Source of the DNA: Dehalococcoidia bacterium
GTDB lineage: Bacteria > Chloroflexota > Dehalococcoidia > Lucifugimonadales > Australimonadaceae
NCBI GenBank assembly: GCA_965248495.1
Contig: CBDFJL010000003.1
Span: 924,852-988,851, forward strand
Direction of reading: 5' to 3'
Length of the DNA stretch: 64,000 bases
Part shown: one piece after another, positions 1-64,000 of the stretch
How positions within the stretch are numbered: position 1 is the stretch's first letter
Layout of the letters: each line of letters starts with the position of its first letter
The notes under the pieces: generated by a model
What the model saw: only the letters and a program-made list of their open reading frames with translations
What the model was told of the DNA's origin: nothing
Databases searched by the model: none
Program-made: the position numbers and the translations under genes

Positions 1-934
1 CGGTGTAGACGTCGTGGGCAAAGCCCTCGCGCTCTAGCCAGGCTAGGAGCCGCCACTCCGCCGGCGCCACGTGGTTCGGCGCGCGGCCCTCGATGGGGTC
101 GATCACCTGCTCGCTCTCGGGCACGAAGTTGATGAGCTCGGGCCGGTCCAGCGATTGGCGCCGGGGGTGCTCCGTGGCGACGTACGCGGCGGACGTGCCG
201 TCGGTGTAGCGCACCAGCTCGCTGCGGGCGTAGACGGTGGGCGTCGGCGGTAGCCCCTGAGGGTGGATGTAGTTTGAGCGCCCGCCGAAGTTGTTGTACG
301 CCGTCCAGTTCAGGTCGGAGCAGACGACGGCGACCTTCGCGGTGGGCTTGGCTGGGGCGACCACCCAGGGGAAGGAGAAGAAGGCGCCCGACTCGCCCTT
401 GGCGTGGAAGTAGTAGAGGCCGGAGCGCTCCGGCGCGCCGACGTACTGCTTGTGGTCGGGACTCGTGTAGCCGACCGTGTTCCACCGGATGCCCGTCTGG
501 GTGTAGTCCCCGTCGGGGCTCACCTGGACGGTCGCGCGAGGTCCGTGCTCGTCGTACCAGCCGATTGGCCGCACGAGCGTCTTGTCGATGCCGTAACGCC
601 ACAGCGTGAGCTTGTACGCCTCGGGCGAGTGGACGCGGAACTCGGCGAGCTCACCGGAGCGCACGGCCTTGGGCCACGCGTAACCCAGCAGGCGCTCGGG
701 CAGCAGGCGGAACTGGTATGGCTCAGCGACGGGTAGCGCCAGGCGAACGCGCTTCGACCCGAAGCCTGGCCTGGACAGCACGACGTCGTAGTCGCCCGCG
801 GGCAGGTCCGCGTGCAATGAGCCGCTGGCCCGCGAGCGCGCCTCTGAGGAGTTGCCCCGGGCATCGAGGAACTCGACCTGGGTGTCGGCGAGGGCCAGGT
901 AGCGCTCGTCGCTCACGTAACCGATCAGCGGCAT
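1..934 (-). CDS. Conserved hypothetical protein, 3' end runs off the window; possibly N,N-dimethylformamidase large-subunit-like
   Basis: Absent from the ORF track because it has no in-window stop. My translation of the minus strand from ATG 934-932 gives MPLIGYVSDERYLALADTQVEF...VAVVCSDLNWTAYNNFGGRSNYIHP...EWRLLAWLEREGFAHDVYT, with no stop down to position 1 and G/C-rich third positions. AGGAG lies just upstream. The family guess rests on the TAYNNFGG-type motif only. Confidence 0.6.
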   Translation of the reverse strand, partial: MPLIGYVSDERYLALADTQVEFLDARGNSSEARSRASGSLHADLPAGDYDVVLSRPGFGSKRVRLALPVAEPYQFRLLPERLLGYAWPKAVRSGELAEFRVHSPEAYKLTLWRYGIDKTLVRPIGWYDEHGPRATVQVSPDGDYTQTGIRWNTVGYTSPDHKQYVGAPERSGLYYFHAKGESGAFFSFPWVVAPAKPTAKVAVVCSDLNWTAYNNFGGRSNYIHPQGLPPTPTVYARSELVRYTDGTSAAYVATEHPRRQSLDRPELINFVPESEQVIDPIEGRAPNHVAPAEWRLLAWLEREGFAHDVYT

Positions 935-984
935 ATGACTCCTGGGAGCTCGTGCCGTTCGACTCCACCCAGGACAGGCCTTGG

Positions 985-1130
985 GCTGACGACCGGGGTG
1001 AGGCTACCCCTGCCTCGTCCTTCGACCCTTCGGCCTGGCTCAGGGCAGGCAGGCTCAGGACGAGCGGACAATGGTTCGCTCATGATGAGCTAGCTTGCCC
1101 TGAGCATCGTCGAAGGGAACCATGAGCGCC
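985..1130 (+). repeat. REP-like intergenic element (core CCTGAGC-N3-GTCGAAGG at 1099-1116)
   Basis: Non-coding stretch containing ttcgacccttcggcctggctcagggcagg and ccctgagcatcgtcgaagg. The same core recurs at 17440-17456, 19386-19403 and 19464-19480. Confidence 0.6.
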
Positions 1131-1192
1131 TGCGGAGCCAACCTCGGCGCCGCTCGGCACGGTCCGGGCCGCGTACACCCTGCCGTACCCAC

Positions 1193-1600
1193 TCACTCGA
1201 TAATGTCCTCGGCCCCGAAGTACTCCAGCATGGGCTCGAAGTAGTACTCGACCCAGCCAATCTCGACGTCCGCGGCCTGGCCGTCCGGGATCTCGGAGTG
1301 GCGCAGCGTCAGGATAGTCCCATCCTGGATCGGCTCCAGCAGGACCTCGACGCGCGAGTCGGCTGCGTCCTCAGGGAAATCGACGGTCCGCCACGCCTGG
1401 ACGATGCGCCTGGACGGCTCCAGCTCCAGGATCGTTCCCTTGATGTAGCCGTCCCATGCGGTGAAGCGTCCGCCGACCCGTGGGTCGAAGGCGGCGTCGC
1501 CGCCGGTCATGTCGGCGTGCTCGTCCTCGTTGAGCCACGCCTCATAGATGGCTTTCGGGCTCGTGGGGAGCACGTGGGAGACTTCGATGGACTGTGACAT
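1193..1600 (-). CDS. SRPBCC/AHSA1 (Aha1-like) domain protein
   Basis: The ORF is trimmed to ATG at 1600 (MSQSIEVSHVLPTSPKAIYEAWLNEDEHADMTGG...). The layout is typical of activator-of-Hsp90-ATPase-homolog/SRPBCC proteins. The upstream part of the ORF is Arg/Ser-rich junk. Confidence 0.8.
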   Translation of the reverse strand: MSQSIEVSHVLPTSPKAIYEAWLNEDEHADMTGGDAAFDPRVGGRFTAWDGYIKGTILELEPSRRIVQAWRTVDFPEDAADSRVEVLLEPIQDGTILTLRHSEIPDGQAADVEIGWVEYYFEPMLEYFGAEDIIE

Positions 1601-1646
1601 GAGGATCACATCGATTCTAGCCGAAGCGACGCGCGACGGCAGCACG

Positions 1647-2456
1647 CTACTCCTCGACGATGCGCGCGCCGGCCGACAGGCGGGCGAAGAGGTCCGTGCC
1701 AGCCGTGAGCCCGCCGTCGACCACGAGGCTCGCACCCGTGACGAACGACGCGTCGTCCGAGGCCAGGAAGGCGATGGCGCCGGCGATCTCCTCGGGCTCG
1801 GCGACGCGGCGCAGCGGGTAGAGGGCAGCTACGCGATCGAAGTAGGCGCGCTCCGGTGGACCCGCGTCGCCATCCCCACCCCGACTGACGCCAATCGTCG
1901 TACGCACGGTGCCGGGCGTCACGGCGTTGCAGCGCACGCCCTGCGGGCCGTACTTCACGGCCACCGTACGGGTCAGCGAGATCACGGCCGCCTTGGCCGC
2001 GCTGTAGGAGTCCTGTGCGAGGCCAATCATGCCGTTGACCGACGAGACGTTCACGATGTTGGCACCCGGTGTCCGGCGCAACAGGTGGGGCAGGCCGAGC
2101 CGCGTACAGAGGTAGACGCTCTGGAGCGCGACGGTCTGGTCTCGCTGCCAGGACGCCAGGTCTGCGTCCTCGAGCGATCGGCCAGTGGTGGCCGCGGCGT
2201 TGTTTACGAGGATATCGACGCCGCCGAAGCGCTCGACCGTGGCCGAGAACATCGCCGACACGTCGTCCTCGCGCGTTACGTCTGTCCCGACGAACGCGGC
2301 GTCGGTGCCTAGCTCGTCGGCCAGCGCCTGGCCGTTGGCCCTGTCGACGTCGGCGATGGCAACGCGCGCGCCCTCGGCCAGCAGTCGACGCACGGTGGCC
2401 GCGCCGATGCCCTTGGCCCCGCCGGTGACGATGGCGACCTTGCCGTCGAACCTCAT
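1647..2456 (-). CDS. SDR family oxidoreductase
   Basis: Start MRFDGKVAIVTGGAKGIGAA carries the TGxxxGxG Rossmann motif. NNAA and the YSAAK catalytic Y-x3-K are present. ATG at 2456. Confidence 0.9.
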   Translation of the reverse strand: MRFDGKVAIVTGGAKGIGAATVRRLLAEGARVAIADVDRANGQALADELGTDAAFVGTDVTREDDVSAMFSATVERFGGVDILVNNAAATTGRSLEDADLASWQRDQTVALQSVYLCTRLGLPHLLRRTPGANIVNVSSVNGMIGLAQDSYSAAKAAVISLTRTVAVKYGPQGVRCNAVTPGTVRTTIGVSRGGDGDAGPPERAYFDRVAALYPLRRVAEPEEIAGAIAFLASDDASFVTGASLVVDGGLTAGTDLFARLSAGARIVEE

Positions 2457-2519
2457 GGTGCTGGATAGCCTACAACGTGCGCCATAACGTGCCCATATCG
2501 TGCAATGACCGGGAGCGCG

Positions 2520-2609
2520 TGGCGGAGGGAGTGGGATTCGAACCCACGATGCCCTTGCGGGCATAGCGGTTTTCAAGACCGCCGCATTCGTCCACTCTGC
2601 CATCCCTCC
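2520..2609 (-). tRNA. tRNA-Ser (anticodon UGA), CCA encoded
   Basis: The reverse complement reads GGAGGGATGGCAGAGTGGACGAATGCGGCGGTCTTGAAAACCGC-long variable arm-GTGGGTTCGAATCCCACTCCCTCCGCCA. Anticodon loop is CU-UGA-AA. It has a 7-bp acceptor stem and a long variable arm (class II). Confidence 0.9.
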
Positions 2610-2728
2610 GAGGTTGGCGGTGCAGTCCGCACCGCGGCGGCCATTGTACGGCAGGGGGTGCGGGCGGCTCCCGGCAGACCAACGCAGCGCGTGCTACGCT
2701 CATCGACAGCCACGGATGGAGGCGAGCG

Positions 2729-3013
2729 ATGGCAGCGTTTGGCAAGGTCGAGGTCGAGATTTGCTACTGCGTACCCTGAGGGTACTTCGCGCTCGCCACG
2801 TGGATGGCGACCGAGTTCTGGCGAGGGAATGCGCCTGGCGACGTAGCGATTCGGATTACGCCGTCCGACGGCGGCGACCTGCGGGTCCTGCTCGACGGCG
2901 ACACGATCTACGACCGAGCCGGCGGGGAATACCCCAACCTCACGCAGGTCCTCGAGCTGAACATGGCGATCGCCGACCGCATCGTCCAGCTGGAGAGCGC
3001 CCCGAGCGGCTAG
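2729..3013 (+). CDS. Rdx (SelW/SelT/SelH-like) family predicted selenoprotein, CxxU motif, Sec codon at 2777-2779
   Basis: The track only shows 2804..3013. Reading the same frame upstream from ATG 2729 gives MAAFGKVEVEICYCVP-TGA-GYFALATWMATEFWRGN...GGDLRVLLDGDTIYDRAGGEYPNLTQV. This parallels the Rdx pattern VEIxYCxxC/U...W...G.FEV.vdGelifsk...g.FP. Confidence 0.7.
2793..2810 (+). promoter_or_regulatory. Candidate SECIS-like hairpin for the Rdx gene
   Basis: Stem tcgcc/ggcga with loop ACGUGGAU, starting 13 nt after the UGA. Separately, the UGA itself lies in the loop of the perfect palindrome GTACCC-TGA-GGGTAC (2771-2785). Confidence 0.35.
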
Positions 3014-4110
3014 CCGACCGTCTGCCGCGTCCCCGTCTCCGAGGCGCGAGCAATCGCGTCCAGCAGCCGGTGGTGCGCGACGGCGTCGTCGAAGCTGGGC
3101 GCTGTCGCGACGTCTGAGGCCACCGCGTCGGCGAAGGCCCTCCAGGCCTTGGCGACGTTGACGGCCGACCCCGTCACCTCGGCCTGTGCGAGCCACGGCT
3201 CGTCGTCGATGGCCACTTCGCTTGGCTCCGCGTCGTCCCGTCCCGCCACGAACACCCTGGAGCGTCCTGTGTGTGGGCCCGAGGCACTGCTGTGCTCCAG
3301 CAAGATGGCCCCCTCGCGCCCGTAGACCTCGAACCGATGGCCTCTGCCGTGCCACGGCACCGACTCCACGTGGCAGGTGAGCAGCGGGCCTGCGCGGAAC
3401 CTGCCGACCAGGGCCACGCTGTCCGGCGCGGTGACGGGGACCGTCCTGCCCGTGTCGGTCTCCAGCCACTCCCTCGCCTCGGTGCTCACGTGGGCCTCGA
3501 CCCATTCGAGCTCGCCGACCGTGGTGACGAGTCCATCGATGGCGTGGCCAAACTGAATCGTTAGCGTGTTGGCGCCGGCCGACGGGTCCCCCGCCCACGT
3601 CCGCGACGACGGGCGCTCGGTCAGACCGCCCACGTACTGCGTCATGCTGACCGACACCGGCTCGCCGATGTCGCCCGCGGCGATGGCCTCCCGGACGTAG
3701 CCGAGCTCCGCCGAGCGGCGGCTCTGGAGGCCGACCATCGTGTTGGTACCGGCCTGCTTCGCTGCGGCGGCCATCGCCTCCGCCTCCGCGGTGTCGCGGC
3801 CTAGCGGCCACTCGGTGTAGACGTGCTTCCCGGCTGCCAGCGCCGCCAAGGTCGGCTCCAGGTGGTTCGGAACGCGCAGCGACACGCAGACGGCGGCGAT
3901 GTCGTCGCGCTCCAGCATGGCCCGCCAGTCGTCGAAGGCCAGCTCGGCGCCGAAGCGCTGCCTAGACTCCTCGGCCGACTCCATGCGCGTCGTGCAGACG
4001 GCGGCCAGCGTGACGTCGGGATGGTTCGCCAGTGCCGGCAGGTGCGCCCGTGACGCCCAGCCGGCGTTCGCGTTCGCGCCGATCAGGCCGACGCGCAGAG
4101 GATCGGACAT
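3010..4110 (-). CDS. Gfo/Idh/MocA family oxidoreductase
   Basis: Begins MSDPLRVGLIGANANAGWASRAHLPALANHPDVTLAAVCT and contains the EWPL motif in GKHVYTEWPLGRD. ATG at 4110; the upstream extension is Arg-rich junk. Confidence 0.85.
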   Translation of the reverse strand: MSDPLRVGLIGANANAGWASRAHLPALANHPDVTLAAVCTTRMESAEESRQRFGAELAFDDWRAMLERDDIAAVCVSLRVPNHLEPTLAALAAGKHVYTEWPLGRDTAEAEAMAAAAKQAGTNTMVGLQSRRSAELGYVREAIAAGDIGEPVSVSMTQYVGGLTERPSSRTWAGDPSAGANTLTIQFGHAIDGLVTTVGELEWVEAHVSTEAREWLETDTGRTVPVTAPDSVALVGRFRAGPLLTCHVESVPWHGRGHRFEVYGREGAILLEHSSASGPHTGRSRVFVAGRDDAEPSEVAIDDEPWLAQAEVTGSAVNVAKAWRAFADAVASDVATAPSFDDAVAHHRLLDAIARASETGTRQTVG

Positions 4111-4213
4111 CGGTTCATGCCTCGCGCAGATTAGGGTTCGGCTCAAAGCCGCGGCCAGCCTATCAGGCAAGCCCGCGCTCGGCATGGTCCTACGGCGCGC
4201 TAGGCGGTCTGCT

Positions 4214-4561
4214 TCAGCTCGTCGTCGGCCCACCCTGGCGTCCCGAGGCGGGCCCAGTCCTGGTCGAGCAGTCGCTGGAGCTCCGCGAACTCGCCGCGAA
4301 GCTCGGGTTTCGGCGGCATGACGGGCTCAGCCGCGAGGGCTCGGCTTCGGGGACGATCGCTACTAGGGGACGCAGCGGGCGGGTGCGGCGGCGTCGGAGC
4401 GTCGCAAGCAGGGCGAGGACCGCCTTGGCGTTGCGCGGGTAACGCAGTCCCGCGACCCACTTGTCGACCGCGGTGCGGAAGACACCGAGCTCGTCCGCGA
4501 CGCCCACGAGCGTCCAGCCACGCTCGCGCAGCTCTTGGAGGGCCACCTGGACATCGTTCAT
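4214..4561 (-). CDS. Putative small HTH protein; 3' end uncertain, possible frameshift
   Basis: MNDVQVALQELRERGWTLVGVADELGVFRTAVDKWVAGLRYPRNAKAVLALL looks like an HTH. The tail of this frame becomes Arg/Ser-rich. A better-looking frame (MPPKPELRGEFAELQRLLDQDWARLGTPGWADDELKQTA, 4200..4319) takes over. Confidence 0.35.
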   Translation of the reverse strand: MNDVQVALQELRERGWTLVGVADELGVFRTAVDKWVAGLRYPRNAKAVLALLATLRRRRTRPLRPLVAIVPEAEPSRLSPSCRRNPSFAASSRSSSDCSTRTGPASGRQGGPTTS

Positions 4562-4742
4562 GCCCTCGATGCTGACAGCAGAGAAGCCGCGGGAAAACGT
4601 CCGAAAGTACCACCCCATGGGTGGGCCAGGTGTGACATAGGGATGCCGCCGCAACCGTCACGCAGGATTGCGTGCCAGCCCCCCGTAGGATTGCAGGCGC
4701 GCGGCCTTTCTTGGCGTGGGTCGGCCCGCTAGCCTGCGATGC

Positions 4743-6026
4743 ATGGGAGTGCGCCTGGTCGGCCTACTGATGCTCATCGCCGTCGCAATGCTGGTGAGCG
4801 CGTGCGGCAGTTCCTCGGACGGCGTGCGGGTGTCGGTGGCCGAAGCCGCGCTAACCAGCGAGCCGACACCGCCCGCGCCCGCAACGCCGACAGCGACTGC
4901 GAGCCCGATCGCGACCGCAATCGCGACGCCCACCCCCGCGCTGACCCCGGCACCAATCGGCGCGCCGATACCCACGCCGACACCCAAGCAGGCTGGCGAC
5001 GCATCGGCACCTTCGACGCCGACACCTCTCGCGCCAACGCCAACGCAGGCGGCGACGGCGGCGCCTGCGGCGAATCCGACGCCGACGGCCACCATCGCAC
5101 CGCGCTACACGAACGGCGGAGGGGGCGGCTTCGTCGTGCTCGACGACCCCGCGTTCGTCCCCGCCTCGCGGGCCGGCCACGTCGCCGACGGCGACCTCGT
5201 CCTCGGCTACAACGGAGGGGCGCAGGCACGGGCCTACCCGGTGTCGATGATGTGGCTCCATCACATCGTGAACGACACGGTGCTTGGCGATCCGCTGCTC
5301 GTCACCTACTGAATACTCTGTAGATCGGGGGTCGGGTACGACCCCGTGTTGGAGAGTGGCGAGCGGGTCCGCTTCGACCTTCTCGGCCTGTACAAGGGCG
5401 TGTTCCTGATGCGTGACCGTGCCACCGGCTCGGTCTGGGCCCACCTCGACGGCTTCGCGTCCCAGGGCCCGCTGGCAGGGCAGCGCCTCGACTTCGTGTC
5501 CCTGCCGCAGATGACGTGGGGCGAGTGGCGGCAATCGCATCCCGACACGCTGGTGCTCGATGCGAACACGCCGTGGAGCGCCAACTACGGCGACCCCGGC
5601 CAGTTCTCCGATCCGACGCTGGCCAAGTTCGCCGACAATCGTCTGCCCTGGGACGCGCTGGTGGTTGGGGTCGAGGCCAACAGCGCCTACATGGGCTTTC
5701 CGCTCGCCGCGCTGACGGGCGTCGGTGGCTACACCAACACGACGGTGGGTGGCGTGCCCGTGCTCGTGACCTACGACGCTGCAACGCAGACGGGCATCGC
5801 CCACAGCCGCGTCGTCGAAGGCCAGGCGCTGGATTTCTCGTTAGCACCGGGCTTCTTCGGCCGCCTAACCCTCCAGGACGCGCAGACGGGGTCCAAGTGG
5901 GACGCGAGCGGGACGGCCATCGAGGGCCCGCTGAGCGGGACCCAGCTCACCTTCGTCCCGTCCTTCATCTCGGCGTGGTACGGCTGGTCGGCCTACCACC
6001 CGCAGACCGACCTGTTCGACGGCTAA
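4743..6026 (+). CDS. DUF3179 family lipoprotein, predicted selenoprotein (UxxC), Sec codon at 5310-5312
   Basis: Track ORFs 4716..5312 and 5346..6026 share one frame and are separated only by TGA. Read-through gives ...MWLHHIVNDTVLGDPLLVTY-U-ILCRSGVGYDPVLESGERVRFDLLGLYKGVFLMRDRATGSVW.... Lipobox MGVRLVGLLMLIAVAMLVSAC follows ATG 4743, then a PT-rich linker. Confidence 0.75.
5326..5346 (+). promoter_or_regulatory. Candidate SECIS-like hairpin for DUF3179 copy 1
   Basis: Stem GGGGUC/GACCCC (5328-5333 with 5340-5345), loop GGGUAC. The stem begins 15 nt after the UGA. Confidence 0.45.
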
Positions 6027-6550
6027 CCCGGCAGTATCTCGAAGGCGTTGAGCACGCTGGCGATCATCGAGTAGTAGCCGACCGTCGCCGTCAGCTCGAC
6101 GACCCCCACGACGCCGAAGCGCCCCAACGCGGCGTCGAAGGTCGCCTGGCTGACGCGCTTGTCCCGCAGCAGCTCGCGGGCGTAGGCGATGGACGGCCTG
6201 AGCTCGGTCGGCAGCTCGTCGAGCCCGGCCCGCGCGTCGACGAGTGCGATGGTGGCGTCCGGGACACCGAGCCGGGCGGCGATGCCCTTGTGCGCGGCCA
6301 TCTCGTAGGCACACTCCAGCTCGGCGGCCGTCGCCACGATGGTCAGCTCGCGAACGTCGTCCGGCAGCGACGACTCGAGGCGCACGTAGTCGCCAACGCC
6401 GGCGATGCGGCGCGTGAGCTCCGGCACGCTCATTAGCGCGGCGAAGGGCCCGCGCATGGCGCCGCCGCGGGTGGCCGCGATCGCATCGAACGCGGCGTGG
6501 TGCTCGGCGGCGACGCTGTCTCGTTCGGTGATCATGGGTACGCGTGGCAT
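6023..6550 (-). CDS. Carboxymuconolactone decarboxylase (AhpD-like) family protein
   Basis: MPRVPMITERDSVAAEHHAAFDAIAATRGG...TAAELECAYEMAAHKGIAARLG shows the CMD-type E-C-x-x-E-x-x-x-H region. GGGAG lies 7 nt upstream of ATG 6550. Confidence 0.8.
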   Translation of the reverse strand: MPRVPMITERDSVAAEHHAAFDAIAATRGGAMRGPFAALMSVPELTRRIAGVGDYVRLESSLPDDVRELTIVATAAELECAYEMAAHKGIAARLGVPDATIALVDARAGLDELPTELRPSIAYARELLRDKRVSQATFDAALGRFGVVGVVELTATVGYYSMIASVLNAFEILPG

Positions 6551-6659
6551 TGGCTGCTCCCGTGTGCTGGAGTCGGCTGGTGCGCGGCATGATAGACCCG
6601 CTAACGCTCGATGTGGGCGGTGCGCTAGTCTTGGGCCACCGAACGCGGAGGAAGCCGTC

Positions 6660-7769
6660 ATGAAAGAAATCAAGATCGACCGGAGCAAGTCGCTGGTGGA
6701 GGAGCCCGGCAAGGGCCATAACCGATTCCACCCGGATATCGAAGCGGTCATCGAGGTCGACGAGGGCGAGGAGGTCGTCATCGAGACGCGCGCCGCCGCC
6801 GACAATCAGATCACCAGCGCGAGCACCGTCGATGCGCTGAGCGGCACCGACCCCCGACGTCCGCACCCGCTGACCGGCCCCGTGTACGTGAAGGGGGCGT
6901 CGCCGGGCGACCTGCTGGAGATCGAATTCCTCGACATCGTCCCGGCCGACTGGGCCTTCACCGGCATTCGGCCGGGGCGGGGCTACCTGCGGGACCACTT
7001 CCACGATCCGTTCCTCGCGATCTGGGAGCTCCGCGACGGCTGGGCGACGAGCAAGCAGGTGCCGGGGGTGCGCGTGCATGGCGCGCCCTTCACTGGCGTA
7101 TCCGCGGTGGCGCCCTCCCGCGAGCAGCTTGTCGAATGGACGCGTCGCGAGGCGGTGCTGGCGGCCGAGGGTGGGCTGGCCATGCCGCCGGACGCGCGAA
7201 GCGCCGTGCCGTCCGCGGAGCCCATGGCCAGCGAGGGCCTGCGGACCATCCCCCCGCGTGAGAACGGCGGCAACATGGACGTGAAGCAGATGACCAAGGG
7301 GTCGCGGCTGCTGTTGCCGGTCAACGTCGAGGGCGCGCTCTACTCCACCGGCGACGCCCACTTCGCCCAGGGCGACGGCGAGGTGTGCCTCCAAGCGGTG
7401 GAGATGGACGCGACGGTCGCCGTCCGGTTCCGCGTCCTGAAGGGGGAGGCGGAGCGGCACAACATCCGCTGGCCTCGGCTGGCGCACTCGACGTACTTCA
7501 CCGATCCACGCTTCGCCGTCCCCGAGCGCTTCATCGCCACCATGGGCATGCCGATCCGCGCTGACGGCTCCAACGCCAGCGAGGACCTGAACCTCGCCTG
7601 CCAGAACGCACTGCTCCAGATGATCGACCTGCTGGGCGAGCGCGGGTTCAGCCGCGAGCAGGCCTACGTCATCTGCAGCGTGGCGGTGGACCTCAAGATC
7701 AGCCAGGTGGTCGATGTCCCCAACTTCATCGTGAGCGCTGTGCTCTCGGAGGACATCTTCGGCGACTAG
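6660..7769 (+). CDS. Acetamidase/formamidase family protein
   Basis: MKEIKIDRSKSLVEEPGKGHNRFHPDI...HPLTGPVYVKGASPGDLLEIE...GNMDVKQMTKGSRLLLPV...STGDAHFAQGDGEV matches FmdA/AmdA family signatures. GGAGGA RBS is present. Confidence 0.9.
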   Translation: MKEIKIDRSKSLVEEPGKGHNRFHPDIEAVIEVDEGEEVVIETRAAADNQITSASTVDALSGTDPRRPHPLTGPVYVKGASPGDLLEIEFLDIVPADWAFTGIRPGRGYLRDHFHDPFLAIWELRDGWATSKQVPGVRVHGAPFTGVSAVAPSREQLVEWTRREAVLAAEGGLAMPPDARSAVPSAEPMASEGLRTIPPRENGGNMDVKQMTKGSRLLLPVNVEGALYSTGDAHFAQGDGEVCLQAVEMDATVAVRFRVLKGEAERHNIRWPRLAHSTYFTDPRFAVPERFIATMGMPIRADGSNASEDLNLACQNALLQMIDLLGERGFSREQAYVICSVAVDLKISQVVDVPNFIVSAVLSEDIFGD

Positions 7770-7818
7770 CGACGGCTGCCACGTGCGAGTTGGAGCCGGC
7801 CTGCGCTAGGCTTGGCGC

Positions 7819-10368
<2,550 letters not shown>

Positions 10369-10387
10369 GCCGCCGACGCGGCCGGAC

Positions 10388-10416
10388 GGGGAGTTCGACT
10401 CTCCCCCATCTCCACC
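10388..10416 (+). other. tRNA/tmRNA 3'-end-like fragment (T-arm plus acceptor 3' strand)
   Basis: Reads GGGGAG-TTCGACT-CTCCCC-CATCTCC-A-CC. No complementary 5' acceptor (GGAGATG) or D/anticodon arms occur in the preceding 80 nt, so it is only a fragment. Confidence 0.4.
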
Positions 10417-10493
10417 TCACGTCAAGCGCGGAGGCAGAAAGGGGCAGGCTAGCGGCCCCTTCTGGTTGGCTCTGTCCTGGAGGCCAGGATGGC

Positions 10494-11405
10494 TTAGTCG
10501 TCGTCCCCGGCGTCGCCGTCATCGGTGTCTTCGCCGTCGTCATCGTTGTTATCGCCTTGATCGTCGTCCGGTTCGGTACCGTCGTCATCGTCTTCGACCT
10601 CAGCTTCGCCTTCCTCCTCTTCGCCCTCAGCGTCGACCTTCAGCTTGAGCAGGTCCGTACTGTCAGGCGTGACCTTGGCCTTGACCTCCCGGTTCACGAA
10701 CGCTGGGAGGTCGCCAAAGAGGCCCACGACTCCTTCGGGAAGCCGCACCTTGGTGTCGGACTTGACCACGTAGTCCTGCTCTGTCCCGTCCCCTTCACGA
10801 ATGCGCACGCTGTTGGTCTCCGGGTCGACACTGACCAGGATGCCCTCCACCTTCAGCGTCCGGGGCTCGTCCTCATCTTCTTCGTCCTCAACCTCGATCT
10901 TGAGCGCCTCCCTCGTTGCAGGGTCGAACTTCACCTCGACTTCCTGGCCCACGACCAACGCATCAAAGGCCGAGCCATTCTCACCGTCGAGTTCGATCTT
11001 CGTCGCATCGGTGACCTGGAGCGGCTCGCCGTCATCCACAGTAAGCGTTCGCGCATCGGGGTCGACGCTGGTAATGATTCCTTCGACCTCGGCGGCATGA
11101 GCCGTGAGCGTCGAAACCCCATCGTCGTTGTCGACCGCGAGCGTCACCTCGTCCCCTGCACCCAACGCCAGGCTCCCCTCGCTATCCCCGGCTCCTTGGA
11201 GGTTCAGGTCCTGCAGGTTGATGGTCATCGTCTCGCCATTCTCTAGCGTGACCGTGACTTCCCCGGAGATGCTGTCGACGTTTTGCAGGATGCCCCTTAT
11301 GAGCTCCTCCTGGTCGGGGGTGCAGGCGAGCGCGCCCACCAGCGTCAATGAGACCAGCAGCGTCACTAGTCGGACTCGGGCTCGAATCAGTCGTAGGGGG
11401 TTCAT
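10494..11405 (-). CDS. Lipoprotein with repeated beta-rich (DUF5666-like) modules and a D/E-rich tail
   Basis: Signal and lipobox LVGALAC. The theme GxIxSVDxxxxTLTVxxGxxVxVTDATKI recurs. The C-terminus is EGEEEEGEAEVEDDDDGTEPDDDQGDNNDDDGEDTDDGDAGDDD. Confidence 0.7.
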   Translation of the reverse strand: MNPLRLIRARVRLVTLLVSLTLVGALACTPDQEELIRGILQNVDSISGEVTVTLENGETMTINLQDLNLQGAGDSEGSLALGAGDEVTLAVDNDDGVSTLTAHAAEVEGIITSVDPDARTLTVDDGEPLQVTDATKIELDGENGSAFDALVVGQEVEVKFDPATREALKIEVEDEEDEDEPRTLKVEGILVSVDPETNSVRIREGDGTEQDYVVKSDTKVRLPEGVVGLFGDLPAFVNREVKAKVTPDSTDLLKLKVDAEGEEEEGEAEVEDDDDGTEPDDDQGDNNDDDGEDTDDGDAGDDD

Positions 11406-11577
11406 CGTCGCTTTCTCCCATGCATGTGCACGCCCTCTCCGTGGGCGGCTGTGTCTGGTTTAACGACTGTGAGCCCCGATCCGTTACAGCAGATATGTGT
11501 CACTCTGAAACCTAGGAAGCTGTCTGACAGAGCCATTAGCCTGCGGTTGCCCGTGGTGCGTGCGGTCCACCGGGGGC

Positions 11578-11603
11578 GTAACGATCCACGCTCGCCGTAC
11601 GTT
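11578..11603 (+). promoter_or_regulatory. Candidate ECF-type promoter (GTAAC-N17-CGTT)
   Basis: gcGTAACgatccacgctcgccgtaCGTTaag lies about 20 nt upstream of the sigma factor start. It resembles the AAC-N16/17-CGT layout of autoregulated ECF promoters. Confidence 0.4.
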
Positions 11604-11622
11604 AAGCCTTGTGTGAGGAGAT

Positions 11623-12183
11623 TTGGAGCTGGAGACAGGAGACCAAGAATCGATATTGATCACGCGCGCTATGCGTGGCGATGGTACGGCTTTCACCCAG
11701 CTCTACGATCAATGCCTAGCGAGGGTCTACCGGCACATCGCGTACCGAGTCGCTTCGGCCGCGGACGTCGAGGACTTGACCCAGGAGGTCTTCCTCAGGG
11801 CGTGGCGCGCGATCGGAGGTTACAAGCTAGGTCGCAGCCCATTCCTAGCCTGGCTCTACACCATCGCGCACAACCTCGTCGTGGACTACTACCGCAAAAA
11901 AGGCAGGCAACGGGAAGCGCGACTCGAGGCAGCCGAAATGATCGGAGACATGACACAGACCGAAGGGTTAGAGAGCGTCGAACACCTGGACGCATTCCGC
12001 CTCTACCTCATCGACCTGCCGAATGACCAGCAGCAGGTCCTGATGCTTCGTTTCGTCGAGGGGCTGGACCACGCAACGGTAGCTGCGACACTCGGGAAGA
12101 GCGAGGGGGCCGTGCGAGTCATCCAGCTTCGTGCACTGCGTCGGCTCCGGACGCAGCTTGAAAAGAGCGCGAGGCGAGCATGA
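11623..12183 (+). CDS. ECF (sigma-70 family) RNA polymerase sigma factor
   Basis: Region 2 is LITRAMRGDGTAFTQLYDQCLARVYRHIAYRV...DLTQEVFLRAW. Region 4 is QQQVLMLRFVEGLDHATVAATLGKSEGAVRVIQLRALRRLR. The TTG start is uncertain because the SD spacing is very short. Confidence 0.85.
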   Translation: MELETGDQESILITRAMRGDGTAFTQLYDQCLARVYRHIAYRVASAADVEDLTQEVFLRAWRAIGGYKLGRSPFLAWLYTIAHNLVVDYYRKKGRQREARLEAAEMIGDMTQTEGLESVEHLDAFRLYLIDLPNDQQQVLMLRFVEGLDHATVAATLGKSEGAVRVIQLRALRRLRTQLEKSARRA

Positions 12184-13688
12184 CGCGCCTCGACGAAATA
12201 CTCGCGCACTGCCTGGAGGAGGTCCAGTCGGGACGAGCCTCCCTGGAGCAGGTGCTCGCGGAGCACCCGGCTCATCGCGACCAATTGGAGCCGCTCCTGC
12301 GGCTCGCGCTGCAGTTCCCCTCTCCGGCGGATGTCCAGCCATCACAGGAGTTTCGGGTAGGGGCTCGGCGTATGTTGCAGGCGGAGATCGCCCGAGGGCA
12401 AGGTCCTGCGCGCTTCCGCATCCTAGAGAGGATCTTCGGCATTCGGCCTCGCCTTGCAGCAAGAGGTGCCGTCGCGTTGTTGGCCGGTGTGCTGCTGCTG
12501 GGCGGCGGGAGTGGCGTGGCCTATGCGGCCCAAGGGAGCCTGCCGGGCGATGTGTTGTACCCGGTAAAGGCGGCCACGGAGCAGGGCAGGCTACTCGTCA
12601 CCCTTGGCTCTGCTGCCAAGGCGGAGTACCACCTCACCTTGGCACGCCGGAGGCTCGATGAAGTACTTGCGCTTGCCCAGGCGGAGCGCCCCATCGCGCC
12701 AGCGACCATCGCGGCTATAGCCGACCGTCTCGACGCCGCTTTGGCCGAAGTTCGGAAGCTCTCCGCAGCGGATGCCCAGCGGCTGCTCTTGGAGGCCTCG
12801 ACCGACATCGCCGAGGGCCAAGACTCTTTGGCGGAAGCTCAGGGGCGCTCCTCGCCAGGACAAGGACAGGACTCTCTTCGGCAGCTAGGACTGATCGTCG
12901 GACGAGGCCAAGTCATCATCGAGGCAGCGTCTCAGGACCCAACACGCCTGTCGGACCAGGTTGAGGTAGGCGCGGCAACAGCAGGTGAGATCAGCGGCCG
13001 CGTGACAAGCCTGGAGCCTCTGGTGATCGCCGGCGTGACCGTCGTTATCACTCCTGCCACTGAGAGGGATGGAATCATCGAACAAGGCGTGACTGCCGAA
13101 GTGAAAGGCGCCTTCCAAGACGATGGCACGCTGCGCGCCTTTCGCATCGAGGTCTCGGACGATGGGGATCGAGAACGCGTTAAGTTGCAGGGGGTCATCA
13201 CACAGACGACACCGCTGATCGTCGCCGGTCGCACCGTCGTGCTGTCGCAGCGAGCAGAGATTGAAGGCTCCCTCATACGCGGCCTCATCGTCAAGGTCGA
13301 GGGGAGGCTTCAGCACGACGGCTCGGTGTTGGCCGAGCGACTGAAGGTGGAGCAACTCAAAGAAGACACGGAGATCCGCGGGCCGATCCTGAGCCTTGAC
13401 CCCCTGACCGTCGGGGGCACGGAGATAGTGCTGGACTCCAACACGGAGATCGAGGGCCAGCTGCGCCTCGGGGCGGTCGCGCAGTTGGAGGGCCAGCTTC
13501 TCGAGGATGGCCGGGTGCTCGCCACGGAACTGCGGGTCGAAGAAGAGCAGGAGCTCGACGACACCGCCAGGTCAGGGCCAGTCGACCAGGCCGACGAGGA
13601 CGGCCCCGTCGACTCGAGCGACACCGGAAATCGCGACGGCGATACGGATGGAGAAGGGGGAAGGGGTGACGAAGGGGATGAGAGCTGA
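12180..13688 (+). CDS. Putative anti-sigma/ECF partner with DUF5667/DUF5666-like domains and an acidic tail
   Basis: ATGA overlap with the sigma gene. N-terminus is MTRLDEILAHCLEEVQSGRASLEQVLAEHPAHRDQLEPLL, followed by one TM segment (AVALLAGVLLLGGG). It has repeated beta modules like those of 10494..11405 and a D/E/G-rich C-terminus. Confidence 0.7.
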   Translation: MTRLDEILAHCLEEVQSGRASLEQVLAEHPAHRDQLEPLLRLALQFPSPADVQPSQEFRVGARRMLQAEIARGQGPARFRILERIFGIRPRLAARGAVALLAGVLLLGGGSGVAYAAQGSLPGDVLYPVKAATEQGRLLVTLGSAAKAEYHLTLARRRLDEVLALAQAERPIAPATIAAIADRLDAALAEVRKLSAADAQRLLLEASTDIAEGQDSLAEAQGRSSPGQGQDSLRQLGLIVGRGQVIIEAASQDPTRLSDQVEVGAATAGEISGRVTSLEPLVIAGVTVVITPATERDGIIEQGVTAEVKGAFQDDGTLRAFRIEVSDDGDRERVKLQGVITQTTPLIVAGRTVVLSQRAEIEGSLIRGLIVKVEGRLQHDGSVLAERLKVEQLKEDTEIRGPILSLDPLTVGGTEIVLDSNTEIEGQLRLGAVAQLEGQLLEDGRVLATELRVEEEQELDDTARSGPVDQADEDGPVDSSDTGNRDGDTDGEGGRGDEGDES

Positions 13689-13962
13689 GCGGTCGATTCC
13701 TTCAGCGCCTCGAGCCTGTCCTGTCGTACTCACGCCATCGTGGTGTTCGCGATACGGATCGGCTCTCCCCCCCTCCACCACGAACACGACAGCGGCCCGT
13801 CAGCGGTGTGCTAGAGGGCTGTTGCCCCTTGAGCACACTGGCGAAGTGTGCGAACAGGAAGATCTTGGAGCTGGTGGGTGGTACGCAGAACCCAGGTAGT
13901 CTGATTTGCGCTTCGGCACCAATCGCACTGCGTCCCGAGGAACACCACGAGCGACCCCGACG

Positions 13963-14937
13963 CTACATTGTGATGACTAGCTTTCCGGGAACGTGTCCCA
14001 GCTCGAGCTGCCTGACCGCGTCCGGTGCATCTTCGAGACTGTAGCGCTCATGTATCACAGGCTTTACGGCACCGGTGCTGAGAAGCTGGCTCATGGACTC
14101 AAGGTCTTCGGCCGTTACCTTGACCGTACCCATGAGACCGAGGCGCCTGCCGTGCCGCCTGGACATCGCTGGGCCCAGAATCGCGCCTTGAAGCAGGAGC
14201 CCGAAAGAAGAAAACCCGACGATCACGCAGGCCCCGTGTGCACTGAGCGCTCGCTTCAGATCGCGAACCGATCGATTCCCGACCGCATCGATGATCAGAT
14301 CGTAGCCTGCCCCCGTGCGGGTGAACTCTTCTTGTGTGTAGTCGATCACATGGCCCGCGCCGATCGAGCGCACCATCTCGATGTTCTTGGTGCTGCACAC
14401 GCCGGTGACTTCGGCACCAAGATGCTTTGCGATCTGAACGGCGAACGTGCCTACTCCGCCCGATGCACCGTTCACCAACACAGTCTGCCCCGGCCGGATT
14501 TCCCCACGCTTGCGCAGAGCTTGTAGTGCGGTGACCGCTGCGGTCGGAACTGCGGCTGCTTGGTCGTGGCCCATGTTGGCCGGCTTTTGAGCGATGCCTT
14601 CCTCACCGGTGCAGACATACTCTGCGAATCCACCCAGTCGGCCACCGAAGAGGCTCCCGAAGACCTCGTCGCCTGCCTGAAAGTTCTTGACGTCGTTCCC
14701 GACAGCCTCCACACGCCCCGAGATGTCCGCGCCAAGGACCTTGGCCTTCGGCCTAAACAACCCGAGTGTTAGGCGTGCAAAACGCGGCTCTCCTCGGAGG
14801 AAGTGCCAGTCAAGAGGGTTTACGGACGCAGCCTCGATCTTCACCAAAACTTCGTCGTCTCTTGGTGTCGGCTTCTGAATCTCTTCGACGTGTAGTACGG
14901 CGGGCGAGCCGTATTTGTGACGCATGAGCGCTTTCAC
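13963..14937 (-). CDS. Zinc-type alcohol dehydrogenase/quinone oxidoreductase (MDR family)
   Basis: EVLVKIEAASVNPLDWHFLRGEP...VLVNGASGGVGTFAVQIAKHLGAEVTGV matches the family. I placed the start at GTG 14937 (MKALMRHKYG), 6 nt after AAGGAG. The track's TTG at 14961 and an ATG at 14925 are alternatives. Confidence 0.85.
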   Translation of the reverse strand: MKALMRHKYGSPAVLHVEEIQKPTPRDDEVLVKIEAASVNPLDWHFLRGEPRFARLTLGLFRPKAKVLGADISGRVEAVGNDVKNFQAGDEVFGSLFGGRLGGFAEYVCTGEEGIAQKPANMGHDQAAAVPTAAVTALQALRKRGEIRPGQTVLVNGASGGVGTFAVQIAKHLGAEVTGVCSTKNIEMVRSIGAGHVIDYTQEEFTRTGAGYDLIIDAVGNRSVRDLKRALSAHGACVIVGFSSFGLLLQGAILGPAMSRRHGRRLGLMGTVKVTAEDLESMSQLLSTGAVKPVIHERYSLEDAPDAVRQLELGHVPGKLVITM

Positions 14938-14998
14938 AGGCTTCTCCTTGGTTGCGCCCAATCAGTCATCAATCTTATTCGGCTGGGAACTCAATCGA

Positions 14999-15015
14999 CT
15001 TGAATTTGATTCAAG
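14999..15015. promoter_or_regulatory. AT-rich perfect palindrome CTTGAAT-TTG-ATTCAAG upstream of the ADH gene
   Basis: A 7-bp inverted repeat with a 3-nt spacer, set in an unusually AT-rich intergenic stretch about 60 nt upstream of the gene start. Confidence 0.35.
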
Positions 15016-15237
15016 TGTAACTGTTGCCCCTGATGCGCCAAACGACGGCGACAACGACGCTCTACCAAGACTGTTCGCCGTGCCGTGCGTTGGACGAGGA
15101 GTTCAACACTCGTGAAGCCAGCTCCATGCCCATACTGCTTCTCTAAACCCGACCCCTCCCCTTGAAGCTCAGCAACTCACCGTAGCGCGACGCCTCGGAT
15201 CTGGCGCCCGCCGATATGGAGCGCTATCGGCTTCCAC

Positions 15238-15975
15238 CTACCGGTGCCGCGGAGACGGCTGGGTGGTCGGGCGGCGATCGCTAGTGAGCACCGCCGGGGG
15301 AGTTGGGAGATCGGGGAATCCAGGCGGGAGAGGTGGTTGACCGCTGGACTCGTCTTCCCCACGGGCATGATCCTCGTTGCTCTCATCATCTGAGTCCGAT
15401 CGCGGCGCGCCCGACTCGTCATCCCCGGTGCCCCCAACGTCACGCTCTCCCCGTTCGTCGTCCTCTTCGTCCTCCTCTCCCTCATCATCATCCTCTGAGT
15501 CGCGCCGCGCCGTGCCGCCGATGATCTCAATGATGGCCGTCTTCTCCTCCTCGATCGCGCCACCGCCCTCTTGATCGAAGGCCGTCACCCGAACGGTCAG
15601 AACCACGGAGCCCACCGCCAGCGCCTCGAAGCGCCATTCAGCTGTTTTCGTCCGTCGGTTGTTAACCGAGCCGAGATGCTTGTCGGCCGGACCACGGAGC
15701 TGGACGAGGCTCGGATCGAACGTCACGGCCGCCACTACCTGTTGGAGGTTTTGCGACGAGATGTTGCGGACCTCCGCGGTGAGCGTGAAACGCTCGCCCA
15801 CGGTCACGGTCGTCGGTTGGGTGTCGAGGCTCACGATCATCGGAAAGACGCGCACCGTCGCTTGCACCGTACCGGTGCCGGTGCCGTGATCTGCCGACGC
15901 GGATGCGAGCGGCACGAGCGCTGCCACCAGCGCCATAGCGCCGATACCAAGCAGCCGTATGGGCCGCGCCCGCAA
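15238..15975 (-). CDS. Secreted hypothetical protein with an acidic low-complexity tail
   Basis: Signal peptide LLGIGAMALVAALVPLASASA, an approximately 130-aa beta-rich domain, then DSEDDDEGEEDEEDDERGERD...DDESNEDHARGEDESS. It is the last gene of a three-gene minus-strand cluster. TTG start. Confidence 0.6.
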   Translation of the reverse strand: MRARPIRLLGIGAMALVAALVPLASASADHGTGTGTVQATVRVFPMIVSLDTQPTTVTVGERFTLTAEVRNISSQNLQQVVAAVTFDPSLVQLRGPADKHLGSVNNRRTKTAEWRFEALAVGSVVLTVRVTAFDQEGGGAIEEEKTAIIEIIGGTARRDSEDDDEGEEDEEDDERGERDVGGTGDDESGAPRSDSDDESNEDHARGEDESSGQPPLPPGFPDLPTPPAVLTSDRRPTTQPSPRHR

Positions 15976-15978
15976 CCG

Positions 15979-16601
15979 CTACTCCCGCTCGCCGCGTTCC
16001 AGGCGGAAGCGAAGACGAACCCGGCCCACTCGGAAGAGCAGGAACGCCGCCAGCGCAGCCGCCAGCAGCCCGATGCCGATATAGGAGAACGGGCTAGTGT
16101 CCTGGAAACGGTGATAAACCCACAACGCCGAGGCGTTGAAGACGTTGGACTGCTCCACGGTGAAGCTGAGCTTCGTGGCTGCCGCGATGCCGACGCTGGC
16201 CCCACCCCCTCTTCCGTCTCGCGCACCGGGAACGCCTCGACAAAGGCGAAGTAGTCTCCAGGGCGCGCCGTCAGTGGCAGCTGGATGCTGACGATGACGC
16301 TCTGCGCCTCGTCCGGCTCTAGGACGAACAGGTCCGGGCTGAAGCGGAACCAGTCCTCGGCCGGCTCCATCTCCGGCTGTCCACTCAGGTAGGTGATGCG
16401 CAGGCTGTAGGTGCCGGGGTCGTGCCCGGTGTTGATGACGCCGATCGATGGCAGGCGATAGGTGCCGCCGGGCGCGATGGGCTCGTCGACCTCGATGCTG
16501 CCGACGTTCACGCCGACACCCTCTTGTGCGAGCGCCGCTCCGGTGATCGCGCCGAGCGCTCCTAGCGCCACGACGAGGGTCATGAAGATTCTCAGTCGCA
16601 T
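15979..16601 (-). pseudogene. Surface/membrane-anchored protein interrupted by a frameshift in a G5 run (C5 on plus strand, 16205-16209)
   Basis: Frame A reads MRLRIFMTLVVALGALGA...GDYFAFVEAFPVRETEEG and then degenerates. The -1 frame continues GGGASVGIAAATKLSFTVEQSNVFNASALWVYHRFQDTSPFSYIGIGLLAAALAAFLLFRVGRVRLRFRLERGERE*, a TM anchor with a basic tail, stopping at 15979-15981. AAGGAG RBS. Confidence 0.6.
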
Positions 16602-16613
16602 CTGCCTACTCCT

Positions 16614-17159
16614 TTACGGGGCCACCGCGACGATGGTCACCGACGCGCCGTGTTCGGCGACGGACGTCGAGTCCGTCGGCATGCTCAAGCGGAAAAAGAC
16701 ATCCTGAGTGCCACTCGTTGCCACGCCGGCCGTCAGCGGGAAAAGGACGTCCGGCGCCGTGAACGCGGTCCAAGATGTGCCGTTGGTGGAGAACTCCCAG
16801 AGCACCTGGTCGGTGTCGCTGGTGGCGCCGAGGAGCCATGTGTCCGTACCGCTGAAGACGCTCGACTTGATGAAGAGGTCCGCGGGGCCCGTGTCCACCT
16901 GCACGGTCTGCACGTCGTTGACACCCGTAGCGGTCGTATCGACGGTGATGCCGAACTCCTGAGAGCCAAAGGGCGTGGTCCCGTCGGTGGTAATGGAGAT
17001 GGCGACCACCGGCGAGCCGGCGGAGATGTCCAGCCAGTAGCGGCCTCCGGTGCCAGTCGGTGGGTTGCCCGTCGTCTGGCAGCCGGCCGCGGCACCCTTG
17101 GCGAAGGAGCACTGCCTCGAAGGCGGCCTTCGGCCTGATGCTGACGACAGCCCTCGCAT
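16614..17159 (-). CDS. Hypothetical secreted-type beta-rich protein; N-terminus uncertain or truncated
   Basis: Contains ...YWLDISAGSPVVAISITTDGTTPFGSQEFGITVDTTATGVNDVQTVQVDTGPADLFIKSS...TWLLGATSDTDQVLWEFSTNGTSW. No signal peptide is present and its 5' region abuts the recombinase remnant. Confidence 0.5.
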   Translation of the reverse strand: MRGLSSASGRRPPSRQCSFAKGAAAGCQTTGNPPTGTGGRYWLDISAGSPVVAISITTDGTTPFGSQEFGITVDTTATGVNDVQTVQVDTGPADLFIKSSVFSGTDTWLLGATSDTDQVLWEFSTNGTSWTAFTAPDVLFPLTAGVATSGTQDVFFRLSMPTDSTSVAEHGASVTIVAVAP

Positions 17160-17390
17160 CCAGCACCGCTAACAGCAGGCGCATTCGCTCGCCAACGTCC
17201 GCCTCCGCCCAGAGCGCAGGCAGGTCCCGCACGAAGCGCGCGACCTCGGCGACCGCATCAGCCCCAGGCCCAACCAGCGAGGCCAGGTCGAACCCCAGCT
17301 GGGCCTTGCGCGAGCGGAGGAGGCAAGGGGCCTGACTGAGGTCTTTCGTCGCCTGAGTGACAGTAGGCAGTCGCGCAATCGTCATCGGTC
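17105..17390 (-). mobile_element. C-terminal remnant of a large serine recombinase (pseudogene fragment)
   Basis: Within the frame of ORF 16606..17685: ...DLASLVGPGADAVAEVARFVRDLPALWAEADVGERMRLLLAVLDARAVVSIRPKAAFEAVL. This matches the typical recombinase tail pattern LxxLWeeAtxeErrxLLxxlldxVyv....aIxPKpaFxxlf. No catalytic N-terminal domain is present. Confidence 0.55.
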
Positions 17391-17399
17391 GACTACGCT

Positions 17400-17640
17400 T
17401 GGCGGCCACGCTGGCCGAAGACGTGCGACGTCCGTTTGTCCTGAGCCCGTCGAAGGATCCCCCGCGAGGATGCCGGGAGTGAGACGGAATGGCACACAAT
17501 GGCACACCAAACGCGCTCTCGACTGGCACAGGTGTCGGGGCGAAATGACGCGGAATGACACAACGTGACAGCGGATTCTCTCTCCCTGGCAGGGAGAGGG
17601 CTGGGGTGAGGGCTTTCGACCCTGTTCGGCGACGGCGTTC
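17400..17640 (+). repeat. REP-like intergenic elements
   Basis: Core tgtCCTGAGCccGTCGAAGGatcc at 17440-17456. The hairpin motif ctctccctggcagggagagggctggggtgaggg is also present. The stretch is non-coding. Confidence 0.55.
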
Positions 17641-17694
17641 CGCGTGGTAACGGCGTTCCTGCCGCTCTCCGACGGCTGCTATCATTCACCCGTC

Positions 17695-19368
17695 ATGCTG
17701 GTCCGCGATCGCATCGCAGAGCGCGTCGGCGCCGCCATCGAAGCTGCCCAACGGGACGGCATCCTGCCCTCGGCAGCCGTCACTGGGCCCCTCGTCGAGC
17801 GGCCGTCGAACGCCGAGCACGGCGACTTCGCAAGCTCCGTCCCGCTCCGGCTGGCACGGGCCGCGCGCATGTCGCCGTTGGAGATCGCCGAGCGCCTCGT
17901 GCCCCTGGTAGGCGGCGACGAGGCCATCGACCACGTGTGGGCCGCTCCGCCAGGGTTCATCAACTTCAAGCTCAGCGATGACTGGGTACGCGCGCAGGTC
18001 CAGACGGTCCGGTCGGCGGGCGCGTTGTACGGGAACCTCGATGTGGGGCAGGCCCGGCGCGTGCAGGTCGAGTTCGTCAGCGCCAACCCGACCGGACCGC
18101 TGCACGTGGGAACGGCGAGGGGCGCCGTGCTGGGCAGCAGCTTGGCGAACGTCCTCGAAGCCGCTGGATACGAGGTCAACCGCGAGTACTACGTCAACGA
18201 CGCGGGCCTCCAGATGCGCCTCTTCTACGATTCGGCCTTCGCCCGGTATGCCCAGGCTCTCGGCCACACAGGCGAGGTGGTGCCAGACGGCGGCTACCAG
18301 GGCGACTACCTCGTGGACCTGGGCGTTGAGCTGGCGCGCGAGTTCGGCGATCGCTACATGAGCGGTGACCGCGAGGCCGCGACCCACGAGATCGGCGAGG
18401 TGGGGCTCCAGCGGATGCTGGCCAATATCCGCGCGGACCTCGAGCTCATAGGCGTTCGCTTCGACACCTGGTTCAGCGAGCGGGACCTGTTCGCCAACAA
18501 GCAGTACGACACCGCGATGGACCTCCTTCGCGAGCGGGGGTACACGGCCGAGCGGGACGGTGCGCTGTGGTTCATGTCGACGGCGCTGGGCGAGGACAAG
18601 GACAACGTCCTCGTGCGTGGGACCGGACAGCCGACCTACTTCGCCTCGGACATTGCCTACCACCACGACAAGTTCGTCGGACGGGGCTTCGACCGCGTCA
18701 TCGACATCTGGGGCGCCGATCATCAGGGCCACGTTCCCCGCATGAAGATCGTCATGGAGGCCCTGGGCATCGAGCCCGAGCGCCTCACCATCCTGATCTC
18801 GCAGCTGGTGACGCTCAAGCGTGGCGACGAGACGGTCCGCGCCTCCAAGCGCACGGGCCAGCTGGTCTCCATCCGTGAGCTGGTCGATGAGGTGGGGCCG
18901 GACGCCTGCCGTTACTTCTTCCTGGCCCGCGCCGCCGATAGCCAGATGGAGTTCGACATGGAGCTCGCCAAGCGTGAGTCGCCCGACAACCCCGTCTACT
19001 ACGTGCAGTACGCCCACGCGCGCATCGCAGGCATTCTCCGCCAGGCCCAGGAGCGCAGCCTGAGCTGGGACGACGGTGACGTATCGCTGCTGAGGCACGA
19101 GGCGGAGCTGGCGCTGGTCCGCAAGATGGTCCAGCTGCCCGAGCTCATCGACTCCATCGCCACGACCCTCGCACCGCACGCGCTCCCGCACTACGCGACG
19201 GAGCTGGCCACCGCGTTCCACCTGTTCTACGACAACTGCCGCGTGCTGTCGCAGGACGATGCCGACCTCCCGCTGTCCAAAGCGCGGCTCAAGCTGGCCG
19301 AGGCCAGCAAGATCGCGCTGGCACGGTGCCTGGGCCTGATGGGGATGACGACGCCCGAGTCGATGTAA
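17695..19368 (+). CDS. argS: Arginine--tRNA ligase
   Basis: The class I HIGH-type motif reads SANPTGPLHVGTARGAVLG. DALR anticodon-binding features lie near the C-terminus. ATG at 17695 (MLVRDRIAERV). Confidence 0.95.
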   Translation: MLVRDRIAERVGAAIEAAQRDGILPSAAVTGPLVERPSNAEHGDFASSVPLRLARAARMSPLEIAERLVPLVGGDEAIDHVWAAPPGFINFKLSDDWVRAQVQTVRSAGALYGNLDVGQARRVQVEFVSANPTGPLHVGTARGAVLGSSLANVLEAAGYEVNREYYVNDAGLQMRLFYDSAFARYAQALGHTGEVVPDGGYQGDYLVDLGVELAREFGDRYMSGDREAATHEIGEVGLQRMLANIRADLELIGVRFDTWFSERDLFANKQYDTAMDLLRERGYTAERDGALWFMSTALGEDKDNVLVRGTGQPTYFASDIAYHHDKFVGRGFDRVIDIWGADHQGHVPRMKIVMEALGIEPERLTILISQLVTLKRGDETVRASKRTGQLVSIRELVDEVGPDACRYFFLARAADSQMEFDMELAKRESPDNPVYYVQYAHARIAGILRQAQERSLSWDDGDVSLLRHEAELALVRKMVQLPELIDSIATTLAPHALPHYATELATAFHLFYDNCRVLSQDDADLPLSKARLKLAEASKIALARCLGLMGMTTPESM

Positions 19369-19377
19369 ACCACTAAT

Positions 19378-19553
19378 CCGTTCGCCCTGAGCTTTGTTGA
19401 AGGACGGGTGCCGTTACCGGCGGGAGGCCAGGGCCAGCAGCAGGCGCCAGCCCACGGTGTCATCCTGAGCGAAGCGAAGGATCTGACCTGCCACAGCCGC
19501 CGCGCCCCAGGCCCGTCTTCGACGAGTTCCTCAGGATGACGCATTCAGGGGTG
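19378..19553 (+). repeat. REP-like elements plus an 11-bp inverted repeat (GTCATCCTGAG...CTCAGGATGAC)
   Basis: Cores lie at 19386-19403 (gCCTGAGCtttGTTGAAGG) and 19464-19480 (CCTGAGCgaaGCGAAGG). The inverted repeat spans 19459-19469 and 19530-19540. Confidence 0.6.
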
Positions 19554-19955
19554 CTAGCGGCGCGAGGCGAGGGCCAGCAGCAGGCGCCAGCCCACGAGCA
19601 TGGCGCCCGTCAGCCCCACGGCTACGATGGCGAAGGAGGGCGAGAAGGGCCTGTCGAAGGCCACCACCCGTATGGGGACCGCCGCGATGCCCGCCACTAG
19701 CCATGCGCCGGGTATCAGCGCGAGCGTCCGTGCCGGCGAGCGCAGCGTTCGCGTGGCGTAGGCGCCTGTGGCGAGCCCGACGATGGCCCACGCCAGCGCG
19801 AACGGCAGCGCGGTGCGCAAGAAGGTGTCAGCGGAGAGCGACGTGTCGTGGTTCGCCGAGCCGAGGAGTGGGAACAGCGCGAAGACGACCGCATCGCCGA
19901 TGGCGGCATGGACAGGGCGAGGGCTGGTGCTATACCGCCAGCCGAGGAGCGCCAA
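19554..19955 (-). CDS. DUF3054-like integral membrane protein
   Basis: Four predicted TM segments; contains ...AAIGDAVVFALFPLLGSANHD...LPFALAWAIVG. It lies immediately downstream of tyrS. Confidence 0.6.
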   Translation of the reverse strand: MALLGWRYSTSPRPVHAAIGDAVVFALFPLLGSANHDTSLSADTFLRTALPFALAWAIVGLATGAYATRTLRSPARTLALIPGAWLVAGIAAVPIRVVAFDRPFSPSFAIVAVGLTGAMLVGWRLLLALASRR

Positions 19956-19956
19956 G

Positions 19957-21201
19957 CTACCCGCGCACCACGCGCACGAACTTGCGCTTGCCGACCCGGA
20001 CGATGGAACCGAACGCGATTTGCGCTTGCTCGCCGGTGGCGCGCTCGTCCGCGATCTCGACGGCGTCCTGCGCGACCAGACGGCGTGCTTCGGTGCGGCT
20101 GGAGGCGAGCCCCACCCCCGCGAGCCACCGGCTCAGGTCGACGGTGAACGTCTCTGCGTCCATCGACTGGACGCCATCCGCGTCGGCGGCGACGGCCAGC
20201 TCCGGCACCTCCGACGGCTCCTCGCGGCGCTGGACGACGCGCTCGAACTCGGCCTGCGCTGCGCCGGCGGCGTCGGCGCCGTGGAACTCGGCGACGAGCT
20301 CGTAGCCGAGGCGCTTCTTCGCGTCCATGGCGTTGGCCGAGCGATCAGCAACCGCGTTCCGTACCTCGACAACCTCGGTGTCCGGCACGTCCGTCAGCAG
20401 CTCGTAGTAGAGCGGCACCACGTCGTCCGGCAGCGACATGACCTTGCCGAAGGTGTCTGCGGGCGTGTCCTCAAGGGCGATGTAATTGTCGAGCGACTTG
20501 CCCATGCGCCGCACGCCATCCGTCCCCGGCAGGATAGGCACCAGGAACACGTCCTGCGCGCGCTGGCCCCGCTTCTCCTGGAGGTCGCGGCCCACCAGCA
20601 GGTTGAAGCGCTGGTCGGTGCCGCCGAACTCGACGTCCGCCTCGACGGCCACGGAGTCGTAGGCCTGGAGGAGCGGGTAAAGCAGCTCGACCACGCCGAT
20701 GGGGCTGCCTGCCGCGTAGCGGGTGCCGAAGTCGTCGCGGTGCAGGAACTGGTTCACGGTGAACTCGGCCGACAGGCGCATGACGGTCGCCAGGGTGAAC
20801 TCGTCGAACCACTCGCTCTGGTAGCGGACCTCGGCGCGGTTGCGGTCGACCACGGAGAAGAACTGCCGCATGTAGGTCTCGGCGTTCTCCGCGACCTGCT
20901 CGGCGCTGAGCATTGGCCGTGTCTCCGACCTGCCGGATGGGTCGCCGATGCGTGCGGTCCAGTCGCCGACGATGACGACGACGGTGTGGCCGAGCTCCTG
21001 GAGCTGGCGCAGCTTGCGCAGGCCGACGACGTGCCCGAGGTGCAGGTCCGGGGCGCTGGGGTCGAACCCCATCTTGAGGCGCAACGGCCGTCCTGCGTTC
21101 AGTCGATCAATGAACTCCTGGCGTGGAATGATCTCCGCCACGCCCCGATTGACGATGCGGTCGAGCTCCTCCGGCGATGGCCGTCGCGCCTGCTCGGCCA
21201 C
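19957..21201 (-). CDS. tyrS: Tyrosine--tRNA ligase
   Basis: HIGH motif (DLHLGH), KMSKS-like KMGKS and a C-terminal S4-like domain. I chose GTG 21201 (VAEQARRPSPEEL), giving about 414 aa, with GGAGG 10 nt upstream. The upstream part of the track ORF is junk. Confidence 0.9.
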   Translation of the reverse strand: MAEQARRPSPEELDRIVNRGVAEIIPRQEFIDRLNAGRPLRLKMGFDPSAPDLHLGHVVGLRKLRQLQELGHTVVVIVGDWTARIGDPSGRSETRPMLSAEQVAENAETYMRQFFSVVDRNRAEVRYQSEWFDEFTLATVMRLSAEFTVNQFLHRDDFGTRYAAGSPIGVVELLYPLLQAYDSVAVEADVEFGGTDQRFNLLVGRDLQEKRGQRAQDVFLVPILPGTDGVRRMGKSLDNYIALEDTPADTFGKVMSLPDDVVPLYYELLTDVPDTEVVEVRNAVADRSANAMDAKKRLGYELVAEFHGADAAGAAQAEFERVVQRREEPSEVPELAVAADADGVQSMDAETFTVDLSRWLAGVGLASSRTEARRLVAQDAVEIADERATGEQAQIAFGSIVRVGKRKFVRVVRG

Positions 21202-21203
21202 GG

Positions 21204-22154
21204 CTAGCCGGCCTCCGACTTCGCGGCTTGGCCCAGCGCCAGTAGGGCTTTGGTCGCCTCGACGTCCAGTGCGATTTGCGCGGCCAGCTCGCCAGCGGAC
21301 GCAAAGCGCTCCTGCGGCCGGATGAAGCGTACGAATTCGATGCGCACGTCCTTCCCGTAGAGGTCGCCGTCGAAGTCGAGGACGAACGCCTCGACAACAC
21401 GCGGACCGGCGTCGTGGAACGTCGGCTTGGTGCCAACGCTCGCCGCGGCGCGCAGACGCTGGCCATCGACGACGACCCACGCGGCGTAGATGCCGTCCGC
21501 CGGCAGCGCCTGCGATGCACTGAGGTCGAGGTTGCAGGTCGGGAAGCCCAGCTCACCACCGCGCCCTTCCCCCGGGACCACCGGCGCAGCGAGGCTGAAG
21601 GGCCTGCCGAGGATTTCGGCTGCCGCTTCGACGTCGCCTGCCGCCAGAGCTTCCCGGATGGCCGTGCTCCGCGCAGGCCCGCGCTCGAGCACCAGGGGCT
21701 CAACGACGTGGACCGAGTAGCCCAGGCGGTCGCCAAGAGCAGTCAGCACGGGCGGCGTGCCCTCGCGGCCATGGCCCAGCGCGAAGTCGGGACCGAGCAC
21801 CATGTGGCGAAGGTCGAGCTCGTCTCGCAGGGCCGTGACGAACTGCTCGGCGCTGAGCTTCGAAAGCTCGGTGGTGAAGGAGACGGGCACTACATGATCG
21901 ACACCGGCGGCGCGGATCAGCTCGATGCGCTCGTCGACGGGCGTGAGCATGACGATGTCCAACCCTGGCCGTAGCACAGCGAGCGGGTGGTTTGAGAACG
22001 TCAGCGCAACGGAGGCCAGCCCACGAGCAGCGGCGCCGTCGCGAAGGGCATTGAGCACGTGTCGGTGCCCAAGGTGGACCCCGTCGAAGACGCCGAGCGT
22101 GACGGCCGTGGGGCCGGGCACGCCGACGGCTCGTAGCTCATCGCGCAGCGCCAT
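21204..22154 (-). CDS. ribF: Bifunctional riboflavin kinase/FMN adenylyltransferase
   Basis: LGVFDGVHLGHRHV (FAD synthetase) and PTFHDAGPRVVEAFVLDFDGDLYG (riboflavin kinase) are present. The start overlaps the upstream stop (TGATG). Confidence 0.9.
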   Translation of the reverse strand: MALRDELRAVGVPGPTAVTLGVFDGVHLGHRHVLNALRDGAAARGLASVALTFSNHPLAVLRPGLDIVMLTPVDERIELIRAAGVDHVVPVSFTTELSKLSAEQFVTALRDELDLRHMVLGPDFALGHGREGTPPVLTALGDRLGYSVHVVEPLVLERGPARSTAIREALAAGDVEAAAEILGRPFSLAAPVVPGEGRGGELGFPTCNLDLSASQALPADGIYAAWVVVDGQRLRAAASVGTKPTFHDAGPRVVEAFVLDFDGDLYGKDVRIEFVRFIRPQERFASAGELAAQIALDVEATKALLALGQAAKSEAG

Positions 22155-23188
22155 CAGGAGGCCGCGGCCATGGCCGGCGGCCGGGGGAAGGCGGCCCCCA
22201 GTGCCTGGAGCTGGACCATCAAGCGGGAGAAGTTCTTCGGCGTCAGCGACTGCGGGCCGTCCGACTTGGCGGTTTCGGGGGTCGGGTGGACCTCGATGAG
22301 GAGGGAGTGGACCCCCGCGACTGCGGCAGCCATGGCCATGGGCGATACCAGGTACCAGGCCCCCGTGCCGTGGCTCGGGTCGGCGACGATCGGCAGGTGG
22401 CTGAGGCGCCGAAGCACCGGGATTGCCGCCAGGTCCATGGTGTTGCGGGTCCCGACCTCGAAGGTCCGGATGCCGCGCTCGCAGAGCAGCAGGTCCGGGT
22501 TGCCTGCTGCCAGCACGTACTCACCCGCAAGGAGCAGGTCCTCGTAGGTAGTGGCGAACCCACGCTTGAGCAGGACCGGTTTCCCGGCCCGCGCGGCCTC
22601 TTCCAGCAACGCGTAGTTCTGGACGTTCCGTGCCCCGATCTGGAGGATATCGGCGTGGGCCGCGACGGCCTCGACGTCCCGCGTGTCCATGACCTCGGTG
22701 ATCACGGGCAGGCCGGTCTCGTCGCGTGCCGCGGCGAGGATCTTCAGGCCGTCCAGCCCGAGCCCACGGAAGCTGTAGGGCGAGGTTCGGGGCTTGAAGG
22801 CGCCTCCGCGCAGCACCTGCGCACCCGCTGCCTTGACGAGGCGTGCGGTCGTCATCAGCTGCTCCTCGGACTCCACGGCGCAGGGGCCGGCCATGACGAC
22901 AAGGGGCTCGTCGCCGCCTATCCGGACTCCCGACACCTCGACGACGGTGTCAGCCGGCCGGAACTCGCGTCCCGTCAGCTTGTACGGCCGCGAGACGCGG
23001 ACCACCTCCATCACACCGGTGAGCGCCTCGATCTCGTTCTGGAGCTCGGGGTAGATGGCGCCAATGACACCGATCACGGTGCGCTCGGCTCCGACGATGT
23101 GATGCGGGGCGAGCCCGGCGCCGACGATGTGCTTCTCAACCGACGCCACGTCGTTGGGCGTGGAGTCGGCCGACATGACGACGATCAT
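22154..23188 (-). CDS. aroF: 3-deoxy-7-phosphoheptulonate (DAHP) synthase, class I-beta type with N-terminal regulatory domain
   Basis: [21 protein letters not shown]...[17 protein letters not shown]...[17 protein letters not shown]...[19 protein letters not shown] precedes ATG 23188. The 549-aa track ORF is an artefactual extension. Confidence 0.9.
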
Positions 23189-23202
23189 GGCGCTCCTCCC
23201 AG

Positions 23203-24276
23203 CTAGCCGGAGTTGACGAGCTCGCTGCTCTGTCGAAGAGCGGCGTGTGCTTCCCGCAGCAGCTCCGCGGTCTCGTCCCAGCCGATGCATGCGTCGGTGA
23301 TCGAGACGCCATAGCGCAGCTTGGACGGGTCGCCGCTCAGCGCCTGTTTTCCTGGGTGCAGGTGGCTCTCGACCATCACGCCCACGATGTCGGCGTTGCC
23401 GGCGACGCGCTGCTGGACGACGTCGCGCAGGGCGATGGCCTGGCGAGTGTGGTCCTTGTCGGAGTTGGCATGGCTGCAGTCGACCATGAGCTGCGGCGGC
23501 AGCTCCGCATCGCGAAGGCTTTGCTGGACCTCGGCCATGAACGCCGCATCGTAGTTCGAGCCCCCGGTACCCCCGCGGAGCACGAGGTGGCCGGCCAGGT
23601 TCCCTGTCGTCTCGACGATGCACGTGCGCCCTTCGGCATCGATGCCGAGAAAGCCGTGTGGGGAGCGCGCCGAGACCATGGCGTCGATGGCGATCTGCGA
23701 GTTGCCGTCGGTCCCGTTCTTGAAGCCGACGGGCATGCTGAGCCCGCTGGCCATTTGACGATGCGTTTGGCTCTCGGTCGTTCGCGCGCCGATCGCCGCC
23801 CACGATACGAGGTCAGCGATGTACTGGGGCACGATGGGGTCGAGGAACTCGGTGGCGGCGGGAAGGCCCAACTCGCCGAGGTGCAGCAGGAGCCGGCGGG
23901 CGGCGGTCAGCCCAGTCTCCATGTCGAAGGAGCCGTCGAGCGCGGGGTCGTAGATCAGGCCCTTCCAGCCCACGGTGGTGCGGGGCTTCTCGAAGTACAC
24001 ACGCATGACGACGAGCATCTGCTCCGTCACGTCCGCGGCGAGCTTGGCCAACCGCTCGGCGTACTCGGTCGCCGCCGCCTCGTCGTGAATGGAACAGGGC
24101 CCGACGATGGCCAGGAAGCGGCTGTCCTCACCTGCGAGGATGCGTTTGATGGACTCGCGGCCTTCGGTGACGGTCTGCAGCGCCTGGTCGGTCATGGGCA
24201 GTCGAGCGCGCAGGTCGTTGGGAGCGATCAGTGGGCCGATGCGTCGTATGTTTACGTCGTGCATGGAGTGCGTCAT
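23203..24276 (-). CDS. aroG: 3-deoxy-7-phosphoheptulonate (DAHP) synthase, class I-alpha (AroG/F/H type)
   Basis: IVGPCSIHD, KPRTTVGWKGLIYDP, AIGARTTESQTHRQMASGLSMPVGFKNGTDG and DCSHANS are AroG-type signatures. Confidence 0.9.
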   Translation of the reverse strand: MTHSMHDVNIRRIGPLIAPNDLRARLPMTDQALQTVTEGRESIKRILAGEDSRFLAIVGPCSIHDEAAATEYAERLAKLAADVTEQMLVVMRVYFEKPRTTVGWKGLIYDPALDGSFDMETGLTAARRLLLHLGELGLPAATEFLDPIVPQYIADLVSWAAIGARTTESQTHRQMASGLSMPVGFKNGTDGNSQIAIDAMVSARSPHGFLGIDAEGRTCIVETTGNLAGHLVLRGGTGGSNYDAAFMAEVQQSLRDAELPPQLMVDCSHANSDKDHTRQAIALRDVVQQRVAGNADIVGVMVESHLHPGKQALSGDPSKLRYGVSITDACIGWDETAELLREAHAALRQSSELVNSG

Positions 24277-24330
24277 GACGCATTCCTTTCGTACCTTGGG
24301 ATAGGGATACGCTGGGCGGGCGGCGGCGCG

Positions 24331-24450
24331 CTAGCTATAGCGCCAGGCCACGCCCGGATACGTAAACAGCGGCGAAGGGCGCGAGCCGTTCCCGGCCAAC
24401 GTGCCGTTGGCACGCGGGGCGATGGCTTCAGCGGCGATTCCGGTCTTCAT
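24331..24450 (-). CDS. Unannotated 39-codon ORF with an aromatic-rich C-terminus; candidate leader or small protein
   Basis: Its ATG overlaps the aroH stop (ATGA). The product is MKTGIAAEAIAPRANGTLAGNGSRPSPLFTYPGVAWRYS*. 30 of 38 third positions are G/C. It ends 54 nt before the aroG start. It is too short for the ORF track. Confidence 0.4.
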   Translation of the reverse strand: MKTGIAAEAIAPRANGTLAGNGSRPSPLFTYPGVAWRYS

Positions 24451-24821
24451 GACCCGACCGTTCCTCTCGTCCGCAGGTTCCGGGCCTCCTTGAGGTAGAC
24501 GTGGACCAAGCCGTCTTTGGCCTTGTCCGTGTTGACCAAGAGCATCGCCCGGATGACCGATGGAGTGGCGCCGGGAACCGGAATCTCATGAGAGCTCATG
24601 AGCGCGGTGTGTTCCCATCCCAACCTGACGCGTGCTGCGACCGCTGGGAAGTCAGCATCCAAGTCCGTCGTCGTCGTAAAGAATATCGCAGCAACGGCTT
24701 GTTCATCAAGTCCGTTGGCCCTCACGACCTCGCGCAGCAGCTCCTCGGTGGCGCTGAGAATCGCGTCGGAGGTGTTGGCGTCCGCAGTGGTCGCTCCCCG
24801 TATGCCGAGGCACTGGCTCAT
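24447..24821 (-). CDS. aroH: Chorismate mutase, AroH class
   Basis: GIRGATTADANTSDAILSATEELLREV...FFTTTTDLDADFPA...RAMLLVNTD is the monofunctional AroH pattern. 4-nt overlap with trpA. Confidence 0.85.
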   Translation of the reverse strand: MSQCLGIRGATTADANTSDAILSATEELLREVVRANGLDEQAVAAIFFTTTTDLDADFPAVAARVRLGWEHTALMSSHEIPVPGATPSVIRAMLLVNTDKAKDGLVHVYLKEARNLRTRGTVGS

Positions 24822-25636
24822 GGCGTCCGGCTGTCGGTCGGTTGAGTGCGCCCCACAAGCTCCGCCACGTAGGCGCCGGCGCGCTCGGCGCGCTCGTTGG
24901 GCGGCGCCGAGTCTATCACGTCGATGACGCGGCTACCGACGGCCGCGGCCTGCGCGATGTCGGCCAGCTGCTCGACGTGCCGGCGTTGCGAGATGCCGAA
25001 GCCGACTGCCAGCGGTAGGCCCGTGTGGCGGCGGACGCGCGCCAGGAAGTCACCGAGGTTGGCCGGGAGGTCCGCGCGAGCGCCCGTGACGCCCGCGACC
25101 GATACGCAGTAGATGAAGCCGTCGGCACTGGCGCAGGCGCTCCGGATGCGATCGTCGGCACTGGTAGGCGCGAGCAATGGCGTCAGCGTCAGGCCGTTCG
25201 CCGTGAGCGCCGCGCGTAGCTCCGCGTCCTCTTCGGGCGGCAGGTCGACCACGATGAGCCCATCCAGGCCCGCCTCGGCGCAGTCGCGCGCGTACTTTTC
25301 GACGCCGTAAGACAGGATCGGGTTGTAGTAGCCCATGAACAGGAGAGGCACGGCGACGCCGGCGGCCCGAAGCTCTCGCACCGTGGCGATGCACTGAGCG
25401 GGCGTGACGCCGTTCTGGAGCGCTCGGTAGCTTGCCGCCTGGATCGAGGGACCGTCCGCTAGCGGGTCGCTGTAGGGGACGCCGAGCTCGATGACGTCGG
25501 CGCCGGCTGCCTCGATGGCGGTAACGATGGGCACGGTGTCTCCCACCTCGGGGAAGCCGACCGTCACGTACGGGATCACGCCGACGCGCCCCTCGTCGCG
25601 CATGCGAGCGAAGGCTGCTTCGATGCGGTTCGTCAT
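24818..25636 (-). CDS. trpA: Tryptophan synthase alpha chain
   Basis: IPYVTVGFP...IELGVPYSDPLADGPSIQ...YYNPIL...GVTGAR...GFGIS. No trpB is adjacent. Confidence 0.9.
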   Translation of the reverse strand: MTNRIEAAFARMRDEGRVGVIPYVTVGFPEVGDTVPIVTAIEAAGADVIELGVPYSDPLADGPSIQAASYRALQNGVTPAQCIATVRELRAAGVAVPLLFMGYYNPILSYGVEKYARDCAEAGLDGLIVVDLPPEEDAELRAALTANGLTLTPLLAPTSADDRIRSACASADGFIYCVSVAGVTGARADLPANLGDFLARVRRHTGLPLAVGFGISQRRHVEQLADIAQAAAVGSRVIDVIDSAPPNERAERAGAYVAELVGRTQPTDSRTP

Positions 25637-25639
25637 GCG

Positions 25640-26413
25640 CTATCCAATTCTTGAGTCCAGGGTGACTGCGGTGAAGACGACGTTGCCTAGGATAGCGGGC
25701 CAGAGCGATCCGCTGCGCCAGAAGACCCACGCGAGCAGGAGCCCCGCGCCGAACGCCGGGATGACGAGGCCGGGTCCGCCGCCGACGTGTGTGAGCGCGT
25801 ACAACGCGCTGGCGACGGCGGCCGCGGCGGGGACCTGCAGCCTCTCGGTCAGCCCCTGCATGACGAAACCGCGGAAAAGCACCTCCTCGGCGAACGGGCG
25901 CAGCACGGTGACGCTCGCGAAGAACAAGACTCTGTGGCGCTCGGCGGTCCAGATGATGGGGAGCTCATCGCGGGCCGACGGGATCGAGCCTACCTGCTCG
26001 GCCACCGCCGCGTACGCCCCGAAGATGACGCCCATGCCGACCGCCGCGATCAGGCCGAACGCGACGAAGTTGGCCCAGGAGAGCGAATTGAAACCCAGGG
26101 TGTTGATACCTATCTCCAGCCGCTCCGGGCCTCTCAGCGAGGCGGTCAACAGCGAACCGACGGAGAACAGCAGCATCGAAGCGAGCACACCGGCCCCGGT
26201 GACGGTGCTCTTGTTGGACCAGGTTCCCTCGGGTGAGACGATCAGCCCCGAGCCGCCGACGAAGAGCAGGGTCGCGATGCCGATGCCCAGTGCCGTCTGC
26301 CCGGCACTCCACATGCGTGGGCGGTCAGCGATATGGGGGATCAGGCGTAGGTCGGCGCCCGCGGATGAAGCCTGGCGCGAGGTAGACGCCTCGGGCCGCA
26401 TTGGGGACCTCAT
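25640..26413 (-). CDS. CPBP family intramembrane glutamic endopeptidase
   Basis: EEVLFRGF (EExxxR) and a later ALTH (His) motif, with multiple TM segments. ATGA overlap with the upstream paralog. Confidence 0.75.
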   Translation of the reverse strand: MRSPMRPEASTSRQASSAGADLRLIPHIADRPRMWSAGQTALGIGIATLLFVGGSGLIVSPEGTWSNKSTVTGAGVLASMLLFSVGSLLTASLRGPERLEIGINTLGFNSLSWANFVAFGLIAAVGMGVIFGAYAAVAEQVGSIPSARDELPIIWTAERHRVLFFASVTVLRPFAEEVLFRGFVMQGLTERLQVPAAAAVASALYALTHVGGGPGLVIPAFGAGLLLAWVFWRSGSLWPAILGNVVFTAVTLDSRIG

Positions 26414-27153
26414 GCGAGCACGGACCCGATGAAGGCGAGCGAGTTCTGCGTCATGTGGGCGGTGACCACCGGCCAGATCGAGCCGGACCGCCAATAGACC
26501 CACGCGAAGATGACGCCAGTGACGAACGCGGGCAGCATCAGCCCCGGCGTTAGATGGGCCACGCTAAAGACGGCAGCGCTAACCAGAATGGCAGGCCAGG
26601 GCCCCCAATGCGCCGCCAGCCCGCCGAACACGAAGCCGCGGTCGAACGCCTCCTCGACGATCGGCGCGACCACCCCGACCGTCACCCATGCATACAGCAG
26701 CGTCGCCAGCGGAGCGTCACCTCCCAAGCCCAGGTCGTCGGAGAGATCGGGCGGCGAGAGCGCTGGGGCGATTGCCTCGGTGAGGGTGATGTAGATCAGC
26801 CCGGTGAGAATGCCGCCGAACAGGGCGATGGCTGCCCAGGCCACGAGGCGTCCACGGGAGAGCCAACGAAAACCGAGCGCAGTCCACGTCACGCCGTGCC
26901 GGTAGGGGCCGAAGTAGTAGGCGACGCCCAGGGTGCCAAGCTGCAGGACCAGCGTCGCGGTCAGGAGCGCGGTGGCGGAAAACTCGACCTCACTCACCGC
27001 ACCGCTGGCCACGGCGATGACCGCCAGCAGGACGCCGGACGCCACAAAGACGCCCACAAAGGCGATAATCCCGATGGCGACGGTGTGGGGGCCCCAGGGG
27101 ACTCCGCCAGACTTGGTGTCGCCAACGGGAGAAACAGTTCGAAGGTCCATCAA
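26410..27153 (-). CDS. CPBP family intramembrane glutamic endopeptidase
   Basis: EEAFDRGF (EExxxR) and FSVAHL, with multiple TM segments. Confidence 0.75.
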   Translation of the reverse strand: MMDLRTVSPVGDTKSGGVPWGPHTVAIGIIAFVGVFVASGVLLAVIAVASGAVSEVEFSATALLTATLVLQLGTLGVAYYFGPYRHGVTWTALGFRWLSRGRLVAWAAIALFGGILTGLIYITLTEAIAPALSPPDLSDDLGLGGDAPLATLLYAWVTVGVVAPIVEEAFDRGFVFGGLAAHWGPWPAILVSAAVFSVAHLTPGLMLPAFVTGVIFAWVYWRSGSIWPVVTAHMTQNSLAFIGSVLA

Positions 27154-27227
27154 AAGCGCCCCGAGCCAAGTCCCTCAAAAACATGCTAGCAGCGCACCAC
27201 GAAGCCGGGCAAGGCGACCACGCGAGG

Positions 27228-27257
27228 TTGACACGACAGAGACGAGATTGGTAAACT
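27228..27257 (+). promoter_or_regulatory. Sigma-70-type promoter of the ilv-leu operon
   Basis: TTGACA (27228-27233), an 18-nt spacer, then TGgTAAACT (extended -10; hexamer at 27252-27257). Confidence 0.55.
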
Positions 27258-27261
27258 TTCG

Positions 27262-27530
27262 GCGCACTTTCAATAAGTTTCCGCAACGAAGGGAAGTAGT
27301 AGGGGACTCCTCGTCCAAGCGAGCCGGCGGTTGGTGAAAGGCCGGTGGCGTCAGGGCCCCGAACTCGTCCCGGAGCGGCCGACCTGAACGTTTTGAGCGG
27401 CTCAAAGCGTGTAGGGTAGGCGGAGCGCGCCGATACCGCGCCTAACGAAGCGCCTCCCAGCGGGCTGGGGGGAACGAGGGTGGTACCGCGGGCCTGGCCC
27501 GTCCCTTAATTGAGGGGCGGGTTTTTTTGT
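27262..27530 (+). promoter_or_regulatory. T-box leader, probable Leu (CUC) specifier, with intrinsic terminator
   Basis: T-box sequence AACGAGGGTGGTACCGCGG at 27473-27491. Stem I elements include the AGCGA bulge, a GGTGAAAG distal loop, and a specifier loop with AGUAGUA opposite GAA-CUC-G (CUC at 27364-27366). The terminator cccgtccc-ttaattga-ggggcggg plus T7 lies at 27497-27528. Confidence 0.8.
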
Positions 27531-27571
27531 CTGCGGATTAGGGCGGGGTAGATGAGAACGAGGCTGACGAC

Positions 27572-29278
27572 ATGCGGCTAACCGGTGGGCAGATGGTATG
27601 CGAGGCGTTGGTCCGCGAAGGCGTGGACCTCGTGTTCGGCCTGCCCGGCGGCGCTATCCTGCCGCTCTATCAGACGCTGCCAGAGTATCCGCAGATACGG
27701 CACGTCTTGGTTCGCCACGAGCAGAATGCGGGCCACGCGGCGGACGGCTACGCTCGGGCCACCGGCAAGGTCGGCGTCTGCATCGCAACGTCGGGGCCCG
27801 GCGCCACCAACCTCGTGACCCCGCTGGCCACGGCCATGATGGACTCCGTCCCGGTCGTCGCCATCACTGGGCAGGTGCCCCGCGCGGCCATCGGCAGGGA
27901 TGCGTTCCAAGAGGTCGATACCACCGGCATCACGTTGCCCATCACCAAGCACAACTACCTGGTCATGCACGCGTCCGAGTTGCCGCAAGTGCTCAAGGAG
28001 GCGTTCCACATCGCGCGAACGGGGCGGCCCGGGCCGGTGCTCATCGACATCCCCCGCGACGTGCAGGCCGAGCGCGCTGAGTTCGACTACCCGGAGAACG
28101 CCGACATGCGCTCCTACCGGCCGACGCTCGAAGGGCATGCGCAGATGATCAAGCGCGCGGCGCGGCTCATCCGCGAGTCGCAGCGCCCGCTCATTCTTGC
28201 CGGCCACGGCGTCCTGATTTCCGGTGCGTCCGCCGAGCTTCGCGAGCTCGCCGAGAAGGCGCAGGTGCCGGTCATCACAACGCTGCTCGGCATCAGCGCG
28301 TTCGACGAGGGCCACGTGCTCTCGATGGGCATGCCCGGCATGCACGGGATGGCCTATACCAATTGGGCCATCGAGCGCTCCGATCTGCTGATCGCGATCG
28401 GCATGCGATTCGACGACCGGGTCACCGGGCGCATCAGCACCTTTGCGCCCAACGCGAAGGTGGTTCACATAGATGTGGACCCCGCCGAGGTCGGCAAGAA
28501 CGTGCGCGTGACCGTGCCCATCGTCGGGGACGCGAAACGTGTGCTGCATGTGCTCGTCCGCGAGACGGAGCCCGCGACACACCCCGCCTGGCTGCACGAG
28601 ATCGACGAGCTGCGCACCGAGCATCCGTCGGACCGGCTCCGCGAGACCGATAAGCTGTTGCCCCAGCACGTCGTCCGCGAGCTTTCTGACGTCACGCGGG
28701 GCAATGCCATCGTCGTCACCGGCGTGGGCCAGCACCAGATGTGGGCTGCGCAGCACTTCCGCTTCCGCGAGCCCAACAGCTGGCTGACGTCCGGCGGGCT
28801 CGGGACCATGGGTTACGAGGTTCCCGGCGCTATGGGCGCGGCCATGGGCCGACCAGACAAGGTGGTCTGGAGCATCGCCGGTGACGGCGGTTTTCAGATG
28901 ACCATGTCGGAGCTGGCGACGATCGTGGAGAACAAGGTGCCGGTGAAGTTCGTCATCCTGAACAACAACAACCTGGGGCTTGTAAGACAGCTGCAGGATC
29001 TCTTCCACGATGGCTCGCGCGTCGCGTCCGGGTACACGGGAAACCCCGACTTCGTGAAGCTGGCCGAGGCCTACGGTATCTGGAGCACTCGCGTCACCGA
29101 ACGCTCGCAGGTGCGGGACGCCATAGAAGCGGCGATGGCCCACGACGGACCCGCGCTGATCGACTTTAAGGTGGAGCCGGATGAGAACGTCTACCCACAC
29201 GTGCCCGCCGGCGAAAGCGTGGCCGAGATGATCGAGGGGCAGCCGCTGCCCGATGGGGAGGGCGCATGGCAACGATAG
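27572..29278 (+). CDS. ilvB: Acetolactate synthase large subunit
   Basis: ThDP-enzyme motifs are present (GGLGTMGYEVPGAMGA...GDGGFQM...NN), with full-length AHAS-like sequence. Confidence 0.95.
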   Translation: MRLTGGQMVCEALVREGVDLVFGLPGGAILPLYQTLPEYPQIRHVLVRHEQNAGHAADGYARATGKVGVCIATSGPGATNLVTPLATAMMDSVPVVAITGQVPRAAIGRDAFQEVDTTGITLPITKHNYLVMHASELPQVLKEAFHIARTGRPGPVLIDIPRDVQAERAEFDYPENADMRSYRPTLEGHAQMIKRAARLIRESQRPLILAGHGVLISGASAELRELAEKAQVPVITTLLGISAFDEGHVLSMGMPGMHGMAYTNWAIERSDLLIAIGMRFDDRVTGRISTFAPNAKVVHIDVDPAEVGKNVRVTVPIVGDAKRVLHVLVRETEPATHPAWLHEIDELRTEHPSDRLRETDKLLPQHVVRELSDVTRGNAIVVTGVGQHQMWAAQHFRFREPNSWLTSGGLGTMGYEVPGAMGAAMGRPDKVVWSIAGDGGFQMTMSELATIVENKVPVKFVILNNNNLGLVRQLQDLFHDGSRVASGYTGNPDFVKLAEAYGIWSTRVTERSQVRDAIEAAMAHDGPALIDFKVEPDENVYPHVPAGESVAEMIEGQPLPDGEGAWQR

Positions 29279-29838
29279 AAGCCGCACCCGAGACACACAC
29301 CATCACAGCGCTGGTGAATGACCGGCCGGGCGTGCTCACCCGCGTGTCGGGCCTGTTCCGCCGCCGCGGATTCAACATCTCGAGCCTGGCCGTCGGCCAC
29401 AGCGAGGTGCCGAACCTGTCCCGCATGACATTTAATGTCGAGGGCGACGACTACGTCGTGGAGCAGGTGACAAAACAGCTCTACAAGCTCATCGACGTCG
29501 TGCGGGTAAACGACATCTCCTCCGAGAGCATCGTCGGCCGCGAGCTCGCGCTCATCAAGGTCAAGGCGACCGCTCAGACACGGGCCGAGATCATCGAGAT
29601 AGTCGACATTTTCAGAGCGAATATCGTCGACGTCGGTCCCGAGTCCCTGATCATCGAGACGACGGGCGACGAGGAAAAGGTCGACGCGCTATTGCAGCTG
29701 CTCAAGCCCTTTGGCATCCGCGAGATCATGCGCACGGGGCGCGTCGCGATGGCGCGTGGCGCGCCGGCCACGGGAAGCCGTCGCCCGATGGCGCAGCATA
29801 CGGACCAAAGCGCACCGGATACCGAGGTGGTGGAGTAA
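29266..29838 (+). CDS. ilvN: Acetolactate synthase small (regulatory) subunit
   Basis: ACT domain HTITALVNDRPGVLTRVSGLFRRRGFNISSLAVG. It overlaps the ilvB end. Confidence 0.9.
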   Translation: MATIEAAPETHTITALVNDRPGVLTRVSGLFRRRGFNISSLAVGHSEVPNLSRMTFNVEGDDYVVEQVTKQLYKLIDVVRVNDISSESIVGRELALIKVKATAQTRAEIIEIVDIFRANIVDVGPESLIIETTGDEEKVDALLQLLKPFGIREIMRTGRVAMARGAPATGSRRPMAQHTDQSAPDTEVVE

Positions 29839-29907
29839 TGGCGGCCGTAGCACCGTCCGGGCGCGGGCCAACACTCCAGCGCCCTTGATCGCATTGGGGA
29901 GGCATCG

Positions 29908-30903
29908 ATGGCAATCGTCTACTACGAGAAGGACGCCGACATGGGTCGGCTCCACGGCAAGCGCATGGGGATCATGGGTTACGGAAGCCAGGGCCACGCG
30001 CATGCGCTGAACCTGCACGACAATGGCGTCGACGTCGTCGTGGGCCTGTACGAGGGCTCCTCGAGCAGATCGAAAGCGGAGGCCGCGGGCCTAACCGTCG
30101 GTTTGCCGGAGGAGGTGACGAAGGCCGCCGACGTCATCATGGTGCTGGTGCCGGACCACGTGCAGCGCGGGCTCTACGAGAGCGCCATCGAGCCGCACCT
30201 CGATGGGACGAAAACGCTGATGTTCGCTCACGGGTTCAATATCCACTTCGGGGAGATCGTCCCGCCGCCCAACACCGATGTGTCGATGATTGCACCGAAG
30301 GCGCCGGGCCATCGGATGCGCGAGGTCTTCGTCGGCGGGTCCGGCGTGCCGGCGCTCGTCGCCGTCCACCAGGACGCGTCTGGCCAGGCGCTGCCCAATG
30401 CTCTGGCGTACGGCGCGGCCGTCGGCAGCATGCGCGCAGGCATTGTCGCGACGACGTTCAAGGAGGAGACGGAGACGGACCTGTTCGGTGAGCAGTCCGT
30501 CCTATGCGGCGGCACCTCGGCCCTGGTCAAGATGGGCTTCGAGACGCTGGTGGAGGCCGGGTACCAACCGGAGATCGCCTATTTCGAGGTCCTGCACGAG
30601 CTCAAGCTCATCGTGGACCTCATGTACGAGGGCGGGCTGAAGTACATGCGCTATTCGGTGAGTGAGACCGCGGAGTATGGCGACTACTCGCGGGGCTCGC
30701 GGATCGTGGACGAGCACACTCGCGAGAGCATGCGTCAGGTGCTCAAGGAGATACAGGACGGCACCTTCGCCCGGGAGTGGATAGCGGAGAACCACGAGGG
30801 AGGACACAAGTTCAGACAGATGCGCGAGCAGGACGCCAACCACCAGATCGAAGAGGTCGGTGCTCAGCTACGAGAGATGATGAGCTTCCTGCAACAGAAG
30901 TAA
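29908..30903 (+). CDS. ilvC: Ketol-acid reductoisomerase
   Basis: [19 protein letters not shown]...[11 protein letters not shown]. Confidence 0.95.
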
Positions 30904-30938
30904 GGCGCGGCGCCAACGGCGGCGGATGAGGTGACGAG

Positions 30939-32489
30939 ATGGACGACAGGGTACTGATATTCGACACGACGCTGCGCGACGGGGAGCAGTCGGCGGGCAC
31001 CGCCATGACCGTCGACGAGAAGGTTGAGATCGCGCGGCAGCTGGAGCGCCTGGGCGTCGACGTCATCGAGGCGGGCTTCCCGATCAGCTCCAACGGCGAC
31101 TTCGAGGCGGTACAGCGCATCGCGCGGGAGCTTCGAACGCCGATCGTGGCGGCGCTGGCACACGCCAACAACAAGGCCATCGACCGCGCCGGCGAGGCTT
31201 TGAAGGACGCCGCGCATCCGCGCATCCACATCTTCTTGTCCTCGTCCGACAACCATCTCATGAACCAGCTGCGCAAGAACCGCGAGGAGGTCGTCGACAT
31301 GGCGGTTGCCGCGGTAACGCGCGCCCGGACCCACACCGACGACATCGAATTCTCGCCCATGGACTCCAGCCGGACGGACAAGGAGTTCCTGGCGCACTTG
31401 GTACGAGCCGTGGTCGAGGCGGGCGCGACGACCATCAATATCCCCGACACGGTCGGCTACGCGATCCCGGCGGAGTTCGCCGGGCTGATCGAATACCTCC
31501 GCGAGCAGGTGCCCGAGCTGGGCGACAGCGTCCGCATATCGGTGCACTGCCACGACGACCTCGGCATGGCGGTCGCCAACAGCTTGGCCGGGGTCAAAGC
31601 GGGTGCGCGGCAGGTCGAGGGCTGTATCAACGGCATCGGTGAACGCGCGGGCAACTGCGCGTTGGAGGAGGTCATCGTCGCGCTCAGGACGCGTAAGGAC
31701 TACTTCGGCGCGGACACCGGCGTGGACACCACGCAGATCTTTGCGACCAGCCGGCTCGTGAGCCAGATCACCGGCTTCGCGGTCCAGCCAAACAAGGCCG
31801 TGGTCGGCCGCAACGCCTTCCGGCACGCCTCCGGCATCCACCAGGACGGGCTCATCAAGGAGCGGACGACCTACGAGATCATCGATCCGGTCTCCGTCGG
31901 CGTGCCGCGCAGCGAGCTCGTCTTGAGCAAGCTGAGCGGGACTCACGGCCTGCGCGCCCGCCTGGGCGAGCTGGGCTATGTGCCCACGGACGAGGAGATG
32001 GTGCAGGTCTACGCTGAGTTCAAGGACCTTGCGGACAAGAAGCGGGAGGTCATGGACCGAGATCTGGTCGCGTTGATGAGCGGCCGGTCGGTCTCCTTCG
32101 TCGAGACGTACACCCTCGATCGCGTCCAGGTGACCTGTGGCGACCGCGAGGTGGCGACCGCTACCGTGACGCTGTCTGACACCAAGGGCGGGACCTTCAC
32201 CGACGCCTGCACGGGCTCGGGCCCCGTCGATGCCGTCTACAAGGCCATCAACCGCATCGTCGAGGTCCCGAATGAGCTCACCGAGTTCTCGGTGAACTCC
32301 GTCACCGAGGGGATCGACGCCGTTGGCGAAGTGAGCATCCGCATCGAACAGGACGGGCGCACCTACGTTGGCCGCGGCGCGGACACCGACGTTATCGTGG
32401 CGTCGGCGAAGGCTTACATGCACGCGCTGAACCGGCTCCTCGCCATGGGCGACACGACGAAGCGCCCGGAGGCGGCGGGGGCCGTCTAA
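30939..32489 (+). CDS. leuA: 2-isopropylmalate synthase
   Basis: FDTTLRDGEQSAG...HCHDDLGMAVANSLAG, plus the C-terminal LeuA dimerisation/regulatory domain. Confidence 0.95.
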   Translation: MDDRVLIFDTTLRDGEQSAGTAMTVDEKVEIARQLERLGVDVIEAGFPISSNGDFEAVQRIARELRTPIVAALAHANNKAIDRAGEALKDAAHPRIHIFLSSSDNHLMNQLRKNREEVVDMAVAAVTRARTHTDDIEFSPMDSSRTDKEFLAHLVRAVVEAGATTINIPDTVGYAIPAEFAGLIEYLREQVPELGDSVRISVHCHDDLGMAVANSLAGVKAGARQVEGCINGIGERAGNCALEEVIVALRTRKDYFGADTGVDTTQIFATSRLVSQITGFAVQPNKAVVGRNAFRHASGIHQDGLIKERTTYEIIDPVSVGVPRSELVLSKLSGTHGLRARLGELGYVPTDEEMVQVYAEFKDLADKKREVMDRDLVALMSGRSVSFVETYTLDRVQVTCGDREVATATVTLSDTKGGTFTDACTGSGPVDAVYKAINRIVEVPNELTEFSVNSVTEGIDAVGEVSIRIEQDGRTYVGRGADTDVIVASAKAYMHALNRLLAMGDTTKRPEAAGAV

Positions 32490-32573
32490 GCCGGCCGCCG
32501 CTACTAGACGGCTGGTGCCCCGCAATGCAGGGCGCTATCCTACGGCCCCGCTACAGCGAAGAAGGGAGTTCAC

Positions 32574-33992
32574 GTGGCGCCTAAGACCATGTTCGAGAAG
32601 ATTTGGGACGCGCATGTGGTGCGTCAGGAGCCTGATCAGCCCACGCTGCTCTACGTGGACCTGCACTTGGTCCACGAGGTCACGTCGGCACAGGCATTCG
32701 ACGGGCTACGGCAGAATGGCCGCAAGGTCCGCCGCGTGGACAAGACCGTGGCCGTGGCGGACCACAATGTGCCGACGGATGACCGCTCGCACCACGACGT
32801 GGAGATCACCGACGAGACGTCGCGCCTTCAGCTGGAGGCGATGGAGCGGAACACCGGGGAGTTCGGCATCGAGTACTACGACATGTACTCGCCCAACCAG
32901 GGCATCGTCCACGTCATCGCCCCGGAGCAGGGACGCACGCAGCCCGGTATGGTGATCGTCTGCGGCGACAGCCACACGTCAACCCATGGCGCCTTCGGCT
33001 CGCTGGCCTTCGGCATCGGCACGTCGGAGGTGGAGCACGTGCTGGCTACCCAGTGCCTGCTCCAGGCCAAGCCCAAGTCCATGGAGGTGCGCTTCCAGGG
33101 GCCGCTTGCACCCGGCTGCACGGCCAAAGACATGGCGCTGGCCGTCATCGGCACCATCGGCACCGCCGGCGGTACCGGTCACGTGATCGAGTACACGGGC
33201 GAGGCGGTGCGGGCTCTCTCCATGGAGGGCCGCATGACACTGTGCAACATGACCATCGAGGCAGGCGCTCGCGCGGGGATGATCGCGCCCGACCAGACGA
33301 CCTTCGACTACGTGAAGGGCCGCGACTACGCGCCTCGGGGCGCTGAGTGGGACGCTGCGTTGGAGCGCTGGCGCGTACTGCCGACGGACGAGGGCGCCGG
33401 CTACGACGAGTTGGTCACCATCGATGCGTCCGGCCTGAAGCCTCACGTCACTTGGGGCACGAACCCCGGCCAGGTGGTCACCATCGACGGCACGGTGCCC
33501 ACGCCCTCCGGCTTCGCGGACGACCTCCAGCGCCAGTCGGCCGAGAAGGCGTTGGCGTACATGGGCCTGGCGGCTGGAACGCCGATCGCGGAGGTGGCCG
33601 TCAACCGTGTCTTCATCGGCTCGTGTACCAACTCACGCATCGAGGACCTCCGCGCAGCGGCAGCGATTGCCAAGGGCTACCGGGTGCATCCGGATGTCTA
33701 CGCGATGGTCGTCCCCGGCTCGACGAGGATCAAGCTCGAGGCCGAGGCCGAGGGCCTCGACCGGGTGTTCACCGAGGCGGGGTTCGACTGGCGCGCGGCG
33801 GGTTGCTCCATGTGCCTGGGCATGAATCCCGACATCCTGGCCCCTGGCGAGCGGTCGGCTTCCACGTCCAACCGCAACTTCGAGGGGCGCCAGGGACCTG
33901 GTGGGCGCACGCACTTGGTGAGCCCGGCCATGGCGGCCGCGGCGGCTATCGAGGGACACTTCACGGACGTGCGGGACTGGGAGGTACGCTGA
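32574..33992 (+). CDS. leuC: 3-isopropylmalate dehydratase large subunit
   Basis: Aconitase-family motifs [14 protein letters not shown] and [11 protein letters not shown]...[11 protein letters not shown] start. Confidence 0.95.
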
Positions 33993-33994
33993 CC

Positions 33995-34582
33995 ATGGAG
34001 GCATTCACCAAGCACACGGGGATTGCACTGCCCCTGGACCGTATCAACGTCGATACGGACCAGATCATCCCCGCGCGGTTCCTCAAGAAGATCGACCGTG
34101 TCGGCTTTGGCGAGCTGCTCTTCTACGCGTGGCGCTACAAAGCCGATGGCTCCCCCAACGCGGACTTCATCCTGAACGACCCCGACTACGCCGATGCCAC
34201 CGTGCTGTTGGCGGGGGATAACTTCGGCTGCGGCTCGTCACGCGAGCACGCGCCGTGGTCGCTGCAGCAGTATGGCTTCCGCGCAGTGATTGCTCCCTCC
34301 TTCGCAGACATCTTCCGTGGCAACTGCTATCAGAACGGCCTGCTGCCGGTGCAGCTGAGCGCCGACGATGTGGGCTTGCTGATGCGCCGGGCGCAGGACA
34401 CGCCGGGGTACCAGGTGGCGGTGAATCTGGACAACCAGACCGTCACCGACACGGCGGGCTTCGAGACCCACTTCGACATCGACCCGTTCAGACGCGATCG
34501 GCTGCTGCAGGGCCTGGACGATGTCGGTCTGACACTGAGCTACGCGGCGGACATCGCAAAATACGAATCCGCGAACCGGTAG
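33995..34582 (+). CDS. leuD: 3-isopropylmalate dehydratase small subunit
   Basis: MEAFTKHTGIALPLDRINVDTDQIIPARFLK...NFGCGSSREHAPW. ATG 33995 lies 2 nt after the leuC stop. Confidence 0.95.
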   Translation: MEAFTKHTGIALPLDRINVDTDQIIPARFLKKIDRVGFGELLFYAWRYKADGSPNADFILNDPDYADATVLLAGDNFGCGSSREHAPWSLQQYGFRAVIAPSFADIFRGNCYQNGLLPVQLSADDVGLLMRRAQDTPGYQVAVNLDNQTVTDTAGFETHFDIDPFRRDRLLQGLDDVGLTLSYAADIAKYESANR

Positions 34583-34584
34583 CC

Positions 34585-35688
34585 ATGCCTACCTTCGACA
34601 TCCTCGTTCTGCCCGGCGACGGCATCGGCCCGGAGGTGACTGCGTCGGCGCGGCTGGCGCTGGACGCCGTGGGCCGCAGGTTCCGCCACACCTTCCGCTA
34701 CGAGTCCGACCTGGTCGGCGGCGGCGCCATCGATCGCTACGGCATGCCGCTGCGTGACGAGACCGTCGCCCAGGCCAAGAAGGCCGACGCGGTGCTGTTC
34801 GGCGCCGTCGGCGGTCCCAAATGGGATGACGCACCCGTGCGTCCTGAGGCGGCGATCCTGGGGCTGCGCAAGGCGCTGGGCCTATTCGCGAACATCCGTC
34901 CGGTCCGTGTCTCCCCCGGCATGGAGGACTCCAGCCCAGTGAAGAACGACCGGGTGCGGGGGACGGACATGATCATCATCCGCGAGCTCACCGGCGGTCT
35001 GTACTACGGCAAGCCCAAGCGGCGCTGGACGACCAAGGCCGGGCGCAATGCCGTCGACACCATGCGCTACACCGAGCGAGAGGTCGAGCGCATCGTGCGC
35101 GTGGCCTTCGAGCTCGCCCGCGGCCGCCGGCGGAAGGTGACGTCGGTGGACAAGGCAAACGTGCTAGAGGTCGGCCGCATGTGGCGTGAGATCGCCAACG
35201 AGGTCGCCAATGAGTACCCGGATGTGACGTTGGAGCATCAGCTGGCCGACTCGTGCGCCATGTTGCTGGTGACGCGGCCCGCTGACTTCGACGTGCTCGT
35301 CACGAGCAACATGTTTGGTGACATCCTGTCGGACGAGGCCGCAATCCTGACGGCGTCCCTGGGCATGCTGCCCTCGGCGAGCCTAGCGGGCCTGCCTCGC
35401 TCTGACGGCGAGCGGCGCCGGAAAGTGCGCGGACTCTACGAGCCGATCCACGGGACGGCGCCGGACATCGCGGGCCAGGGCAAGGCGAACCCGGTGGGGG
35501 CCATCGTGAGCGCGGCGTTTATGCTGCGCTATTCGTTCGGGCTGGAGCGCGAGGCGCGGGTCATGGAAGATGCAGTCGAAGGCGCCCTGGCCGAGGGACT
35601 GCGCACCGCAGACCTCGCTGCGGGTGGGCCCAGCGTGTCCACCGAGCAGATGACGGACGCGATTGTTGCAGGCATCGACGCGGCGTAA
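34585..35688 (+). CDS. leuB: 3-isopropylmalate dehydrogenase
   Basis: MPTFDILVLPGDGIGPEV...NMFGDILSDEAA...EPIHGTAPDIAGQGKANP. Confidence 0.95.
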   Translation: MPTFDILVLPGDGIGPEVTASARLALDAVGRRFRHTFRYESDLVGGGAIDRYGMPLRDETVAQAKKADAVLFGAVGGPKWDDAPVRPEAAILGLRKALGLFANIRPVRVSPGMEDSSPVKNDRVRGTDMIIIRELTGGLYYGKPKRRWTTKAGRNAVDTMRYTEREVERIVRVAFELARGRRRKVTSVDKANVLEVGRMWREIANEVANEYPDVTLEHQLADSCAMLLVTRPADFDVLVTSNMFGDILSDEAAILTASLGMLPSASLAGLPRSDGERRRKVRGLYEPIHGTAPDIAGQGKANPVGAIVSAAFMLRYSFGLEREARVMEDAVEGALAEGLRTADLAAGGPSVSTEQMTDAIVAGIDAA

Positions 35689-35756
35689 TGGACCGCAGCC
35701 TCAGATGCGCCTGTTGTCGCTGCTGCTGTTGTAGCGTTCGCCACAATGTCTCTTGG

Positions 35757-35792
35757 AAGGGGCGTGACCCATGGGGTCGCGCCCCTTTCTTT
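35757..35792 (+). terminator. Intrinsic terminator after leuB
   Basis: aaggggcgtgaccc-atg-gggtcgcgcccctt forms a 14-bp stem (one G-U pair), followed by TCTTT. Confidence 0.6.
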
Positions 35793-35818
35793 AAGCACAA
35801 AGCTCGCGGGCAGGGCTC

Positions 35819-36544
35819 ATGGACGTTCTAGTCTGGGCAGGGATCGGCGTGGCCTCCTTCGTGGCGGCGGTCATCGGCGGCGTGGTCGGCATCGGCACGG
35901 CCATCATCATGCTCCCGATCCTCGCGGCGGTGTTCGGCGTGCGGGAGACGGTGCCGATCATCTCCGTCGCCATGACCATGGCCAACCTGGCTCGTGCCAT
36001 CGCCAACCGCAAGGAGATCGACTGGCGAGTCGTGCGCTGGTGGTCGGCGGGGGCAGTCCCGGCCGTGGTAGCCGGCACGTTCCTGCTTGCCGCCACGCCG
36101 GCGGGCGCACTGACCCGACTCCTCGGCGGCTTCTTCCTGGTGTTGCTGGCGTACCGTTATTTGCCCTCGGGGAAGAGCTGGCGCATGCGGCTGCGGGGTT
36201 TCTTCCTCGTTGGGGTCGTCCAGGCTGTGGTCAGTGCACTCTTCGGGGCGGCCGGGCCGCTTGGCGTCCCGTTCTTCCTGTCCTACGGACTGCGGCGGGC
36301 AGCCTACATCGGGACGGTCGGTGCCGCGACCACCTCGATGAATGGCGCGCGCCTCGCCGCGCAGGGCGGACTCGACCTACTGGACCTGCGGCTCTTCCTG
36401 ATCGGGCTCGCCATCGGCAGCGTCATGTTCGCCGGCAGCTTCGCCGGTCGTTGGTTCGTCACCCGCATCCCTGAGCAAGTCTTCGTCCGCTTGGTCGAGG
36501 TGGTGCTCTTCGGTGTCGGGCTGCTGTTCCTGATCAGGGGCTAG
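35819..36544 (+). CDS. TSUP (TauE/SafE) family anion exporter-like membrane protein
   Basis: FVAAVIGGVVGIGTAIIMLPILAAVFG and about 8 TM segments in the two-repeat architecture typical of TSUP. Confidence 0.8.
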   Translation: MDVLVWAGIGVASFVAAVIGGVVGIGTAIIMLPILAAVFGVRETVPIISVAMTMANLARAIANRKEIDWRVVRWWSAGAVPAVVAGTFLLAATPAGALTRLLGGFFLVLLAYRYLPSGKSWRMRLRGFFLVGVVQAVVSALFGAAGPLGVPFFLSYGLRRAAYIGTVGAATTSMNGARLAAQGGLDLLDLRLFLIGLAIGSVMFAGSFAGRWFVTRIPEQVFVRLVEVVLFGVGLLFLIRG

Positions 36545-37417
36545 GCCCGGCGCCGGCTCGGCGGGTGAGGTGTCGATGACGAGGACGCGCTCGCGGCGAG
36601 TGAGATCGGCCAACGTCACGATCCGCGCGGTCGGGAAGGGGCGCCGAGCGATGGCCCGGGCCCGCCGCATCTGCCGTGGGTCGAGCTCCAGCAGCACCCA
36701 GCCGGCCGGGCTCAGGCGACGTGGCGCGTCGTCGAGGAGGCGCCTGACCACTTCGAGGCCGTCGTCGCCGCCATCGAGCGCCTCCCGCGGCTCGTACAGG
36801 CTGATCTCCGGCTCCAGCCGAGGCACCTGCTCGCTCGGGACGTAGGGCAGGTTGGCGGCGATCATGTCGACCCGGCCCGGTAGGGGGGCGAGGAGGTCGC
36901 CTTTGAGCACCCTCACGCGCGCGCTTACCCCCAGGCGCTCTGCGTTCAAGGTCGTGATCTCGAGGGCACGATCGGAGATGTCGATGGCATGGACACGAAC
37001 GTTGGGGAGCGCTATGGCGAGGCTGATCCCGATGATGCCGGTGCCGCTGCCGACATCGGCGACCTCGAGTGGGACGGGGCCGCGCGACTGCAAGAGGCGC
37101 AGCGCCTCCGCGACCAGCGTCTCGGTATCGGGGCGCGGCACGAGGACGCCGGGAGCGACATGGAAATCGAGCCCGTAGAACTCGCGACGGCCCATGAGGT
37201 AGGCCATGGGCTCGCGACGGAGCCGGCGTACGATGAGCGCTTCGGCGGCTTCCACGCCGTCGGCGGACGGCTCCTCTCGCAGATCTGCGTAGAGGGTCGC
37301 TCGGTCGATGTCCAGAGCGGTCATCCAGACCAGCTCGGCCTCGAGCCGGGCGTCGGCGATGCCCGCGCGGGCGAGCCGCTGCTCCGTGGAGTGGAGCAGC
37401 GCGCTCATGGTGCTCAC
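36377..37417 (-). CDS. prmC: Release-factor glutamine N5-methyltransferase (PrmC/HemK) with a long acidic C-terminal extension
   Basis: SAM-binding motif VADVGSGTGIIG and IAANLPYV (an NPPY variant). 4-nt overlap with prfA. The last approximately 55 codons run antisense through the 3' end of the TSUP gene. Confidence 0.85.
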   Translation of the reverse strand: MSTMSALLHSTEQRLARAGIADARLEAELVWMTALDIDRATLYADLREEPSADGVEAAEALIVRRLRREPMAYLMGRREFYGLDFHVAPGVLVPRPDTETLVAEALRLLQSRGPVPLEVADVGSGTGIIGISLAIALPNVRVHAIDISDRALEITTLNAERLGVSARVRVLKGDLLAPLPGRVDMIAANLPYVPSEQVPRLEPEISLYEPREALDGGDDGLEVVRRLLDDAPRRLSPAGWVLLELDPRQMRRARAIARRPFPTARIVTLADLTRRERVLVIDTSPAEPAPGLAPDQEQQPDTEEHHLDQADEDLLRDAGDEPTTGEAAGEHDAADGEPDQEEPQVQ

Positions 37418-38481
37418 GCGACGGCCTCGTGCAGCAGCCGGTCCTGCTCGGCCTGTCTCAACGCATCGACGATGTGATCGATCTCGCCGGCGAGTATGCT
37501 CTCGAGGCCGTGAACGGTGAGCCCGATGCGGTGGTCGGTCAGGCGGTCCTGGGGAAAGTTATAAGTGCGAACCTTCTCGGAGCGCTCACCGGTTCCGACC
37601 TGGGCCTTGCGCATGGCTCCGGTCTGTTCCTGAGCCTCGCGCAGCTGGCGCTGGAGCAGGCGCGCACGCAGCACGTTCATGGCTTTGGTCTTGTTCTTGA
37701 GCTGGGACCGCTCGTCCTGGCAGGTGACGATGATGCCGGTCGGCAGGTGCACGAGCCTCACAGCGGTGGCGACCTTGTTGACGTTCTGCCCGCCAGCGCC
37801 GCCCGAATGGAAGATATCGATGCGGAGCTCGCCGTCCTTGATATCGACTTCGACCTCGTCTGCCTCGGGCAGGACGGCGACGGTGGCGGTGGAGGTGTGG
37901 ATGCGGCCTTGGGTTTCGGTGGCTGGCACGCGCTGCACGCGATGCACGCCGCTTTCGTACTTCATCTGCCCGTAGGTACCCGCGCCACTGAGCTCGAAGA
38001 CGATCTCCTTAAATCCGCTCTGGCCCGACTCGCTCGTGTTCGCGACATCGACCTTCCAGCCAAGACGCTGAGCGTAACGCGCGTACATGCGGTAGAGATC
38101 GGCGGCAAACAGCCCGGCCTCCTCTCCTCCAGTGCCCGCGCGAATTTCGATGATGGCACCCCTCTCGTCGTTGGGGTCCCGTGGCAACAGGGCGGAACGC
38201 ATGTCATCCTCAAGGGTGTCGACAGCCGCTGCAAGCTCCGGCACTTCGCTCTTGGCGAGAGCCGCGATGTCCGGGTCGTCGTCGCCAGCCAGCGCACGGG
38301 CGTCGGCCAGCGCCGCGTTGAGGCGTTGGAGCTTGTTGTGGGCAATGACCACCGGCTGCAGCTCGGCGCGTTCCTTGGCGAGCTTGCTCACCAGCGCCAC
38401 GTCTGAGACGACATCGGGCTGCGCGAGCAGCTCTTCGATCTCGGCGTTCCTTTGGACGATGGTTTCGAGGCGATCGCTCAT
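37414..38481 (-). CDS. prfA: Peptide chain release factor 1
   Basis: The PAT tripeptide (RVQRVPATETQGR) and GGQ (SGGAGGQNVNK) are present. ATG 38481 (MSDRLETIVQ). Confidence 0.95.
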   Translation of the reverse strand: MSDRLETIVQRNAEIEELLAQPDVVSDVALVSKLAKERAELQPVVIAHNKLQRLNAALADARALAGDDDPDIAALAKSEVPELAAAVDTLEDDMRSALLPRDPNDERGAIIEIRAGTGGEEAGLFAADLYRMYARYAQRLGWKVDVANTSESGQSGFKEIVFELSGAGTYGQMKYESGVHRVQRVPATETQGRIHTSTATVAVLPEADEVEVDIKDGELRIDIFHSGGAGGQNVNKVATAVRLVHLPTGIIVTCQDERSQLKNKTKAMNVLRARLLQRQLREAQEQTGAMRKAQVGTGERSEKVRTYNFPQDRLTDHRIGLTVHGLESILAGEIDHIVDALRQAEQDRLLHEAVA

Positions 38482-38713
38482 GGCGTCACTCACAACAAGA
38501 CCCCCGGCGTACCGGGGGTCCTGTGGCACAGTATAACATAGCCTTGGACCAGGCCGTGGTGCTGTGCAGCCACTGGTTGACCCGCGCCTGCGTCAGCAGT
38601 TGGGGAGGAGACTCAAGAAGGGTCGGCTTCCTAAGCATTCGTTCGCCTTGCATCGTCCCTTCGGGTGCGTTGTACACTTTGTACGGCCTCTCGCACGGGC
38701 ACCACCTTCCGCT

Positions 38714-39862
38714 ATGTTGCACATCCGCACACGCACCCTGAGTCTCGTCGTCCTGACTGGGGTCGCCCTGCTGGCCGCTGCGTGTGCCTCGGCGCCGCCG
38801 ACGTTGCCGTCGCCGCCGACGCCGACGCCGACTGCAACGGCGACACCTTCACCCGACCCCACGCCGACCGCCACGCCGCTGCCGACCGCCACGCCGACGC
38901 CGACCCCCACGCCGACCCCGACAGCCACGCCGACGCCGACGCCGACGCCGACGCTGGAGGAGGTGATTGACGACGCTGCCGCCGCCATGGTGCGCGTGGC
39001 GCGGGGCACGCTGCGCTGGTCCGGGGTGATGATCAATGCGGATGGCCGCTTGCTCACCACCTCCCGCAACCTGGGCGCGGCGCCGCTAGTCGACGTGACG
39101 ATGGCGGATGGGCGCGTGGCCCAGGCCTGGGTGGCCGGGCGCAACGACTCACTCGACATTGCGCTGCTCGATGTCATCGAATCGACCGGCGGCTTCGCCT
39201 TCATCCCGCCCGGCCCGGGCGGGACACTCGACATCGACGAGTCCGTACTGGTCCTGGGCTACCCGAGCGGACTGAACGCGCCGTTGGACCGGCGCCAGGC
39301 GCGGGTGCTGGGCATCCGCGAGGACCTGAACTCGCGCGCACGGTACTCGCAGATCCTGGTCTCGCAGGTAGCCGGCACGGAAGGCGGTGGCCTCTTTGAC
39401 GTCCTCGGTCAGCTCGTTGGGATACGGATGACCGAGGAGCAGATGATCCTGCTTGGCCTGGGCCGGCCGGGCGAGGTCTACGCCCTCTCGGCCGATTCGC
39501 TGCAAGGGTTCGTGCTCCGGCAGCTCGAAGAAGGGATCTCAGACATCATCCTCAGCCCCTCCGACATTAACGAGAACACCTTCCCGGGCCTGCCAAACGT
39601 GTTCACCGGCACGGTGTTTGAGGGCACTCAGCCCGCCGATCCGGGATCAGTCCCGGTCTACGCGCGCGTATTCAAGCCCGGCCTGCCAGACATTTGGACC
39701 GTCGCGGAGATCGCGTCGGGCGGCGCTTACCAGCTGTCTGTGAACGCCGGTGATGACTACCAGAACGCGACGGTGGAGTTCTGGCGGGACAAGAAGAGGG
39801 CGGCCGTGCAGCGCAACTACACGAACGGTTTCGCCACCGTTGCGCTCGACCTGGTCTACTAG
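38714..39862 (+). CDS. Lipoprotein with PT-rich linker and a trypsin-like (S1C/HtrA-like) fold that lacks the catalytic His and Ser
   Basis: Lipobox LLAAAC, then a (TP)n linker. LLTTSRNL sits where the family has LTNAHV. DIALLDV retains the Asp. AGTEGGGLFD sits where the family has GNSGGPL. Confidence 0.7.
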   Translation: MLHIRTRTLSLVVLTGVALLAAACASAPPTLPSPPTPTPTATATPSPDPTPTATPLPTATPTPTPTPTPTATPTPTPTPTLEEVIDDAAAAMVRVARGTLRWSGVMINADGRLLTTSRNLGAAPLVDVTMADGRVAQAWVAGRNDSLDIALLDVIESTGGFAFIPPGPGGTLDIDESVLVLGYPSGLNAPLDRRQARVLGIREDLNSRARYSQILVSQVAGTEGGGLFDVLGQLVGIRMTEEQMILLGLGRPGEVYALSADSLQGFVLRQLEEGISDIILSPSDINENTFPGLPNVFTGTVFEGTQPADPGSVPVYARVFKPGLPDIWTVAEIASGGAYQLSVNAGDDYQNATVEFWRDKKRAAVQRNYTNGFATVALDLVY

Positions 39863-39867
39863 GCGGC

Positions 39868-41130
39868 TTACCTGCGTCCCAACAGGGCGACCGCCTCGCC
39901 GGGGGTCATCTCCCGCTGGTCACCTGCCCGCATGTCGCGGAGCGTCACCACCCCCTTGGCCAGCTCCTGCTCGCCGATGATGGCCACGTATGCCGCCCCG
40001 ATGCCCGAGGCGTAACGAAGTTGGCCGCGCATGCTGCGTTCGGGAGCCAGCGTGGTCACCGCGCCCGCGGCGCGGAGGTCGCGGGCGAGGGCGATGCCAC
40101 CGGCCTTCGCCGCTTCGCCTCGATAGGCGACCACGACGGGTGTCACCGAAGGGCCGGGCACGGCGATGCTCTGGCGCTGCATGTTGAGGACGAGCCGGTC
40201 GATGCCGGCAGCCCACCCGATGGCCGGCGTCGGCGCCCCGCCCATCTGTTCGATGAGTCCATCGTAGCGCCCGCCGGCGCAGACGCTGCTCTGCGAGCCC
40301 TCGACGTCCGGCTGGATCTCGAAGACGGTGCGCGTGTAGTAATCGAGTCCGCGCACCAGCCGGTGGTCGAGCTCGTATGCGATTCCCGCGGTGTCCAGGT
40401 GATGCAGCAGCTCCCGCCAATGTGCGGCGGCGTCGGCTCCCAGATAGTCGACGCTCCGAGGTGCGCCGGGCAGCAGGTCCTGAATCCGGGGGTCCTTGGA
40501 ATCGAGCAGGCGCAGCGGGTTGCCTTCGAAGCGTCGCAGGTCATCTGCGCCTAGCTGACTGAGGTGGGGCCTCAGATACTCGCGAAGGGCGTCTAGGTAG
40601 GCCGGCCGGTCGGTCTGGTCGCCGATGCTGTTGACCAGGAGCCGCATGCTCCCGAGGCCGAGGCCGTCGATTGCGCCCATGGCAAGCTCGATGACTTCGA
40701 GGTCGAGCGCGGCGTCGGAGTCGCCGATCGCCTCGATGCCAAACTGCTGGAGCTGGCGATAGCGCCCGGCCTGCGGACGGTCGTACCGGAACATGGGCGC
40801 GTAGTAGAACAGGCGCAGCGGCAGCGGCTGGTTGTGCAGGCCGTGCTCGATGTAGGCCCTGCATACGGCGGCGGTGCCCTCCGGCCGCAGGGACAACTGC
40901 TGTCCGCCGCGGTCCTCGAAGAGGTACATCTCTTTCTGGACGATGTCCGTCTCATCGCCGACGGTGCGGAGGAAGACGTCCGCGTCTTCGAAAACCGGCG
41001 TGTCGATGCGCGCGTAGCCAAAGGTTCCGGCGCGGGCCGCCAGCGACGATTCCACGAAGCGCCAGTAGGGCTGCTGGTCGGGGAGGACGTCGTAAGTCCC
41101 TCGAGGTGCTTGGTGCTGTTGGCCGCTCAT
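39868..41130 (-). CDS. hisS: Histidine--tRNA ligase
   Basis: Class II motifs: YAPMFRYDRPQAGRYRQLQQFGIEAIG and GGRYDGL. Confidence 0.95.
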   Translation of the reverse strand: MSGQQHQAPRGTYDVLPDQQPYWRFVESSLAARAGTFGYARIDTPVFEDADVFLRTVGDETDIVQKEMYLFEDRGGQQLSLRPEGTAAVCRAYIEHGLHNQPLPLRLFYYAPMFRYDRPQAGRYRQLQQFGIEAIGDSDAALDLEVIELAMGAIDGLGLGSMRLLVNSIGDQTDRPAYLDALREYLRPHLSQLGADDLRRFEGNPLRLLDSKDPRIQDLLPGAPRSVDYLGADAAAHWRELLHHLDTAGIAYELDHRLVRGLDYYTRTVFEIQPDVEGSQSSVCAGGRYDGLIEQMGGAPTPAIGWAAGIDRLVLNMQRQSIAVPGPSVTPVVVAYRGEAAKAGGIALARDLRAAGAVTTLAPERSMRGQLRYASGIGAAYVAIIGEQELAKGVVTLRDMRAGDQREMTPGEAVALLGRR

Positions 41131-41210
41131 GGTAGTTCTGGGGTAGCTCTGGGTGGCGCTGGTGGCCGTTCGTTGGGCCGCGGAGGCTGGGAAGCTACGG
41201 GACGATTATA

Positions 41211-43445
41211 ATGGGGGCCAGGTTCAAGGAGGCCACCCGCGTGGAAGCGCTGATCGAGAAGGTACGCGGCTACCTGCCCGCCGACAAGGTGGAGTTGGTC
41301 GAGCGCGCGCTTGCTTACGCCGACGAGCTTCACGCGGGGCAGAGCCGGCGCTCTGGCGGGCCGTACATCGAGCACCCGCTGAGCGTGGCGAGCTACCTGG
41401 CCGACCTTTCCCTGGACGCCACGACCATCGCGGCGGCCCTGCTTCACGACGTCGTCGAGGACTGCGACGTCTCGCCCGCGGAGCTCAGCGAGCGATTCGG
41501 CCCCGACGTCGCACGGCTCGTGGACGGCGTCACGAAGCTCCAGCGTCTCGATTTGCTGAATACTGACGGATCCGATACCGCCAGACCTCCCATCGACGCG
41601 GCGCAGGCTGAGAGCCTGCGCAAGATGCTGGTGGCGATGGCCGAGGACATCCGCGTCGTGCTCATCAAGCTCGCCGACCGGCTCCACAACATGAACACAT
41701 TGGGGGCCCTGGCCCCCGATCGCCGGGTTGCGATCGCACAAGAGACGCTGGACATCTACGCACCGTTGGCTCATCGCTTAGGCATGGGCGAGATCAAGTG
41801 GCAGCTCGAAGACCTGGCGTTCCGGCACCTGCAGCCAAACCAGTACCGCTCGATTTCCCGCTTGCTGTCCCACCGGCGCCAGGAGCGCGAGGCCTACGTC
41901 CGCCAGGTGACGGAGGTGTTGCGCCGGGAGCTGGTCCGCGCGGGCTTGGACGGTGAGGTCACGGGACGCCCGAAGCACATCTACAGCACCTATCGAAAGG
42001 CGCAGACCTACCGGGCGCAAGGCAAGGACTTCGGCGATATCCATGACCTCTACGCCGTCCGGGTGCTGGTGCATAGCATGCAGGACTGCTATGCGGCCCT
42101 GGGCGTCGCGCACGCACTGTGGCGGCCGGTGCCCGGCGAGTTCGACGACTACATCGCCAACCCCAAAGAGAACCTGTACCAGTCACTGCACACGACGGTG
42201 CGTGCCATCGGGGGGGTGCCGATCGAGGTGCAGGTACGCACACACCTGATGCACCAGTACGCCGAGCACGGCGTGGCGTCGCACTGGCGCTACAAAGAGG
42301 GCGGGACCAGCAAGGACGGTAGCTTCGACGAGCGCATGACCTGGCTGCGCCAGCTCCTGGAGTGGCAGCGGGATCTGAGCGGGACTGACGACTTCCTCGA
42401 GTCGGTCACCACGGACCTGTTCAACGACCAGGTGTTTGTCTACACACCTAAGAACGAGATCAAAGAGCTGCCCGCCGGCTCGACGCCCATCGACTTCGCC
42501 TACCGCATCCATACCGACCTTGGCCACCGGTGTATCGGCGCCAAGGTCAACGGCAAGCTCGTGGCCCTGGACACGCAGCTGCGCAATGGGGACACCGTCG
42601 AGATATTGACCAGCAAGGTCGCGCGCGGTCCCAGCCTCGACTGGCTGAACCCTCACCTTGGCGTCGTCCACACCGCGACGGCCAGGCAGGCGATTCGCGC
42701 CTGGTTCCGTAGGCAGCAGCGTGGCGAAAACGCCCAGCGAGGCCGCGAGCTCCTGAAGCGCGAGCTGCGCAGGCTGAACGTGGACGTCGACGAAGCGGAG
42801 ATCGCCAAGCTGCTCGGTCTGGACGGCGCCGAAGACATGCACGTGGGCCTGGGGTCCGGCCAGATCTCCGTGGCGCAGCTCACCAGCAGGCTCGCCAACC
42901 GGCAAGACCCCGGCGCGGTCTCGGAGCCCACCCACACGACCTTGCCTGCGCCCGCGCCGTCTATATCGGTCCTGGGGGTGGGCGACCTGCTGACCCGCAT
43001 GGGCGAATGTTGCCACCCGCTGCCGGGAGACGACATCGTCGGCTACGTGACGCGTACGCGCGGGGTGACCGTCCACCGAGGCGACTGCCCCAACATGCGT
43101 TCGGACCCCGACTCTGAGCGCAGGATCGCGGTGTCGTGGGGTGATGCGCGCACGCTGTACCCGGTTCGGATCCGAGTGGACGCATGGGACCGGGTCGGGC
43201 TGCTGCACGACATCACCGGCACGGTGTCGGGCGAGAGCGTGAACATCGCCGGCTCTCACACCGATGTCCACCCGGACGGGCAGGTGACGGTGACGATGAC
43301 GCTGCAGGTCGTATCCATGGAGCAGCTCAGCCGGCTGTTCTCCCGTGTTGAGGGGGTTCGTGGCGTCCGCAGCGTCGCCCGGTCTACCGAGACGCGGCAG
43401 CGGGAACAGGCGCCTGGTGGCCAAGAGACGCCCCAGCAGCGATAA
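41211..43445 (+). CDS. relA: Bifunctional (p)ppGpp synthetase/hydrolase
   Basis: Contains the HD domain (YIEHPLSVA...HDVVED), the synthetase domain (YRSLHTTV-like QSLHTTVRA) and TGS and ACT domains. Confidence 0.95.
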   Translation: MGARFKEATRVEALIEKVRGYLPADKVELVERALAYADELHAGQSRRSGGPYIEHPLSVASYLADLSLDATTIAAALLHDVVEDCDVSPAELSERFGPDVARLVDGVTKLQRLDLLNTDGSDTARPPIDAAQAESLRKMLVAMAEDIRVVLIKLADRLHNMNTLGALAPDRRVAIAQETLDIYAPLAHRLGMGEIKWQLEDLAFRHLQPNQYRSISRLLSHRRQEREAYVRQVTEVLRRELVRAGLDGEVTGRPKHIYSTYRKAQTYRAQGKDFGDIHDLYAVRVLVHSMQDCYAALGVAHALWRPVPGEFDDYIANPKENLYQSLHTTVRAIGGVPIEVQVRTHLMHQYAEHGVASHWRYKEGGTSKDGSFDERMTWLRQLLEWQRDLSGTDDFLESVTTDLFNDQVFVYTPKNEIKELPAGSTPIDFAYRIHTDLGHRCIGAKVNGKLVALDTQLRNGDTVEILTSKVARGPSLDWLNPHLGVVHTATARQAIRAWFRRQQRGENAQRGRELLKRELRRLNVDVDEAEIAKLLGLDGAEDMHVGLGSGQISVAQLTSRLANRQDPGAVSEPTHTTLPAPAPSISVLGVGDLLTRMGECCHPLPGDDIVGYVTRTRGVTVHRGDCPNMRSDPDSERRIAVSWGDARTLYPVRIRVDAWDRVGLLHDITGTVSGESVNIAGSHTDVHPDGQVTVTMTLQVVSMEQLSRLFSRVEGVRGVRSVARSTETRQREQAPGGQETPQQR

Positions 43446-43499
43446 TTGCATCGCGCGCCCACATTTGGCCTGACTGGGCCGCCGATCGAGGAGTATCCA

Positions 43500-43751
43500 T
43501 TGCCAGCAAAGAAAACGGCCCGCACGCAAGTACGGCGCCGCACGATCAACCGGACCCTTCGCTCCGGTAGCCGCACGGCCGTCAAGAAAGCGGATCGCCT
43601 CATCCGGGCGGGCGCCGACGAGGCAACATCAGCGGTGACCGCGGCTATCAGCACCCTGGATCGCGCCGCCAGCAAGGGCGTCGTTCATCGGAACGCCGCC
43701 GCCCGCGGCAAGTCCCGGCTCATGCGCCGGCTGCACAAGGCGGCCGGCTAG
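43500..43751 (+). CDS. rpsT: 30S ribosomal protein S20
   Basis: (M)PAKKTARTQVRRRTINRTLRSGSRTAVKKADRLI...HRNAAARGKSRLMRRL. TTG 43500 lies 6 nt after GAGGAG; the track ORF starts too early. Confidence 0.85.
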   Translation: MPAKKTARTQVRRRTINRTLRSGSRTAVKKADRLIRAGADEATSAVTAAISTLDRAASKGVVHRNAAARGKSRLMRRLHKAAG

Positions 43752-43808
43752 CAGACTCGCTACGCCGGCTCCGGTTCACCGCCTCAGCACGCCCCTGACA
43801 GGCCGCCG

Positions 43809-43856
43809 TTGACACCCCGGCGGGCCCGCCGCTAGAGTGCGCCGAACAGACGTTCC
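43809..43856 (+). promoter_or_regulatory. lexA promoter with Cheo-type SOS box
   Basis: TTGACA (43809-43814), an 18-nt spacer, TAGAGT (43833-43838). It is followed by CGAACAGACGTTCC (43843-43856), which fits CGAACRNRYGTTYC at every position. Confidence 0.7.
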
Positions 43857-43880
43857 GACTCACCCACAGGCGGCTGCTCC

Positions 43881-44528
43881 ATGACCAAGCTCTCACCACG
43901 ACAGGCCGAGATCCTCGCCTTCATCCGCGAGTACCACGCCGAGCATCAGTACATGCCTTCGGTGCGGGAGATCCAGGCCGCGTGCGATATCAGCTCCACC
44001 TCTGTGGTGGACTACAACCTGCGTATCCTCCAGCGCGAGGGCCAGGTGCGGCGGGCGCCCGACATCTCCCGCGGCCTCGAGATAACGGACGGCTCTCCCA
44101 CGCGCCGGGCACCTGAGCGTGTCGCCATACCGGTGATTGGGAACATCGCCGCCGGCGCACCGTTGCCGGTCGCGACACCGGACGGGTGGCACAGCGAGAA
44201 CACCGAGACCATCGGGCTGCCTCCAGAGCTGACCCCCCGAGACGTGGAGGAGCTCTACGCACTGCGCGTCAAGGGGACTTCGATGATCGACGCGCTGGTA
44301 GACGACGGGGATGTCGTCGTGCTCAGGGCCGTGCGCGACGCGCACGATGGTGAGATGGTCGCCGCCTGGATCAAGTCCACTGAGGAGACGACGCTCAAGC
44401 GCTTCTACCGTGAGGGCGACCGGGTGCGGCTACAGCCGGCCAACAGCCAGATGGACGCGATCATGGTCCCGGCCGACGACGTCGAGGTACAGGGGCGGGT
44501 CGTCGCCGTGTTCCGGCGACTGGAGTAG
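43881..44528 (+). CDS. lexA: LexA repressor
   Basis: An N-terminal winged HTH (PSVREIQAACDISSTSVVDYNLRIL) is followed by an S24 peptidase domain (VKGTSMIDA...K). Confidence 0.95.
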   Translation: MTKLSPRQAEILAFIREYHAEHQYMPSVREIQAACDISSTSVVDYNLRILQREGQVRRAPDISRGLEITDGSPTRRAPERVAIPVIGNIAAGAPLPVATPDGWHSENTETIGLPPELTPRDVEELYALRVKGTSMIDALVDDGDVVVLRAVRDAHDGEMVAAWIKSTEETTLKRFYREGDRVRLQPANSQMDAIMVPADDVEVQGRVVAVFRRLE

Positions 44529-44557
44529 CCCCGCTTTTCGAGGCCCTCCCGACTAAC

Positions 44558-44599
44558 CGGACGCCCGCTTGGTCGGACGCCCGCTTAGTCGGACGACGG
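44558..44599. repeat. 16-bp tandem direct repeat (about 2.6 units)
   Basis: cggacgcccgcttggt / cggacgcccgcttagt / cggacgacgg. It spans the gap between lexA and the convergent small gene and includes that gene's stop codon. Confidence 0.6.
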
Positions 44600-44833
44600 T
44601 AGCTTCTTGGCTACCAGCATCTCCAACGGCTCGCCCTCGGCGAGCAGCCTACCCGGCCCCGGCTTGGTGCACAGCACGGTGATCCCGGTCGCCGTGGACG
44701 CGTAGCGCTTGCCAAGCTGGAACGCGCCCGTGTCACTGCCCTCGTAAGTCAGGCCCGCGCCGCCGCCCTTCGTGACCATGAAGTGGGGGCCGGCGTCGCC
44801 GTACGAGAGCTTTTGTCCCATGGTGGTCGGCAT
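44585..44833 (-). CDS. Small hypothetical protein with an internal approximately 27-aa duplication
   Basis: GQKLSYGDAGPHFMVTKGGGAGLTYEG aligns with GKRYASTATGITVLCTKPGPGRLLAEG. Third-position G/C bias supports coding. Confidence 0.5.
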   Translation of the reverse strand: MPTTMGQKLSYGDAGPHFMVTKGGGAGLTYEGSDTGAFQLGKRYASTATGITVLCTKPGPGRLLAEGEPLEMLVAKKLPSSD

Positions 44834-44918
44834 CGCGGCTCCTTCGGCGAGGCCATGTTAGCAGAGCCCACGCGGTCGCTTGCCGCGCCAGGCGGCGCCC
44901 AACTATGCTCCCGCGACC

Positions 44919-46106
44919 ATGGCTATCTCTCGTACCGTCCGGGCCTACATGGCGGAGAGCTCTTGGATCCGCCGCATGTTCGAGGCAGGGATCGAGCTAC
45001 GGCGCCAGCGGGGCGACGACAACGTCTTCGACCTGTCCTTGGGCAACCCCATCATGGAGCCCCCGGAGGAGTTCCGCACGGAGCTGAGGCGCTGGGCGGA
45101 TCATCCCGAGCCGGGGATGCATCGTTACATGCCCAACGCCGGCTACCCGGCGACGCGGCAGGCGGTGGCGGGCGAGCTGGCGCGGGAGAGCGGCCTGCCG
45201 TACACGGGAGCCAATGTGCTCATGACCGTGGGCGCGGGCGGTGGTCTCAACTGCGCGCTGCACGCACTCTGTGACCCAGGCGACGAGGTGCTCGTCCTGG
45301 CCCCGTACTTCGCGGAGTACCTCTTCTACGCTTACAACCATGCGGCAGTGCCGGTGGTAGTCCGCTGCGACGCGCGATTCGTCCCCGACCTCGACGACCT
45401 GGCGGCGAAGGTGACGTCGCGGACCAAGGCCCTGCTGCTCAATTCACCCAACAATCCCTCCGGTGTCGTGTACGGCGAAGATGTCGTGCGCGCCATCGCA
45501 GAGGTCTTGGAGCGGCGCGGCGCCGAGGTGGGGGCAGAGGTCTACATCGTCAGCGATGAGCCGTACCGGCGGCTGCTGTTCGATGGCGCGAGCTACATCT
45601 TCCCGCAACGGCTGTATACGCGGACCATCGTCGTCAGCTCTCACTCCAAGGACCTGGCGCTGCCGGGCGAGCGCATCGGTTACGCGGCCGTTCACCCCCA
45701 CGACCCCGACGCGGCCGAGCTGATGGACGCGCTGACGTTTAGCAACCGCGTGCTGGGCTTCGTCAACGCACCCGCGCTCATGCAGCACATCGTTGCGCGC
45801 TTGCAGGGGGTCACGGTGGACGTGACGGACTATCAGCGCAAGCGCGACTTCGTGTACGAGGGCCTGAGCGACGCGGGTTACGAGGTTGTGAAGCCTCAGG
45901 GCGCCTTCTACATCTTCCCGCGCTCACCGGTGGCCGACGAGCTTCTCACCGTCGATGCGCTCTTCGAGCGGGGGGTCCTGGTAGTGCCGGGCCGTGGATT
46001 CGGTATGGAGGGATACTTCCGTATCTCCTTCTGTGTCGACCAGTCCGTGCTCGACGGAGCGATGCCGGCGCTGCGCGAGGTCGCTACCGAGCTCGGAGGC
46101 ACCTAA
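44919..46106 (+). CDS. Pyridoxal-phosphate-dependent aminotransferase (class I/II)
   Basis: LSLGNP...NSPNNPSGVVY...SHSKDLALPGERIGY (PLP lysine)...FRISF. Confidence 0.9.
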   Translation: MAISRTVRAYMAESSWIRRMFEAGIELRRQRGDDNVFDLSLGNPIMEPPEEFRTELRRWADHPEPGMHRYMPNAGYPATRQAVAGELARESGLPYTGANVLMTVGAGGGLNCALHALCDPGDEVLVLAPYFAEYLFYAYNHAAVPVVVRCDARFVPDLDDLAAKVTSRTKALLLNSPNNPSGVVYGEDVVRAIAEVLERRGAEVGAEVYIVSDEPYRRLLFDGASYIFPQRLYTRTIVVSSHSKDLALPGERIGYAAVHPHDPDAAELMDALTFSNRVLGFVNAPALMQHIVARLQGVTVDVTDYQRKRDFVYEGLSDAGYEVVKPQGAFYIFPRSPVADELLTVDALFERGVLVVPGRGFGMEGYFRISFCVDQSVLDGAMPALREVATELGGT

Positions 46107-46179
46107 CGGGCGAGCCGGGCTGACGGGCGGCGCGATGCTCGTTATGATTGGTGTGGACGGGCAAGAGAAGAGGAGACCG

Positions 46180-47082
46180 ATGGCAACGCAGCCCAGGGTG
46201 CTGGGTGTAGACCGCCAACTGCAGATGCGCATGCTCATCACGATGCTGCTGCTGGGCGTCGTGTACGGCGTCTTCATCTTTGTCCTGTGGAGCATCGGGG
46301 CGGCGTTCGGGCTGATCTTCGTGAGCCTCATGGTGTTGGTCCAGTTCTACTTTTCGGACCGCATGGTGTTGGCGACCATGCGAGCGAAGGTGGTCACGGA
46401 GCAAGACCAGCCCCGCCTGCACGAGATGGTCGGGCGCCTGGCCGCTGAGGCCGGCGTTCCCAAGCCCCGGGTCGCGGTCGCGGATATGGCCGTGCCCAAT
46501 GCCTTCGCCACCGGCCGTAGCCAGAAGCACGCCGCCGTGGCCGTGACCACAGGCCTGATGGACATACTCAGCGATGCCGAGCTGGAGGGTGTGCTGGCCC
46601 ACGAGATGAGCCACATCCGCTCGCGCGACGTGCAGGTGATGACCTACGCGAGCTTCTTCGCGGTGGTGGCCTCGTCCCTCATGACCTTCTTCTTCTTCAT
46701 GGGCCTAATGGGCGGGATGAGGGGCCGTCGCAATGGCAGCGGGGGCAGCTACATCATGGTCGCTTACCTCGTCACCATCATCGTCTGGGTCGTCAGCCAG
46801 ATCCTCATAGCCACGCTGTCGCGCTATCGAGAGTTCGCTGCCGACAGAGGCGCCGCGGCGTTGACGGGCAGACCCATGGAGCTGGCATCGGCGCTCGAGC
46901 GCATCAGCGGGAGCGTCTCCAAGGTGCCCAAGAACGATCTGCGCAAACTCGAGACCATGAACGCCTTCTTCATCATGCCGGCCATCGGCGACGGTGTGGC
47001 GAAGCTCTTCTCGACACACCCGTCGACCATGCGGCGGATCGAGCGCCTGCGCCAGATCGCGCAGGACTTCCCGGCAAGCTAG
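46180..47082 (+). CDS. htpX: Zinc metalloprotease HtpX homolog (M48)
   Basis: HEMSHI zinc motif with TM segments on either side. AGAGGAG RBS precedes ATG 46180. Confidence 0.9.
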   Translation: MATQPRVLGVDRQLQMRMLITMLLLGVVYGVFIFVLWSIGAAFGLIFVSLMVLVQFYFSDRMVLATMRAKVVTEQDQPRLHEMVGRLAAEAGVPKPRVAVADMAVPNAFATGRSQKHAAVAVTTGLMDILSDAELEGVLAHEMSHIRSRDVQVMTYASFFAVVASSLMTFFFFMGLMGGMRGRRNGSGGSYIMVAYLVTIIVWVVSQILIATLSRYREFAADRGAAALTGRPMELASALERISGSVSKVPKNDLRKLETMNAFFIMPAIGDGVAKLFSTHPSTMRRIERLRQIAQDFPAS

Positions 47083-47100
47083 GACGCACGCAAGCTCACC

Positions 47101-47676
47101 ATGATGCACGGAGCTCTGTTTCGCCGGAATGCGGGTGCGCCCGACTCGTGGTCCGAGGCCATCGGTACGATGGCGACCGCCGCGCCACGGCTCGAGGGAC
47201 AGCTCGAGACGCTCAACACGGGCCGCGTGGGAATCATCGTGCGCCCAGACTCGGGCCAGTCGGCCGAGTCGGCCCGAGAGCAGCTCGACGCCATTCTCCG
47301 TACCGACCCGTCGACGGCGACGGTCGCGCTGTCGGTTGAGGATGACCAGCTCGGCACCCAATGGATCATCGTGCGGGGATCGTCGCTAAAGGGGCTGGTG
47401 CGCGACGCTCGCCTGGTCGGCGAGGCTCTCCTCAGCCGGGACATTGGCTCGCGAATCGTGGCGGCGGTGTTCCCGTTCACCTGGAACGACACACGCCAGT
47501 ACTGGGTCTATCAACGCCGGATCAACAAGTACACGCCCTTCGTGCCAGTGGGGATGCCTTCCGAAGAGCGACGCGACGCGACGCTGGAGACGCGCATGGA
47601 GAAGGCGCTGCGGCGCGAGCTGCCTACCGAGAAGAAGATGAGCGAGTGGTACCCCATCTGGGGGATGCCGATCTAG
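47101..47676 (+). CDS. Conserved hypothetical protein downstream of htpX
   Basis: 191-aa ORF with good third-position bias and no motif I can name. Possibly one of the PspA/HtpX-associated families, but this is unverified. Confidence 0.55.
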   Translation: MMHGALFRRNAGAPDSWSEAIGTMATAAPRLEGQLETLNTGRVGIIVRPDSGQSAESAREQLDAILRTDPSTATVALSVEDDQLGTQWIIVRGSSLKGLVRDARLVGEALLSRDIGSRIVAAVFPFTWNDTRQYWVYQRRINKYTPFVPVGMPSEERRDATLETRMEKALRRELPTEKKMSEWYPIWGMPI

Positions 47677-47687
47677 CCGTTTGCTCA

Positions 47688-47885
47688 TCAGTGCCCCGCG
47701 CGGGCGTAGCGGCGCACGAGCACGAAGCCCCCGATGATGATCACCAGGTCCAGCACCAGCAAGACCAGTAGGCCGCCAACGGCAGGCAGGCCCGCGCCGA
47801 GCACCAGGGCGATAACGAGGAATCCCGACAGCGCCAAGCCGACGGTCATGCCCAACCCGATTCGTGTGCTCGTGGGCATGTTCAA
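47688..47885 (-). CDS. Small two-TM membrane protein
   Basis: MNMPTSTRIGLGMTVGLALSGFLVIALVLGAGLPAVGGLLVLLVLDLVIIIGGFVLVRRYARAGH. Confidence 0.5.
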   Translation of the reverse strand: MNMPTSTRIGLGMTVGLALSGFLVIALVLGAGLPAVGGLLVLLVLDLVIIIGGFVLVRRYARAGH

Positions 47886-47928
47886 GGGGCCTCAATCGGG
47901 AGTATAGCGCCGCGCGCTTGTGTGTTTG

Positions 47929-47966
47929 TGGTATATTAGACCCAGCCCAGGGGGGTAGGGGTAACC
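47929..47966 (+). promoter_or_regulatory. csoR-copA promoter (extended -10) and G/C-tract pseudo-palindrome; candidate CsoR operator
   Basis: TGgTATATT has its hexamer at 47932-47937. ACCCAGCCCAGGGGGGTAGGGGTA follows between the -10 and the ATG. CsoR operators are typically C-tract/G-tract inverted repeats. Confidence 0.45.
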
Positions 47967-48233
47967 ATGGAAGACACAGTCAAGAGCGACGCACTCAAAC
48001 GGCTGAGCTACCTCAGCGGCCACCTTGACGGCGTTCGCCGCATGATCGAGGCCGACACCTACTGCGTCGATGTGCTCAAGCAGACCCACGCCGTGCGGCG
48101 GGCCATCGAGAAACTGGAGTCGGTACTCCTCGAAGGCCACCTGCACACGTGCGTGCCCGACGCCATCCGCGATGGACGTGAGGACCAAGTGGTCAGCGAA
48201 TTGGTCGAGCTCTACGAAGTGGCAAACAGGTAA
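47967..48233 (+). CDS. csoR: CsoR/RcnR family metal-sensing transcriptional repressor
   Basis: [51 protein letters not shown] carries the C-H-C ligand pattern. Confidence 0.9.
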
Positions 48234-48268
48234 AACATGGCGACCCGAATTACGGCGAGGAGGCGGCG

Positions 48269-50860
48269 ATGACCACGACCGCGGGCAATGAGCAGCAGCG
48301 TGTCATCCTACAGATCGAGGGCATGACGTGCGCCGCGTGCGTTAGCACGGTGCAGACTGCTCTTGAGGGCGTCGGTGGGGTGAGTGTCGCCACGGTCGCC
48401 CTGGGCGTCGACACGGCGACGGTCTCCTATGACCCCAGCTCCACCGAGGTGCGCCAGCTGGTCGGCGCCGTCAAGTCCGTGGGCTACGGCACCGCCGCTG
48501 ACACCGTGGCGTTCGTGGTACCGGGCCTGAGTGATGGGGCCGCAGGAAGGTCGATCGAGAGCCGCGTGGGCGCGTTGGACGGCGTCGTCGCAGTGTCGGC
48601 CAACCCTGCCACCGAGCAGGTGGCCGTCTCATATATCCGCGGCGCCGTGACCATGCAGTCCATCCAGAGCGTGATCGAGGAGTCCGGCCTGCGCGTGGAG
48701 GGCATCGAGAACGCAGACCAACTCGCGACGGATCTGGAGCGGTTGGCCCGCACCAAGGAGATCGCGTCGCTGCGCCGAAAGGTCGCAATTGCGGGCGCTG
48801 TTGGGGCCATCATCATGGTCCTCATGTACGTCCCTCTTGAGGCTCTTAACCTCACTGAGTTCCAGCTTAACTTCATTCTGTGGGGGATGGCCACCCCGGT
48901 GCAGTTCTGGATCGGCGCGACTTTTTATCGGGGCGCTTGGGGCGCGCTGAAACACGGGACGTCCAACATGAACACGTTGGTCGCCCTCGGCACGAGCGTG
49001 GCCTACGTCTACAGCACCAGCCTCACCTTCTTCGGGAGCTTCTATAGCGACGCCCATCTGCTGCACGCCCACAGTACGTTTGGCCACAGCACCGGGACGT
49101 ACTTCGACGCCTCCGCGATCATCATTGGTCTCATCCTGTTCGGCCGGTTCTTGGAGGCTCGCGCCAAAGGCCAGACCACGGCGGCTATCCGAACGCTTAT
49201 CGGCCTGCAGCCGCGGACCGCCCGCGTGGTCCGCGCTGGGGAGGAAGTCGACGTACCCATAGCCGACGTCGTACTGGGCGATTTTGTCATCGTACGGCCC
49301 GGAGAGCGGGTCCCCGTGGACGGAGAGATGACAGAGGGCTTCTCGACGGTGGATGAGAGCATGCTGACCGGCGAGAGTATCCCCGTGGAGAAGCAGCCCG
49401 GGGCCGTCGTCTATGGAGGCACCGTCAACGCCGTGGGAAGCTTCACCTTCCGCGCCACGAAGGTGGGCAGTGACACGGCGCTGGCCCAGATCATCCGGCT
49501 GGTCCAGCAGGCGCAGGGCTCGAAGGCGCCGATCCAGCGCCTCGCCGACACCGTGGCTGCCTACTTCGTGCCCGCCGTCCTCGGCATCGCCCTCGTTACC
49601 GGCCTCGTCTGGTACTTTGCCGGCCCCCCTCCTCAGTTCGCCATCGCTATCTTGAATGTTGTCGCGGTCTTGGTGATCGCCTGCCCCTGCGCGCTTGGCC
49701 TCGCCACGCCCACCGCAATCATGGTGGGTACAGGCAAGGGGGCGGAGCACGGCATCCTCGTCCGAGATGCCGGGGCGTTGGAGCAGGCCCACAAGATCCA
49801 AATAGTCGTGTTGGACAAGACGGGCACCGTCACGCGCGGGCAGCCAGTGCTGACGGACGTGCTTGCGCGCAGCGTCAGCGAGGCTGAGCTGCTGCGGCTG
49901 GCGGCCTCCGTCGAGCGCCTGAGTGAGCATCCGCTCGCTGCGGCCATCGTAGACGGGGCGCGCGAGCGAGGGCAGGAGCCGGTGCCTGTCGAGGCGTTCG
50001 AGGCGGCGGTGGGACTCGGCGTGCGGGCGCAGGTGGACGGTGAGTGGATCGCCGTCGGCAGTATGGGGCTCATGGCGCAGGCGGGCATCGAGCTTGATGC
50101 CGCGACCCAGAGCACGGCGCGGCTGCTCTCCGAGCGCGGACGCACGGCGATGGTCGTGCTCCGCGGCGAAGAGGTCATTGGTGTGCTGGCCGTCGCCGAT
50201 ACGCCGCGGGACGAGGCGGCGGAGGCAGTGGCGCGCCTGCAACAGATGGGTATCCAAGTGCTGATGCTCACGGGCGACACCAAGGCCACCGCATTGGCGA
50301 TGGCCGAGCAGGTCGGCATCGACGACGTGATCGCCGAGGTGCTCCCCGGGCAGAAGGCGGCGGAGATCAAGCGGCTCCAGGCGAGCGGAAAGCGTGTCGC
50401 CATGGTCGGAGACGGCATCAACGACGCTCCAGCCTTGGTGCAGGCCGACGTGGGCATAGCCATCGGCACCGGCACGGACGTCGCCATGGAAGCGGCCGAC
50501 GTCACGCTGATGCGCGGCGACCTGAGGGGCGTGAGTGACGCCATCTTCCTTTCGAAGTCCACGATCCGGACGATCAAGCAGAATCTGTTCTGGGCATTCT
50601 TTTACAACACTGCCCTCATCCCCATCGCCGCGGGTATGTTGTATCTGGTGTTCAGCGATGGGGTGCCCGCCGGGTGGCTGCGGTATCCTCTGGGCGATTT
50701 CGGGTTCCTGAACCCGGTTATGGCGGCAGGGGCAATGGCCTTCAGCTCTGTCTCCGTCGTGACGAACTCTCTCCGCCTCCGGCGGTGGAAGCCCGCGAGC
50801 GGGGGTGGCCTGTCGGGCCGTCCCGCAACACAGCCCGCTCCGACTCCGGCGCTTCGGTGA
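48269..50860 (+). CDS. copA: Copper-translocating P1B-type ATPase
   Basis: The N-terminal HMA domain carries GMTCAACV and a second HMA-like domain lacks CxxC. Also present are TGES, CPC ([11 protein letters not shown]), DKTGT and GDGINDAP. Confidence 0.95.
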
Positions 50861-50921
50861 GGCCACCGGAACGGTTGGAGATGCAGGCCGACGCTATTAT
50901 TCACGAAAGGTTGATACGCCA

Positions 50922-51143
50922 ATGAGCACCATGGATACACTGTTCCGGAGCCAAGGCACTGCCATGGACCCGGTGTGCGGGATGGACGTGGACACGGCCA
51001 ACCCATCGGGGGGCAGCCACGAGCACGAGGGTACGACGTACTACTTCTGCGCGCCGGGGTGCCGCTTGGCATTCGCCAAGGACCCCGCCCACTTCCTGGC
51101 CAGCCCAGGAGGCCACGGCCACGATGGGGCCCACGCCCACTAG
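50922..51143 (+). CDS. YHS/TRASH-domain metal-binding protein with a His-rich tail
   Basis: MDPVCGMDVD...HEGTTYYFCAPGCRLAFAKDP...GGHGHDGAHAH. ATG at 50922. Confidence 0.8.
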   Translation: MSTMDTLFRSQGTAMDPVCGMDVDTANPSGGSHEHEGTTYYFCAPGCRLAFAKDPAHFLASPGGHGHDGAHAH

Positions 51144-51240
51144 CACCGAGGATCGGCTATAGGCCCGGCTTATGGCTGATCCGTGAATAGGCGTAGCAGG
51201 GTGCGCCACGCAGCCGCAAACGCGCCCCACGTCGATCGCC

Positions 51241-52098
51241 CTAAGGGCGGAGGCACCGCGCTTCCAGTTCGTCCAGGAAGGCGATTGCGCGGGACTGTGC
51301 ATTGGTGGCGTCGAAGCTGATGACCTCGCCCGCGCGACTGCGTCCCTGTAGGTCGACCAGGCTCGCGGCGAAGTCCCGGTGGCTGTCCAGCCGGGGGAAG
51401 TGCTCCAGGAACCGGTCCACGAGCTCCATGCGCTTGACGCCCGAGTTGTCGTGGGCAACCACCATCAGTGCGTTGGTCATCGTGCGCGTGACGATGCTGT
51501 GGTATAGCTCCAGCAGCAGGTCGTCGGTGACGGGCAGCGGCTCGACCGCACGGCCAAGCTTGCCGTTATCGTCCTTGGGTGTGAGCGCGATGACGGTCTG
51601 ATCCGCCGCCATCTGGCGGTAGTGCCGTATCCCAGCGCGCGCGTTCAGCAGCTGGTCCAGCGTTGGGAAGCCGATGGCAGCGTAGTAGGTCAGCTTGTGC
51701 CCCAGCCACACGGGGAAGCGAGACCAGTCGAGCGTGATGAACGGGCTGGTGTCGACGTAGCGGGCGAACGCCTCGCGGTCGAAGACGAGGGGTTGGACCA
51801 TCGAGACGATGGGCGTGTCCCCGTGGGGCTTCACGGGCCCCACGCGGTCGTCGACGTAGACCAGGTGATCGTCGCGGCTCAGCTCGGCGGCGACGCTATC
51901 GAGCCGCCGGCGTAACGTCCTGAAACGCTCCCACGTGAGCCCCTCCAGCACGTAGACGAAGTCGTAGTCGTTGTGCAGCTCTTCCGGTGCGTCCCGGTCT
52001 GCGTGGGAGCCAACCGGCACGAACGACAGCAGGTCGTCGCCGAAGTGCTCGGCCACGTCCGCCACGGCGTCGAAGACCGCGTGCTTCAGAGGCTCCAT
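51241..52098 (-). CDS. Hypothetical protein, last gene of a four-gene cluster
   Basis: MEPLKHAVFDAVADVAEHFGDDLLSFVPVGSHADRD...YDFVYVLEG. I recognise no family. It follows the dioxygenase gene after a 20-nt gap. Confidence 0.55.
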   Translation of the reverse strand: MEPLKHAVFDAVADVAEHFGDDLLSFVPVGSHADRDAPEELHNDYDFVYVLEGLTWERFRTLRRRLDSVAAELSRDDHLVYVDDRVGPVKPHGDTPIVSMVQPLVFDREAFARYVDTSPFITLDWSRFPVWLGHKLTYYAAIGFPTLDQLLNARAGIRHYRQMAADQTVIALTPKDDNGKLGRAVEPLPVTDDLLLELYHSIVTRTMTNALMVVAHDNSGVKRMELVDRFLEHFPRLDSHRDFAASLVDLQGRSRAGEVISFDATNAQSRAIAFLDELEARCLRP

Positions 52099-52118
52099 GA
52101 GCGGACCGGGCCGGCGAG

Positions 52119-53072
52119 CTATCCGGCGCTCGCCTCTGTCGTGCTCTGCGTTGGCCCCCATGTCGCGAAGCCGCAGCCGATCTTGGCGTGGTGCGACGGG
52201 AAGTACTCGACGATGTCGGCCCGGCGGTCCATGGCCGCGGCGACCGCGATCCAGGCCCTGAGCTCGCCCGTGCCTCCGCGCAGCGTGTCGGAGTCGAAGG
52301 TGAACAGGCTCTTCAGCCGCTCGTGCTCGTTGCTGGCGAGCCTGTCAAGAAACCAACGATCGAGCGGCTCGTCGACCCAGCCAGCGCGAGGGCCGGTGGG
52401 GTCGTGGGAGAGCCCGCCCGAGGCGTAGATGGCGACGCGCTCCGGCCGCTCGTCGAGGATCTGCCGCAGCGCCCGACCCAGGTGCCAGCACCGCTCCGCT
52501 GAGGGCAGGGGCGGGAAGTACTCGTTCAGGAAGATGGGCACGATGGGGATATCCAACTCCGGCATCAGCCGTGGCATCGGGTGGATCATCGCGTGGGAGG
52601 CGCCGTGGTCGGGCCGGCCCATGGGGCGTTCGATCTCCGCATACGCGGGGTCGAAGCCGTGGTCAAACAGGCGGTCGAGGACATGCTTCGCGAGGCCTTC
52701 GTGGACCTTCAGTGTGATGATCATCTCCTGTGGGTCCTCGGGTAGGTAGGGGACCGCGAGTGTCCCCCACAGCTCCTCGCCCGTGTAGACGCACAGCGCC
52801 GGCATCATGGAGCGGGCGAACATATCGCCCTGGTCGTCTCCGAGCACGACGAGCGCGTCGGCACCGAAAGCACGGAGCCGCTCGCGGAGCACGGCGAACG
52901 ATGCGTCGATTCGGTCGACGTACCCCTGGATGACCTCCGGCGTCTCGGCAGCGGCGGTGTGCGGTTGGCTCCCCTTGGTGTACTCCGGGATGGCCCCGTA
53001 GATGGCCGGCCAGGTCTCTGCCGGCCGAAACATGGCGGGTGCGTGTGACGACGCAAGTCCGAGTCCGAGCAT
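52119..53072 (-). CDS. Class III extradiol dioxygenase (LigB-like) family protein
   Basis: MLGLGLASSHAPAMF...ALVVLGDDQGDMF...HAMIHP...IYASGGLSHDP fits the LigB/memo-like catalytic-subunit pattern. Confidence 0.7.
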   Translation of the reverse strand: MLGLGLASSHAPAMFRPAETWPAIYGAIPEYTKGSQPHTAAAETPEVIQGYVDRIDASFAVLRERLRAFGADALVVLGDDQGDMFARSMMPALCVYTGEELWGTLAVPYLPEDPQEMIITLKVHEGLAKHVLDRLFDHGFDPAYAEIERPMGRPDHGASHAMIHPMPRLMPELDIPIVPIFLNEYFPPLPSAERCWHLGRALRQILDERPERVAIYASGGLSHDPTGPRAGWVDEPLDRWFLDRLASNEHERLKSLFTFDSDTLRGGTGELRAWIAVAAAMDRRADIVEYFPSHHAKIGCGFATWGPTQSTTEASAG

Positions 53073-53117
53073 GTCGCCTGCCTCCGATCTCGCGCCGCGC
53101 CGAGGTCTCGCCGCGCC

Positions 53118-54866
53118 CTAGCCGATGCGCATGTCCAAGACGGCGGCCTGCCCGACTCGAACCCGCTCGAGGCCGCGCTTGATGGCGGGCAGCACTTGGT
53201 CGGGCTCTTCGACCTTCTCGCCGTATCCCCGGCAGGCCTGTACCAGCACGTCGTAGTCCGGCGAAGGATCGATGTCCACGCCGATGAAGTCCTGGTTGCG
53301 TGGACCTGCGCCGTCCGGGTAGTGGTTGGTCCAGGACCTGCGCGTCGCGTGGTGCCGCGAATTGTTGTAGATGATGGTGAGGAAGGGCGCGTTGTACTTC
53401 TCGGCGGCCCAGAACGCAGACGTGGGCCGCGCGAACACGAACGAGCCGTCACCCTCCATGCAGACGACAGTCCTGTCGGGCTGGGCCAACTTGGCGCCCA
53501 GCGCCGCGCCGAGCCCCCAGCCAAGCGAGGAGCCACCACTCCCGAACACGGTGCCGGGGACGTGGCGGTCGGTGTACATGGTCCACGGGCCACCACCGGT
53601 CATCCCCTCGTTCATGACGATGGCGTCCTCATCCAACACCTGCTCCAGACAGTGGGCTATCCAATCGGGGCTGATCGGTCGCTCGTCCTTGGCCGCGAGC
53701 GCCTGGCGCTCGATCTCCCCGCGCCGCCGCGCCGAGCTTGCGGCGTAGCCCGCGACGCGCTCTTCGATGCGCTTGGCATCGGCGTCGCTCATGCGCGAGC
53801 GCACCGCGTCGACCAGCGCGGGCAGCGCCTTGCGCGAGGCGGCGTGGATGAGCAGGTCGGCGGGGAAGGTCCACAGTGGGATGGTGTCCTTCGACGGGTC
53901 GATGTCTATCCAGGCCACGCGCCCACTGGGCTCGATCGACTCCCGGTCGGGCACCCACGGCACATCGTGGTCGACGACCAGGATGAGGTCTGCCTCGGCC
54001 ACCGTGGGCGCATCGCAGGTGGCGGCGTTCAGCGGATGACGGCTGGGCATGTTCAGCCGGGTGCCGAGGGCGCCCTGGACGGGGGTCCCGACAAGCTCGG
54101 CCAGAGTCGTCAGATGCGCAACGCTCTCCGGGAAGCGTCCCGGTGTGCCGGCGATGATCAATGGGCGCTCGGCGGAGACCATCCAGCCGGCCAGGGTCTC
54201 GATGGCCTCGGCGTCGGGGGCGGGAGCGATGGGCTTGGCGTGCCGGGCGACGGGTGGAGCGTCGAAGGCCTCCATCTTCTGCATGAGCAGCTCACGGGGC
54301 AACGCGAGGTAGACGGGGCCCGCCGGCTCGGCGGTGGCGACCTGAAAGGCCTTCTGCATGACCCAGTTCAGGCTCTCGACGTTGCGGAGCTCGTAGTCCC
54401 ACTTGGTGAACGTGCGGACGATGCCGTTCTGGTCTCGCTGCTCCTGAATCCAGTGGATGCCCATGTCCTTTCCGCCCCGCACGGCATCGCCGACGGTGGA
54501 CGGCGCCCTGCCCGCGCAGACCACGACCCCGGAGTGGTCCCGCTGCGCGTCATGGTAGGCGCCGCCGATTTGGGCGGTGCCGGCGTCTACGTGCACGAGG
54601 ACGGCCTGCGCCTTTCCGGTCAGTTGGAAGTAGCCTTGGGCGGCGAACATGGCCGTGACCTCGTCGATGCACAGGATGAGCCGGGGCACGGGCCGCTCTT
54701 GCTCCATCATCCGGGCCATCGCCTCCTGGATGGGGAAGGTGTCCGTGCCTGAGTTGATGAACAGGTACTCGACGCCGTTGCGGTTGAGCATCTCGACGAA
54801 GGCCTCGGCGGCATCCTCGACGGGAATGGCTTCGATGCTGCGGGCGTCGGGTGTGGTGGCCGGCAT
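53118..54866 (-). CDS. Thiamine-diphosphate-dependent enzyme (acetolactate synthase-like superfamily)
   Basis: The N-terminal Pyr domain contains FINSGTDTFPIQEA. The C-terminal PP domain contains GSSLGWGLGAALGAK...GDGSF...NN. Confidence 0.85.
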   Translation of the reverse strand: MPATTPDARSIEAIPVEDAAEAFVEMLNRNGVEYLFINSGTDTFPIQEAMARMMEQERPVPRLILCIDEVTAMFAAQGYFQLTGKAQAVLVHVDAGTAQIGGAYHDAQRDHSGVVVCAGRAPSTVGDAVRGGKDMGIHWIQEQRDQNGIVRTFTKWDYELRNVESLNWVMQKAFQVATAEPAGPVYLALPRELLMQKMEAFDAPPVARHAKPIAPAPDAEAIETLAGWMVSAERPLIIAGTPGRFPESVAHLTTLAELVGTPVQGALGTRLNMPSRHPLNAATCDAPTVAEADLILVVDHDVPWVPDRESIEPSGRVAWIDIDPSKDTIPLWTFPADLLIHAASRKALPALVDAVRSRMSDADAKRIEERVAGYAASSARRRGEIERQALAAKDERPISPDWIAHCLEQVLDEDAIVMNEGMTGGGPWTMYTDRHVPGTVFGSGGSSLGWGLGAALGAKLAQPDRTVVCMEGDGSFVFARPTSAFWAAEKYNAPFLTIIYNNSRHHATRRSWTNHYPDGAGPRNQDFIGVDIDPSPDYDVLVQACRGYGEKVEEPDQVLPAIKRGLERVRVGQAAVLDMRIG

Positions 54867-54896
54867 CCTCTTCTCCTGGCGCTCGGGTTGGGTGCG

Positions 54897-55961
54897 CTAC
54901 TTCACGAAGCCGTAGAACCGCTCGGCTGCTCCACGTAGGATGCCGTACTTCTGATCGGGAGTCATCCGGGGCCGGGCGGCCATGTCGTAGAGCGACTGTG
55001 GGTACTCGCCGTCCCAGTGCGGGTAGTCAGAGGCGTACATGATGAGGTCGTTGCCCAGCAGGTCCATGACTGGCTCCAGCAGCCGCTCCTGGGACTCGGA
55101 GCCGAAGAAGATGTTGCCGCCCTGATGGACGTACTTGCTGGGTGGCTTGCTAAGCAGTGGCGCGTCGATTTCGCCGCGGTGCTCGAACTCCTCGTCCATG
55201 CGGTCGAGCCACCAGGGGACCCACGTCCCTCCTGACTCCAGGAAACCGAAACGGACGTGGGGGAACTTCTCGAATACGCCCTCGAACATCATGCTCGTCA
55301 TCTGGCGCAGGATGCCGAAGGGGTGGGCGACGGTGTGGGTCTGGATGAACTTGGGGAAGGGGTCGGCGCCCGGCGCCATGCTCGAGCCGGAGGCGTGGAC
55401 GGCGATACAGACGTCGAGCTCGCCAGCGGCCCGGTAGACGCGGTCGAACTGCGAGTGGCCGAGCAGATGCGCGCCATCGGCGCCGAGCATGCCGCCGACC
55501 AGGCCCATGGAGACGCCTCGGCGGAGCTCCTTCTCGGCCTCTTCAGGGTCGTAGGTTGGGAGCAGCGCGACGCCCATGATGCGGCCGCCGGAGGGTGCGC
55601 AGAAGTCGTTGGCCAGCCACGTGTTGTAGGCGCGGCAATAGGCGGCTTGGTAGTCGGGATCGCGCATGAAACCGTAGAACAGGCCGAGAGACGGGTAGAC
55701 GACACTCCACTCGATGGGCCCACGCTCCAGGGCTTCGATCCAGTCCCCGGTCTTGCTGGCCGCGCCCCGATGGAGCCTTCGACCAAGGTTGCGATCGTGC
55801 CCGTCCAGCGGTGTCAGCCCGCCGGGTCCCGCGAACCCGGCTCGGAACTCCTTGTAAGGCTGGTCCATGTACTCGAGGATCGCCGCGCCATTCTCGCCGA
55901 CGTGGCCATCGGCATCGACGGCGAGGACACCGGGCCTCGCCTCCACGATCGCGATCGTCAT
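54897..55961 (-). CDS. Amidohydrolase-2 (ACMSD/LigW-like decarboxylase/hydratase) family protein
   Basis: AVDADGHV near the N-terminus, VHAS, and MYASDYPHWDGEYP near the C-terminus. Confidence 0.8.
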   Translation of the reverse strand: MTIAIVEARPGVLAVDADGHVGENGAAILEYMDQPYKEFRAGFAGPGGLTPLDGHDRNLGRRLHRGAASKTGDWIEALERGPIEWSVVYPSLGLFYGFMRDPDYQAAYCRAYNTWLANDFCAPSGGRIMGVALLPTYDPEEAEKELRRGVSMGLVGGMLGADGAHLLGHSQFDRVYRAAGELDVCIAVHASGSSMAPGADPFPKFIQTHTVAHPFGILRQMTSMMFEGVFEKFPHVRFGFLESGGTWVPWWLDRMDEEFEHRGEIDAPLLSKPPSKYVHQGGNIFFGSESQERLLEPVMDLLGNDLIMYASDYPHWDGEYPQSLYDMAARPRMTPDQKYGILRGAAERFYGFVK

Positions 55962-56085
55962 CGCTCGGGCCTCCTCGCGCCGGCCACCGGCCGGTCCGCT
56001 GCGCCATTCTAGTACGTTCCCACGGGGGCGCGAGCAGGCGCCTCGCCGAGCGGGCTTTTGGACACGCGAGCGCTTGGCCGGTTCG

Positions 56086-56673
56086 CTACAAGATCTCGTC
56101 GATGAGCTCGTTCATCTTGCTCTTGGTCAGCAGCCCGGCGAAGCGGCTCTTGACCACGCCGTCCTTGGTGATGAAGTAGGTGGTCGGCATGCCGAGGATC
56201 TGGTACGAGCGAACGACGTTCTCATCGAAGGTGGTCCCTACCGGGTAGTCGACACCGAGCTCGCGGATGAGCTCCAGCCCTTCCGCTCGCGTGCCGAGCA
56301 GCTGGAACGGCCCGATGTCGATGCCGAGCAGCGTGACCTCGGCACCCCGCGCCTCGTAGACCTCCTGGAAGTCGGGCATCTCGGCCCGGCACGGCGGGCA
56401 CAGCCCAGCCCAAAAGTTGAGCACGAGCGGCTTGCCGGTGTGTTCGAGGATCGCCGTCAACGTGACTTCGTCCCCGCCCAGGATGTCGTCGCCCTGGTAC
56501 GTGGAGATGGTGAGGTTGGGCACGCCAAGGCTTATGCCATCGGCGGCCGGCTCGCCCCCATCGCTCCCACCACAGGCGGTTGCGATGAGCGCGACCAGCA
56601 GGAATACGGAGGCCATTGCCGTCATGCGGCCGCGTGGCCTTCGCGCTCGCGCCATTCGGATAAGACTTGGCAT
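56086..56673 (-). CDS. TlpA/ResA-like thiol:disulfide oxidoreductase lipoprotein (CPPC)
   Basis: Lipobox LIATAC. Thioredoxin fold with LVLNFWAGLCPPCRAEMP. It lies 44 nt downstream of the DUF3179 gene on the same strand. The start could be 56673, 56655 or 56625. Confidence 0.85.
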   Translation of the reverse strand: MPSLIRMARARRPRGRMTAMASVFLLVALIATACGGSDGGEPAADGISLGVPNLTISTYQGDDILGGDEVTLTAILEHTGKPLVLNFWAGLCPPCRAEMPDFQEVYEARGAEVTLLGIDIGPFQLLGTRAEGLELIRELGVDYPVGTTFDENVVRSYQILGMPTTYFITKDGVVKSRFAGLLTKSKMNELIDEIL

Positions 56674-56717
56674 CGGATCGCTACCTCTTCGAGTTTAGGA
56701 ACCAAACAGGGCGGGCA

Positions 56718-57839
56718 CTAGGGGGTCGCTTCCGCCCCGCCGTACAACCCGGTGTCGGGGTGGAAGTCGGTCCACGCGAACCAGAAGGACACGAACGAGG
56801 CCAACTGCGTCAGGCGGGTCCCCGCGAGCTCGCCGTCCTTGGCGACCCCGCTGACGCGCGTCCACGTCGAGCCGGTCTGAGTATCGCGCATCTCCAGGTT
56901 ACCGACGGGAGTGAAGCTCAACACCCGCCCATCGGCCAATGTGCGGTCGAACACGGCCTGCGTGCCCGCCTGTGGATCGAGGGTGACGACGATTTCTCGG
57001 CCGGAGTAGCTGTCGTTCACGATCTGCTCTTCCGCCAGCGCGCGGAACCCGTACGCCCGGGCCTGGTCGCCCCAGTCGAGCCCAACCACAAGCGTCTTCG
57101 TCGGCAGCCGGTCGTCGGGTACCGCTTCGCCGAGGATGCCGGCTGAGCCGCTTTGATAGTAACTCCGGTAGGGGTCGTCCCCGCTGCCGCGGCCGAAGCG
57201 CCGGTCCAGCAGCTTGGTGTCCGGGTGCCGTTCCACCCAAGCTGCCCACGTGGTCAGCGGGGCGGGGATCAGTTCGAGGCGCTCCCCTGCCAGCTCGCCC
57301 TCGACGGCCTCCTGGAGGAATTGACTCCAGAAGGTGTCGGTCTGGTGGTCGTACATGACGACGGCGTTGCGGATCAGCTTGCCGGATACGCCGAAGGTGA
57401 GCTCCCTCCCGGCGACCTCGCGGGCAAAGACCATGCCCGTAAAGCAGAGCGGTCACCACGTGACCATGACTGGTCTCCCGCCAACCGTATCGTTGACGAC
57501 TTCGTGACTGCTCAGGTGCGCTGTGGCGTAGGCCCGGTGGTCGCCGTTGATGGACAGCCCGATGACGAGCTCTTGCGGCAGCATCTGGGACGCCGCTACC
57601 GCGCCGTCGACGAACATCGGGTCAAGGATCGCTGGGATCGCGTCCTTCCCGAGAACCGTCCGGATCTCGAACTCGCGTAATGGCGTGGACGCGTCGGCGC
57701 CGGCACTGGCCGCGGGGAGGGCCACGGTGGTACTGCGGTTGAGCAGCCGCCAAACGGGGCTGCCGGGAATCACGGCGAGGAATGCCAATACGACGACGCC
57801 CATGACTACGGTCGCTGCGATGGTGGTGCGGCTCAGCAA
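56718..57839 (-). CDS. DUF3179 family membrane-anchored protein, predicted selenoprotein (UPLC), Sec codon at complement(57453..57455)
   Basis: Track ORFs 57453..57839 and 56718..57434 are in the same frame. Read-through gives ...HLSSHEVVNDTVGGRPVMVTW-U-PLCFTGMVFAREVAGRELTFGVSGKLIRNAVVMYDHQTDTFWSQ.... N-terminal TM anchor; TTG start. Confidence 0.75.
57421..57439 (-). promoter_or_regulatory. Candidate SECIS-like hairpin for DUF3179 copy 2
   Basis: On the minus strand, CGGGCA-UGGUCUU-UGCCCG forms a 6-bp stem with a 7-nt loop containing GGUC. It begins 13 nt after the UGA. Confidence 0.5.
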
Positions 57840-57986
57840 GTACAGCCCCTATTCATTCGTTGGATGCGTGCGGCTAACCTACGGTGCAGCAGTGGGCGCG
57901 CCCTTGGCGCAGCTCTCGTAGATAGGTACGACTCGGAGCTGGAAAAGGGTCACGGGCAACGACAGGTCGCCCTGAGACGCCAGGAA

Positions 57987-58010
57987 GGGCCGGCGTAGTC
58001 ACGCCGGCCC
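57987..58010. terminator. Perfect 9-bp GC hairpin downstream of sulfite reductase
   Basis: gggccggcg-tagtca-cgccggccc lies about 30 nt after the sir stop. The minus-strand U-tract is weak (UUCCUGG); the plus-strand side is T-rich. Confidence 0.45.
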
Positions 58011-58038
58011 TTCTTTTCGACCGATTGTTTCTCGCTGG

Positions 58039-59826
58039 CTAGACCGCGCACTCACCCTCGCCGCGCTCCAGCTTGTAGAGCACGGTCTTGCCCCAGTCCA
58101 TGTAGTAGTCCAGCGTCTCTTTGCCCAGTGGACCGATCTCGCGGAACTCCGAGAGGATGGCCTCAAAAGCGTCATTGCCCGTGCGGTCGACGAAGTCGTT
58201 GAACTCCTCACCATCTCGTCGCTGGTCGCGGTAGTAATCGAGGAGCCGCCGAATGGCACTCGGGACGTGTTTGGAAGGCACCTTGGCCTTGACTCGCTGG
58301 CCGTATTTGAGGCCGCCCCGCTCGTAGGCGCCGCCAAGGTAGACCTCGAAAGCGGGGATCTGGTTGCCCCCGGGCCCTTTGATGGAGGCTCCCTGGAAGC
58401 CGATGTTGGCCAGATGGTGCCTGCCACAGCCGTTGGGGCAGCCGGACGCCTTGATGTGCAGCTTCTTGATGGCCGGGTCTTCCAACAGGTCGTCCCAGTC
58501 CATCAGCGCATCCGTGACCGCCCGGTTCAGGCCCATGGAGGACGTGATGCCGAGCTTGCAGCTATCCGTGCCGGGGCAAGACGTCATGTCGGTGATCGAG
58601 TAGACCTCGGCCTCCGCCAGTCCGATGGCGCCAAGCTCGCGCCATACGGCGTAGAGAGCCCCATCGGGAATCCAGCGCAGCGCCAGGTTCTGCTCGGCGC
58701 TGAGCCCGAAGCTGGCCGAGCCGTGGTCGCGGGTGATCTGGGCGATGGCCCGGAACTGGTCCGCCGTCAGGTCCCCTCGCGGAACCTTCACGTACACCGC
58801 GTTGTAGCCCTCCTGGATTTGCGCGACGACGTTGGTCTTCCGCCAGAGAAGAAACTCCTTGTCCCCGGAGCCCTCCCCGGTGTCCGCCAGGGGAGCCGGA
58901 GGCGTCTCTTGAGCATTTGCCATCAGCGGGCTGGGGTCGAAGCTCCCCTCGTTGGCCCACGGCTTCTCCAGCTCGTCCTCGACCATCTGCCTGACGGCGT
59001 CGATGCCACGCCGGTGAATGAGTACTTTGATCCGCGCCATCATCTTGTTCTGACGCAGCTCGTCGGCGGCATCGAACACCCGGAGGATCGCCTCGGTAAC
59101 CCGCAGGTAGTCCTCGACCGCGACGAACTCGTAGAGCGTTTCGGCGTTCTTGGCGAGGATCGAGGTGCCTCCGCCGACGACCATCTTGAAGCCCCTGTGT
59201 TCGACCCCGTCAATCTCTCGCACGCGCGCCACGAAGCCGAGATCGTGCATCCCCACGATGGCAGGGTCGTGCTCGCCGGAGGAGAAGGCCGTCTTGAACT
59301 TACGCGGCATCGATTGGGCGATGGGGTGCCGCACGAACTTGCGGACGTACGCCACAAGGTAGGGCGTGATGTCAAAGGCCTGCTCCGGGTCGATGCCCAT
59401 CATCGGGTCAGCGTTCACGTTGCGGACCGTGTTCCCGCACGCCTCGCGGGTGGAGAGCCCGGACTCGCCGAGGATGCGCATCACGTTGGGAGCGTCCTCC
59501 AGCGCCACGTGGTGGTACTGGATGTTCTCCCGGGTCGTGATATGCCCCATCTTGAGGGGAGCAAGCTCGTCCGCAATGACCGCCAGCGCGTCCATCTGGT
59601 CTGCCGTTCCCAGCCCTCCGGGCAGCTTGACGCGCACCATTTGCGCATCGGGCTGGCGCTGTCCATAGATGCCCCGCCGCAGACGCCACGGGGTGAACTG
59701 CTTGTCGTCGATCTCACCCGCCCGGAAGCGCTTGGCCTCGACCTCGAACTCCTCGGCCTCGACCGCCAGGTACGGGATGACGCCCTTGGTGTTGTCGACT
59801 AGGCCGGCGTTGCGTGCAATGGCCAT
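58039..59826 (-). CDS. sir: Sulfite/nitrite reductase hemoprotein (ferredoxin-dependent type)
   Basis: Two NIR/SIR repeats are present. The siroheme-[4Fe-4S] Cys cluster reads TSCPGTDSCKLG...ASGCPNGCGRHH. GGAGGG RBS precedes ATG 59826. Confidence 0.9.
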   Translation of the reverse strand: MAIARNAGLVDNTKGVIPYLAVEAEEFEVEAKRFRAGEIDDKQFTPWRLRRGIYGQRQPDAQMVRVKLPGGLGTADQMDALAVIADELAPLKMGHITTRENIQYHHVALEDAPNVMRILGESGLSTREACGNTVRNVNADPMMGIDPEQAFDITPYLVAYVRKFVRHPIAQSMPRKFKTAFSSGEHDPAIVGMHDLGFVARVREIDGVEHRGFKMVVGGGTSILAKNAETLYEFVAVEDYLRVTEAILRVFDAADELRQNKMMARIKVLIHRRGIDAVRQMVEDELEKPWANEGSFDPSPLMANAQETPPAPLADTGEGSGDKEFLLWRKTNVVAQIQEGYNAVYVKVPRGDLTADQFRAIAQITRDHGSASFGLSAEQNLALRWIPDGALYAVWRELGAIGLAEAEVYSITDMTSCPGTDSCKLGITSSMGLNRAVTDALMDWDDLLEDPAIKKLHIKASGCPNGCGRHHLANIGFQGASIKGPGGNQIPAFEVYLGGAYERGGLKYGQRVKAKVPSKHVPSAIRRLLDYYRDQRRDGEEFNDFVDRTGNDAFEAILSEFREIGPLGKETLDYYMDWGKTVLYKLERGEGECAV

Positions 59827-59851
59827 GGTGGACCCTCCGGTCTTGAACAAT

Positions 59852-59900
59852 AAAAAAGCTGCACCCCGGTCCTTTGGCTTCGTAGCCAGCGGGGCGCAGC
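59852..59900 (-). terminator. Leader terminator (attenuator) about 25 nt upstream of the sir start codon
   Basis: On the minus strand, GCUGCGCCCCG...(inner UGGC/GCCA)...CGGGGUGCAGC is followed by UUUUUUAUUGUU. Confidence 0.6.
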
Positions 59901-59923
59901 GCCTAGTGGTTCAGGCGTGCACC

Positions 59924-59959
59924 CTACAGGGGACAGGGACAGCAGCTCAAGAGCGCCAT
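59924..59959 (-). CDS. Cys-rich leader peptide MALLSCCPCPL (11 codons)
   Basis: Reads atg gcg ctc ttg agc TGC TGT ccc TGT ccc ctg tag. The ATG lies 9 nt after the predicted -10 hexamer, so the transcript is essentially leaderless. The stop codon abuts the antiterminator arm GGGUGCA. Confidence 0.55.
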   Translation of the reverse strand: MALLSCCPCPL

Positions 59960-59967
59960 ACAGGGCC

Positions 59968-59997
59968 AAGCTAACACCCGTCGGAGCGGATTGTCAA
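59968..59997 (-). promoter_or_regulatory. Predicted sir promoter
   Basis: On the minus strand, TTGACA (59997-59992), an 18-nt spacer, then TGtTAGCTT (hexamer 59973-59968). Confidence 0.5.
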
Positions 59998-60018
59998 CGC
60001 GCGAGGTCGACAATCCGC
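59986..60018. promoter_or_regulatory. 10-bp perfect inverted repeat GCGGATTGTC-N13-GACAATCCGC overlapping the sir -35
   Basis: The arms lie at 59986-59995 and 60009-60018, in the divergent region between sir and the 60082 gene. Confidence 0.45.
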
Positions 60019-60081
60019 CAGGCCACGGCCTGGGGCACGGGGCTCCGGTGATAGACTGGCGCAGCCCGGATTGGGGGTGTC

Positions 60082-60438
60082 GTGCGGCAGGTCGCCTTCC
60101 TCGTTGGCTTGTTCGGTGCGGCGCTCGCGCTGTTGGGCTCGCTGGTGGCCATATTCGTTGGCGCACTCGGCCTGGTCACCGGCGGGGGGTTCGATGCGGG
60201 GGACCAGGCGTTATTCGGGTTGCTGGCCGTCGGTGCGGCATTGGTTGGCGGCCTCGGCGCGGTCGTCTCGCTCTTTCGGCCTCGGGCCGGTGCGCTGATG
60301 CTTCTGGGCTCGGCGGTGGCCGGGCTCCTCGCGATCCCGACGTACTACATCTTCGGAGCGGTGCTGCTGTTGGTCGGGGCCTTCTTCGCGTACCGCGCAG
60401 ACAGGGAGGCGGGCCGCAGTATCATGGGCGAGCGATGA
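60082..60438 (+). CDS. Small integral membrane protein (four TM, Gly/Ala/Leu-rich)
   Basis: MRQVAFLVGLFGAALALLGSLVAIFVGALGLV.... ATGA overlap with the following chdC-like gene. Confidence 0.6.
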   Translation: MRQVAFLVGLFGAALALLGSLVAIFVGALGLVTGGGFDAGDQALFGLLAVGAALVGGLGAVVSLFRPRAGALMLLGSAVAGLLAIPTYYIFGAVLLLVGAFFAYRADREAGRSIMGER

Positions 60439-61139
60439 CCACCGACGTGACCCCGCAGATCGTGCGCTACGCTTTCTACAAGGCTGACCCGGCCTGGCGC
60501 CGGCTACCGGAGGACGCCCGCTCGCGCAGCAAACGGGAGTTTGCCAGCGTCCTGGCCGAGCTCGAGTCACAATTGACGCTGCGCACCTACAGCCTGATGG
60601 GGATGCGCGCCGACGCCGAGCTGATGGTCTGGTCCGTCAGTGCCGACCTCGAGGGCCAGCAGGTCCTGGCCACCAGCTTGGCCCGCACCGAGCTTGGCGC
60701 CTACTTGGACCTGACCCACTCCTTCCTGGCCATGACGCGGCGCTCCAGGTACATCGACGACCATGGGCACGATGGGCACGAAGGGCCGGAGAGCCGCACG
60801 CGCATAAAGCCCATGGACCGGCCGTACCTGTTCGTCTACCCGTTCGTGAAGACCCACGACTGGTACCAGCTCTCCGGCGAGGAGCGCCAGCGGATGATGG
60901 AGGCGCACTTCACCATCGGCCACCTCTACCCCGAGGTGAAGATTCACACCTCCTACTCGTACGGGCTGGACGACCAAGAGTTCGTGCTCGGGTTCGAGAC
61001 GTCCGAGCCGCAGCGCTTTCTGGAGCTGGTGATGGAGCTGCGGCACGCTGAGCAGCGCCCGTACACCGAGCGGGACGTGCCCATCTTCACCTGCCTGCTG
61101 AAGACCGTCGAGGAGGCGCTCGACGACCTGGGGGGCTGA
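60435..61139 (+). CDS. chdC: Chlorite dismutase family protein, probable coproheme decarboxylase (HemQ/ChdC)
   Basis: YAFYKADPAWRRLPED...YLFVYPFVKTHDWYQLSGEERQRMMEAHFTIG...YSYGLDDQEFVLGFETSEP. Confidence 0.85.
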   Translation: MTTDVTPQIVRYAFYKADPAWRRLPEDARSRSKREFASVLAELESQLTLRTYSLMGMRADAELMVWSVSADLEGQQVLATSLARTELGAYLDLTHSFLAMTRRSRYIDDHGHDGHEGPESRTRIKPMDRPYLFVYPFVKTHDWYQLSGEERQRMMEAHFTIGHLYPEVKIHTSYSYGLDDQEFVLGFETSEPQRFLELVMELRHAEQRPYTERDVPIFTCLLKTVEEALDDLGG

Positions 61140-61268
61140 TGGGGGCCGATGGGAGGCTCCTGGCGGGCGATTGGGAGCCATAAGGCAAGCCCCCGGACAT
61201 TGATGACAACGAAGACGGCCCCGCACACGCGGGGCCGTCTGTTTCGGCGTGAGTGTCGGTGGGGGCCT

Positions 61269-61517
61269 TTAGCCGCGGGCGGCCGTGTAGTCGAAGTCGC
61301 GATTGATCTCGATGTAGTTTTTCCACTGCTCGGGGACCGCGTCTTCGGCGAAGATGGCGGCGACGGGGCATACCGGCTCGCAGGCGGCGCAGTCGATGCA
61401 CTCATTGGGCTCGATGTAGTACATCGTCTCCCCTTCGTAGATACAGTCGACGGGGCACACGTCCACGCAGGAAGCGTCTTTCAAGTCGACACAGGGTTCA
61501 GCAATGATGTACGCCAT
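61269..61517 (-). CDS. fdxA: 7Fe-type ferredoxin
   Basis: MAYIIAEPCVDLKDASCVDVCPVDCIYEG...CIDCAACEPVCP carries the [3Fe-4S] and [4Fe-4S] cysteine patterns. ATG at 61517. Confidence 0.9.
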   Translation of the reverse strand: MAYIIAEPCVDLKDASCVDVCPVDCIYEGETMYYIEPNECIDCAACEPVCPVAAIFAEDAVPEQWKNYIEINRDFDYTAARG

Positions 61518-61578
61518 TGGCTGGAACGTCCTCCTAATGGTTGCGCCGAGGGCTCGTTGGTGCGGTAGTGTACGGCGC

Positions 61579-62055
61579 CTACACGCGCTGTGCAACGGTC
61601 CCGGTGGTCTGCAAAACGGTGCTTGGCCCGCCGGGATTCTTCTTGATGGAGAGGTTCACGAAGGTCTCGGTGCGACGGACGCCGGGTACCGTGCCGACGC
61701 TGGAGCGCAGGAAGGCGGCGAGTTGCTCGGGCGACGGTAGCGCCACCCACAGGAACACGTCGTATGCCCCCGTCGTGATGGCCGCGTATTGCACCTCGGG
61801 GAGCTCGGCCAGCGCATTGGCGACGGGCTCGACCTCGGCGGGATCGACCTGCAGGCCGACCAACGCGGTGGTGCCGCGGCCTAGCTTGGCGGGGTCGGGT
61901 ATGGCGACCACGCGGATGACGCCGTCGCGGACGAGGTTGCGGAACCGGCGCCTAATGGTCCCTTCGCTCACCCCGATCTCGTTGGCCAGCTCGATGTTGG
62001 AAGCGCGGCCGTTGGTCTGTAGGAGATTGATCAATTGGTAGTCTAGTTCGTCCAT
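61579..62055 (-). CDS. lrp: Lrp/AsnC family transcriptional regulator
   Basis: MDELDYQLINLLQTNGRASNIELANEIGVSEGTIRRRFRNL, followed by an AsnC-type ligand-binding domain. Confidence 0.9.
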   Translation of the reverse strand: MDELDYQLINLLQTNGRASNIELANEIGVSEGTIRRRFRNLVRDGVIRVVAIPDPAKLGRGTTALVGLQVDPAEVEPVANALAELPEVQYAAITTGAYDVFLWVALPSPEQLAAFLRSSVGTVPGVRRTETFVNLSIKKNPGGPSTVLQTTGTVAQRV

Positions 62056-62215
62056 TGTGCCTCTTGTAACTATCTCTGTAATTCGCCGCCAGTATAGCGC
62101 TGGTCACCGGATTCGCGCAACAATGCTGCGCTATTCGCTTATAGACCGGCTGAACCGGCTGAACACGTCGCCGGCGCGACCCTCTGATGAGAGCCTGCAC
62201 TCTATTGTCGAATCC

Positions 62216-62245
62216 TTGACTAGAGAATAGGCATCTTGGTAGGCT
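62216..62245 (+). promoter_or_regulatory. Predicted promoter of the HesB/IscA-like gene
   Basis: TTGACT (62216-62221), an 18-nt spacer, then TGgTAGGCT (hexamer 62240-62245). The tandem repeat accggctga-accggctga lies upstream, at about 62145-62162. Confidence 0.45.
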
Positions 62246-62287
62246 GGTTACTAGTCTTCCGATCGCCTCTCAAAGGAGCGAGCCCAT

Positions 62288-62626
62288 ATGATCACCATTA
62301 CCGAGACTGCCGCAGGCAAGCTCAGGGGCATCCTCGAAGAGGAAGGGCAGCACGACGCCGCGTTACGGGTCATCGTGGTCCCCAACGGCCAAGGTGCGCA
62401 GTACATGCTCGCGCTGGAGGATTCGCCTAAGGACGACGACATTGTGATGCACGAGAACGGCGTAAGGGTTGTCGTGGACACCGACAGCGTTCCGCTGTTG
62501 GAGGGCGCCGAGATCGACTACACGGACAGCTTGATGCGTAGCGGCTTCGTGATCAGCAACCCGAACATCGCCCCGACGGGCGGCGGGTGCGCCTGCGGCG
62601 GCAACTGCGGCTGCGGCGCCCACTAG
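62288..62626 (+). CDS. HesB/IscA-like Fe-S cluster insertion protein, atypical Cys pattern
   Basis: ITETAAGKLRGILEEEG...LRVIVVPNGQGAQYMLALED...FVISNPN matches the family. The usual GGCSG cysteine is absent and the C-terminus is GGGCACGGNCGCGAH. Confidence 0.8.
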   Translation: MITITETAAGKLRGILEEEGQHDAALRVIVVPNGQGAQYMLALEDSPKDDDIVMHENGVRVVVDTDSVPLLEGAEIDYTDSLMRSGFVISNPNIAPTGGGCACGGNCGCGAH

Positions 62627-62707
62627 GGCCCAAGCGAACGAAACGCCAGAAGGGGCGGTCCATTGGCCGCCCCTTCTCTTTGCCCTCTTTCGCCGCGAGC
62701 CTGGCGC

Positions 62708-63454
62708 TTAAGTGACCATTGCTGGTGTCTGTCCTTCGTTGCCGACCGGTAGCGTGCCGCCATGGTGCGCGCGGTAGTCCGCCAGTAGCTCGGCGTGACG
62801 GGGCTGCGGCTCGTTGTCGACCTCGAAGGCGAAGTGCGTCGACTCCCAGGTCAGAGCGTTGACATCGTTGCGCCGGTGCGCCCGGAGGTGGCTTCGGAGG
62901 GTGTCACCGCCGTCCTTAGCCCATCCGATGAAGATGGTCTCGGTGCCGCGGTAGAGGACGTAGACTCCGGGCCGGTCCGGGACCCCTCCGACCGCCTCGA
63001 CGGTGAAGGGATAGCGGCGCTCATCCAGTGGGCGCTGGAGTAGGGGTTCTGGCTCCGGCGACAGCTGATGCTCTCTCGCCGCGTACGCCTGGCGAACGGC
63101 GACGCCAAGTTGGCTGAAGGTGAAGGGCTTCGTCAAAAACCCGTCCGCGCCGAGTGACTGTGCCTGGGCGAAGGCTTGGGGCGTGGAGAGGCCGCTGACC
63201 ATCAGCATGCAGGTCCCGGGATTAGCGCCTCGCGCCTCCTGAAGGACCTGAAAGCCGTTTAGGTCGGCCATGCGGATGTCGAGGACGACCAGGTCGAACA
63301 GGCCGACGGCGAGCCAATCGAGCGCCTCGTCGCCGGACCCGGCCTCGATGCAATCGAAGCCGTACCTCTCGAGGAAGACGCTCAGCAGCTCCCGAATGCC
63401 TGGGTCGTCGTCGACAATCAGGGCTGATGACCGCGTGTCGGTATCGATCGTCAT
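62708..63454 (-). CDS. Response-regulator receiver domain fused to a GIY-YIG-like C-terminal domain
   Basis: REC domain: ALIVDDDPGIRELL...DLVVLDIRMADLNG...KPF. C-terminal domain: GVYVLYRGTETIFIGWAKDGGDTLRSHLRAHRRN...FEV. ATG 63454 is preferred over the track's TTG 63466. Confidence 0.7.
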   Translation of the reverse strand: MTIDTDTRSSALIVDDDPGIRELLSVFLERYGFDCIEAGSGDEALDWLAVGLFDLVVLDIRMADLNGFQVLQEARGANPGTCMLMVSGLSTPQAFAQAQSLGADGFLTKPFTFSQLGVAVRQAYAAREHQLSPEPEPLLQRPLDERRYPFTVEAVGGVPDRPGVYVLYRGTETIFIGWAKDGGDTLRSHLRAHRRNDVNALTWESTHFAFEVDNEPQPRHAELLADYRAHHGGTLPVGNEGQTPAMVT

Positions 63455-63583
63455 GACTGTTTCCAAGCGGGCACGCTCGGCAGCCTAGCCCAGCTGAAAA
63501 CACCACTCTATGCCTGGTCCGAGGGAGCGGGCATGTACGGTGGTCGGGGGGTCTGCCCTACTTCCGGGGAAGCCGGAAGTGTG

Positions 63584-64000
63584 CTAAGGGGCGAGCTCGA
63601 CGCGGCGCCCCGTCCTTGCGGACTCGACCATGGCGAGGGTTACCTGGGCGCTGCGCAGGCCATCGATACCACTCGCCGGCGGCTCGGTGCCGTCAGCGAC
63701 GGCCCGGCCGAAGGCCTCCACCTGCCGTGTGTAGAGTGCAATGGGGTCGGTGTCGAAGTGCTGGTGCTCGTCGATGGCATCGGTCGCGACGCGGAGGTCG
63801 CCCTGGAGTACGGTCTCGACGCTGCCGGCCACATTGCCTTTGCCGAGCGATCCGTAGACTGCCACGTCCTGGCTGGGCCAGTCCGGCGTGCGGCGGCTGG
63901 TGGTGACGGTGCCGATGGCGCCGCTCTGGAAGCGCAGTAACAGCGTGATGAGGTGCTCCAGCGGGGTGTCTTGGGAGGCGTCGGTCAAGGCTGAGACCTC
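63584..64000 (-). CDS. Gfo/Idh/MocA-type oxidoreductase, C-terminal part (5' end beyond the window)
   Basis: ...GAIGTVTTSRRTPDWPSQDVAVYGSLG...ALYTRQVEAFGRAVADGTEPPASGIDGLRSAQVTLAMVESARTGRRVEL. The frame stays open to position 64000. Confidence 0.65.
   Translation of the reverse strand, partial: EVSALTDASQDTPLEHLITLLLRFQSGAIGTVTTSRRTPDWPSQDVAVYGSLGKGNVAGSVETVLQGDLRVATDAIDEHQHFDTDPIALYTRQVEAFGRAVADGTEPPASGIDGLRSAQVTLAMVESARTGRRVELAP

What the first reader, a model, noticed from the sequence alone, without database searches (positions are those of the whole stretch)
56718..57839. DUF3179 gene read through an in-frame UGA: UPLC replaces the family's CPLC motif (predicted selenoprotein)
Track ORFs 57453..57839 and 56718..57434 are in the same frame and are separated by a single TGA. 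The joined protein reads ...EVVNDTVGGRPVMVTW-U-PLC-FTGMVFAREVAGRELTFGVSGKLIRNAVVMYDHQTDTFWSQ.... As I remember DUF3179 (PF11376), the conserved block is ...VTYCPLCGT..F.R...G..L.FG.SG.L...L.MYD..T.S.W.Q. That places the UGA exactly on the first Cys of the CxxC. A 6-bp hairpin with loop UGGUCUU starts 13 nt downstream (57421-57439). Both the position and the GGUC-type loop recall bacterial SECIS elements. A stop at a redox Cys, followed by intact homologous sequence in frame, is the classic Sec signature rather than gene decay. The protein has an N-terminal membrane anchor, so it would be an exported selenoprotein.
Basis: partly seen in the sequence, partly recalled or inferred. Interest (0 to 1): 0.85.

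Follow-up and report, generated by a model that had tools for sequence, protein, structure and literature searches.

The report
Known-type DUF3179 selenoprotein gene
This is one intact gene for a membrane-anchored DUF3179 protein whose in-frame UGA almost certainly encodes selenocysteine.

Summary
On the minus strand a single TGA (57455..57453) joins two same-frame ORFs into a 373-residue protein. That protein matches Pfam DUF3179 end to end (E 3.9e-88). The TGA sits on the first Cys of the family's CPLC motif.

In 80 related loci from Dehalococcoidia/Chloroflexota genomes, 80 of 81 W-x-PLC gene copies carry TGA at this column, never TAA or TAG. The hairpin 13 nt downstream (57439..57421) is paired in 98% of cells, and four of its six pairs show compensatory changes. 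It meets the published bacterial SECIS model. Seven Cys-form homologues lack it. Both halves of the gene are under purifying selection, and the start codon that gene callers use after the TGA is not conserved.

The window holds two more in-frame-TGA genes at known Sec positions: a second DUF3179 paralogue (5310) and an Rdx/SelW-like gene (2777). Seven relatives carry a Sec-containing selD 3-6 kb from their DUF3179 gene.

selA, selB, selD and tRNA-Sec could not be checked for this genome. DUF3179 (UxxC/T) has been a catalogued predicted selenoprotein family since 2007, so this is a further, mis-annotated member. Its biochemical function remains unknown.

The parts
56718..57839 (-). Complete DUF3179 selenoprotein gene: TTG start, 373 sense codons including Sec129, TAG stop.
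   Evidence: single in-frame TGA. (PF11376, profile 1-292 of 292, E 3.9e-88). (pN much lower than pS on both sides of the TGA).
57453..57455 (-). UGA codon read as selenocysteine (residue 129), the first position of the U-P-L-C motif.
   Evidence: (the column is Cys in at least 90% of homologues). (TGA in 80 of 81 orthologous gene copies, never TAA or TAG).
57444..57446 (-). Codon of Cys132, the invariant second residue of the UxxC motif.
   Evidence: C132 is invariant in 68 sequences.
57421..57439 (-). SECIS-type hairpin: 6-bp stem CGGGCA/UGCCCG with 7-nt loop UGGUCUU. There are 13 nt between the UGA and the stem, and 19 nt between the UGA and the loop.
   Evidence: present in the MFE fold. 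(98.2% of cells paired, 4 of 6 pairs with changes on both sides, slid controls 14-44%). (hairpin MFE -10.8 kcal/mol). (published bSECIS criteria).
57417..57443 (-). Possible 3-bp lower extension of the hairpin, across a 1x1 mismatch.
   Evidence: these three pairs are paired in about 80-84% of sequences and vary almost only on one side, which is weak support.
57765..57827 (-). N-terminal hydrophobic segment (residues 5-25), a signal anchor or signal peptide.
   Evidence: Kyte-Doolittle 17-mer score 2.83. 75 of 78 orthologues have such a segment, and 20 have a lipobox-like motif. Homologue P0006 has the lipobox LAAC.
56086..56673 (-). TlpA/ResA-like thioredoxin with a CPPC motif and an N-terminal signal, 44 nt downstream on the same strand. 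Candidate redox partner.
   Evidence: AhpC-TSA, Redoxin and ResA/TlpA models; the same gene lies directly downstream in the 8 closest loci only (L001-L006, L013, L040).

Best explanation
Bases 57839..56718 (minus strand) are one gene for a 373-residue DUF3179 protein with selenocysteine at residue 129.

How the UGA is read (inferred from the established bacterial Sec pathway): when the ribosome reaches UGA 57455..57453, the hairpin 13 nt downstream (57439..57421) acts as a bacterial SECIS element. It recruits SelB carrying Sec-tRNA(Sec), so Sec is inserted instead of the chain being terminated.

Where the protein sits (inferred): the N-terminal hydrophobic segment places the all-beta DUF3179 domain outside the cytoplasmic membrane.

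What it does (inferred, weakest step): the U129-P-L-C132 motif is the reactive centre, most likely a selenenylsulfide/selenol-thiol redox pair. The TlpA-like thioredoxin encoded just downstream is a plausible reductant. The substrate is unknown.

Shown here: the sequence anatomy, conservation of TGA, covariation of the hairpin, purifying selection, family membership, and other Sec-type genes in the window.

Not shown here: actual Se incorporation, SelB binding, export, redox chemistry, and the TlpA partnership.
For: 1. A single in-frame TGA joins two halves of a full-length PF11376 match.

2. The TGA column is the first Cys of the conserved CPLC motif.

3. In 80 loci from Dehalococcoidia/Chloroflexota genomes, 80 of 81 VTW-x-PLC gene copies have TGA and one has TGT. 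No copy has TAA or TAG.

4. The hairpin is paired in 98.2% of 450 cells. Compensatory changes occur at 4 of 6 pairs: GC to UA, GC to CG, CG to AU, and AU to GC. One of these couples synonymous ACG to ACU (Thr) with CGN to AGA (Arg). Slid controls give 14-44% pairing.

5. Seven Cys-form homologues pair at only 1-4 of the 6 positions.

6. The hairpin meets the published bSECIS model: 7-nt loop, 6-bp stem, G at loop position 2, 19 nt spacing, MFE -10.8 kcal/mol.

7. dN/dS is 0.10-0.36 upstream and 0.20-0.46 downstream of the TGA against 11 orthologues.

8. Only 12 of 80 orthologues have ATG at the 'MVFAR' position, and only 27 of 80 have any start codon within 10 codons after the TGA.

9. The same window has two more in-frame TGAs at known Sec positions. 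One is a second DUF3179 paralogue (TGA 5310..5312, PF11376 E 4.3e-58, hairpin with GGUA loop). The other is an Rdx/SelW-like CxxU gene (TGA 2777..2779, PF10262 E 4.7e-9).

10. selD lies 3-6 kb from the DUF3179 gene in 7 related loci, each with TGA at the catalytic site. The L005 copy scores 369 bits on TIGR00476 against a cut-off of 125.

11. DUF3179 UxxC/T is a catalogued predicted selenoprotein family. Dehalococcoidia MAGs are listed with 46-49 selenoprotein genes.
Against: - No tRNA-Sec, selA, selB or selD is present in the 64-kb window or in the flanks of the related loci, apart from selD in 7 loci. The rest of this genome could not be reached.
- No Rfam SECIS family matches the region, even at E up to 10.
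- The single-sequence fold is not better than shuffles (z -1.18).
- The hairpin lies in coding sequence, so part of its conservation reflects the conserved peptide FTG..AR.
- Nothing experimental exists for this family as far as the two reviews show.
- The TlpA neighbour is conserved only in the closest subclade, 8 of 80 loci.
Confidence: 0.92

Rival explanations
1. Gene decay or an assembly/sequencing error: the TGA is a recent nonsense mutation, or a miscalled TGC/TGT, in a dying DUF3179 gene.
For: A single stop splits an otherwise intact gene. Public gene callers list only the 238-residue C-terminal piece (P0001).
Against: The same TGA is at the same column in 80 gene copies from 77 other genome assemblies, and TAA or TAG never occurs there. 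Purifying selection acts on both sides. A covarying hairpin follows the TGA. A second paralogue in the window has the same feature.
Confidence: 0.01
2. A split gene: translation ends at the UGA and the C-terminal 238 residues are made separately from the ATG six codons further on (MVFAR...), giving two polypeptides.
For: An ATG lies at the 7th codon after the TGA in the window. About 50 database clusters of 232-241 residues start at exactly that Met.
Against: That ATG is present in only 12 of 80 orthologues; the others have ATT, ATC or ATA. 53 of 80 have no ATG, GTG or TTG within 10 codons. The CPLC motif and one beta-hairpin of the fold would be cut in two. The C-terminal piece would lack the signal segment.
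Confidence: 0.02
3. The UGA is decoded here as another amino acid. This could be Cys, through a tRNA-Sec-like tRNA charged with Cys or when selenium is scarce. It could be Trp or Gly, through near-cognate read-through or a reassigned genetic code.
For: The Sec machinery was not seen for this genome. TGA is an unusually rare stop in the window, 6 of 38 confident genes.
Against: TGA still ends 6 of 38 genes. Only three in-frame TGAs occur in roughly 14,000 confident codons, and each is at a known Sec/Cys position of a known selenoprotein family. That pattern is the opposite of a reassigned code. The conserved hairpin is the hallmark of SelB-dependent decoding. Relatives carry selD that itself contains the UGA.
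Confidence: 0.04

Closest known systems
DUF3179 domain-containing selenoprotein (PF11376, motif UxxC/T). Listed in the prokaryotic selenoprotein tables of PMC9312934 and PMC13188914, which credit Zhang and Gladyshev 2007 (PMC1976440, Olavius algarvensis symbiont metagenome).
   Same: Same Pfam family, full-length match. Sec is at the first position of the UxxC motif. One Sec per protein, Cys-containing homologues exist, and a stem-loop follows the UGA.
   Different: The first report came from a deltaproteobacterial worm symbiont. Here the gene is in a high-G+C, Dehalococcoidia-like Chloroflexota genome, where the Sec form is nearly fixed in the clade sampled (80 of 81 W-x-PLC copies; four further Y-C-PLC genes in the same loci are Cys forms). 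I could not see the 2007 alignment figure, so I cannot say which of that paper's family names corresponds to DUF3179.
Consensus bacterial SECIS model (bSECISearch; criteria as quoted in the Fig. 2 legend of PMC13188914).
   Same: Loop of 3-9 nt (here 7). Upper stem of 4-16 bp (here 6). G in the first two loop positions followed by G or U (UGGUCUU). Spacing of 16-37 nt from UGA to loop (here 19). MFE at or below -7.5 kcal/mol (here -10.8)..
   Different: No Rfam SECIS covariance model matches. The GGUC of the E. coli fdhF loop (recalled from memory) is present in the window but not conserved in orthologues. In most of them, G reaches loop position 2 only if the outer U-A of the loop is counted as a seventh pair.
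Extracytoplasmic CxxC thiol-disulfide systems with a TlpA/ResA-type thioredoxin (established knowledge: TlpA and ResA reduce specific periplasmic or exported client proteins).
   Same: An exported or anchored protein with a C/UxxC motif is encoded directly upstream of a TlpA/ResA-like CPPC thioredoxin on the same strand. The pairing is kept in the 8 closest genomes.
   Different: DUF3179 does not have a thioredoxin fold. The AF2 model of Cys homologue P0004 is all-beta, and its only PDB resemblance is weak, to Rieske-type domains (E 0.025, TM 0.5-0.63 on the target). The client-reductant relationship is inferred from adjacency only and is absent in most of the clade.
Rieske-type [2Fe-2S] ferredoxin domain / NirD small subunit (fold only).
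   Same: The best structural matches of the DUF3179 model are Rieske ferredoxins and NirD-like proteins, about 90-115 aligned residues. The domain is internally duplicated.
   Different: The CxH...CxxH ligand set is absent. The His 17 residues before the Sec is replaced by R, Y or N in orthologues. The Foldseek E-values are weak, and a profile search of PDB sequences finds nothing.

Membership tests
Bacterial selenoprotein gene (Sec-UGA plus bSECIS) | In-frame UGA aligned with a conserved Cys of homologues | tested here: met
   Cys forms VTWCPLC and VTYCPLC are seen.
Bacterial selenoprotein gene (Sec-UGA plus bSECIS) | Homologous coding sequence continues in frame on both sides of the UGA, under purifying selection | tested here: met
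   dN/dS 0.10-0.36 upstream and 0.20-0.46 downstream; one HMM match spans the site.
Bacterial selenoprotein gene (Sec-UGA plus bSECIS) | UGA (not UAA or UAG) is conserved at the site in orthologues of other organisms | tested here: met
   80 TGA, 1 TGT, 0 TAA/TAG among 81 gene copies.
Bacterial selenoprotein gene (Sec-UGA plus bSECIS) | Stem-loop just downstream that satisfies the bSECIS consensus (loop 3-9 nt, stem 4-16 bp, G in the first two loop positions, 16-37 nt spacing, MFE at or below -7.5) | tested here: met
   for the window. 69 of 80 orthologues reach the MFE cut-off. Covariation is shown. Cys forms lack the hairpin.
Bacterial selenoprotein gene (Sec-UGA plus bSECIS) | Match to a curated SECIS covariance model (Rfam) | tested here: not met
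   no SECIS family at E up to 10. Bacterial SECIS elements are known to be too diverse for these models (PMC13188914), so this carries little weight.
Bacterial selenoprotein gene (Sec-UGA plus bSECIS) | tRNA-Sec, selA, selB and selD in the same genome | not testable with these tools
   None is in the 64-kb window. The genome is not in the searchable contig collections. Indirect support comes from two more Sec-type genes in the window and from Sec-containing selD in 7 relatives plus L083.
Bacterial selenoprotein gene (Sec-UGA plus bSECIS) | Selenium actually incorporated (75Se labelling or mass spectrometry) | not testable with these tools
   An experiment is required.
DUF3179 (Pfam PF11376) | Score above the Pfam gathering threshold over the whole domain | tested here: met
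   296.1 bits against a cut-off of 27, profile positions 1-292 of 292.
DUF3179 selenoprotein subfamily (UxxC/T) | Sec at the first position of the conserved CxxC/T motif | tested here: met
   The motif is as listed.
Thioredoxin-fold thiol oxidoreductases | Thioredoxin fold carrying the CxxC motif | tested here: not met
   an all-beta model with no thioredoxin-fold matches. Pfam gives only DUF3179. It may work like a CxxC redox protein, but it is not a member of this family.
Rieske [2Fe-2S] proteins | CxH...CxxH cluster ligands | tested here: not met
   there is no conserved His pair, and only the U/CxxC pair is conserved. The fold resemblance is weak.

The most novel reading that the evidence does not exclude
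In Dehalococcoidia/SAR202-type Chloroflexota the Sec form of DUF3179 is almost fixed. It could be a distinct kind of extracytoplasmic selenoenzyme. Its fold would be a duplicated Rieske-like beta module that has lost the iron-sulfur ligands and carries a selenol-thiol (UxxC) centre. In the window's subclade a dedicated TlpA-like thioredoxin would recycle it. If so, a large and ecologically abundant bacterial lineage depends on selenium for an unknown reaction at the cell surface. That dependence is invisible in current annotation, which splits these genes into fragments.
Probability: 0.2. Interest if true: 0.5.

Novelty: new member of a known kind. Interest (0 to 1): 0.25.

Why it matters
The practical value is in annotation. 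This gene, its paralogue at 4743..6026 and the Rdx gene at 2729..3013 are selenoprotein genes that standard gene callers truncate. In one search, about 50 protein clusters of 232-241 residues all began at the same false 'MVFAR' start.

The gene also marks this genome as a selenium user. It adds to the evidence that Dehalococcoidia carry sizeable selenoproteomes.

It does not open a new question. DUF3179 as a UxxC selenoprotein family has been in the literature since 2007. What remains unknown is what the family does. The conserved Sec, the membrane anchoring and the TlpA neighbour are hints for future biochemistry.

Tried and rejected
- Rfam scans: the whole window at gathering thresholds and 57300..57560 at E up to 10. 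No SECIS family matched; only chance hits appeared.
- ARAGORN on the window and on 1.3 Mb of related loci. No tRNA-Sec was found.
SelA and SelB gave no hits anywhere. SelD hit 7 loci, and one of those was confirmed with NCBIfam.
- Exact look-ups of three window proteins to reach the rest of the genome. None is on record. Cluster look-up gave no names or accessions.
- A contig-length fingerprint: I searched SelD homologues for one on a 2,642,258-bp contig, the contig that carries P0001. None was in the best 120, which is uninformative. The search did link SelD to the contigs of several other DUF3179 hits.
- The flank of a SelD on a 1.5-Mb contig. No selA or selB was nearby.
- De novo clustering of neighbours across 80 loci. 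Apart from the TlpA-like gene in the closest subclade, the neighbours are housekeeping genes (APRT, RecF, amidase, Sir2, RidA). No conserved operon exists.
I modelled the closest Cys homologue, P0004, instead.
- PDB fold search gave only weak Rieske-type matches. The viral library gave one uncharacterised giant-virus protein. A profile search of PDB sequences found nothing.
- Sigma-70 promoter scan: none found. The one 'terminator-like' hit is a mini-hairpin that contains the UGA itself. It is fully paired in 55 of 80 orthologues. I treat it as a likely by-product of the Val-Thr-Trp-Sec-Pro codons.
- A Rieske-like metal site (His112 plus U129 plus C132) was considered and rejected, because the His is R, Y or N in orthologues.

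Full report
**1. The observation**

On the minus strand, the reading frame that opens at TTG 57839 and closes at TAG 56718 contains exactly one internal stop, TGA at 57455..57453. The translation reads ...HEVVNDTVGGRPVMVTW*PLCFTGMVFAREVAGRELTFGVSGKLIRNAVVMYDHQTDTFWSQ....

With the stop written as Cys, the 373-residue product matches Pfam PF11376 (DUF3179) over the complete profile: positions 1-292 of 292, 296 bits, E 3.9e-88. NCBIfam has no model for it.

I aligned it with 67 full-length homologues. The column under the TGA is Cys in at least 90% of them, and the Cys three residues later is invariant. The consensus is VAVTWCPLCFTAIVFDR.

The hairpin CGGGCA-UGGUCUU-UGCCCG is at 57439..57421, 13 nt after the TGA.

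**2. Is it more than chance? Orthologues**

A protein search returned the window's own C-terminal piece (P0001, 238 residues, on a 2.64-Mb contig). It also returned about 50 clusters of 232-241 residues that all begin at the same Met (MVFAR...). These are 56-86% identical to the query. The full-length Cys-containing homologues are only 41-58% identical. That pattern suggested that gene callers truncate a whole clade at the same stop.

A scan of one genome per species returned 80 loci, all from Dehalococcoidia/Chloroflexota metagenome-assembled genomes. The best was 65-67% identical, so the window's own genome is not in that collection.

In those loci plus the window, 81 gene copies carry the motif [VI]-T-[WR]-x-P-L-C. 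The x codon is TGA in 80 and TGT in one. It is never TAA or TAG. The single TGT copy is a tandem paralogue next to a TGA copy (L039). A few further Cys forms read VTYCPLC (L035, L037, L056).

**3. The hairpin**

I aligned 75 distinct 57-nt stretches starting at the Trp codon; no gaps were needed. The six pairs of the window's hairpin form a standard pair in 98.2% of 450 cells. When the 3' partners are slid by 1-3 columns, pairing falls to 14-44%. No shuffle out of 500 reaches the observed pairing or covariation score.

Four of the six pairs change on both sides:

| Pair change | Sequences | Codon-level reading |
|---|---|---|
| GC to UA | 16 | Thr ACG to ACU with Arg CGN to AGA, synonymous on both sides |
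| GC to CG | 9 | Gly to Ala on one arm, Ala to Gly on the other |
| CG to AU or GU | 11 | not examined |
| AU to GC | 4 | seen in three different sequence subtypes |

Three further pairs below a 1x1 mismatch are kept in about 80% of sequences but vary almost only on one side.

Seven Cys-form homologues can pair at only 1-4 of the six positions, which is background level. They include the two closest full-length ones, P0004 and P0006, whose DNA I fetched.

The published consensus for bacterial SECIS elements is quoted from PMC13188914. The window's element meets every criterion:

| Criterion | Model | Window |
|---|---|---|
| Apical loop | 3-9 nt | 7 nt |
| Upper stem | 4-16 bp | 6 bp |
| G in the first two loop positions | required | position 2, followed by G |
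| UGA to loop | 16-37 nt | 19 nt |
| MFE | at or below -7.5 kcal/mol | -10.8 kcal/mol |

69 of 80 orthologues reach the energy cut-off. Only U1, G3 and U6 of the loop are invariant, and these are also constrained by the Ile/Met, Val/Gly and Tyr/Phe codons. No Rfam SECIS family matches. The single-sequence fold is unremarkable (z -1.18).

**4. One gene, not two, and not decay**

Against 11 orthologues, non-synonymous differences are far rarer than synonymous ones on both sides of the TGA. dN/dS is 0.10-0.36 for the 70 codons upstream and 0.20-0.46 downstream. Synonymous sites are near saturation.

The ATG that gene callers use for the downstream piece exists in only 12 of 80 orthologues. 53 of 80 have no ATG, GTG or TTG within ten codons of the TGA.

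The genome does not use a reassigned code. TGA ends 6 of 38 confident genes. In-frame TGAs in coding-like frames are limited to three sites.

**5. Does this genome decode Sec?**

The window has no tRNA-Sec, selA, selB or selD. I could not reach the rest of the genome.

Two independent observations in the window speak for the trait.

- A second DUF3179 paralogue lies on the plus strand at about 4743..6026. It is 33% identical to the first and has TGA at 5310..5312 in the same alignment column (...LLVTY*ILCRSG...). The joined protein matches PF11376 across the site (E 4.3e-58). A 7-bp hairpin with loop GGUA begins so that 22 nt separate the UGA from the loop.
- A 94-codon gene at 2729..3013 (plus strand) reads MAAFGKVEVEICYCVP*GYFALATW.... 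It matches the Rdx (SelT/SelW/SelH) family above the Pfam threshold, with the TGA at the family's CxxU position. A 6-bp hairpin with loop CGUGGA again lies 19 nt from the UGA. The two NCBIfam models for this family score below their cut-offs.

In relatives, seven of the 80 loci carry selD 3-6 kb from the DUF3179 gene. All seven have TGA at the catalytic position (CAG*AGK). The L005 copy, read through, scores 369 bits on TIGR00476 against a cut-off of 125. An eighth such selD is in the genome that holds the Cys-form homologue P0004.

A 2026 database paper lists Dehalococcoidia MAGs with 46 and 49 selenoprotein genes.

**6. What the protein is likely to do**

An N-terminal hydrophobic segment is present in 75 of 78 Sec-form orthologues, and 20 have a lipobox-like motif. 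P0006 has a clear lipoprotein signal. The domain is therefore most likely outside the cytoplasmic membrane.

An AlphaFold2 model of the closest full-length Cys homologue has mean pLDDT 90.2 and pTM 0.87. It is all-beta with two similar halves. BLASTP between the paralogues also shows the internal duplication.

The only PDB resemblance is weak, to Rieske-type ferredoxin and NirD domains (E 0.025, TM 0.5-0.63 on the target). The Rieske ligands are absent, and the nearby His is not conserved. Profile-to-PDB sequence search and the viral library add nothing.

A TlpA/ResA-like thioredoxin with a CPPC motif and its own signal starts 44 nt downstream on the same strand. The same arrangement holds in the eight closest loci but not in the rest of the clade, whose neighbours are unrelated housekeeping genes.

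My best reading is an anchored, extracytoplasmic selenol-thiol (UxxC) redox protein, possibly recycled by the TlpA-like protein. That is inference from anatomy. The substrate is unknown.

**7. Comparison with what is known**

[quoted passage not shown] Both credit Zhang and Gladyshev 2007 on the Olavius symbiont metagenome. In the part of the 2026 table that the tools returned, DUF3179 appears well after the 'Experimentally verified' heading, alongside families found by metagenome surveys. So I take it to be a computational prediction.

The present gene is therefore a further member of a known, computationally predicted selenoprotein family, in a lineage already reported to be selenoprotein-rich.

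What this analysis adds:

- the near-fixation of the Sec form in the Dehalococcoidia clade sampled;
- clean covariation support for its SECIS element, including coupled amino-acid swaps;
- the contrast with Cys forms;
- the extent of mis-annotation in public protein sets.

**8. Verdict**

Confidence that residue 129 is selenocysteine is about 0.92. The remaining doubt is the unseen Sec machinery and the lack of any experiment. Novelty is a new member of a known kind, and interest is low to moderate.

Noticed in passing
window 4743..6026 (+), TGA at 5310..5312: A second DUF3179 paralogue, 33% identical to the first, also has an in-frame TGA on the first Cys of its motif (LLVTY*ILCRSG). The joined protein matches PF11376 at E 4.3e-58. 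It has a lipoprotein-type signal and a long Pro/Thr/Ala linker. A 7-bp hairpin with loop GGUA lies 22 nt from the UGA. Cys forms of this 'CRSG' subtype occur in L013, L035, L037 and L056.
   Followed up: partly
window 2729..3013 (+), TGA at 2777..2779: A 94-codon Rdx (SelT/SelW/SelH-like) gene has TGA at the CxxU position (EICYCVP*GYFALATW). Pfam PF10262 gives E 4.7e-9, above threshold. The NCBIfam models score below their cut-offs. A hairpin UCGCCA/UGGCGA with loop CGUGGA lies 19 nt from the UGA.
   Followed up: partly
whole window: Stop codon use in 38 confident genes of this 67% G+C window is TAG 21, TAA 11 and TGA 6. By my own knowledge of typical stop codon use, TGA is unusually rare for such a G+C-rich genome.
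   Followed up: no
L005:7098-8084, L041:15881-16879, L068:7594-8595, L074:13758-14753, L076:13196-14191, L078:5002-6000, L079:13124-14119 (all minus strand in locus orientation); L083 upstream of 10001: selD (selenophosphate synthetase) genes lie 3-6 kb from the DUF3179 selenoprotein gene in seven relatives. Every one has an in-frame TGA at the catalytic site (CAG*AGK). Public SelD entries of this clade are N-terminally truncated to 304-315 residues.
   Followed up: partly
public protein collection (P0001-P0132): About 50 clusters of 232-241-residue 'DUF3179' proteins all start at the same false Met (MVFAR...). This is a systematic truncation of Sec-containing genes by gene callers.
   Followed up: yes
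L039:175 and 1345; L054:10217 and 12193; L071:1034 and 2259: These loci carry tandem DUF3179 copies. L039 has one Cys (TGT) and one Sec (TGA) copy side by side. L054 and L071 each have two Sec copies.
   Followed up: no
window 57450..57466 (-): A mini-hairpin GGUCAC-GUG-GUGACC contains the UGA in its 3' arm and was flagged as terminator-like. The 5-bp core GUCAC/GUGAC is fully paired in 55 of 80 orthologues. It may be a by-product of the Val-Thr-Trp-Sec-Pro codons.
   Followed up: partly
window 27277..27509 (+): A T-box leader (Rfam RF00230, 93.1 bits, just above the gathering score) lies upstream of a 568-residue ORF at 27572..29278.
   Followed up: no
window 2520..2609 (-): tRNA-Ser (anticodon UGA) lies about 120 nt upstream of the Rdx gene, on the opposite strand. 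It is the only tRNA in the window.
   Followed up: no
window 48269..50860 (+), 58039..59850 (-), 59991..61139 (+): The neighbourhood includes a heavy-metal (HMA-domain) P-type ATPase, a sulfite/nitrite reductase haemoprotein directly upstream of the DUF3179 gene, and a chlorite-dismutase-family protein. No conserved linkage to DUF3179 was seen across loci.
   Followed up: partly
DUF3179 domain, window protein residues about 73-200 and 244-363: The domain is an internal tandem duplication. The C-terminal half of one paralogue aligns with the N-terminal half of the other (E 1e-9), and only the first repeat keeps the U/CxxC motif.
   Followed up: no

What the first reader, a model, noticed from the sequence alone, without database searches (positions are those of the whole stretch)
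59852..59959. Cysteine-rich leaderless leader peptide with terminator/antiterminator switch upstream of sulfite reductase
All coordinates here are read on the minus strand.
- The predicted promoter is TTGACA-18-TGtTAGCTT.
- An ATG lies only 9 nt after the -10 hexamer and opens the mini-ORF MALLSCCPCPL* (TGC TGT CCC TGT, so 3 Cys in 11 codons).
- Its stop codon abuts GGGUGCA (59924-59918), which can pair with UGCGCCC (59898-59892).
- UGCGCCC is also part of the 5' arm of a strong terminator, GCUGCGCCCCG...CGGGGUGCAGC followed by U6, which ends about 25 nt before the sir start codon.
- A ribosome stalled at the Cys codons would leave GGGUGCA free, so the antiterminator forms and transcription reads through into sulfite reductase.
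- A ribosome that reaches the stop codon would cover GGGUGCA, so the terminator forms.

This is textbook ribosome-mediated attenuation, keyed here to cysteine and controlling a cysteine-biosynthesis gene. Cys-rich leaderless uORF attenuators have been described in mycobacteria, but I do not know of one for this lineage or gene.
Basis: partly seen in the sequence, partly recalled or inferred. Interest (0 to 1): 0.8.

Follow-up and report, generated by a model that had tools for sequence, protein, structure and literature searches.

The report
Cysteine-sensing leader peptide attenuator of sulfite reductase
A tiny 11-codon gene rich in cysteine codons, followed by a switchable transcription stop signal, sits in front of the sulfite reductase gene of a marine Chloroflexota bacterium; the same design recurs in dozens of relatives, so it very probably lets the cell make the enzyme only when cysteine runs short.

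Summary
On the minus strand there is TTGACA-18-TGtTAGCTT. An ATG follows 8 nt after the -10 and opens MALLSCCPCPL*. A -22.7 kcal/mol hairpin starts at the last G of the stop codon. It shares UGCGCCC with a -28.4 kcal/mol terminator that carries a U6 tract and ends 25 nt before the sir start.

The window is not actinobacterial; its closest relatives are Dehalococcoidia/SAR202 (Chloroflexota) MAGs. Among 68 distinct sir loci from genomes and metagenomes, 32 have an ATG mini-ORF with clustered Cys codons right after a -10 box. The background rate is 0.002 per 350 nt. The peptides differ, but the Cys codons, promoter spacing, terminator and stop-abutting antiterminator arm are kept. The antiterminator pairing covaries between loci (permutation p = 2e-4).

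The TSS, translation of the mini-ORF and the cysteine response remain untested.

Cys leader peptides are already known in mycobacteria, where they act on translation, and predicted for cysS in Rhodobacterales. This is a new, widespread family of a known kind in a new phylum.

The parts
59992..59997 (-). -35 hexamer TTGACA
   Evidence: Read. A perfect or 5/6 TTGACA at 17-18 nt spacing is found in 22 of 35 related leaders.
59968..59976 (-). Extended -10 TGtTAGCTT (TAnnnT type)
   Evidence: A TAnnnT box ends 5-12 nt before the sORF ATG in 34 of 35 loci, mode 8-9.
59924..59959 (-). Leader mini-ORF MALLSCCPCPL* with Cys codons 6, 7 and 9. It is leaderless or has a 5' UTR of at most 3 nt, and there is no room for a Shine-Dalgarno.
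   Evidence: Counterparts in relatives include MAHRIGCPCPM, MDKRCCPTMR, MNNICCCPQRA, MDAILTTCACTCT and MNFYSFHICCCTGR.
59933..59944 (-). Sensor codons UGC UGU (CCC) UGU, where a ribosome would stall when Cys-tRNA is scarce
   Evidence: Cys codons are the only residues conserved across leader classes, and both UGC and UGU are used.
59912..59924 (-). Region 2: 5' arm of the antiterminator, GGGUGCACGCCUG, starting at the G of the stop codon
   Evidence: In about 28 of 32 loci the partner of the terminator's 5' arm starts between -3 and +5 relative to the first base after the stop codon.
59890..59905 (-). Region 3: shared segment UAGGCGCUGCGCCCCG. It is both the 3' arm of the antiterminator (59905-59892) and the 5' arm of the terminator (59900-59890).
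59852..59868 (-). Region 4: terminator 3' arm CGGGGUGCAGC plus the U6 tract (59857-59852)
   Evidence: -28.4 kcal/mol, z = -4.85. Terminators with U tracts are found in about 30 of 33 related leaders.
59834..59838 (-). Shine-Dalgarno GGAGG of sir, not sequestered in the predicted folds
58039..59826 (-). Regulated gene: ferredoxin-type sulfite/nitrite reductase hemoprotein (sir), 595 aa
   Evidence: Pfam NIR_SIR plus NIR_SIR_ferr. The best solved relative is M. tuberculosis NirA, 1zj8. It scores below all NCBIfam equivalog cut-offs.

Best explanation
This is a ribosome-mediated (leader-peptide) transcription attenuator that senses charged tRNA-Cys and controls the assimilatory sulfite reductase gene.

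Proposed sequence of events:
1. Transcription starts at, or within about 3 nt of, the AUG of an 11-codon mini-ORF.
2. A ribosome loads on this leaderless or near-leaderless 5' end.
3. With ample Cys-tRNA the ribosome runs to the UAG stop codon. Its footprint covers the about 10-13 nt after the stop, which is GGGUGCACGC (region 2).
4. Region 3 (GCUGCGCCCCG) then stays free and pairs with region 4. The GC-rich hairpin plus U6 stops RNA polymerase 25 nt before sir.
5. When Cys-tRNA is scarce the ribosome stalls at codons 6, 7 or 9. Its front edge then reaches no further than about the stop codon.
6. Region 2 is exposed as it is made and pairs with region 3 (-22.7 kcal/mol) before region 4 exists. 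The terminator cannot form and sir is transcribed.

What is shown by sequence and comparison: the elements, their mutually exclusive pairing, and their conservation, spacing and covariation.

What is inferred: the TSS, translation of the mini-ORF, stalling, and termination efficiency.
For: In the window:
- The anatomy is as described.

Conservation of the mini-ORF:
- 32 of 68 distinct sir loci carry an ATG sORF with clustered Cys codons plus a correctly spaced -10 within 350 nt upstream. Background is 4 in 658 kb, or 0.0021 per 350 nt.
- The peptides are otherwise unrelated in sequence, and the Cys codons vary synonymously.
- Promoter-to-ATG spacing is 5-12 nt in 34 of 35 loci.

Conservation of the switch:
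- GC-rich terminators with U tracts start 23-48 nt after the stop codon.
- The stop-proximal 14 nt pair with the same locus's region 3 at -11.4 kcal/mol on average. The next 14 nt give -4.2 (Wilcoxon p = 7e-7). Own-locus pairing beats region 3 swapped between loci (permutation p = 2e-4).
- In alignment A2 both helices are about 90% paired and register-specific.

Ribosome-position simulation:
- Region 3 is sequestered 0.56-0.59 with a ribosome at the Cys codons, against 0.29 at the stop codon.
- In the window the figures are 8 of 9 and 6 of 9 bases against 3 of 9.

Supporting context:
- The same genome has a T-box with the same type of terminator in front of ilvBNC, so termination-based leaders are in use there.
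- A more distant relative has a T-box in place of the sORF upstream of sir.
- The same stop-codon-masking logic is proposed for M. tuberculosis ilvB1 (PMC13236596).
Against: - There are no experimental data for this lineage: no TSS, no ribosome profiling, no 3'-end mapping.
- With standard -10 to +1 spacing the TSS would be the G two bases before the AUG. That gives a 2-nt leader rather than a strictly leaderless mRNA.
- Leaderless genes are predicted to be uncommon in Chloroflexi, at 4-6% (PMC3160421).
- A region 1:2 (anti-antiterminator) pairing is not better than shuffled controls (mean z = -0.35). In the window's clade the untranslated leader folds into the antiterminator. The default state without translation would then be read-through, unlike the trp paradigm.
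- Some relatives have only one Cys codon (L022, L071).
- A low-GC sister clade (L002, L010-12) keeps the promoter but has no Cys sORF.
- The enzyme cannot be assigned to sulfite rather than nitrite by sequence alone.
Confidence: 0.78

Rival explanations
1. Translational attenuation of the mycobacterial Ms5788A type. The Cys mini-ORF pairs with and hides the sir ribosome-binding site. A ribosome stalled on the Cys codons frees the site, with no regulated transcription termination.
For: This is the only experimentally dissected Cys sORF mechanism (bioRxiv 10.1101/834739). In the window's full-length minimum-energy fold the Cys/Pro codons do pair with a downstream segment.
Against: - That downstream segment is the terminator's 3' arm, not the Shine-Dalgarno. 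The GGAGG at 59838-59834 is essentially unpaired.
- The long-range pairing is absent in the 91%-identical relative L001.
- A strong hairpin plus U tract is conserved in about 30 of 33 leaders. A purely translational switch would not need it.
Confidence: 0.07
2. The leader is a protein- or metabolite-binding RNA switch (a riboswitch-like terminator/antiterminator), and the mini-ORF is incidental and untranslated.
For: A terminator/antiterminator pair is also what riboswitches and T-boxes use. This genome uses a T-box for ilvBNC, and L077 uses a T-box upstream of sir.
Against: - There is no Rfam hit even at E = 10.
- Only 23-35 nt of variable sequence lie between the stop codon and the terminator, too little for an aptamer.
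- Start codon, reading frame, stop codon and in-frame Cys codons are kept while the nucleotide and peptide sequences diverge.
- The antiterminator arm is anchored to the stop codon, not to any conserved RNA motif.
Confidence: 0.05
3. The mini-ORF encodes a functional Cys-rich micropeptide (for example metal- or redox-active) co-transcribed with sir. The hairpin is a leaky constitutive terminator.
For: Some subclades conserve more than the Cys residues, such as CCCTGR and DDLFHLCTRPL.
Against: - Across clades nothing but Cys is conserved, and length varies from 10 to 22 codons.
- The conserved C-terminal codons coincide with RNA pairing partners of region 2.
- Stop-codon anchoring of the antiterminator has no role in this model.
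Confidence: 0.04
4. Chance co-occurrence of a promoter, a short ORF and a hairpin in a GC-rich intergenic region.
For: GC-rich sequence folds readily. The whole 136-nt leader is only z = -2.7 against shuffles.
Against: Enrichment over background is more than 200-fold across 68 loci. This is the only such sORF in 128 kb of window sequence. Each hairpin alone has z of about -5.
Confidence: 0.01

Closest known systems
Classical leader-peptide transcription attenuators (E. coli trp, his, leu, thr, ilv; the M. tuberculosis ilvB1 uORF attenuator, PMC13236596)
   Same: - A short ORF enriched in codons of the pathway's end-product amino acid.
- An intrinsic terminator before the structural gene.
- An antiterminator that shares a strand with the terminator.
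- A ribosome at the stop codon masks the antiterminator arm; a ribosome stalled at sensor codons exposes it.
   Different: - The sensed amino acid is cysteine.
- The sORF appears leaderless or near-leaderless, with no Shine-Dalgarno.
- In the window's clade there is no convincing region 1:2 pairing, so untranslated RNA is predicted to read through (a 3-region design).
- The lineage is Chloroflexota.
Mycobacterial polycysteine leaderless sORFs ('Cys ribulon', Canestrari et al. 2020, bioRxiv 10.1101/834739; first predicted by Seliverstov et al. 2005, PMC1262725)
   Same: - A leaderless-type sORF with consecutive Cys codons near its 3' end.
- Unannotated by gene callers.
- Located upstream of cysteine/sulfur assimilation genes, including the Ms4527 locus. 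That Ms4527 is sirA rests on my own knowledge.
- Senses Cys-tRNA through ribosome pausing.
   Different: - The dissected mycobacterial case works on translation, by Shine-Dalgarno sequestration in a very stable duplex.
- Seliverstov et al. found no terminators there.
- Here a canonical terminator/antiterminator pair with a U tract is conserved and the Shine-Dalgarno is free.
- The phylum differs, and there is no detectable sequence homology.
uORFC-8-2 motif upstream of cysS in Rhodobacterales (Brewer et al. 2021, PMC8632094)
   Same: A predicted ribosome-mediated attenuator with tandem Cys codons and a terminator stem followed by a U run.
   Different: - It controls cysteinyl-tRNA synthetase, not a biosynthetic enzyme.
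- Its Cys codons are at positions 14-15, inside the first stem.
- It is alphaproteobacterial and not leaderless.
- There is no Rfam hit to the window's leader.
T-box leaders (RF00230)
   Same: They have the same regulatory goal, reading tRNA charging to switch a terminator. One occupies the same position upstream of a sir homolog in L077, and another precedes ilvBNC in this window.
   Different: T-boxes bind uncharged tRNA directly and need no translation. The sir leader of the window has no T-box features.

Membership tests
Leader-peptide transcription attenuator (trp/his type) | [quoted passage not shown] | tested here: met
   3 Cys in 11 codons. The feature is conserved in 32-35 related loci against a background of 0.002 per 350 nt.
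Leader-peptide transcription attenuator (trp/his type) | An intrinsic terminator (GC-rich hairpin plus U tract) between the sORF and the structural gene | tested here: met
   -28.4 kcal/mol plus U6. Present in about 30 of 33 relatives.
Leader-peptide transcription attenuator (trp/his type) | An antiterminator mutually exclusive with the terminator | tested here: met
   The hairpin 59924-59892 shares 59900-59892 with the terminator. Locus-specific pairing has permutation p = 2e-4. Alignment A2 is 89% paired.
Leader-peptide transcription attenuator (trp/his type) | Geometry that makes the choice depend on ribosome position (stop-codon footprint covers the antiterminator arm, stalled footprint does not) | tested here: met
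   The arm starts between -3 and +5 relative to the first base after the stop codon in about 28 of 32 loci. Masked-fold simulation.
Leader-peptide transcription attenuator (trp/his type) | Region 1:2 pairing that gives termination when the leader is not translated | tested here: inconclusive
   The pairing is present but no better than shuffles. The simulation shows it in the CCCTGR class but not in the window's clade.
Leader-peptide transcription attenuator (trp/his type) | sORF translated; read-through rises on starvation for the amino acid | not testable with these tools
   Needs 5'/3'-end mapping, ribosome profiling or reporters.
Mycobacterial polycysteine leaderless sORF attenuators | Transcript begins at the AUG/GUG of the sORF | not testable with these tools
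   Only inferred. The -10 ends 8 nt before the ATG, and 5-12 nt in 34 of 35 relatives. The TSS could be 0-3 nt upstream of the AUG.
Mycobacterial polycysteine leaderless sORF attenuators | At least two consecutive Cys codons | tested here: met
   Codons 6-7 are UGC UGU. Many relatives have CxC instead of CC.
Mycobacterial polycysteine leaderless sORF attenuators | The sORF pairs with and sequesters the Shine-Dalgarno of the downstream gene (translational control) | tested here: not met
   The Shine-Dalgarno at 59838-59834 is unpaired in the MFE and centroid folds. A terminator is present instead.
Mycobacterial polycysteine leaderless sORF attenuators | Mycobacterium/Actinobacteria lineage, with homologous sORF families (Ms5788A and others) | tested here: not met
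   The closest genomes are Dehalococcoidia/Chloroflexota MAGs. Named SAR202 and Dehalococcoidia MAGs carry the leader.
Known Rfam cis-regulatory RNAs (T-box, riboswitches, leaders) | A match to a curated covariance model | tested here: not met
   No hit at E <= 10 in 59500-60300, both strands.

The most novel reading that the evidence does not exclude
This is an independently evolved family of cysteine-sensing, leaderless leader-peptide transcription attenuators, spread across marine Dehalococcoidia/SAR202. If so, it would be the first amino-acid attenuator family described for Chloroflexota. It would also be the first Cys attenuator with a canonical terminator/antiterminator switch on a cysteine-biosynthesis gene. 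It occurs in two logic variants, 3-region and 4-region, and includes one-Cys-codon forms.
Probability: 0.7. Interest if true: 0.6.

Novelty: new member of a known kind. Interest (0 to 1): 0.55.

Why it matters
- Ribosome-mediated attenuation is textbook for Proteobacteria and is now established in Actinobacteria. Cysteine was long the missing amino acid, and Chloroflexota had no described example.
- Here the same solution (Cys codons in a leaderless mini-ORF) appears in a distant phylum with a different output, transcription termination. That points to convergent evolution of 'ribulon'-type control.
- The element marks the regulated gene as a cysteine-pathway (sulfite) reductase where sequence alone cannot separate sulfite from nitrite.
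- It gives a handle on how abundant, largely uncultured deep-ocean SAR202 bacteria regulate sulfur assimilation.
- It offers a compact, portable cysteine-responsive switch of about 110 nt for testing.
- It shows that gene callers systematically miss these sORFs.

Tried and rejected
- **Rfam.** Scans of the leader at E <= 10 gave nothing. A whole-window Rfam pass found only a T-box and a tRNA.
- **Simple scanner.** The consensus promoter/terminator scanner missed both the promoter and the terminator, because the -10 is TAGCTT and the terminator loop exceeds 8 nt. I do not count that as evidence against them.
- **Region 1:2 pairing.** I tested for an anti-antiterminator between the sORF 3' end and the post-stop segment. 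It is present in all 30 loci but no better than shuffles, so I do not claim it for the window.
- **sORF:terminator pairing.** The long-range pairing between the sORF and the terminator's 3' arm in the window's MFE is not conserved in L001. I treat it as incidental.
- **Within-class covariation.** In alignment A2 it is weak because the sequences are too similar. The covariation argument rests on the cross-locus permutation test.
- **Other Cys sORFs.** I looked for further Cys sORFs (a 'ribulon') in the window and in the flanks of 68 loci and found none convincing.
- **Source genome.** Exact-protein look-ups to recover the source genome record failed.
- **Literature.** Searches for a Chloroflexota or sir Cys attenuator found none.
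- **Excluded case.** The MACC mini-ORF in L029/L067/L078 overlaps a better promoter and lacks a stop-proximal antiterminator arm, so it was not counted.

Full report
**1. The observation**

Reading 59700-60200 on the minus strand confirms every element at the stated coordinates.
- TTGACA is at 59997-59992, followed by an 18-nt spacer.
- The TG-extended -10 TGtTAGCTT is at 59976-59968.
- An ATG at 59959, 8 nt after the -10, opens MALLSCCPCPL*. Its Cys codons are numbers 6, 7 and 9.
- The last G of the UAG stop begins GGGUGCACGCCUG. This pairs with UAGGCGCUGCGCCC (59905-59892) at -22.7 kcal/mol (z = -5.0, 0 of 200 shuffles).
- The segment 59900-59890 is also the 5' arm of GCUGCGCCCCG...CGGGGUGCAGC plus U6. 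That hairpin folds at -28.4 kcal/mol (z = -4.85).
- The U tract ends 25 nt before the sir ATG at 59826, which has its own GGAGG.
- The gene is a 595-aa NIR_SIR/NIR_SIR_ferr hemoprotein. Its best solved relative is M. tuberculosis NirA, 1zj8. It falls below all NCBIfam equivalog cut-offs, so 'sulfite' rather than 'nitrite' is not settled by sequence.

The arrangement is rare within the window.
- Only 13 ATG mini-ORFs with clustered Cys codons exist in the whole window on both strands. Only this one has a properly spaced TAnnnT box.
- Only four TTGACN-16..18-TAnnnT motifs exist, and only this one precedes a start codon.
- Upstream, genes run the other way: a small membrane-protein ORF and a chlorite-dismutase-family gene on the plus strand. 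The hairpin therefore cannot be the terminator of an upstream gene.

**2. Lineage**

The closest genomes carrying this Sir protein are Dehalococcoidia/Chloroflexota MAGs, with L001 at 91% identity.
- More distant Sir clades that carry the same leader are named by NCBI as Chloroflexi, Dehalococcoidia or SAR202 cluster bacterium.
- I fetched two named cases and confirmed the leaders. P0329 (SAR202) has MAHTAFHQVCACRCGP. P0100 (Dehalococcoidia; GCA_024711965.1 and GCA_036339215.1) has MLNTNSIYECICTGR.
- The element is thus not actinobacterial.

**3. Comparative test**

A genome scan and a metagenome scan gave 87 sir loci, later 92.
- In 32 of 68 distinct loci, the 350 nt upstream of sir hold an ATG mini-ORF of 4-25 codons with two or more Cys spaced at most 2 apart, plus a TAnnnT box 5-12 nt upstream.
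- Elsewhere in the same loci the rate is 4 in 658 kb, or 0.0021 per 350 nt.
- The peptides are otherwise unrelated. Examples are MALLSCCPCPL, MAHRIGCPCPM, MDKRCCPTMR, MNNICCCPQRA, MDAILTTCACTCT, MTMKTMICVCTCT, MKLTARCSCTCLL and MNFYSFHICCCTGR.
- UGC and UGU interchange.
- The Sir proteins of these loci are only 45-91% identical to the window's.
- The -10 ends 5-12 nt (mode 8-9) before the ATG in 34 of 35 leaders. Of these, 22 have a perfect or near-perfect TTGACA at 17-18 nt, and the CCCTGR class uses TGCTAAAAT. There is no room for a Shine-Dalgarno.

**4. The switch**

- A GC-rich hairpin with a U tract starts 23-48 nt after the stop codon in about 30 of 33 leaders.
- I folded each leader from the stop codon to the terminator's 5' arm. 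In about 28 of 32 loci that arm is sequestered by the segment starting between -3 and +5 relative to the first base after the stop codon.
- Duplex energy between the stop-proximal 14 nt and the same locus's region 3 averages -11.4 kcal/mol. The next 14 nt give -4.2 (Wilcoxon p = 7e-7).
- Own-locus pairs beat region 3 permuted among loci (p = 2e-4). Regions 2, 3 and 4 therefore co-vary between classes: GGGGCG/CGCCCC/GGGGCG, GCAGGG/CCCUGCC/GGCAGGG and GGGUGCA/UGCGCCC/GGGGUGCA.
- In an 11-sequence alignment of one class both helices are about 90% paired and register-specific, with little internal covariation.

I then folded with ribosome footprints masked.
- Region 3 is sequestered 0.59 or 0.56 with the ribosome at the first or last Cys codon, against 0.29 at the stop codon.
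- In the window the counts are 8 of 9 and 6 of 9 bases against 3 of 9.
- The CCCTGR class behaves as a full 4-region attenuator: when untranslated, the sORF 3' end pairs with region 2, region 3 stays open and the terminator forms.
- The window's clade behaves as a 3-region design: when untranslated it forms the antiterminator.
- The region 1:2 pairing as such is not better than shuffles.

**5. Mechanism and rivals**

- Translational Shine-Dalgarno sequestration, as in Ms5788A, is unlikely. The Shine-Dalgarno is free and a terminator is conserved.
- A riboswitch is unlikely. Rfam finds nothing, the spacer is short and variable, and frame, start, stop and Cys codons are what is conserved.
- A functional micropeptide is unlikely because only Cys is shared.

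Context supports termination-based leaders in this organism. A T-box with a similar terminator precedes ilvB-ilvN-ilvC in the same window. One distant sir homolog (L077) has a T-box where the others have the sORF.

**6. Caveats**

- The TSS, translation of the sORF, stalling and termination are all inferred.
- Standard spacing would put +1 at the G two bases before the AUG.
- Leaderless genes are predicted to be rare in Chloroflexi (PMC3160421).
- Two leaders have a single Cys codon (L022, L071).
- A low-GC sister clade keeps the promoter but lacks the sORF.
- In at least a dozen loci sir is not the first gene of its operon, so no leader is expected directly upstream.

**7. What is known**

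- Cys leader peptides without terminators were predicted in Mycobacterium, P. acnes and Bifidobacterium (PMC1262725).
- Polycysteine leaderless sORFs were shown to act as cysteine-responsive, translational attenuators in M. smegmatis. Ms4527 is among the responsive loci (bioRxiv 10.1101/834739).
- A tandem-Cys uORF with a terminator is predicted upstream of cysS in Rhodobacterales (PMC8632094).
- Searches found nothing for Chloroflexota or for a terminator-type Cys attenuator on sir.

**Verdict**

This is a real, conserved feature. It is a new, widespread family of a known kind of regulator in a new phylum, with good comparative support and no experimental support yet.

Noticed in passing
window 56718-57839 (minus); TGA at 57455-57453: The DUF3179 gene downstream of sir looks split into two ORFs but is one reading frame with an in-frame TGA. 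The TGA aligns to the first Cys of the invariant VTW-C-PLC motif of full-length homologs. Dozens of homolog clusters are 232-244-aa calls starting just after this point. It is a likely selenocysteine (UPLC). DUF3179 is already listed as a UxxC selenoprotein family (PMC9312934). A GGUC-loop hairpin follows about 15 nt after the UGA, and there is no Rfam SECIS hit.
   Followed up: partly
window 27277-27509 (+), genes 27572-30903 (+): A T-box leader (RF00230, 93.1 bits) sits downstream of a TTGACA-type promoter-like motif (starting at 27228) and ends in a GGGGCGGG-U7 terminator. It precedes ilvB, ilvN and ilvC. The same genome thus uses tRNA-sensing termination for branched-chain amino acids and a leader peptide for sir. 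The specifier codon was not determined.
   Followed up: partly
L077 2190-2427: A sir homolog (56% identity) has a T-box leader (95.8 bits) in place of the Cys mini-ORF. The specifier-loop region reads GAAGUGCCC and contains UGC (Cys), but the register is not resolved.
   Followed up: partly
L022 and L071, about 100-190 nt upstream of sir: These leaders have the full architecture (TTGACA-17-TAGACT, stop-proximal G run, terminator) but only one Cys codon. They also share a conserved peptide, MRMEDDLFHLCTRPLK and MRFPDDLFHLCTRPL. They may be a one-codon sensor or a peptide-dependent arrest.
   Followed up: no
L002, L010, L011, L012 upstream of sir: A low-GC (about 39%) clade with 73% Sir identity keeps the TTGACA-17-TAGCTT promoter. 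It has no Cys mini-ORF and no clear terminator, an apparent loss of the attenuator.
   Followed up: partly
leaders of about 22 of 30 loci: A Cys codon UGU is followed by A (UGU-ACC, -ACU, -AGG or -AUG) across otherwise unrelated leader peptides. The window's clade has UGU-CCC (Cys-Pro) instead. The cause of this nucleotide-level conservation is unexplained.
   Followed up: no
window 60082-60438 (+) and 60436-61139 (+): Divergent from sir are a 118-aa hydrophobic ORF with no family match and a chlorite-dismutase-family (HemQ-like) gene. Its ATG overlaps the upstream stop as ATGA.
   Followed up: no
L090-L092 (NCBI assemblies GCA_024711965.1, GCA_036339215.1): Gene calls on record do not include the Cys mini-ORF and instead call short antisense ORFs in the leader region. 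The element is systematically unannotated.
   Followed up: no
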